In this document: one piece after another, positions 1 through 35,242 of the stretch
How positions within the stretch are numbered: position 1 is the stretch's first letter
How the letters are laid out: each line of letters opens with the position of its first letter
Assembly (NCBI RefSeq): GCF_000150275.1
Contig: NW_002061013.1
Span: 1-35,242 of the forward strand
From: Trichoplax adhaerens
Lineage: Eukaryota > Animalia > Placozoa
DNA: 35,242 nt
Direction: 5' to 3'
Position numbers and translations under genes: made by a program
The notes under the pieces: generated by a model
Databases searched by the model: none
The model's input: only the letters and a program-made list of their open reading frames with translations
Told to the model about the DNA's origin: nothing

Positions 1-150
1 GCATTCCATTTTCAACCAGTTATTAACACATCACTATTTTTCAGCATGAAAGTCAACATGGTACAAAGTGTGAAACGATTGACTAGTGCTAGTAAACACC
101 AGAAATGATGACCGTGTAGGGATAATCCAGGATATTGTCCAGGGATAACA

Positions 151-412
151 CCCAGCAATATCTATAAAACACACAGATTAACAAGTATAAGAGAAATTCA
201 GTTCACAACCCAAAATGTCAACTATAGGTCTAATGGCGATAAAGGGACGATTATATTATGGCAATAATGTTAGGGTTTGCGTTTAAAATGATATCGATTA
301 ATTAAGATTGCTTTAACTGGTTGAAAGACTTACCTGCTAAGCAAGATGAGATTGCTAACACCCAACAATATCTATCAAAAGCACAGATTAATAAGTATAA
401 GAGAGAAATCTG
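151..412 (-). repeat. Duplicated splice-acceptor/exon-start segment (151-200 vs 361-412)
   Basis: cccagcaatatctataaaacacacagattaacaagtataagaga vs cccaacaatatctatcaaaagcacagattaataagtataagaga. On the minus strand both read as a polypyrimidine tract + AG; a donor is present at ~333. Confidence 0.6.
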
Positions 413-927
413 TAGTATGGAAAAAGAATGTGAGAAAAAAAGACGTTTGATGGTTAACTGCCATTTTCACGTGTAGAATGCAGTAGAAGAAGAGGAAGAC
501 CAAGTAGAGAGTCGGCGCTGCAAGTTACTGTGCAAAATAGCTTGTCGCCCTATAGGAGTAGGAATTGACTCTACAGCGGACAATATTATAAGCAAGATAT
601 CAACCGAGTAACCTCACTTGGACTGAGAAAGTATGGCACAGGCACGCTGCTTACTGCATGCTCGCCATCAACTTTTCTTGGCTCTAACTGAAATCACTAA
701 TTTACCTCGTAAACTGTGGATAGCAAGGTGAGAAAGAGAATGAAAGCAGGCAATCTCACCTTTTGGGTCGAGAAAAAGTGGAAGATAACATGGACAACAA
801 GGTAAGACGATTTTCTGTTTGCAATATCCCTTCCAGTCATGATCGCCTTTGCTAGCAGAAATGTTGTACCAAATACATTGACTATTTTATCTTCTCATGT
901 TATTTTGACCAAGAACTTGCTGAGATT

Positions 928-1790
928 GTTTCTCTTTCAAGTCCGTCTTTACTGCAATTTGCAATAAACATTAAACTAGCTGCACAATTGCATTGATTGC
1001 AATACTATTAATTTTGTTTTGATTTATTTCTGGGTATTGGTTAAACTGACTTTTTGGGGGTTTGCTTTATGATCGACGAGATAGTCCATGATAGACTGCA
1101 ATTTCGCAAATCATTTTCTGTATCCCTATTTTTATTTTCTCACCCTGTTTTACCTTCATCTTAATCCTAAATCTTTTTACAAATGTTTTCCTTTTCTCTT
1201 CAAATCTTTCTTCACTACCATTTATAATTGGAATTGAACCAACTCAACCATTACATTCGCCCCGTGTTTTGCTTTATTTATCTTTGGGTATTGGTTTTAC
1301 TGACATAAAGGGTATACTTTATCCATCTGTACAGTACACACATCCATCATCTTGATTGATAGAAGTGATGTTGATTTAATTTGTTAATAGCTGAAGAGAT
1401 CGCCATCTATAGTATTACAAGACTGTCATCAATATCTACTTTAGACTAGATGGGATGCGTAATGATAGATAGGCTGCAATTTTGTAATCCATTTTCTCCA
1501 TCCCTATGTTGATCTTTATGTTCTCCTCCTATTTTACCAACGTTTTGTTACAGATGTTTTCCTTTTCTCTTTCAAGTCCCTCTTTGACTACGATCTGTAT
1601 TAGACATTAAACTAACTCAGCAATTGCATTGACGATAGACTAGACATAGACTACACTGCTTTTAATCATGTTTTGCTTTATTTATTTTTGGGTATTGGTT
1701 TTACTGACATTGGGGGTATACTTTATCCATCTGTACAGTATACAGTACACATGAATCATCTTCATTGATTATGGAAGTAATATTAATTAG
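928..1790. repeat. Three degenerate tandem units (~250-400 bp)
   Basis: tgggtattggtt..actgac at ~1031, ~1285, ~1690; ttctctttcaagtcc-like motif at ~930, ~1194, ~1565. Confidence 0.7.
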
Positions 1791-1874
1791 TTTATTGACA
1801 CTCTCGTTAAATTGCATTGGGTACAAGATACAAGATTAGCTTTACATTTCATGCAAATATTATTCCTTTTTTCA

Positions 1875-2090
1875 CGTGGGTTACTAACCAGTAACCCTCT
1901 CCACGCTTGATGATGAGTTGAGAGTGTTGAAGATTCCATTGAATGTCCTGTATGTAGAAGTGAGGGAATGGTAGAGTGATTTGTAGCTATAGTGTTTTGG
2001 GGTTATAAATATTCAAACTAGATAGATTTTCATACAGGATTAACTGCTTGTCCGACCATAAATTTTCATGGTCGAAGAATTGTGTTGCTA
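1875..2090 (-). pseudogene. Degenerate copy of the last propeller-gene exon (32780-33012)
   Basis: Shares ttgatgatgagttgagagtgttgaagattccattg and ttttcatacaggattaactgcttgtccgaccata with 32814-33010, with deletions. Confidence 0.85.
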
Positions 2091-2786
2091 AACTATGAAA
2101 CCGATAGTAAATCGTCTTGCTTTTTAGAAATTGAATGAGTGATCCAAGTTTTTTTGCTTACTATTTGTGGCGTTTTCCGCTAACTATCAGCATGCTTTTG
2201 CAAATATTTTTAATGAAGCTTTAACTTCATACCGTACTATTACACTTGAAGTATTTCCTTGTAACTATTAAGACATATGTCGTGCTTACATGCAATTTAA
2301 TTACATTATACGATAATAATGATTGAATCATCTTAAATAATAAAATGTAAATAAATAATAGATTATAGAGTCAAGTGGAATAGCGTTGTAGACGATTTGA
2401 TGAGAAAAACACCTGTTGTACTCTAATCACTTTCATGTCCGCTAAGGTAGGATAATTAATTATTACTAGTGTATCCAGGTATCATCCTAATTTATGCTCA
2501 ACTGCAGCAAATCGTCTATTGAAAAGGATTATAATTTTATTTTAAGCTTAGGCTAGCACATTGAACTAATACAGTAATATATTTTGACCTATATCATATA
2601 TCCTGTAAATATTTAAGGCTTGCAACAACAAAGCTAATTAATATCCACGTCAAATGCTAGATACTAATGTAAAGTATCAGACATTAAATGAGTCTACAAT
2701 TTCTACGTAATATACAAACGTTTAAGTAAACAATTAGACTTTTCGTCATCTCCATTAAAAGCATGCGACCGACCGATCTACTGTAG

Positions 2787-2842
2787 AAATGTATCAAATG
2801 TATCCATAACAAATGTATCCATTAAATGTAACAAATGTATCC
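2787..2842. repeat. Short degenerate tandem repeat AAATGTATC(C), ~5 copies
   Basis: Read directly. Confidence 0.7.
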
Positions 2843-3013
2843 GTCAAAAAAGCGAGGAGAATTAATTATCTTATATGAAGTCTTTAGTAACAATATTCAT
2901 AATAATTCCTATAACTTTAAAAGGATACTTTTATATTATGTACACCAGGAGTTTCTGACGAGACTATAAAAGGCTGATGCCTGAAGATTCCTTTTTAGTT
3001 CGTTAGTCGGTGG

Positions 3014-3063
3014 NNNNNNNNNNNNNNNNNNNNNNNNNNNNNNNNNNNNNNNNNNNNNNNNNN
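3014..3063. other. Assembly gap (50 N)
   Basis: Run of N. Confidence 1.
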
Positions 3064-3301
3064 GAAATGAACTATTCCGCATACCATACTAATTAATAAT
3101 CTGATTGAGTCTTAGCTAATATTATTGCATTGTTCCTTAATAATTATATATAATTAACAGGGTTAAAGGAATACTATAACTATCAAATCTGATCGTTGGA
3201 CAACCAATATAACAGAATAGATCATATTATAGTCTACATCATAGCGTTAAGTACAGCTAGTGGAGCTCGTGAATTACTGTACTATACATGATGTGTTGGG
3301 G

Positions 3302-4648
3302 GAAATTACTGCAGGTATACAGTATAAGCCTACTCAAGGAAATAAGTTACCGTTAAGAACATGAAATTCAGACATTGCCGTAGCCTATTTTAAAATTTCA
3401 AGCGCTAACCTAATTATTATTTGCATACATATTGCAATGAGGGGCGTAATATTGTACTCTTGACTAATCAAAGTTTGTATAAAGGTATTAATACGACAAC
3501 ATGAGCAGGCAATCAGTACTGATTTAGCGCAGTAATTATTTGCTCATTTTTAAATATGTGAAGCACTTTCTAGTTACGGCTGCTGTTATGTATTCAGTAT
3601 TATTAATATTATTGTTATTAACATTTCGATGTTGGTTCTTATTGTAAACATATTATGGTAAACATGTTGATGCCAGTTACACTTTTGATGTTATTTACGA
3701 GAATATTATGTAACTATTTAAACCAGTTACTTGCACATCTGGGAGGGTTTTTTCCAGATTACATGTTAGAATGTAAATAAAACTCATACATATTTCAATA
3801 CAGGTTTTCCAGTACTAACCATTCCTCATCCAGTTTACAACAGCTACAAAAGGGATAATTATTGTAGATGTTTTAGCCAACCTGACTTTCGTCAATACAC
3901 ATTTGCCATAAAGTTAATTTAGAATAAAAATTTGAAAAAAACTAATAGCATGATACTTGAGATTACCTTCGCCTGTTTTCAAACTACACTCTCCAACCTA
4001 ATCACTGATGCCATATTATTATATTACCGAGAATCTACAAATAGGTTAGGAATTGGTGACAAATATTTTCATCTTCATTAACGGTGCATAATAATAATCG
4101 ATACGATCGCTAGCTGTAATAGACTCGGTGACCGAAACGTTGATATCGATTGTATGTAAGCAATATTTGTTGATAACTCATACGATACAAAGACCAGGTA
4201 ATACTTAATTAGGTAAACTATTTCAATGAAGAAAAGCTATTTCTATTTCGACTAATCCGGCATTGAAATTATTCATTTTAAGTAATCTATTTAAAAATTG
4301 AATCTGTACTGACTGCAAAGTCAATCGGGAGTTTATTTTTTATACAGGATATCAGCTAATGTAGATAAAGGATTTCATATCTGTAGGTGAAAATCCATCA
4401 TTTCATCAATACTCAATGCACGACCTTTTATGAATCCTTTTGGTACCATAGTTAATGAAAACGATACTATTTAAATAAGTATGTATTGTAATTGTTCGAT
4501 TTCGGCCTACTACAAAGTGATAATATAAAATAATATGAAGGATGATCAATAAAATGTCGTGACATGCTAACGCACATCTTCCTTGACGACAAATGTAATA
4601 AATAATGACTTATAGTGATTCACATTTAGAGCAAGTTAACTTTAATTT
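3302..4648 (+). repeat. Non-coding duplicated block; other copies at ~16471-17470 and ~27692-28074
   Basis: Direct sequence match, e.g. aatgaggggcgtaatattg and gacttttgatcaatacacatttgcc-like segments in all three copies. Confidence 0.88.
3584..3842 (+). mobile_element. Solo LTR, 259 bp
   Basis: Ends TGTT...AACA. Flanked by a 5-bp target duplication GCTGC/GCTAC (3579-3583, 3843-3847). TATA-like TATTTAAA at ~3715, AATAAA at 3776. Paralogous blocks show the empty site GGCTACAA at ~16663 and ~27968. Confidence 0.85.
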
Positions 4649-5844
4649 GTCTCACCTTTAAGAACCGTACAATTATTCACGGAAATCCGTATAATATCGC
4701 TATAATAATCCGCAAAGCTTTACAAAGACTGATATGTTTAAGTTATGTCGGGTATCGTAATGAAATCGTGATGTACTCTATTCTCTCTAGCCCGTTTAGT
4801 ATCGTTCATGCTAAAATTACTGAGTGGGTAAAACTTGCAGTTTGGTACTACAATTTACAAATGAATAAGACTGCGATGATTACTTGATTTGTTACCATAA
4901 AACGATTGCCCTAAAAGAAGGCGTAGTAGTGCAATTAATTCGATATTTGTATCATGTCAATAAAGGTAAAACTAAACCATATTTATGATCAATTATCTGA
5001 TCAAATACAATGGATAGGTTGCATTGCGCTCAGAGTACATAAAATAGGAGTCATATATCGATAGGCAAGGAAGGATTCCTTCAGCGGAAATGATGATAAA
5101 AATTTTTATTCTGAACTTACATCGCTAAATGTAGCAGCAGACTCTATTCTATAGTATATTGAAGTTACTGTGTTCTTTTTTCTATTGAACACATGAGCTG
5201 GTTCTAATACACTTTATTTTTCATATATAAGAACTATTTATATCACACGCTTAAAAATCAAATGTTAATCCTATCATGTATAGAGCAACAGAACTTAAAT
5301 AGGAGTAGTCATCAGCTATAAAGAGCAGTCATCAGCTATATTACATCTCACATACTGTATAGCTGGGTGCCAATGAGTTATTTCCAATTATTAATCTATT
5401 CCGGAAATACGCGTACGCTTAACAAGTGAAAAATATAACTAGAAATACTTTAGTCTTACGTGTTACAAGGTAAATGTTCTTACTACATTCTTTCATTAAC
5501 TACGTTCTCTAACTTACTACTAATCTATAGCTTAAATATTTTTAAATATTGTATAAAATTTATATACTGAGTTAAAATTATAACTTTGTATTAACTAAGG
5601 AAACCCTTTGGTTGAACAACTAGCTGGATAGTATTTTATTTCAGTTTTCCGTGTTTACTACCACAGTAATAGATACAATTAATATTACTCACTTTCAGTA
5701 GACGTCATCGGTATACAGTTAAAATATCTTACGAAGGTAACAGCATATCTTAGAAATAGCGGGCTAAGCAAGTTATTTACGTCCTACTCTTTCACTGAGT
5801 ATGTATATTTTACCCATTTAAATGATCAATTTCATGCACCTAAC

Positions 5845-8800
5845 CTTGATCGTTATTAGTGCTTAATGCTTTCTGACTTTTGATACCTGTAAGATTATTT
5901 TCAATTCAAGCAGTAAGTATGGATATTTCTCTTTATTTGATTAATTTCATAATAAATACTAACTATCTTAGTGATCAGTTTTACTGCAGTGTAAATACTG
6001 GTCTTGATGATGCAACAACTCCAATATTAATTTAGTAAAGAATTCAATTAAAATTTTCTATTTTAAGTAGATTGTGGCGGTATTTACCAGTAGCTTTGGT
6101 TGCTTCATCCGGGTCGATGTTTATCTTTTCCGCAACTGCACGTAAATTAGCTTTATAGAGAGCTTCAATTAGCTTTAACTTGGTGAAACTTGAGCCTTTC
6201 GTATCATGTTGTTCATATAACATCTCCGCACATTGTTCATTGACATCATCAGCATTATTAGCCTTTATAGTTTTAATTTGGTTCCGATTAAAATGTAGCA
6301 CCCTTGCTAAGTTTCGCCATTTTGTGCCAATGTCATCGACAATAAGGTTAAAATACTGTTGTGCAGCTGTCGTTACGTAAAGAGAAACATAGATATTTTA
6401 TTATTTGTACTGTGATGTTGAAGACAGTGTTGATGGTTAGACATGAAAGACGATAATGAATAAGTGCTATATCGGTAACTGTAGTTGCAAATTACTAGCA
6501 AGTAGTGCTTACGCGAATCTGGATTAGTCACTTTTACACTTTCTGTCTCACCATTACCATTAGAAATTTGGAATGTTCTGATAACAATAATAGTAGTTTA
6601 ATTAACAGTCATGTAATAGTTAGATTTGCACAAAAAATGACGAAATTTGGCAAGACATTAATCTAAGATTAATTGAATGCCTGTATTAGTGTATTATTAA
6701 CTCTTGATTGTCAAGTGTATATTTCGTCGTAAAATACTACTGGTTTCACTTATATTCTGAACTGCGCCTCGAATTTACTAAATTCGGTTTAAAATTTTCA
6801 GAAATTAGCAAGAAGCTAAATTACTATGAAAATATCCTGATATCTGCATAACGATCACGCCCCAATGATGTTAAAATAGGGATAGACACAGCTAATTATG
6901 AACAAAGTTATCTAACTCGATTTTACTAGCTACGATAGCACTCCGAATCACTTACGAATGGTTTGGTTTTAAGTTACCGGAAAAAAAACTATTGCATTGC
7001 GATAATGTCTAGACAGCTGGATATTACCTACATAATTCGCTTTGTGGTAATGGTCAAGCTTAACTTTAGGTCTATATCGTGTCTAATTATTTAATGTGTG
7101 ATGTTATGTTGCATCGATACTCGGTGAGACATTAAGTAATGAGAAAGTGAAGAAGCAGTTTACCAGCTGCTAATTTACGGTAATTTGACTGAAATTCTCA
7201 TAGCTTAGATGGTTAATATAATATAATACGGAAATTAACGAAAATATATGGTGGTTGCTAGCAAGAAACTTGTAATGTACAGTAGATACTCCTTTTTTAA
7301 GTCTACTATCATAATTTCATTTTTGTTGTAGGAGAATAACGAATCATGCGAATGTTATAGAATACACGTAGAAATTGCGCAGTAACCATAAGATAATTAT
7401 AACATAACCTGGAAATAGCCGATATCAGTACTTATCTTATCTAAAATCTGATATATATTTGCATAGATAACCGAACGTTTTGATAATGTTATCGAAGTAG
7501 GGCTCATCGATATTTATGTACATTAACTATGTGATTTGAATGATGCCATTTCAATAAATTTGAGAATCTTCAGTTTAGCCTTACAAGTCTACCTGACTAC
7601 TCAACTGATCTAGTAAGCAGTCCAGTTCAAGCTACTGTCGATAATCGTAATTTATTGTTGTTGATCTATTTACGGGTAATTTAATTTAAGTTGGTGATTT
7701 CTATAAAGATTGAACACCTAATTCTTGGTAAGTTGGCATATTGACTGCAGACAAACTGATATAGATGCTAAGTAATGGAGTCTTTTAAGCCATTTCATAA
7801 CAAGTTATCGAGTACAAAATAGAAATTGACGATGAACGCTTCTTAAGAATGTATACTTACGGTATATCGATTGGAGGTGGCGAATTTTGATTTGAGATGG
7901 ATTTGTTCTTTGGTTTTGAAGATATTTCCGGTTGTTGCTCTACCAGTGGTTCAATGCTAAATATTAGTAATGTAACATTTAAAATTCCGTAAAAGGTCTA
8001 TAATTTTAGTATCAAGTTTATCTGATTTGCTTCAGTGTTACTTATGATAGAATCTGTAGTAGAATTTTAGCTGGCAGTTTGATAGCAAACTAGTGTACTA
8101 TGTTCTAATCGTCTTTTAACATACGATACATAATTTAAATACTTTACAACAAACTATAGGAATTTCAAATATTTCGCCAATACGGTCATCTTTACAAATG
8201 TTTTTGTAAAAGACTTGTACAGCAGAAGTAATATAGTACATTACTAAACGATATAAACCTGCTATATCGCAATAGCTTGGAAAATATTTACTGCTTGAAA
8301 ACTAAAGATCGATGCATGTTCTAACGATTTTTTTATTATTGCTACAAATCGATATTCGTCAAAGAAGAAATAAAATGCTTTTAGCAACTTAACATTAAAG
8401 CCTACTAATAGATCTGTCCTCCCAACATCCCACACAGTACAATTCTAAATATTAACAACCTTGCCATCGTCAGGAGGTTGTCATAAACTGCATGTCTCTT
8501 CTAGATAAACTGAGCCTCCTGATAAATTCATAACAGCTATAAGTTTATTATTACGTTACAATTATATTAGTGTTGAAATTTCTATGATTAAAAAGGCTCA
8601 TGGTCATTTAAATATCACTACAGCATAATAGAACATTAGTACGGTACATAGATTATAATGTTATACAAAATTATTGATATGCCAAATAGGTTCATATCTT
8701 AAAAAGTTGTGTTGTTACTACTTGAGTATGTACTGTAATAAGGGTACTTAAAGCTTTTTAAAGGCAACACTTGATAATACATAATTTAAGGTCTAAAGTG

Positions 8801-9617
8801 CAAATATTGCGATTAATGGCACAGGAAAGTGTTTGAAACATATTACAATTAGCTTTTGATTATAATTGCCTAGCCAGTCGATAAGCGAAATGATAGCAAA
8901 AATATAAAAATAAAACTAGCAACCTTTAGTTCCAACTATATCTCAAAGTAGAGGTGCGACCGAGCATGAATGAGAACGATGACCAGTAATATTTTAATTC
9001 ATTAAAAGTCCTTTCCCTGCATATTTGTAATCCGATGTCATGTATGCTATCATTGCGTTCAATAGTCTGAACAGTGTCTGATTTTAAATTTAAGCATCGA
9101 TGATTATTTATAGTACTGGTAAATTGGTAAAATAAATAATTAATAATAATCAATTAACAGCATCCTTGACATTATAATAACAGTACAAGTTATTTAAATC
9201 TAATAAATACAAAGATTGCACTGAGTTTATGAGTTAACATTCATTTCCCAAAAGAGAATATTTTGGAGCACCCGTTATTTATAAAAGTCGAGAAAGCTAT
9301 TTACCTTTATTTTCTGCAGTTTTATTAGCCTCTTTTTCTAATCGTTCACCAAGTTCCCGAACACTACTAATATCGCTCTCTTGTAGCAAGTGACAAAATT
9401 GATAAAAGTTATCATCGCTTCTTGATTCCAGTACTTTTAGAAATTCAAAGGCTCGTTCTTTGTCAGTTTTACAGTCATCTCTCAGTTTTTTGACTTCTTC
9501 ATTAGATAAAATTTGTCGAAAACGTAGATCATATAGTATATCTACCAAAGGGACACTTGTGCTTATTTCTGAACAGTATTGGTCAATGATTCCTTTAATA
9601 GCTCGGGTTACAACCAT
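5845..9617 (-). CDS. CARD-linker-death domain adaptor (RAIDD/CRADD-like architecture), copy A. Exons 9305-9617 (CARD), 7861-7956, 6513-6577, 6088-6366 (DD), 5845-5886; last exon unresolved
   Basis: CARD: MVVTRAIKGIIDQY...ILSNEEVKKL...KERAFEFLKVLESRSDDNFYQFCHLLQES. DD: YFNLIVDDIGTKWRNLARVL...EQCAEML...KLIEALYKANLRAVAEKI. Exons from 7956 to 5845 join in frame. The CARD exon ends in phase 1 and exon 7956 starts in phase 2, so the exact isoform is uncertain. Confidence 0.7.
6088..6366 (-). CDS. Death-domain exon, copy A (93 codons, phase 1-1)
   Basis: Acceptor acgacag|CT, donor CTG|gtaaat. FADD/RAIDD-like DD motif I.D.IG..W..LAR.L and L.EAL....LR.VAE.I. Confidence 0.9.
9305..9617 (-). CDS. CARD exon, copy A (intact)
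   Basis: ATG at 9617, open for 104 codons + 1 nt, donor AAAG|gtaaat. Upstream acceptor ttcatatag|GAG near 9637. Six-helix CARD pattern. Confidence 0.88.
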
Positions 9618-10307
9618 TTTATACGTAGCTGTTACTCCTATATGAAAATATACAAGATCCAATTTAAGATAAATTGGGAGCAATACATACGGTATACATG
9701 TATACCGGATATAAATTAAAATTAGCTATGAAAACGAAGTACTTTAAAAGGATAAGTTTAGTTTCAGTCAGCTATTTCGCCTACATTCCTTTACAGCATT
9801 ATGCTGATTCTTTTAGACTAAGTTAATTGCTATCTCATCGCTTACGGTATAAATTATCTTGCGAATTATTAGAGTTATGATAGTATTGTAGTACGAGATA
9901 AATGTTAATTACGTATTCAACAATTCAATTGATTTCATCAAATGAATGAAGTTGATACTTGCTATATTATTAGGAATATAAGTGAAATTTTTGGTAGATT
10001 AATTGATAAGATTTTTTATAGCACAATGGAGAAACAATGAAAATGATCTTTTTACATTTACTTCAAGGACGATTTTTCAGTTGAAAAATGAAATAGTATT
10101 GTAATATTTCAGTTCTATTCAGTTTTACTGGTAGCCATTGAATGTTAATAACATAAATTCTGTACTAGCGAAGACTGAAGTCAGCAATCAAAAGAATCGC
10201 CATTTTGTACTTTATGAACTAATAATGCATACTAGAGTAACGTGATGTATAATTATAATGGATGCTAGCAATTCTTACAGGTGCATTAAAATATTTAATT
10301 TGTAACC

Positions 10308-10618
10308 TGTTATGGTATATGTTGTATCTAATTCCACAATCCTATTCTCTGCATGTGCTCTATCTTTAAAACTATAAATACCGGCGATTTCTAACTCAGA
10401 GTTCATTAGCCTCTCAGTTAGTCTTCTAGTTAGTCTCTCACAGTCTAATACTTCTACTCGTTACTCACGACAGCTTGCACGCTGATCTACCGTAACTACC
10501 TCACTGTACTTCACATTACTAACCTACAATAAAGCATAACTTTTATAAACCCTTTGTTGTAATAATTGTAAATGGCGACTAAATCTCAATCCTCTGAGAT
10601 ATCGAACCCTCCATCACA
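10308..10618 (+). mobile_element. Truncated LTR-retrotransposon 5' end (LTR plus start of internal region)
   Basis: Absent from the duplicate (~26214-26231). Begins TGTTATG, with TATAAATA at 10373, a CT-rich tract, AATAAA at 10528, then PBS-like TGGCGAC at 10573. The right end and TSD are not recoverable. Confidence 0.55.
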
Positions 10619-11604
10619 GTCTTACTGATAAAAGATGAGAAATATCTTAATCAAAGCACTAATCCATGATAAGTAATAAGTAATAAGGATATGGTTGCTT
10701 TATTTTCCTCAGAATCAGTTTTGTAGTATCTGTAATATAATACTTTTTGTTAAACATGATTCTTATATAGATTAGCCTGAGCCGATACATCTGCAATATG
10801 ATGTACTTTATTTTCTTCAAAATCAGTTATTACTTGCATCGCACGCCAGTTAATACTGAGTTGCATCAAGCCTTAGCATCCTAACTTTGCAGAAATTTGG
10901 AGTTTCTACGTAAATTAGTAATACCTTTGTTTAACTTTTTATAAGCTATCAACTGTAGTAAGGTAATTAAATAGTAGTAAAATCATAAATTACTGCAATT
11001 ATTATTTATGTATCCGTTAGTGAAACAAGTTATATGCTTAAATACATGAAGAATCCGCTAACTTTAAATCGATAGTAAGTATACTCATATGCTTTCTCCA
11101 GCCGAAACACTAGTAACGGAGCGACTTTTCAGGCCAAATAATCTACCATAAATAAGAGCGATTTGTGAGCCATTTAAAATTCGCAATCACTGTAATTATT
11201 TCATGCCTGACCCACAATACCGAAAACTAAATAGAGTATGATAGTTTGGTTTCGAGATAGTCATTGCAAGAGTATACCGTACGTTACATTATTGCAGTAG
11301 TAAAATATACTAAAATATGTACTTAGAACTGAAAATGATCGCAGTTACCTCTCAAGTTTAACCATTTTCTCCTACAAGTAAATCTCGTAATAGACGATAA
11401 AACTGTCAGCGATTTGAGAAAAAAGTGATTTACGAAGATCTACAGTATAATCTTGTTGACTAAATAATCAATTTTTATCATATACGTACATGGACCGTAT
11501 CATATCCTAAACGATCCATCTAACCTAATTTGAGTGATTTCCCATTGGTGAAATGATACGCTGCAATATATTTTTATTGACTTTTAAACATAATTAACTC
11601 CTAC

Positions 11605-13057
11605 TGTAGTAAAAGGACTAAAAGTACAGTCCTTTGTAGTTTTTAGTATGTAATTAGTATTATTTTACTATACAAAATACCTACAAAGTGATAGTGTCTT
11701 TAAGTTTTACCCTGCCAGCCAAATCATCATGTCGCCATCTTTTCTTCTTCATTATTTTACAAGGTATTATATAGATTACTATAGAAGTAGCCCTATAGAG
11801 CAAATGCCTAATCTAAAGAAAGGGCGTTTCATCGTCTATTCAAATTGTAAAGAAATTTGACTTAGTAGCAAAACCCTATCCTTAGAGAAAGGGGATTTAT
11901 AACATGACGATAAAGTACTGTAATGTAGTCTATACTCGTACAGTTACAGCACAATCTGACGCTAAAACATCAACTGTCAATACTCGCGAATACTAAGCGA
12001 TACTAATGTCAGAAAAGTAGTCGTAGTAGTCATATAAATTTTTTTGATAAGCGATTACTGTGATCTTCATAAAAAGCGAATTTTTCCGGATTTGTGTCCG
12101 ATATAGTTTTCGGATTCTGGGACCGGTCAGGTTTGTGTCCGATATAATTTTCCTGTTTTGGAACCGGTCGGCTTTATTTTTAATTTATGTCTGAATTATA
12201 ATTTTTCTGTTTTAATTTTTGGATTTTTGTTCATGAAAAATATCGTAAGAGTTGATTTTTGAGATTTGGACTTTTTGTTATGAATTTGAAACTTTGGAAT
12301 TTTATGACGTGACTTGAGTCACGTTAGGAGATTTAGTGAGGAAAATAGAAAATAAGATGGAAATTGGCAGAGGTTGTGTTGATTGTTAGGTAGTTAGAAT
12401 GTTGTTTTTATGACTAAATCTTGATGTTTAAAGGTTAATTTTTAGCTTTTTATAGTGTATTAATGATAGAAATTATGTTAGAAATGAAGTTTGATGTATT
12501 TTTATAGTTAGCTTGTTACTTTTATAGTGTTTTGTAAGGGAATGGTAGGGTTAATTGTGTCTGAACTTTGAATGATTTTTGTTTTCTTAAATGGTGCAAA
12601 GTAGTTTTCTAAAACGGATCTTAAGAGCGATTGGTTAGCAAATGTTTAGTTTTAAATACCTCTGACGGCTCTACGAAGCCTATAAATGATAGTGCAATTA
12701 GAAAATTTAGGGAGAGAGTAGAAGAAGATTTTATTTGAAGAACTTGTTGAATTTAAAAGGCCTTCGGGGTCGAATTGTCGTAAGTTAAAACGTTCTTCTT
12801 TTTGAAAGGTTGTTTGGTCGTTGATAGTTTTTAAGTCTGTAATTTATTTTAATAATACTTAAAGCTAAGTATTTGTGCGGTTGTTCGGTTTATACTTCTC
12901 TCCATTTTTGTTTTGAAATAAATTGTTGTTCGGTTATTTCCCCAAATTTTATTTGGTGTCAAAGTATTAGCGCTAAGTCGACCGGAGTGCAACGAAAGTA
13001 GAATCAAAGTTTGTTAAAGTTTTGTAGCTTGATCTCTACATATTTCATTTCATTACA
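11605..13057. mobile_element. 1453-bp TG...CA insertion with 4-bp TSD (long solo LTR or non-autonomous integrase-type element)
   Basis: Starts TGTAGTAAAA, ends TTTCATTACA (imperfect inverted termini). CTAC is duplicated at 11601-11604 and 13058-13061. Empty site AACTCCTACATTG at ~27205-27217. Confidence 0.85.
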
Positions 13058-13513
13058 CTACATTGTAATTAATCATATAAGGATTTATTTCTTCTGTTAT
13101 CCCATTTATTTTGTAAAGAGGTAATGCAAGTGAATGGGAATAGCCTTCAACTTCATAAAGAGGCACTGATCATATTTAATACGAAAAAAATGATTAACTA
13201 CATAAACCCCAGAATGATTCTTTGTAAACCGAAAAAATTAAATTCTGTGTAAGCTATTTAAGACTAAAGAGATAAATGATCAGGAAGAAAAAGATTATTA
13301 TCGTTTTGTTTTAAGACGATGAGCTTGCAATCTAATTTATTACGCTAACACATTAGCTCCAATTTTTGATGTCATCACGCTTCCGTCAAGCAAATTTTTG
13401 GCATAAAAATAAGCAGAATACTGTTCCGTCTAGGATAAATAATTTGCGACGATTTTAGATACGTAGTAAAGAAATCGTGATGTTTAAGATGATAAGTTTA
13501 CAATCTAATCTGT

Positions 13514-14415
13514 CATAAATAAGATCGATTTGTGAGTAATTCTAAATTCGAAATCACTGCATTTGCTTCGTGTCAGACCCACACTACTAAAAATTAAGTG
13601 GAGTATGATATTTGAATTTTAGGATAGTGGGTAGAAGAATATAGATTAGGTTATTGCAGTTGTATCGTCTGCCAAAGTAACAAAATATGTATTTATAACT
13701 GGAAATAATCGCAGTCAACTCACCTCCCAAGTTCAAGCCTTATTCTCTAGAAGTAAATCTCTTAATAAACGATAAACCTATCTGCGAATTAAGAAAACAC
13801 TAATTTGCAAAAATCTAGAGTATAATCGTGTTAACTATGTAGTCCTTTTTATTATCATACGCGTACACGTATCATTTATTATCCATCAATCTAATCTAAA
13901 TGAAGCAATTTCCGGTTTGTGAAGTGAAACGCTTTAGCCATATGTTTACTCACATTTAGTACGTATATTTAACTCGTACAATGTAATTAACCATAAGCAG
14001 ATTTATTTCTTCATTTATCCCCATTTATTTCCTAAAGAGATGATGTAAGTCAACGAGAATATAGGTACCTATCCATGTGCTTACAACTTTACGAAATGAT
14101 ACTAATCCTATTCGCTGAAACTGATGGACTATACAGTATAAACTCCTAATGATTCTTTATAAACCGTTAAAAGTAAATTGTCTGTAAGCTATTTAAGACC
14201 AAAGAAATAAAATATCAGCAAGAACAAGTAATTTTTATCTCTGTGTTTCAGATAGTGAGTTCGCAATCTAGTTTATTGACGCTAACACATTAGCTCCATT
14301 TTTGGATGTCTTTACGCTTGTTTTAAGTGCACTTTTGGCATAAAAATAAGTAGAGCGCTATTCTATCTAGGATAGATGATTTACGATGATTGTAGATACG
14401 TAGTGAAGAAATAGC
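13514..14415 (+). repeat. Older diverged tandem copy of the ~0.9-kb unit 11148-11604 + 13062-13513
   Basis: ataaataagatcgatttgtgag vs ataaataagagcgatttgtgag, colinear through to tagatacgtagt. Also carries a diverged empty site for the 11605 insertion at ~13972. Confidence 0.8.
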
Positions 14416-15270
14416 AGGCTTTAAAAAAAAATCTTGCGATACGTACGTTCAATTTTATAAATTTAATACTGTATCAAAATAAAATAAATCACAAGCTCAG
14501 GTTAAAATCTGGAACAGGGATTATCGAGTAATATTAAGTTAAGAATGGAATTAAAGGCGTCAAGCTTATGATAAACACGTGGCATATAAAAATAAAATAC
14601 ATGGGAGGAAATATAGAGAATTTGAGATGAACACTTTTTAAATTAGTTTTTAATGATAATGTCTATCCGTACCAGTTCACTCCTGCTTGATTTATTGGGA
14701 TAGACTGGATACAACGTTTAATGAGTATTTCACAGTTCTTGAATCTTGATGCTCAAGCTGACAGTTTAATGGAGCTGATGAAGAAAAAGTAATTAACGAA
14801 TTTGTCTGTCAAAAAGGCGGAAAGAGTGAGATAGGAAGGGAAAGTAGAAAACGCATTTATTCGACTGTCATGCGATCACATTATTGACTTTGAGTTCATT
14901 AATAAATGAATAATGTAACAGCACCGCTTGCAAAGAAAGAAATAACAATAAACTGTTCTTAACTTCTTAATTGGATGTTGAATTTGAGCTATTATCATGC
15001 AAATGAAATTAGAATTCAAGAACGGTAGATTGACAATAGTTTTAAAGCTTACCAAAGTTTTAATAACATTAACACTTATTGGTACTGCTAAAGTCAAAGA
15101 AGTGATGATATATGGTTTCCAATGTATCTTGGTCCCTTCAAAGGTTTCAATAGACGAACAGTATATAGTAGGTCATCATCATTAATCATACGACTCGTAA
15201 TTAGTCGTTGATTGTAATTCAGCTCGTTTAAGAACTTGTTATTCCAGTCAGTAAGCATATTTTATAGGTC
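14355..15270 (+). repeat. Duplicated block; second copy ~17522-18447
   Basis: Colinear match from tatctaggatagatgatt to aacttgttattccagtca. Confidence 0.88.
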
Positions 15271-15329
15271 AATTTGTATTATGACTTAGTTCGAACAGTG
15301 TATATAATAGTAATAATACGAGATTCGGT

Positions 15330-15749
15330 ACTATCATTTAACTGATCGCAGGTAACATTTTTGCAAGTCTAGATAAACTGCACTCGCCTACGACGGTAAT
15401 GCAGCAGCTGTGTTGTCAATTCTGCCAAACCCTTCGTTGGCTATCTCATATTTCATAAGTCCATGGAGTACTTTCATATAGTTCCATTTTGATATAGGTA
15501 TTTTTGCGACAGCATAGCTTGTACCGCATGAGCAGTTGTATACATATTCTCGAATTGATAAGTTGTTTTGGATTGCTTTAAGAGTAAAGCTTGGAAGCCT
15601 TTAGATATAGCACTATTACTACTGTTATCGGCACAATTTAGGGCTAAAATTGTCATCGCTGTTGTATCTAAATCAACCCAAGTTCCATCTGATGATTGCA
15701 TTACTTGTAATTTATAGACTAGATTCGATTTATATTTGCTGTTTGTCAA
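15330..15749 (-). pseudogene. Cobalamin-binding protein (transcobalamin/haptocorrin/intrinsic factor family) pseudogene fragment, alpha domain
   Basis: VDLDTTAMTILALNC and FENMYTTAHAVQAM resemble the family motifs (SVDT.AMA.LAL.C; FGN.YST.LA.QAL). After a frameshift near 15488 the reading continues WNYMKVLHGLMKYEIANEGFGRIDNTAAALPS*ASAVYLDL, with a TAG at 15388-15390, matching W.C...EI..G.F...AA.LP.L....YLD. Confidence 0.75.
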
Positions 15750-16074
15750 TCAAATATGGAGTACATCACTTCTACCCATATAAAGTTATTTTCCTGGGTA
15801 ATATTGTATAGGAGTACCTGTTGATTCTTAACAGTCCAATCGATCGACCTAACACAGCGATTTGCTTGAACTATTATAATTCTTGATGTTTAAACTAGCA
15901 AGAAAACTGTGAAATGGAATACAAAAAATAATATTAAGGCGAGAATCTTTGTCTTAAAGGCAGATGAGTAGAAAAGAGTGAAAGGCGAAAAATAACTGTG
16001 TCTTCTCGTCTGTTATATCATCATTAATATACGGTACCTATTGACCTGGTACTGTTTGAATAATTAATTTATAG

Positions 16075-16372
16075 TTACCACGCTCATATAAAAGTAAAGA
16101 ATTTTAATTGGTTAATTGAATTTCCATCATTACTATGCAAACAAAATTCTATAGTATCAAATCAAACGGATAGACAATAATAGAGTGATTTGCTTGAACT
16201 TTTATATCATTATTAGTATCCCTAGTGACATAGTTCTGCTTACATAATTATAATTTACTCGTATGATTGCCACGCTAAGATATAAAAGTAAAGAATTTTC
16301 ATTGGTTGATTGAGTTTTCGCCATTATTAGGTAAATAAAATTCTATAGCATGAAATCAAACGGATAGACAAA
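16075..16372. repeat. Two ~105-bp direct repeats with ~190-bp period
   Basis: ccacgct...atataaaagtaaagaatttt...aaatcaaacggatagacaa occurs twice. Confidence 0.75.
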
Positions 16373-18529
16373 ACTGTACGCCAAGTATGGCAAATAATAT
16401 TTTTGATAACTTCTATGATTAGTTTGATCGGTGTGGGTTCAATAAAATCCGTTAAGGTTCACATTCTATACTGTTTAAAATTTCAAGCTCTAACCTAATT
16501 ATTGTTTGCATACATATTACAATGAGGGGCGTAATATTGCATTCTTGACTAATCAAAGTTTGTATAAAGGTATTAATCCGACAACATAAGCAGGCAATCA
16601 GTACTGATTTAACGCAGTAACGATTTACTCATTTTTAAATATGTGAAGCACTTTCTAGTTATGGCTACAATAGGGATAATTATTGTAGATGTTTTAGCCA
16701 ACCTGACTTTGATCAATACACATTTGCCATAAAGTTAATTTAGAATAAAAATATGGAAAAACTAATAACATGATACTTGAGATTACTTTCGCCTGTTTTC
16801 AAACCACACTCTCCAACCTAATCACTAATGCCATATTATTATATTACCGAGAATCAACAAATAGGTTAGGAATTGGTGACAAATATTTTCATCTTCATTA
16901 ACGGTGCACAATAATAATCGATACGACCGTTAGCTGTAATAGACTCGGTCACTGAAACGTTGATATCGATTGTATGTCAGCAATATTTGTTGATAACTCA
17001 TACGATATAAAGACCAGGTAATACTTAATTAGGTAAAACTATTTCAATGAAGAAAAGTTATTTCTATTTCGAATACTCTGGCATTGAAATTATTCATTTT
17101 AAGTAATCTATTTAAACATTGAATCTGTACTGACTCCAAAGTCAATTGCGATCTTATTTTTTATACAGGATATCAGCTAATGTAGATAAAGGATTTCATA
17201 TCTGTAGGTGATTATCCATCAATTTATCAATACTTAATGCACGACCTTAACAGAATCCCGTGGGTACCACAGTTAATGAAAACGATACTATTTAAATAAG
17301 TATGTAATCTATTGTAATTGTTCGATTTCGGCCTACTACAAAGTGATAAATAAAATAATATGAAGGATGATCAGCAAAATGTCGTGACATGCTAATGCAC
17401 CTCTTCCTTGACGACATATGTAATAAATAATTACTTATACTTGTTCACATTTAGAGCAAGTTAATTTCAATTCAGATCTACAGTATAGTCTTGCTGACTA
17501 TATAACCAAATTTTTTATCATAGTGCTATTTTATCTAGGATAGATGATTAGTAATGATTGTAGATACGTAGTGAAGAAATAGTAGGCTTTAAAACAAAAA
17601 TCTTTCAATACACACGTTCAATATTGTAAATTCAACACTGTATTAAATTAAAATAAATCACAAGTGAAGATTAAAAACTGGAACAAGGATTAGCGAGTAA
17701 TATAAAGTTAAGAATGGAATTAAAGGCGTCAAACTTATAACAAACACATAGCATATAAAAAATAAAATACACGGAAGTAAATAAATAGAGAGAATTTGGG
17801 ATGAACACTTTATAAGTTAATTTTGAATGATAATATCTATCCATACCAGTTCACTCCTGCTTGATCTATTAGGATATACCGAATAAGACGTTTTAATGAG
17901 TAATTCACAGTTCTTGAATCTTGATGCTCAAGCTAACGGTTTATTAATGGAGCTGATGAAGAAAAAGTAATTAGCGACTTTGTCCGTCAAAAAAGCGCCA
18001 AGAGTGAGATAGGGAAGAAAAGTAGAAAAACAAATTTATTCGACTGTCATGCGATCACATTATTGACTTTGAGTTTATTAATGAATAATGCAACAGCACC
18101 GTTTGCAAAGAAAGAAATAACAATCAATTATTTTCAATTGGTTGTTGAATTTGAGCTATTATCACGCAAATAAAATTAGAAATCAGGAAGGGTAGATTGA
18201 CAATAGTTTAGAGCTTAATAGTTAGAGCATATCAAAGTTTTAATAACATTTATTGGTACTGCTAAAGTCAAACAAGTGGTGGTATATGGTTTACAAAGTA
18301 TCTTGATCAGTTCAAGGCTTTCAATACAGGAACAGTATATATAGTAGGTCATCATCATCAATTATACGACTCGTAATTAATCGTTTGATTGCAATTCAGC
18401 TTGTTTAACAACTTGTTATTCCAGTCACAGAGTATATTCTTATAGGCCAATCTTTGTCAGTAAGGCACTTAGTATATCCAAAGCTGTTATCAAATTAAAT
18501 TTTTCACTCTTACTCCTGTACATTGTCTA

Positions 18530-20270
18530 CTTACAAACTAGCGACCCGTATATTGTTTTAGTCAGTTATAGTTTAGTAATTCCTTGTGTTTTTCACCGTC
18601 TTCTTGGATAGTTGACCATCTGTAATTAGTTAAAATTGACATTATCAATTCTACTTTAATACCTTGAATAGTATCTATCAAAGTCATTGTAATTAAGGGT
18701 AAAGCCATCCAAAATATTATACAGGATGCCCCTTGATCGATAATGGTGATGATAATCCTATTTCTGCAATGTAGATTACATCCAGTAACATATATTACCT
18801 GTCTGTTTACCTCTGTCATAATGATGCTGGTTGGCCTCTTCATCTTCCGTACCGACAGCGATGGCTGATTGCAAGTTACACTGCAAGAAACATCGAGGAT
18901 AATTACACACGATAGAGTGAAGTCGTTGTCAATGCCTCTTTTCCATAATCCTATATTTTCTCAATATAAGAAATTGAAAGAATTAAGTGCCACTAATGAG
19001 AGAATGAAATCAAATTGCGCAGGGTAGTGATATCAACACCTGCACTTGATCTATATCGATCTATATCGATCTATATCGTCTACATTCTGCATCAACAGAG
19101 CAATCACTGGGATGCTATTAGTGTAAGCCAATCGACGTGTAGTTAACAGTGCTTAGCGATATTTTGGGGATGATTAGTTCATTCTGCATCTTCAATTGAT
19201 GTAGTGTGGATAAATTGCCAATCAATATTGCAGCCTTACTTCTTTTAGTTATAGCAATACTCAAAACAGGTTGTGGTAATGTCTACGGTTCATCTTCCAT
19301 TCCAATTATATTAGTACTGTCATAACTTACTTACCTTGTCCATGATATTGTAATATAATATATATATGATATATATGATATTGTAATATTGTATTATATT
19401 CTACAATATTCTATTCTAGATTGATGACAAGAATACGTATATTAATCTGCAGCTTCGCTTCTTGATCAACAATAGTTCATCGTAGGCATTATCAAACTAG
19501 CGAATTATACCGGATTAAAGAATTAGAAGTTATTACGAGATCGAAATGGATCTTTATTATGATCCTTGGATAGACATTCATAAGGTATCCCAAGATTAGT
19601 CTTGATGAAATAGAAGGTTTCTAGTTCCAAGGTAGCTCTTATGATGTAAGAAGCACAGCAGGAAGGAATTATTTATAGACATTAATAAGTGATAGCATAA
19701 TGGACATTTAAATCGGACCGTAATATTGACCATCGTTACCTAGCTTATGTTCATTTTTATTTCATATCAAGTTTAGATATTCATAAAACAGCTGTATACT
19801 GTACATCTGATTGAAGTGATCATTTCCATTAATATTGATGTACGGAATGGAAGATATCGTAATACATTATGTATAAATAAAGTGTTTATTAGACAGTGGC
19901 TTCTAATAAGACAACTACAATACTCTATCAACTATTTTTATTCAGAATTCAATTAAGGTTATGGCCGGTAGCCTGGAAGTTTTCTTATTTAAATCATCAC
20001 AATGGCTGCAATGGAGTCGATGAGATCTGCTAAATACTGAGTTCATTTACAATTCCAATCTTGCCTACTATTTGTTTTTTTCATTGACATGGTCAAAAGA
20101 TCTCGATGGCGTTAAGATGAAAATGATTTTGTTCCATAATTCACTGTTTTTCGAACTCTTCTTCGAAGGTTAAGATGGGGAAGCGGCAGGAATATCTACC
20201 ATGAGCGCTAAAATTCACAGTTCAGATGTTCGCAACCAAAATCTGCTCGAATTTATCCGATGAAGTATAT
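18530..20270 (-). pseudogene. Probable decayed multi-exon gene remnant, possibly TPR-like
   Basis: Several minus-strand GT/AG pairs flank short frames such as HYRSRGILYNILDGFTLNYNDFDRY and FDNAYDELLLI, interrupted by stops. The family call is weak. Confidence 0.25.
19048..19078. repeat. 10-bp tandem repeat GATCTATATC x3
   Basis: Read directly. Confidence 0.85.
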
Positions 20271-21127
20271 ACGGTACATAAGTAACATAACTCAACAGAT
20301 CGATGGTTAGCTTGCATTGAAGATCTTATATCTTATGAGGATAAGATCTAAAGCAATCAACATTTATTCAATGCCACAAACTACAAATAGAATTTCAACT
20401 GGCTGCGCGAAGAAGCCAGAATTAACGGTTCAAAAATAACCTAAAACATCATCATAGCTCTGCCTATCGAAAAAGCTCTCATACAATGCTAAATTACTTT
20501 TTGACATGATATTTCTGTTGTAAATAGTCTTATTGCTACAATATTTTATTCATTTCTAAAACGTGAGAGTTGCTAAAATCAAAAAGTTTGAATTAAATAC
20601 TGGTCATCAATCTCTAGTGTTAAAATTAAAATTTGCATGTTGAAGTAAGAATTTGTTAATTATAAGATACCAAATAATGATGCTCATAATTACAAAAGAT
20701 ATCTTTCTAGATTGCTAATTAATAGCGTTCAAGAGATATTTAATTAAATCAGAAATTACAAGACATTACATGCCCTATAGATGAAAAGCAGTAGTTAGAT
20801 GTAGTTTGTATATAAGCAATTTATACAAAGGATTTTAATACATTCTAGTTTTAATCTATTCGTACGCAATGATTTGTGTCTTTTCTTTACTCAAGCACAA
20901 ATCTAAATGGTATGAAAAAATCAATACACCAACAATATATCGATGAATACATATTGTCGAGAACACATAAATACAAATTTACTTTTTGGTATATAAGTTA
21001 CCGCTAATCTTGCCAATTAAATTCATTGAAGACATCTTCGTTAAATAAGACGAATGCTTGAAAAGATCAGCTTCTTTTAGAATCGCATATTTGTATTATA
21101 TAGATTCTTTTGCGTTTGAATTTTAAC

Positions 21128-22425
21128 TTATTTATCTCGATTCAATATGGTTTCCGCGACCGAACGAAGACCACAAGCAAAGAGAGCCTCTACTAGTGCC
21201 AACTTTGTAAATGTTTTACCCTTTAACTTACAATGTGAATCGAGCATGTCTACACATTGCTGATCAGTATCATTACTGTTGTTTTGAGAAATTTTCTTAA
21301 TGGCAGAGTTGGTGAAATCCAACTCCCTTGCTAATTTTTTCCAGTCAGGGCCTACTTTCTTAGAAATGATATTGATATAGGAGCTTGCAGCTACAAATTT
21401 ACGGGTATTAACAATTCATTAAATTTCAATTTACTCTTACATTAAGCTATCCGTAAAGCATTTGTAAATTCATTTAATGCATACTACTAAGCACGATACA
21501 GTGATAGAGTTTAAAAAAATAAATAGCAGCAGGGTGACAAATTACATTTGGGATTAAGCTCAATAATGTAAGTAGAGTAAAAATGGATAATGTTAAATTA
21601 GTACGGTCATAAACTTACGCGAATCCGGGCTGACGATGTAAATATCTATTTTTTGACCTTCGATATCGTCGATTTGTCTAAGAAGTGCATTATTTCTACC
21701 ATTTGCGTCTGTATTTTCTACTATCGCAGTCACAAGGATAAATATAAATGTTTAATAAGAGCAAACATAGCATTAAAGAAATTATCTAATGGCATGTCTT
21801 AAAGTAAGTTCATTAATTGGGCGGTACAAAGGCACATTGAATACATACGAAAGAAAACTAAAATCATTTCTGAGCTAATATAGCCCGATTTTATCGGGGT
21901 TGGTACTGTAGAGCTGTTTTATTTCAAAAGCATAAAGCATATGTACTCTTTTGGCTTAAATAATTCTAATATAGTGTGATTTAGATCGCGATTTTCGCGA
22001 TCTATTAGACCTATTATAATAAATCTAATAACGCCCTTCAACCCCAAAAGTAAATAATTAATTATAATTATTAACCTTTCTTCAATAAACAAAGATTTCT
22101 ACAGTTACAATTAATATCCTGTAACTGAGATACTAAGAAATTATTTTTGCTGAAATTATCAATAGATTAATGAAATGGAGTAGAGTGATTCATGAAGTGA
22201 AAATGAAAGAATTAGTTTCAGATGTTTATTGTCATATATTCGTTGTTTTGAAAGGCGCGAAGCATAAATTTATCATCACTTTACTATTCTGTTATTTACT
22301 GAGAAAATACATGAGTTATAATTTACCTGGAGCCGTTTCTGTATCCATCTTGTCAACTTCGTCTTTCGCAGGGCTAAGTTGTTGTTGACTCGATTTGGTC
22401 TCTGGCTTAGGTTTGACGATACTGT
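21128..22425 (-). CDS. Death-domain adaptor copy B, 3' exons 22327-22425, 21619-21708 (or 21720), 21128-21390 (terminal DD exon). The CARD exon is either hidden in the gap or is the pseudogenised one at 25072
   Basis: Phase-1 junctions give DSIVKPKPETK...APDANGR...VSPDSPASSYINIISKKVGPDWKKLARELDF...LVEALFACGLRSVAETILNRDK*. The exon before the DD ends CCGGATTCGC|gtaag, versus CCAGATTCGC|gtaag in copy A. Confidence 0.8.
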
Positions 22426-22683
22426 CTAAAATTTCAAGATATAACATAAATTTATATTCGTCAAATTTATAGCTCGGTGAAAATAAGTACTTTTGCATGA
22501 CGATATTTTATGATCTTTACCACTCATACTGCTACTTAAAGATCATTTAAAGCAAACGCTAGTGATTAGAATATTTCTTATACGGATACTAAGAATACAC
22601 AAATCATGTTACAAATGTAATGACCGGTATTTCTTTGTTTAACAGTACCATATAGTTTCTCTAATTTTTATGCATTTTCCTCA

Positions 22684-23381
22684 GAATCTGTAGTAGAATT
22701 TTAGCTGGCAGTTTGATAGCAAACTAGTGTACTATGTTCTAATCATCTTTTAACATACGATACATAATTTAAATACTTTACAACAAACTATAGGAATTTC
22801 AAATATTTCGCCAATACGGTCATCTTTACAAATGTTTTTGTAAAAGACTTGTACAGCAGAAGTAATATAGTACATTACTAAACGATATAAACCTGCTATA
22901 TCGCAATAGCTTGGAAAATATTTACTGCTTGAAAAACAAAGATCGATGCATGTTCTAATAATTTTTTATTATTGCTACAAATCGATATTCGTCAAAGAAG
23001 AAATAAAATGCTTTTAGCAACTTAATATTAAAGCCTAGTAATAGATCTGTCCTCCCAACATCCCATAGAGTACAATTCTAAATATTAACAACCTAGCCAT
23101 CGTCAGGAGGTTGTCATAAACTGCATGTCTCTTCTAGATAAACTGAGCCTCCTGATAAATTCATAACAGCTATAAGTTTATTATTACGTTACAATTATAT
23201 TAAGTGTTGGAATTTCTATGATTAAAAAGGCTCATGGTCATTTAAATATCACTACAGCATAGTAGAACATTAGTACGGTACATAGATTATAATGTTATAC
23301 AAAATTATTGATATGCCAAATAGGTTCATATCTTAAAAAGTTGTGTTGTTACTACTTGAGTATGTACTGTAATAAGGGTAC
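22684..23381 (+). repeat. Third copy of the post-CARD intron block (~8050-8746; ~23956-24653), ending at the gap
   Basis: Shares the diagnostic variants I checked with 23956-24653 (e.g. aaaaacaaag, cctagtaat, acctagcc) and appears identical to it. Confidence 0.9.
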
Positions 23382-23431
23382 NNNNNNNNNNNNNNNNNNN
23401 NNNNNNNNNNNNNNNNNNNNNNNNNNNNNNN
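23382..23431. other. Assembly gap (50 N) inside the CARD-DD array
   Basis: Run of N flanked by repeated sequence. Confidence 1.
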
Positions 23432-26400
23432 ATGTGATTTGAATGATACCATTTCAATAAAATTGAGGATCTTCAGTTTAGCCTTACAAGTCTACCTGAC
23501 TACTCAACTGATCTAGTAAGCAGTCCAGTTCAAGCTACTGTCGATAATCGTAATTTATTGTTGTTGTTGATCTATTTACGGGTAATTTAATTTAAGTTGG
23601 TGATTTCTATAAAGATTGAACACCTAATTCTTGGTAAGTTGGCATATTGACTGCAGACAAACTGATATAGATGCTAAGTAATGGAGTCTTTTAAGCCATT
23701 TCATAACAAGTTATCGAGTACAAAATAGAAATTGACGATGAACGCTTCTTAAGAATGTATACTTACGGTATATCGATTGGAGGTGGCGAATTTTGATTTG
23801 AGATGGATTTGTTCTTTGGTTTTGAAGATATTTCCGGTTGTTGCTCTACCAGTGGTTCAATGTTAAATATTAGTAATGTAACATTTAAAATTCCGTAAAA
23901 GGTCTATAATTTTAGTATCAAGTTTATCTGATTTGCTTCAGTGTTACTTATGATAGAATCTGTAGTAGAATTTTAGCTGGCAGTTTGATAGCAAACTAGT
24001 GTACTATGTTCTAATCATCTTTTAACATACGATACATAATTTAAATACTTTACAACAAACTATAGGAATTTCAAATATTTCGCCAATACGGTCATCTTTA
24101 CAAATGTTTTTGTAAAAGACTTGTACAGCAGAAGTAATATAGTACATTACTAAACGATATAAACCTGCTATATCGCAATAGCTTGGAAAATATTTACTGC
24201 TTGAAAAACAAAGATCGATGCATGTTCTAATAATTTTTTATTATTGCTACAAATCGATATTCGTCAAAGAAGAAATAAAATGCTTTTAGCAACTTAATAT
24301 TAAAGCCTAGTAATAGATCTGTCCTCCCAACATCCCATAGAGTACAATTCTAAATATTAACAACCTAGCCATCGTCAGGAGGTTGTCATAAACTGCATGT
24401 CTCTTCTAGATAAACTGAGCCTCCTGATAAATTCATAACAGCTATAAGTTTATTATTACGTTACAATTATATTAAGTGTTGGAATTTCTATGATTAAAAA
24501 GGCTCATGGTCATTTAAATATCACTACAGCATAGTAGAACATTAGTACGGTACATAGATTATAATGTTATACAAAATTATTGATATGCCAAATAGGTTCA
24601 TATCTTAAAAAGTTGTGTTGTTACTACTTGAGTATGTACTGTAATAAGGGTACTTAAAGCTTTTTGAAGGCAACGCTTGATAATAAATAATTTAAGGTCT
24701 AAAGTGCAAATATTGCGATTTATGGCACAGGAAAGTGTTTGAAACATATTACAATTAACCTTTGATTATAATTGCCTAGCCAGTCGATAAGCGAAATGAT
24801 AGCAAAAATAAAAAAATAAAACTAGCAAACTTTAGTTCCAACTATATCTCAATATTAAAGTAGAGGTGCGACCGAGCATGAATGAGAACGATGACCAGTA
24901 ATATTTAATTCATTAAAAGTTTTTTCCCTGCATGTTTGTAATCCGATTTCATGTATGCTATCATTGCGTTCAATAGTCTGGACAGTGTCTGATTTTAAAT
25001 TTAGATAGAGAAGACCAAAAGAGAATATTTTGGAGCACCCGTTATTTATAAAAGTCAAGAAAGCTATTTACCTTTATTTTCTGCAGTTTTATTAGCCTCT
25101 TTTACTAATCGCTTACCAAGTCCCCGAACAGTACTAATTTTGTTCTCTTTTAGCAAGTGACAAAACTGATAAAAGTTATCATCGCTCCTTGATTCCAGTA
25201 CTTTTAGGAATTCAAAGGCTCATTCTTTGTCAGTTTTACGGTCATCTCTCAGTTTTTTGACTTCTTCATTAGATAAAATTTGTAGAAAACGTAGAGCATA
25301 TAGTATATCTACCAAATGGACACTTGTGCTTATTTCTGAACTGTTTTGGACAATGATTCATTTAATAGCTCGGCTCACAACCATTTTATACGTAGCTGTT
25401 ACTCATATATGAAAATATGCAAGATCCAATTTAAGATAAATTGGGAGCAATACATACGGTATACACGTATACCGGATACGAATTAAAATTAGCTATGAAA
25501 AACGAAATACTTTAAAAGGATAAGTTTAGTTTCAGTCAGCTATTTCGCCTACATTCCTTTACAGCATTATGCTGATTCTTTTAGACTAAGTTAATTGCTA
25601 TCTCATCGCTTACGGTATAAATTATCTTGCGAATTACTAGAGTTATGATAGTATTGTAGTACAAGATAAATGCTATTTATGTATTCAACAATTCAATTGA
25701 TTTCATCATATGAATGACGTTGATACTTGCTATATTATTAGGAAATATAAGTGAAATTTTTGGTAGATTAATTGATAAGATTTTTTGTAGCACAATGGAG
25801 AAACAATGTAAATGATCTTTTTATATTTACTTCAAGGACGATTTTGTAGTTAAATAATCAATTAGTATTGTAATATTTCAGTTCTATTTCAGTTTTACTG
25901 GTAACCATTGGATGTTAATAACATAAATTCTGTACTAGCGAAGACTGAAGTCAGTAATCAAAAGAATCGCCATTTTGTACTTTATGAACTAATAATACAT
26001 ACTAGAGAAACGTGATGTATAATTATAATGGATGCTAGCAATTCTTACAGGTGCATCATAATATTAAATTTGACTGAAATAAGGATGAATAATACATAAA
26101 CATAACGACTGGTAACGGGCTAGTTAAGGATAAGGATTCATTGCATCGATAATAAACGCTGATTTGCTCTTAAACTATGTGCGAGTATATTAAAGAAGTA
26201 CTAAATATTCGCCTGTAACCTACTTGGCATGTCTTACTGATAAAAGATGAGAAATATCTTAATCAAAGCAGTAATCTGTGATAAGTAATAAGTAAAAAGT
26301 ATATGATTGCTTTATTTTCCTCAGAATCAGTTTTATAGTATCTGTAATATAATACTATTTGTTAAACATGATTATTATATAGATTAGCCTGAGCCGATAC

Positions 26401-27692
26401 ATCTGCAATATGATGTACTTTATTTTCGTCAAAATCAGTTATTACTTGCATCGCACGCCAGTTAATACTTAGTTGCATCAAGCCTTAGTATCCTAACTTT
26501 GCAGAAATTTAGAGTTTCTACGTAAATTAGTAATACCTTTGTTTAACTTTTTATAAGATATCAACTGTAGTAAGGTAATTAAATAGTAGTAAAATCATAA
26601 ATTACTGCAATTATTATTTATGTATCCGTTAGTGAAACAAATTATATGCTTAAATACAAGAATCCGCTAACTTTAAATCGATAGTAAGTATACTCATATG
26701 CTTTCTCTAGCCGAAACACTAGTAACGAGCCGACTTTTCAGGTCAAATAATCTACCATAAATAAGAGCGATTTGTGAGCCATTTAAAATCCGCAATCACT
26801 ATAATTGTTTCATGCCTGACCCACAATACCGAAAACTAAATGGATTATGATAGTTTGGTTTCGAGATAGTCATTACAAGAGTATACTGTGCGTTACATTA
26901 TTGCAGTAGTAAAATATACTAAAATATGTACTTAGAACTGAAAATGATCGCAGTCATCTCTCAAGTTTAACCATTTTTTCCTACAAGTAAATCTCGTAAT
27001 AGACTATAAAACTGTCAGCGATTTGAGAAAAAAGTGATTTACGAAGATCTACAGTATAATCTTGTTGACTAAATAACCAATTTTTATCATATACGTACAT
27101 GGATCGTATCATATCCTAAACGATCCATCCAACCTAATTTGAGTGATTTCTCATTGGTGAAATGATACGCTACAATATATTTTTATTGACTTTTAAACAT
27201 AATTAACTCCTACATTGTAATTAATCATATAAGGATTTATTTCTTCTGTTATCCCATTTATTTTGTAAAAGAGGTAATGTAAGTGAATGGGAATAGCTTT
27301 CAGCTTCATAAAGAGACACTGATCATATTTAATACAAAAAAAATGATTAACTACATAAACCCCAGAATGATTCTTTATAAACCGAAAATATTCAATTCTC
27401 TGTAAGTTATTTAAGACTAAAGAGATAAAAGATCAGGAAGAAAAAGATTATTATCGTTTTGTTTTAAGACGATGAGCTTGCAATCTAATTTATTACGCTA
27501 AGAAATTAGCTCCAATTTTTGATGTTATCACGCTTCCTTCAAGTACACTTTTGGCATATAAATAAGTACAGTAGAACACTGTTCCGTCTAGGATAAATAA
27601 TTTGCGACGATTTTTGATACGTAGTAAAGAAATCGTTATGTTTAAGATGATAAGTTTACAATCTAATCTGTCATAAATAAGATCGATTTGTG
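23432..27692 (+). repeat. Segmental duplication copy 2, lacking the TE insertions of copy 1
   Basis: Colinear with 7529-13534 apart from indels and the TE insertions. Confidence 0.92.
25072..25384 (-). pseudogene. Pseudogenised CARD exon (paralog of 9305-9617)
   Basis: Colinear with copy A but has GGA>TGA (25358-25360) and CGA>TGA (25220-25222). The upstream acceptor AG is mutated to AT near 25405, and the acceptor of the downstream linker exon (near 23863) is mutated AG>AA. Confidence 0.9.
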
Positions 27693-28733
27693 AAATTACT
27701 GTAGGTATACAGTATAAGCCTACCCAAGGAAATAAGTTACCGTTAAGAACATGAAATTCAGACGTTGCCGTAGCCTATTTTAAAATTCCAAGCTCTAACC
27801 TAATTATTATTTGCATACATATTACAATGAGGGGCGTAATATTGCACTCTTGACTAATCAAAGTTTGTATAAAGGTATTAATCCGACAACATAAGCAGGC
27901 AATCAGTACTGATTTAACGCAGTAATTATTTACTCATTTTTAAATATGTGAAGCACTTTCTAGTTATGGCTACAAAAGGGATAATTATTGTAGATGTTTT
28001 AGCCAACCTGACTTTGATCAATACACATTTGCCATAAAGTTAATTTAGAATAAAAATATGGAAAAACTAATAGCCGAGATCGTAACTCTTAACGTGACGC
28101 TTTGTGATATCTGATAACTTCACACTCTCAATAAATCTACAATTCATAAAGTGATTTCGATGGAAAGATATCAATGCATCCAAAACACTAAAATGTATCT
28201 GTCATGCAAGTTAAATGACCATAGCTAATTCCTTTCGTAAGCGTATACAGCTAAAAATACTTTGTCGTTTCATTGTAAAATCGTGCTCAGTAACTGGATT
28301 AGCACTGAACAGGTTACTAAATAATTAATCGGCTTAAGCACGGGTATAATTTCTTAAGCAGCTTATAAAACTATCCTTATTGATAAAATACTTAACATAT
28401 TGACCACAAACATTCAAATATCAAAATCTAGATAATTCATCTTGCGGCTGCAACAATGTACGTGAATTAAACCTTAGATGTCCTAGACTATTCTCGGACT
28501 ACTTTTATCTGTTGCACATACCTGGATTGTTTGTCCCTTTACTACAACTTTTTGAAGTAAACGCTTTACGCTGTGTATAATAATTATAAATAGATTAGAA
28601 ATTGAATAAAGTTACTTTCGATGATGATTTTTTGAAATTTTACATGCAATCTCGGATCAATGACTCACGATCGCTATAACATTAAGTCAAGAAATTTTAT
28701 AATTCTTTTAATGATTAGACATGCTTTGTTAAT

Positions 28734-30232
28734 TTAGGTGCCTACATGTAACTCTTCTATATATCCATCTATATATCCAGAAATTATAACATTGCTCTCG
28801 TTGCCTGAAGTCTCTCTATTCATTTCAAATTTACAAATTTCAACGCGACCTTTATCTTTGGAGGTATTTGGGAGTTTAGGATATATAATTCTATTTCCAT
28901 AGTTATAATAGTTATCGTTCCTATCGCTATCGTTCCAATTAATTGTAATCTCCAAGCCACCTATTTTCTGATATTTTGCATCATCACTTGAAGATAAGTA
29001 TCGAAGAATATATTTGCCATTTTTTAATAAAGGTTTTGCATTTCCATCAATTGTAAGATCTAGTTCGACCATTTTTTCTGAAAGTTCATACTCAGCTTTA
29101 CTGTTGCATGATTTTATTACCAAGTTTATATGTAATTTATCCGGTTGTACAGGCAACGCATAGGCGAGCATTTCAACACGCTTCTGAATTATTGTAGGCC
29201 GCTGGGTCTTGATATCGCCAGCCTTAGTATTTTTCTCAAAGTTAGATTGTGTTGAAGAGCTGGCTTCTGATCTTCGTACAAAGCCAGGATCTGCTTTATT
29301 ATTTTTTTCACTTTCTTTGTTGTTACTGGCATCGATTAATGACGTTTCTACATAGGAGTTATTATCAAGTTGAAGTAGATTCTCTTCCTCCTTAATTTTT
29401 TTCTTAGTTCCGGTAGAGCCTGAAGACTCGATATTTTTTTGACTTTGCAACTGTTCCGGTCTTGTTGTATGGTGCATCTCAGATTTTCGCTCAGTCTTAG
29501 TATATCGGCGATTGTCTTTACAGATAGCGTTATTATTAAGATTTAGGCTCTCATTTTGCAAACAAAATTTAAGACATCCATTTTCATCAAATTTTGTACC
29601 GTGATCTTGTTCGTAACATTGATTTGATGCCATCGATCGATCAGATTGTTCAGGAGCAATGCTATCGGCATTGGCATCTTCATACTCGCTGCTCTCATTA
29701 TCATCCTCCATAGTATCCGACTGATCATCTTCACACTTGCTGCTATTATTATTAGACTTCGTAGTCACATTTTTACAGATAACGCTATTTAATGAAAAAT
29801 GATTTAGGGTGTATCTAATGCATTTGTATTCGTCTTCAACGTTAATAAAAAAAGTACAATCTTCCTTTTTCCAAGACGAGTTAATATTATTTCTGTGTAA
29901 TAAAGATTTCTCACAATGTTCAAAGTCTATCCCTTGATTCTCAAGAGCTGATACCGCTTCTTGCAATATGGGTAGTATTAAGATCGGCTTTGCAGGGCCT
30001 TCAAATGTTAATCCATCAGGCTCAAGATTAACGATTGGTGTTAACATTATGAATTTCCTTGTTCCATCTGCATATGGTGGATCGTGGTAATGTACTGAAA
30101 CTTTGATTTTTTCATCTTCTGTTAAACTATCAGATGGAATTACAAGTTTGATACCAGGCACACTATCGATAATTATAATATTTTCCTGGTTTTTCAGGCA
30201 TATTTTACTTGCTTCTGGGTAATCGATGAGAA
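28734..30232 (-). CDS. Terminal exon: ZU5 domain with HFS motif (29793-29801), low-complexity S/N/E/D/K spacer, C-terminal beta-rich UPA-like domain
   Basis: Within the 512-aa ORF. GIKLVIPSDSL and LTPIVNLEPDGLTFEGPAKPILILP match the ZU5 consensus; YTLNHFSL matches the HFS motif at the end of autocleaving ZU5 domains. Polypyrimidine acceptor tttgtttctttag|TT at 30232. The UPA call rests only on position and beta-strand-like pattern. Confidence 0.82.
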
Positions 30233-32374
30233 CTAAAGAAACAAAGGTTATGATTGAAGTCTTTCTTGACATCCATCTTAATTTTAAAGAAGACTAATAC
30301 TAATATTATGTTAGTCATTCGACTCCTTAACGTCGATATCAATCAATATTACTTTTACGTACGTATAGTGGTTATAATACAATGACATCTACCATTTTCT
30401 AACCTGGTTCCTTATTAGAAGCAGCCCTCTGGATTTCTTTAATTAAATTTTTACCCATCTCTCGAGCCTTTGTCAATGATGACGTCTTAAGAAATCGGCA
30501 AAATCGATTTAAATCTAAGTTGATAACTGACTTTAGCAATAAAATAGCAATATCCATTCTTTCTTGAGGGTCAGAACAGTCTGACAAAATATCCTTTTCT
30601 GCAGTGGTTAGAAACTCGCTATCTTGCAAAAAGCTTGTAACTTGACTTTCTACAGAGGTAGCGTCAGCTTTGCGTAAAACTTTGTCAACGATATCCATGA
30701 GACATCCATTTCTTAGACCTCCTTTATGAAAATCTACAGGCATAATATGAAATACTGCGGTTAATAAAAACGATTGTGACCAGGCATGATTGAATTAGAG
30801 TTGTTGTACAACCGTCATTCCTTACCTTGTAAATTATATACATATACATTACCAGTGTTATAAATAAGAAATGAGTAATATATATAAATGTTAATTTATC
30901 TATTCAAATTTTATTTTACTTATAAAAACATATTATTTTTGACGTATTCATTTTCCTCTTAAAACTATTTTACTAGAAGTAAACATAAGAAATTGAAACT
31001 CTACTGAGCATCATTTTCAATTTTAATAATCTTTGCCAACTAATACAGAGTATCGAATATTACTAGAATTTTGCAATATTGAATTATCATGAGCTGTCAA
31101 TGTTTTAAATTTATTTTCGGTAAATTTGTTACAATTCATAATCGGTCCATAATTTTAGTATGTAAGCGACTAAGGAATAATTTGAAGAGCCTATTCCAAA
31201 AAAGGCAATGACTTATGTTTAAGAAAGAAAATTATTTCAAACTCCACAATGATCTAAAAGTGACGGGTACTTTGCATCTAAATTGTGTAACCTAATAGAT
31301 AAAATAATCCTAAATGGATCAATTGCACCAAGTAGAATTCAAAGCAATCATTAAAAAATAGGAAGACCTACGATATTTTATTAAATTGATTAATGTTTGC
31401 AAATTAAATTACATTATAGAATGTAGATTGTAGATAGATGAAAATAGTTGAAAGAATAACGAATGTTGATAAAACAGGGATTGATCGATGTGATAATAAC
31501 AAATTGATCCTTTAATTTATTTGTCGAGGGATATAAATTAAATTATTAAACTGCAGTGTTGTTAAAAAAAAGTAAAATAGAATGTAGAGCAATCAGACTA
31601 CTTACATCACTTTGCGATGAAAAATACGAGGACAGATGTCAATGATGTTATGAAGAAATAGCATAAAATAACATAAACTAGTAGTTGCCTTATCTTGCTC
31701 GTTCATAATCTCACAATAAAACATCATGAGAAAAAGTTGCAATATTATTAAGGACAACAAATCAGGTACCGTACCTATTTTTTCTACAATATCTTTTCTT
31801 TTTATGGCTCTTAATGCTCCTATTAATCGCTTTTTTGTTGCAACTTCACCGTTAACATTTGACCATCTCTCTAAAAATTCACTGGCCCGATCATAATTGC
31901 TCTTATATATATCTTGAATGTGGCTGACATCAATTGCTCCTGATTCATTTAATTTTGATGCTAAGTCAATCCAGTCCTTTTCCAGATTCGTTGCCACATC
32001 CAAAAAGTATTGAGAAATATCTAGATATTGCAAATTCCAGTATCATCATATCGATAAAATGTCAATGATTTGCATCTACACTGTTCCTCAAGTACGTTCT
32101 TTACGAGTAGCTATTATAAACCTCCTTTATTCCACTGGTTTTCCCTTTTTAATGTGCTATCCGGTCTATATTGAGTAACATCTAAATTGAATAAGTTTCA
32201 TAGTTTCATTTTAGCAAAAAATCAACGACTAGCATTTTCGCAGTTCTATAATACCCTGCTTTTGAGACTTGAGAGCAATTACTGAATACCTTTTCTTAGT
32301 TGGTTAGTTCGTTTTGATTCACTGCTGTATACATACTGAGTAGTATCTGGAGATGATAATTTCATTATCGTCAT
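28734..32374 (-). CDS. Spliced gene for a DD-CARD-ZU5-(disordered spacer)-UPA-like protein, ~746 aa. Exons 32290-32374 (or acceptor at 32346), 32122-32181, 31775-32020 (DD), 30404-30754 (CARD), 28734-30232 (ZU5 to C-terminus)
   Basis: All junctions have GT/AG on the minus strand and all are phase 1, giving one open frame of 2241 nt from ATG 32374 to the stop at 28734. The start codon and the joining of the DD exon to the CARD exon across the ~1 kb intron are inferred. Confidence 0.7.
30404..30754 (-). CDS. CARD-like exon (117 codons, phase 1-1)
   Basis: Helical death-fold-sized exon that aligns with the CARD at 9305-9617 (DCSDPQER vs DCKTDKER; FCRFLKTSSLTKAREMGKNL vs FCHLLQESDISSVRELGERL). 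Acceptor ccgcag|TA, donor CCAG|gttag. Confidence 0.75.
30762..30868 (-). repeat. Copy of a propeller-gene exon end plus its phase-1 intron (34375-34489), directly upstream of the CARD exon
   Basis: ttaataaaaacgattgtgacca...gcatgattgaattagagttgttgtacaacc...cttaccttgtaaattatat is present at both sites. Confidence 0.85.
31775..32020 (-). CDS. Death-domain exon (82 codons, phase 1-1)
   Basis: DISQYFLDVATNLEKDWIDLASKL...RASEFLERWSNVNGEVATKKRLIGALRAIKRKDIVEKI matches the DD pattern (W..LA..L; L..W....G..AT...L..AL..I.R.D). Acceptor tctag|AT at 32020, donor ATAG|gtacgg at 31775. Confidence 0.9.
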
Positions 32375-32777
32375 ATTTGCATAAAATCAACCACTATCAT
32401 CAACAAATAATTAATGAATAGGTTTTTGCTAGAATTTTTAAAGCAAAACCTTCATATCTCCAACTTACGCTGTTTTATTCAATGTCGACTGTATTGCAAG
32501 TAAATACGAAATAATAATCAAATTATGCAATTCATTTGCTCAGTTTGTCGACTCACTGAGTGAAATCTTGTCTAAAGTAGCCAAACGATTACTAATAATG
32601 AAACAGTGATCTTACTAATAACGAAACAGTGACCATTTGAGCTGGATCTCAATCTACCTTATTTAGTCTATACGATATATTAGTAAAGAAGTAATTACCC
32701 TTTGCATTTCTGATTTGAGCTAATAAAGTAACAATATGCAATTTTTTCAAATCGTAAATGATTTATAAGATAATTAC

Positions 32778-35242
32778 CTGGGGTTACTACTAAGCAGTAA
32801 TCCTTATCACCCTTGATGATGAGTTGAGAGTGTTGAAGATTCCATTGCATGTCCTCTATCAAGAAGTGATCTTGTGGTTGAAATGGTAGAGTGATTTGTA
32901 GCTCTAGTGTTTGGGGGTTATAAATATTCAAACTATAATTATTGAAACTATTTTCATACAGGATTAACTGCTTGTCCGACCATAGATTTTCATGGTCGAA
33001 GAATTGTGTTGCGAAATTATCGAAGTATTTGATATTGTCTTTGTATCTTTTCATGTATAAATTTCCATCTTGGTTGAGTATCTATAGGCATTGAATTTTA
33101 TGATTAGCACAACCTACGTTCAACAATGACGACGTCACATTGATTGTATGCAGTTATCGTTGTCTTACTGCTATATGGTCTCCATTTTCCAGTAGTAGCA
33201 AAAGATCGTCAACATCGTCCTATAATGAATTTAATGGAACATAAGGATCAATTATGGACTAGAGTCGAACTCCTTACATAATCAACTCATTACAGTTGTT
33301 GTCATCCTCCTTCCAACTCATTTCCATATTGACCGTATCACTGCGATCATTATGACTTACCACTGCTAATACATTAGCAATCATTTCGGCATCTTTCTCT
33401 TCCCATACATCAACTAATTTTTCTTTCTTCATCCGAAGAGGCGAATGTTTAATCTTATTAGGGTTATAATTAATCATTATTTTACAGATTAATCCTTCCT
33501 TCTCTTGGCACTTAATATTTTGCAGTAATTGCGTACGATGTTCACCATCCCCAAACTTGTAACACTACAATAAATTTAAGTCGGAAATGTCGTTATTGGT
33601 CGCCTCCATTTGCAATAGACGTCAAAGTCGACATTCAAGGCTATTTTCGACATGAAACTGAACAGTCAATTTATAGACGGTTCGAGTTAAGAATGGAGAT
33701 TACATGAAAATAAATTATTCAAGCTTACTCTCAAGCATTCATCATATCCCCAAGCATAAAGATATCCATCATCAACATACACAGCATCATGACTCCATGT
33801 CAGTCGATCAACGCTCTTCATTCCGGTTGTAAGGTTAATAGTTATTATCCAGCTATTGAATGAGGAGAATGTCTGAAATAAATCAAGTAATTAATTCGAC
33901 CAATTGACCTCCAACGTAATTGTAAAATCAGTTCAACAACTTCTTATGCTAGCTAATAAGCATTCTCATTTTCATCATCTTCTTCTAAATAATACTACCG
34001 TCATTTTCATACAAACTTCAAACTAGTATTTTCAACATACGTTCATGAGAATGAGTGTGTTATCCTTCTTTCTATATCTGAAGAGAATCAAATCTTTAGC
34101 AGCCGATTCTTCTTCAAGTATTCCATTGATTAATTCCCTGTACTTTCTACAATCTTCTATACCTACAAACTCGATCAGCTGCAACCAATCAATATTATTC
34201 AATTCAATTCAATTGAGCAGAGGATTGAACAAAGTCGATAGAGCTACTAGTGCTGATGAAAGCTTAACCTACGTCGAATATGTTGACGGTAGTTTGGGGG
34301 TTACGTTGGGGTCTACCAACATCAACTGATTTTGTTTGAGAGATATCTTGCCAAGCAATTTTATCGCCTTAGTTTAATAAAAACGATTGTGACCATGAAT
34401 GAATGCATGATTGAATTAGAGTTGTTGTACAACCATCATGTCTTACCTTGTAAATTATATTCATATACATCCCGTTCATCATAAATAAGCAATCGATGAC
34501 TACCAGGAATAAACATTGATCGACCAGATTGATCAAGTTCAACACCAGATTGGACTTGACCACCACTCATCTTGAGTATGACTTCCTACATACAGTATAC
34601 CACAGTATTACAATATAGGACTAATATTACTGCACAATAAAATATTATGCTGATCTACTTTATGACGCATTATCAATATGAGTAACCCAATATTGCACTA
34701 ACCCTAGTTATACATTCAATAGCGATCATTGACTGATCGCCTGATACCAAAATATTCTCAACGAATCCAATATCATGTAATATAATTCGAAATTGATTTT
34801 CGAATTCGAAATTCAATGACGAGACGAATTCTTGTTCCATTTTTAACTGACCAATTGTACTACTAATATGTCTGGTATATGACAATATCATATAGGCTGC
34901 ATCACGGTAGATGTTGATGTACCTTAAGGGCTTGCTATGTTGAAAATCATTGGTAGCAAAGTACCGATCATCATCCTTTGCATGGATGAAAGCAGGTACT
35001 TTGAATGATCGACAAGTCCATTGCTGTGCATTCCACATCTATCCATCAAATTGATACAAATAGCTTTTATCAATTGGATCTAAGAGACGATATTTGACTT
35101 GACTGCATTTAGTCAATTGTAGCTTACTTCAATTTGACATTCATTAATCCAATTTTGCGGATCGACAGGTTCATAGTCTTTAGACTTCCCTCCTTGACTT
35201 CGATATTTTCTCCACCACAACAAGACACAAACACTATCTGCA
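32778..35242 (-). CDS. 3' portion of a multi-exon divergent WD40/beta-propeller-like gene, 5' end outside the window. Exons 35128-35242, 34703-35038, 34447-34585, 34273-34367, 34041-34178, 33729-33872, 33361-33564, 33169-33219, 32778-33081
   Basis: Nine exons with canonical splice sites join in consistent phase with no stops (~500 aa). Blade-like motifs include CQIEMWNAQQWTC, RLLIYDERDVYEYNLQG, LNIYNPQTLEL and IEDMQWNLQHSQLII. It may be the C-terminal sensor of an APAF1/NACHT-WD40-type protein, but no NTPase is visible here. Without further splicing the last exon reads through to a stop at 32695. Confidence 0.7.

What the first reader, a model, noticed from the sequence alone, without database searches (positions are those of the whole stretch)
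28734..32374. 'Inverted' PIDD/FIIND-like protein: N-terminal DD + CARD followed by an HFS-bearing ZU5 and a UPA-like domain
Seen: in-phase exons for a DD, a CARD and a ZU5 ending in NHFSL (HFS at 29793-29801), then a beta-rich C-terminal domain with no death fold after it. Established: PIDD1 autocleaves at HF|S, and NLRP1/CARD8 autocleave at F|S within FIIND (ZU5+UPA). In these proteins, and in UNC5 and ankyrins, the signalling DD/CARD lies C-terminal to UPA. Inference: the topology is reversed here and two different death folds are in tandem. Self-cleavage would give a DD-CARD-ZU5 fragment, effectively a built-in RAIDD-like adaptor, held by a C-terminal fragment. I do not know this architecture from characterised proteins.
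Basis: partly seen in the sequence, partly recalled or inferred. Interest (0 to 1): 0.85.

Follow-up and report, generated by a model that had tools for sequence, protein, structure and literature searches.

The report
Placozoan Apaf-like DD-CARD-ZU5-UPA-DD gene
This Trichoplax gene does join a death domain, a CARD and a probably self-cleaving ZU5-UPA module in one transcript, but it is not an 'inverted' PIDD: it starts further upstream in an Apaf-1-like sensor region and most likely ends in a second, ordinary C-terminal death domain.

Summary
The window is a 35-kb Trichoplax adhaerens scaffold. The DD matches Pfam at 9e-11. The next exon folds as a CARD (CED-4 CARD, Z 10.8). The ZU5 matches ankyrin ZU5 (Z 14.1), with HFS at 29801-29793 before its last strand. 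The C-terminal domain is UPA-like. RNA contigs from three studies join the DD, CARD and ZU5 exons.

The proposed topology does not hold. Upstream, the transcript is spliced from the C-terminal repeat region of an Apaf-1-like NB-ARC family with at least 44 copies, and the gene runs off the scaffold end. Downstream, the ZU5-UPA exon is spliced 12 nt before the supposed stop. It joins a 49-nt exon and then an exon at 22425. Two further in-phase exons follow, ending in a second death domain (Pfam 6e-14, stop at 21128).

The likely architecture is Apaf-1-like region, DD, CARD, ZU5(HFS), 187-aa disordered linker, UPA, linker, DD. This is a canonical ZU5-UPA-DD module with extra death folds in front. 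It belongs to a placozoan ZU5-UPA family that is shuffled with TPR, CARD and DD domains. Self-cleavage is predicted but untested. No public model holds the full gene. Moderately interesting: a new variant of a known kind.

The parts
35125..35238 (-). Upstream coding exon of the Apaf-1-like part. The gene is cut by the scaffold end at 35242.
   Evidence: tblastn matches residues 539-575 of the NB-ARC proteins P0034 and P0031 at 68-74% identity. The frame is open up to the scaffold end.
32778..35038 (-). Several exons encoding about 465 aa. They are homologous to the C-terminal repeat region of the Trichoplax Apaf-1-like NB-ARC family, which has at least 44 genomic copies.
   Evidence: The H2 model P0002 maps here. 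Identity is 73-82% to the C-terminal ~465 aa of paralogs carrying NB-ARC, APAF-1 WHD and APAF1_C. Summed depth is raised in both DNA and RNA runs. The paralogs end CLVTHVKKT*. This copy instead has the donor CCAG|GTAAT at 32778.
32290..32346 (-). Small linker exon 2a (DTTQYVYSSESKRTNQLRK), phase 1-1.
   Evidence: RNA joint 32181|32290 appears in 3 studies. The end of an X4 contig reads TAGTAACC+CCAGATACT, which is exactly the expected splice product with the upstream exon.
32122..32181 (-). Small linker exon 2b (DVTQYRPDSTLKRENQWNKG). It looks like a duplicate of exon 2a.
   Evidence: RNA joints 32020|32122 and 32181|32290 appear in X1, X4 and X7. It is present in the H2 model P0002.
31775..32020 (-). 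Death domain 1 (DD1)
   Evidence: Pfam PF00531 at 8.9e-11. Matches FADD DD chains at 2.6e-6. RNA joints are seen on both sides.
30404..30733 (-). CARD (divergent, Apaf-1/CED-4 type)
   Evidence: No Pfam hit of its own. It shares 31-32% identity with Trichoplax CARDs, one of which lies next to a P-loop NB-ARC exon. Profile against PDB finds CARD8 at 0.011. The AF2 model has pLDDT 87. The CED-4 CARD matches at Z 10.8 and the Apaf-1 CARD at Z 9.2.
29757..30232 (-). ZU5 domain, ending in the strand that follows HFS
   Evidence: Pfam ZU5 at 4e-4, 21 bits, equal to the cut-off. The family profile's best PDB hits are ankyrin ZU5-ZU5-UPA entries. AF2 pLDDT is above 90. VIA-align 2 gives Z 14.1, rmsd 2.6 against 3f59. 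Foldseek gives 7.8e-9 against AnkB.
29793..29801 (-). His-Phe-Ser motif, the predicted autoproteolysis site (cut between F and S)
   Evidence: The motif sits in the turn between model strands 249-255 and 261-267. HFS is the best-conserved C-terminal motif of the family: 13 of 22 aligned members have it, and others have HYS, HFC or HFT.
29196..29756 (-). Disordered linker of about 187 aa, rich in S, N, E, K and D. It is inserted between the post-cleavage strand and UPA.
   Evidence: pLDDT is 25-45. Paralogs have only about 20 aa here. The likely orthologue P0004 also has a long acidic stretch at this point.
28746..29195 (-). UPA-like beta-sandwich domain.
   Evidence: pLDDT is 75-89. Two-domain matches: AnkB ZU5C+UPA Z 14.4, UNC5b Z 10.3, rat NLRP1 FIIND Z 8.9, and the NLRP1 UPA chain Z 8.4. 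The same domain sits between ZU5 and DD in paralogs P0009 and P0014. RNA joint 28570|28746 appears in 3 studies.
28522..28570 (-). Linker exon A (RKAFTSKSCSKGTNNP)
   Evidence: RNA joint to 28746. A loose end at 28522 continues into 22425. The frame is open.
22327..22425 (-). Linker exon B
   Evidence: The 30-nt loose end of an X1 RNA contig matches 22425-22396 exactly, directly after an AG. The frame is open and the donor is CAG|GTAAAT.
21619..21720 (-). Linker exon C (inferred)
   Evidence: AG and GT sites, phase 1-1, open frame. No RNA junction was checked.
21128..21390 (-). Death domain 2 (DD2) and the stop codon. This is the inferred last exon.
   Evidence: Pfam PF00531 at 5.7e-14, covering profile positions 3-83 of 86. 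It hits FADD, ankyrin, RIPK1, CRADD and PIDD DDs in PDB. It is in phase with exon C and has an open frame to the stop.

Best explanation
This is one expressed Trichoplax gene. It is cut at its 5' end by the scaffold boundary and is not fully represented in any public model. It encodes a multi-death-fold signalling scaffold of the PIDD1/NLRP1 kind.

The order of parts is: the repeat region of an Apaf-1-like STAND protein (the NB-ARC part is presumably off the scaffold), DD1, CARD, ZU5 with an intact HFS, a 187-aa disordered linker, UPA, an 85-aa linker, and DD2.

Shown:
- the domains and their order;
- the splice junctions from the Apaf-like exon through to exon B;
- expression in RNA data.

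Inferred:
1. The ZU5 cuts itself between Phe and Ser, as in PIDD1, Nup98, NLRP1 and CARD8.
2. The C-terminal fragment (strand, linker, UPA, DD2: a PIDD-CC analogue) stays bound, because its first strand completes the ZU5 sandwich.
3. Activation of the Apaf-like part, or loss of the N-terminal fragment, exposes the death folds. These then nucleate an oligomer that recruits CARD- or DD-bearing caspases or adaptors.

The DD1-CARD pair in cis would act like a built-in RAIDD-type adaptor.
For: Organism and public models.

Gene structure:
- RNA joints appear in three independent studies.
- The junction of exon A with exon B is supported.
- The contig end for the junction of the Apaf-like exon with exon 2a is the exact expected product.
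- Exons A to D are open and in phase.
- The independent H2 assembly shows the same adjacency.

Domains:
- DD1.
- CARD.
- ZU5 and UPA.
- DD2.
- Apaf-like region.

Family context: paralogs show ZU5-UPA-DD, DD-ZU5-UPA and TPR-ZU5-UPA, with HFS conserved.

Fragment retention: the split-chain prediction scored 0.70 against a best control of 0.00. In calibration this mark was reached by 51 of 78 solved complexes and 2 of 108 mismatched pairs. The runs agree in at least 41% of contacts and the partner's pLDDT is about 30. The interface uses only residues 260-269, inserted into the ZU5 sheet. The cleavage chemistry of HFS and SFS motifs at this position is described in PMC3210808.
Against: - No cleavage has been observed.
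- Ankyrin and UNC5 ZU5 domains do not cut themselves, and several paralogs have lost the nucleophile (HFA, HCG).
- The junctions from exon B to C and from C to D were not checked with RNA.
- An assembly gap (23382-23431) lies inside the long intron between exons A and B.
- The Apaf-like junction rests on 8-12 nt of one contig plus the H2 model.
- Unspliced contigs across 32321-32807 also exist.
- The NB-ARC part is not on the scaffold.
- Pfam does not recognise the CARD or the UPA, and ZU5 is only at the cut-off.
- The complex test may pass from memory of solved ZU5/FIIND folds, and the UPA was not placed with confidence.
Confidence: 0.58

Rival explanations
1. The architecture is the same, but the ZU5-UPA-DD part does not cleave. 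It would be a structural or autoinhibitory supramodule, as in ankyrins and UNC5b. ZU5 would clamp UPA and DD2, and HFS would be kept only for packing of the buried Phe.
For: The best structural matches are ankyrin and UNC5b, which do not self-cleave. Several family members lack the nucleophile yet keep the fold. Earlier scan notes describe non-cleaving members.
Against: The exact HFS tripeptide of PIDD1 and Nup98 sits at the canonical turn before the last strand. It is the most conserved motif at the C-terminal end of the ZU5 across the family.
Confidence: 0.2
2. The first reader's short 'inverted' protein is a real isoform. A transcript would start inside intron 32777-32347, use ATG 32374, and retain the intron after 28746 (ending VGT*). 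The product would be DD-CARD-ZU5-UPA with no C-terminal death fold.
For: Unspliced contigs cover 32321-32807 in X1, X4 and X7, at a higher depth than other introns. A contig also runs unspliced through 28450-28551. ATG 32374 is in frame. The H2 model ends at VGT*.
Against: The spliced forms have about 3-5 times the depth of the unspliced contigs at both places. The H2 contig is too short to contain exons B to D (10,754 nt), so its VGT* end is probably an artefact of truncation. Contigs cannot show transcript starts.
Confidence: 0.12
3. The gene is a recent chimeric fusion with no function of its own. A copy of an Apaf-like gene tail would have gained a splice donor and now reads into a neighbouring ZU5-UPA-DD family gene, on a repeat-rich unplaced scaffold.
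For: The Apaf-like part has at least 44 copies, many on small scaffolds. Similarity to the paralogs stops exactly at the new donor. Earlier notes report decayed chimeric members of this family.
Against: All exons are open over about 1,400 codons. The gene is expressed in three studies. The same arrangement is found in Trichoplax sp. H2. Relatives at 41% identity from unnamed sources keep CARD, ZU5 and UPA with the same motifs.
Confidence: 0.1

Closest known systems
PIDD1 (LRR-ZU5-ZU5-UPA-DD; PIDDosome with RAIDD and caspase-2)
   Same: It has a ZU5 with an HFS motif at the end of the domain, followed by UPA and then a C-terminal DD. The predicted C-terminal fragment, UPA-DD, corresponds to PIDD-CC. 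A repeat-type sensor region lies N-terminal to the module.
   Different: There are no LRRs, and one ZU5 rather than two. A DD and a CARD are built in upstream of ZU5 (RAIDD-like parts in cis, in the order DD-CARD rather than CARD-DD). A 187-aa disordered insert separates the cleavage strand from UPA. The N-terminal region is Apaf-1-like.
NLRP1 and CARD8 (FIIND = ZU5-UPA, then CARD)
   Same: The logic is a STAND-type sensor, then a repeat region, then a self-cleaving ZU5-UPA, then a C-terminal death fold. The first strand of the C-terminal fragment completes the ZU5 fold. The model matches the rat NLRP1 FIIND at Z 8.9 and its UPA chain at Z 8.4.
   Different: The NB-ARC (Apaf-1 clade) is presumed but not seen. 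There is no NACHT and no LRR. The C-terminal death fold is a DD rather than a CARD. The motif is HFS rather than SFS. Pfam FIIND does not hit. Extra DD-CARD lies N-terminal to ZU5.
Ankyrin and UNC5 ZU5-UPA-DD supramodules
   Same: These are the best structural matches for both ZU5 and ZU5+UPA, with the same domain order ending in a DD.
   Different: Those ZU5 domains lack the HFS nucleophile motif and do not self-cleave. They have no CARD and no STAND-like region.
Placozoan ZU5-UPA family (TRIADDRAFT_54879, _62789, _52779, _54880 and relatives)
   Same: It is a homologous ZU5-UPA module (26-41% identity) with the same motifs, usually encoded in a single exon and followed by linker exons and a DD. 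The family is shuffled with DD, CARD-like and TPR parts.
   Different: This member is the only one seen here that combines an Apaf-1-like region, DD and CARD in front, and the only one with the long disordered insert. The partial relative P0004 also has such an insert.
Apaf-1 / CED-4
   Same: The upstream ~500 aa are 73-82% identical to the C-terminal region of Trichoplax NB-ARC/APAF-1-WHD/APAF1_C proteins. The CARD is closest in structure to the CED-4 and Apaf-1 CARDs.
   Different: The CARD lies after the repeat region rather than at the N-terminus. The paralogs stop at ...CLVTHVKKT*. The NB-ARC of this copy is not on the scaffold.

Membership tests
Death domain (PF00531) | Profile match above the gathering score over the whole six-helix domain | tested here: met
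   DD1 scores 42.2 bits (cut-off 22.6). DD2 scores 52.5 bits over profile positions 3-83 of 86.
CARD (PF00619) | Sequence profile match | tested here: not met
   The exon has no Pfam hit even at E below 1. A paralogous exon at 32% identity scores 23.2 bits against a cut-off of 23.9.
CARD (PF00619) | Six-helix death fold closest to solved CARDs | tested here: met
   The AF2 model has pLDDT 87. The top 16 VIA-align 2 rows are all CARDs, at Z 8.3-10.8. DD and PYD entries reach 7.4-7.5, and entries outside the death fold at most 4.7. The top 8 Foldseek rows are CARDs, but with E of 0.4-1.2.
ZU5 (PF00791) | Profile match at or above the gathering score | tested here: inconclusive
   The exon ORF scores 21.0 bits against a cut-off of 21. 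P0001 scores 20.5 and P0002 scores 19.4.
ZU5 (PF00791) | ZU5 beta-sandwich fold | tested here: met
   VIA-align 2 gives Z 14.1, rmsd 2.6 over 127 aa against ankyrin ZU5. Foldseek gives 7.8e-9.
Self-cleaving ZU5 / FIIND type (PIDD1, NLRP1, CARD8) | [HS]-F-S motif in the turn before the last ZU5 strand | tested here: met
   HFS is at model residues 258-260, between strands 249-255 and 261-267. The rat NLRP1 UPA chain aligns from residue 264.
Self-cleaving ZU5 / FIIND type (PIDD1, NLRP1, CARD8) | Autoproteolysis that depends on the motif's Ser, with the fragments staying associated | not testable with these tools
   Only a split-chain prediction was possible. It scored 0.70 against a best control of 0.00, with the interface formed by residues 260-269.
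UPA domain | Beta-sandwich directly after ZU5 and before a death fold, structurally like the UPA of UNC5, PIDD and ankyrin | tested here: met
   ZU5+UPA matches AnkB (Z 14.4), UNC5b (Z 10.3) and the NLRP1 FIIND (Z 8.9). The UPA chain alone matches at Z 8.4, against 6-7 for generic C2 and Ig sandwiches. The domain sits between ZU5 and DD in paralogs. There is no Pfam UPA or FIIND hit. Here a 187-aa insert separates it from ZU5.
PIDD1 orthologue | N-terminal LRRs and two tandem ZU5 domains | tested here: not met
   Pfam and the fold search find no LRR and only one ZU5.
NLR / Apaf-1-like STAND protein | NB-ARC or NACHT NTPase domain | tested here: inconclusive
   Only the post-NTPase region is on the scaffold. 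The gene runs off the scaffold at 35242. Close paralogs (73-82% identity) carry NB-ARC.

The most novel reading that the evidence does not exclude
Placozoa independently assembled an NLRP1-like sensor. A complete Apaf-1-type STAND ATPase would be fused through its repeat region to DD-CARD and a self-cleaving ZU5-UPA-DD. It would be activated by 'functional degradation' or release of the non-covalently held UPA-DD fragment. If so, the FIIND principle would be an ancient and recurrent solution in animal innate immunity and cell death.
Probability: 0.2. Interest if true: 0.85.

Novelty: new variant of a known kind. Interest (0 to 1): 0.55.

Why it matters
ZU5-UPA modules that cut themselves are the trigger of the vertebrate PIDDosome and of the NLRP1 and CARD8 inflammasomes. 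How and when this principle arose is unclear.

This gene shows that one of the simplest animals has an expressed protein that puts an HFS-bearing ZU5-UPA-DD module behind an Apaf-1-like sensor region and a DD-CARD pair. That combination is not known from any studied protein. It gives a direct test case for whether self-cleavage and fragment release predate bilaterians: wild type against a Ser-to-Ala mutant.

It also shows that both public gene models of this locus are truncated or mis-joined. Domain censuses of placozoan death-fold and NLR repertoires therefore miss it.

Tried and rejected
- Pfam on the CARD exon and on its relatives P0010, P0017 and P0020 gave nothing.
- PDB sequence searches with the ZU5-UPA exon and with the CARD exon alone found nothing meaningful. 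Alignment profiles were needed.
- The protein-atlas search of the Apaf-like region was uninformative.
- A word-index search with the DD2 exon found no protein of 47-150 aa. A longer annotated protein is therefore not excluded.
The contigs of the likely orthologues P0003, P0004 and P0010 could not be inspected.
- The first genome search used a wrong frame and was corrected.
- The search of earlier findings near the locus and with all words together was blank.
- The JGI 3' exons (27319-27224) are not used by the RNA contig seen, which goes to 22425 instead.
- The H2 'VGT*' end is bypassed by splicing.
- Read laying allowed a single call, so junctions B-C and C-D, the first Apaf-like exons, and transcript starts remain untested.
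- I did not build or search a joined full-length protein. The exons were searched apart by reference, and only the public models P0001 and P0002 were folded or searched whole.
Full report
**Origin and public models.** The last large ORF of the finding is 100% identical to TRIADDRAFT_62478 of Trichoplax adhaerens (P0001, 657 aa, named 'ZU5 domain-containing protein' in UniRef). The contig length on record equals the window, so the window is a whole 35,242-bp scaffold. The same 90% cluster holds a 1,194-aa model from Trichoplax sp. H2 (P0002, RDD36166.1), on a contig of only 10,754 nt. The two models disagree at both ends. P0001 starts inside the CARD exon, lacks the DD, and adds two 3' exons. 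P0002 starts about 500 aa further upstream, includes the DD, and stops at the read-through VGT*.

**Checking the observation.**
- The DD exon (32020-31775, minus strand) matches Pfam Death at 8.9e-11 and FADD death domains in PDB at 2.6e-6.
- The following exon has no Pfam hit. It shares 31-32% identity with Trichoplax CARD exons. One of these lies directly upstream of a P-loop NB-ARC exon, and another scores 23.2 bits on Pfam CARD.
- The seven-sequence alignment of these CARD exons has no gaps in its core and ten invariant columns. Its profile finds the CARD8, ICEBERG and CED-3 CARDs first in PDB, though weakly (0.011-0.36).
- The AlphaFold model of the exon has pLDDT 87 and pTM 0.77. The top eight Foldseek rows are CARDs, although the E-values are not significant. 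By VIA-align 2 the top 16 rows are all CARDs: CED-4 at Z 10.8, rmsd 2.1 over 96 aa, and Apaf-1 at Z 9.2. DD and PYD entries reach 7.4-7.5. The first row outside the death fold has Z 4.7. I accept the exon as a divergent CARD.
- The ZU5 is exactly at Pfam's cut-off (21.0 bits). In a model built on 27 family sequences it has pLDDT above 90. It matches ankyrin ZU5 at Z 14.1, rmsd 2.6 over 127 aa, and AnkB by Foldseek at 7.8e-9.
It sits in the turn between the last two ZU5 strands. This is the position of the PIDD1/Nup98 HFS and the CARD8/NLRP1 SFS cleavage sites (PMC3210808).

**The C-terminal domain.** After HFS and one strand come 187 disordered residues rich in S, N, E, K and D. A beta domain follows with pLDDT 75-89. 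Three observations make it UPA-like.
1. ZU5 plus this domain aligns as a pair to AnkB ZU5C+UPA (Z 14.4), UNC5b ZU5+UPA (Z 10.3) and the rat NLRP1 FIIND (Z 8.9).
2. Alone, with the post-cleavage strand, it aligns to the NLRP1 UPA chain at Z 8.4. Generic C2 and Ig sandwiches reach only Z 6-7.
3. The homologous domain of paralogs sits about 20 residues after HFS and, in P0009 and P0014, directly before a death domain. That is the UPA position.

Pfam UPA and FIIND models do not hit any member.

**Transcript structure.** I laid contigs of four runs on 28450-34440. X2 behaves as DNA: it shows no joints and even depth. X1, X4 and X7 come from three studies and carry GT..AG joints on the minus strand.
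- They confirm 30404|30232 (CARD to ZU5) and 31775|30733 (DD to CARD).
- They show two small exons upstream of the DD (32346-32290 and 32181-32122), as in the H2 model.
The big exon is spliced 12 nt before the stop at 28734, into a 49-nt exon.
- A loose end at 28522 in X1 continues with 30 letters that occur once in the window, at 22425-22396, directly behind an AG.
- From there, two further exons with good splice sites (21720-21619 and 21390-21128) keep phase 1 and open frames.
- The last of these is a complete death domain, with Pfam 5.7e-14 over profile positions 3-83 of 86, followed by a stop.

Junctions B-C and C-D are inferred. A 50-N assembly gap lies in the long intron. Two things make DD2 the likely true end. 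The family's usual layout is a ZU5-UPA exon, then linker exons, then a DD. And the H2 contig is too short to hold these exons, which explains the truncated H2 model. I put this at about 0.85.

**The 5' side.** The first ~465 aa of P0002 are 73-82% identical to the C-terminal ~465 aa of Trichoplax proteins that carry NB-ARC, the APAF-1 winged helix and the APAF-1 helical domain. This family was reported as a placozoan Apaf-1 expansion (PMC6321704).
- One exon of this region has at least 44 copies in the genome.
- Summed depth over 32650-34440 is 20-50 times that of the single-copy part, in both DNA and RNA runs.
- The paralogs end ...CLVTHVKKT*. In this copy, similarity stops at that point and the sequence reads ...GTA ACC CCA G|GTAAT, which is a good donor.
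- The end of an X4 contig, TAGTAACC joined to CCAGATACT, is exactly the predicted splice product of this donor with the acceptor at 32347/32346.
- Upstream of the H2 model's 'start', a further exon (35238-35125) matches residues 539-575 of the paralogs and runs to the scaffold end.

So the gene is cut at its 5' end by the scaffold boundary. Whether an NB-ARC precedes is unknown. Unspliced contigs over 32321-32807 also exist at lower depth.

**Family context.** An exhaustive phmmer search of 1.8 billion representatives found only 26 relatives. All the named ones are Trichoplax. The genome holds at least 18 ZU5-UPA paralogs, typically as one ~330-aa exon. The module occurs with:
- a DD in front (P0007);
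- a DD behind (P0009, P0014);
- a CARD-like domain in front (P0005);
- TPRs in front (P0011, P0024).

More distant hits have LRRs in front, as PIDD does. HFS is kept in 13 of 22 aligned members. HYS, HFC and HFT occur, and a few members have lost the nucleophile.

Earlier notes of this scan describe the same shuffled placozoan family on other scaffolds, including a DD-ZU5-UPA-DD member. I used them as context only. Surveys of cnidarian and sponge NLRs list NACHT-ZU5 combinations without a known function (PMC8260672 and PMC12909245). A STAND-ZU5 fusion would therefore not be unprecedented as a domain pair.

**Mechanism.** I favour constitutive HF|S autoprocessing. This would give an N-terminal fragment (Apaf-like region, DD1, CARD, ZU5) and a C-terminal fragment (strand, linker, UPA, DD2).

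A split-chain prediction supports binding of the two fragments. It scored 0.70 against a best control of 0.00. In calibration this mark was reached by 51 of 78 solved complexes and 2 of 108 mismatched pairs. The runs agree in at least 41% of contacts, and the partner's pLDDT is about 30. The confident interface uses only residues 260-269, inserted between ZU5 strands 172-184 and 220-230. This is the strand complementation seen in FIIND and GAIN domains. The pass may reflect memory of those folds.

The rest is inference from PIDD1, NLRP1, CARD8 and UNC5b. A trigger acting on the Apaf-like part, or loss of the N-terminal fragment, would free or expose the death folds for oligomerisation and caspase recruitment.

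**Verdict.** The 'inverted topology', the 'N-terminal DD' and the 'no death fold after UPA' claims are not supported. The gene is best described as a canonical ZU5-UPA-DD module with DD-CARD and an Apaf-like region added in front, plus an unusual disordered insert after the cleavage strand.

Noticed in passing
window 9297-9683 (-), 6044-6301 (-), 1858-2103 (-): Further death-fold exons lie downstream on the same strand. One is a CARD exon (Pfam CARD 6.9e-5, with near-identical copies on two other scaffolds). Another is a partial DD exon (Pfam Death 2.3e-8). There is also a copy of the last Apaf-like exon with an internal TAG. They could be a RAIDD-like CARD...DD gene, or pieces of other family members.
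   Followed up: partly
window 32290-32346 and 32122-32181 (-): The two small linker exons before DD1 (DTTQYVYSSESKRTNQLRK and DVTQYRPDSTLKRENQWNKG) resemble each other. Both are phase 1-1, which suggests a tandem exon duplication.
   Followed up: no
window 23382-23431 and 3014-3063: There are two 50-N assembly gaps. The first lies inside the ~6.1-kb intron between linker exons A and B, so that intron's length and content are uncertain.
   Followed up: partly
window 27224-27319 (-) and 13072-13166 (-): The last exon of the JGI model P0001 has a second copy in the window at 76-100% identity. It is not the exon used by the RNA contig seen. It is probably a dispersed repeat that was mis-joined into the model.
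   Followed up: partly
window 32650-34440: Summed contig depth here is 20-50 times that of the neighbouring single-copy exons, in a DNA run as well as in RNA runs. Many variant joints are seen. This reflects the Apaf-1-like family of at least 44 copies, which has many expressed, closely similar members.
   Followed up: partly
window 15474-15749 (-): An ORF with a borderline match to the eukaryotic cobalamin-binding protein family (PF01122, 1.1e-5, 25.1 bits against a cut-off of 25). It is presumably an exon of an unrelated neighbouring gene.
   Followed up: no
P0003 and P0004 (unnamed ENA/Logan sources, 41% identical to the ZU5-UPA exon): The closest relatives outside T. adhaerens/H2 have HYS and HFC in place of HFS. 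P0004 shares a 4,185-nt contig with a CARD-like ORF (P0010) and also carries a long acidic stretch after the motif.
   Followed up: partly
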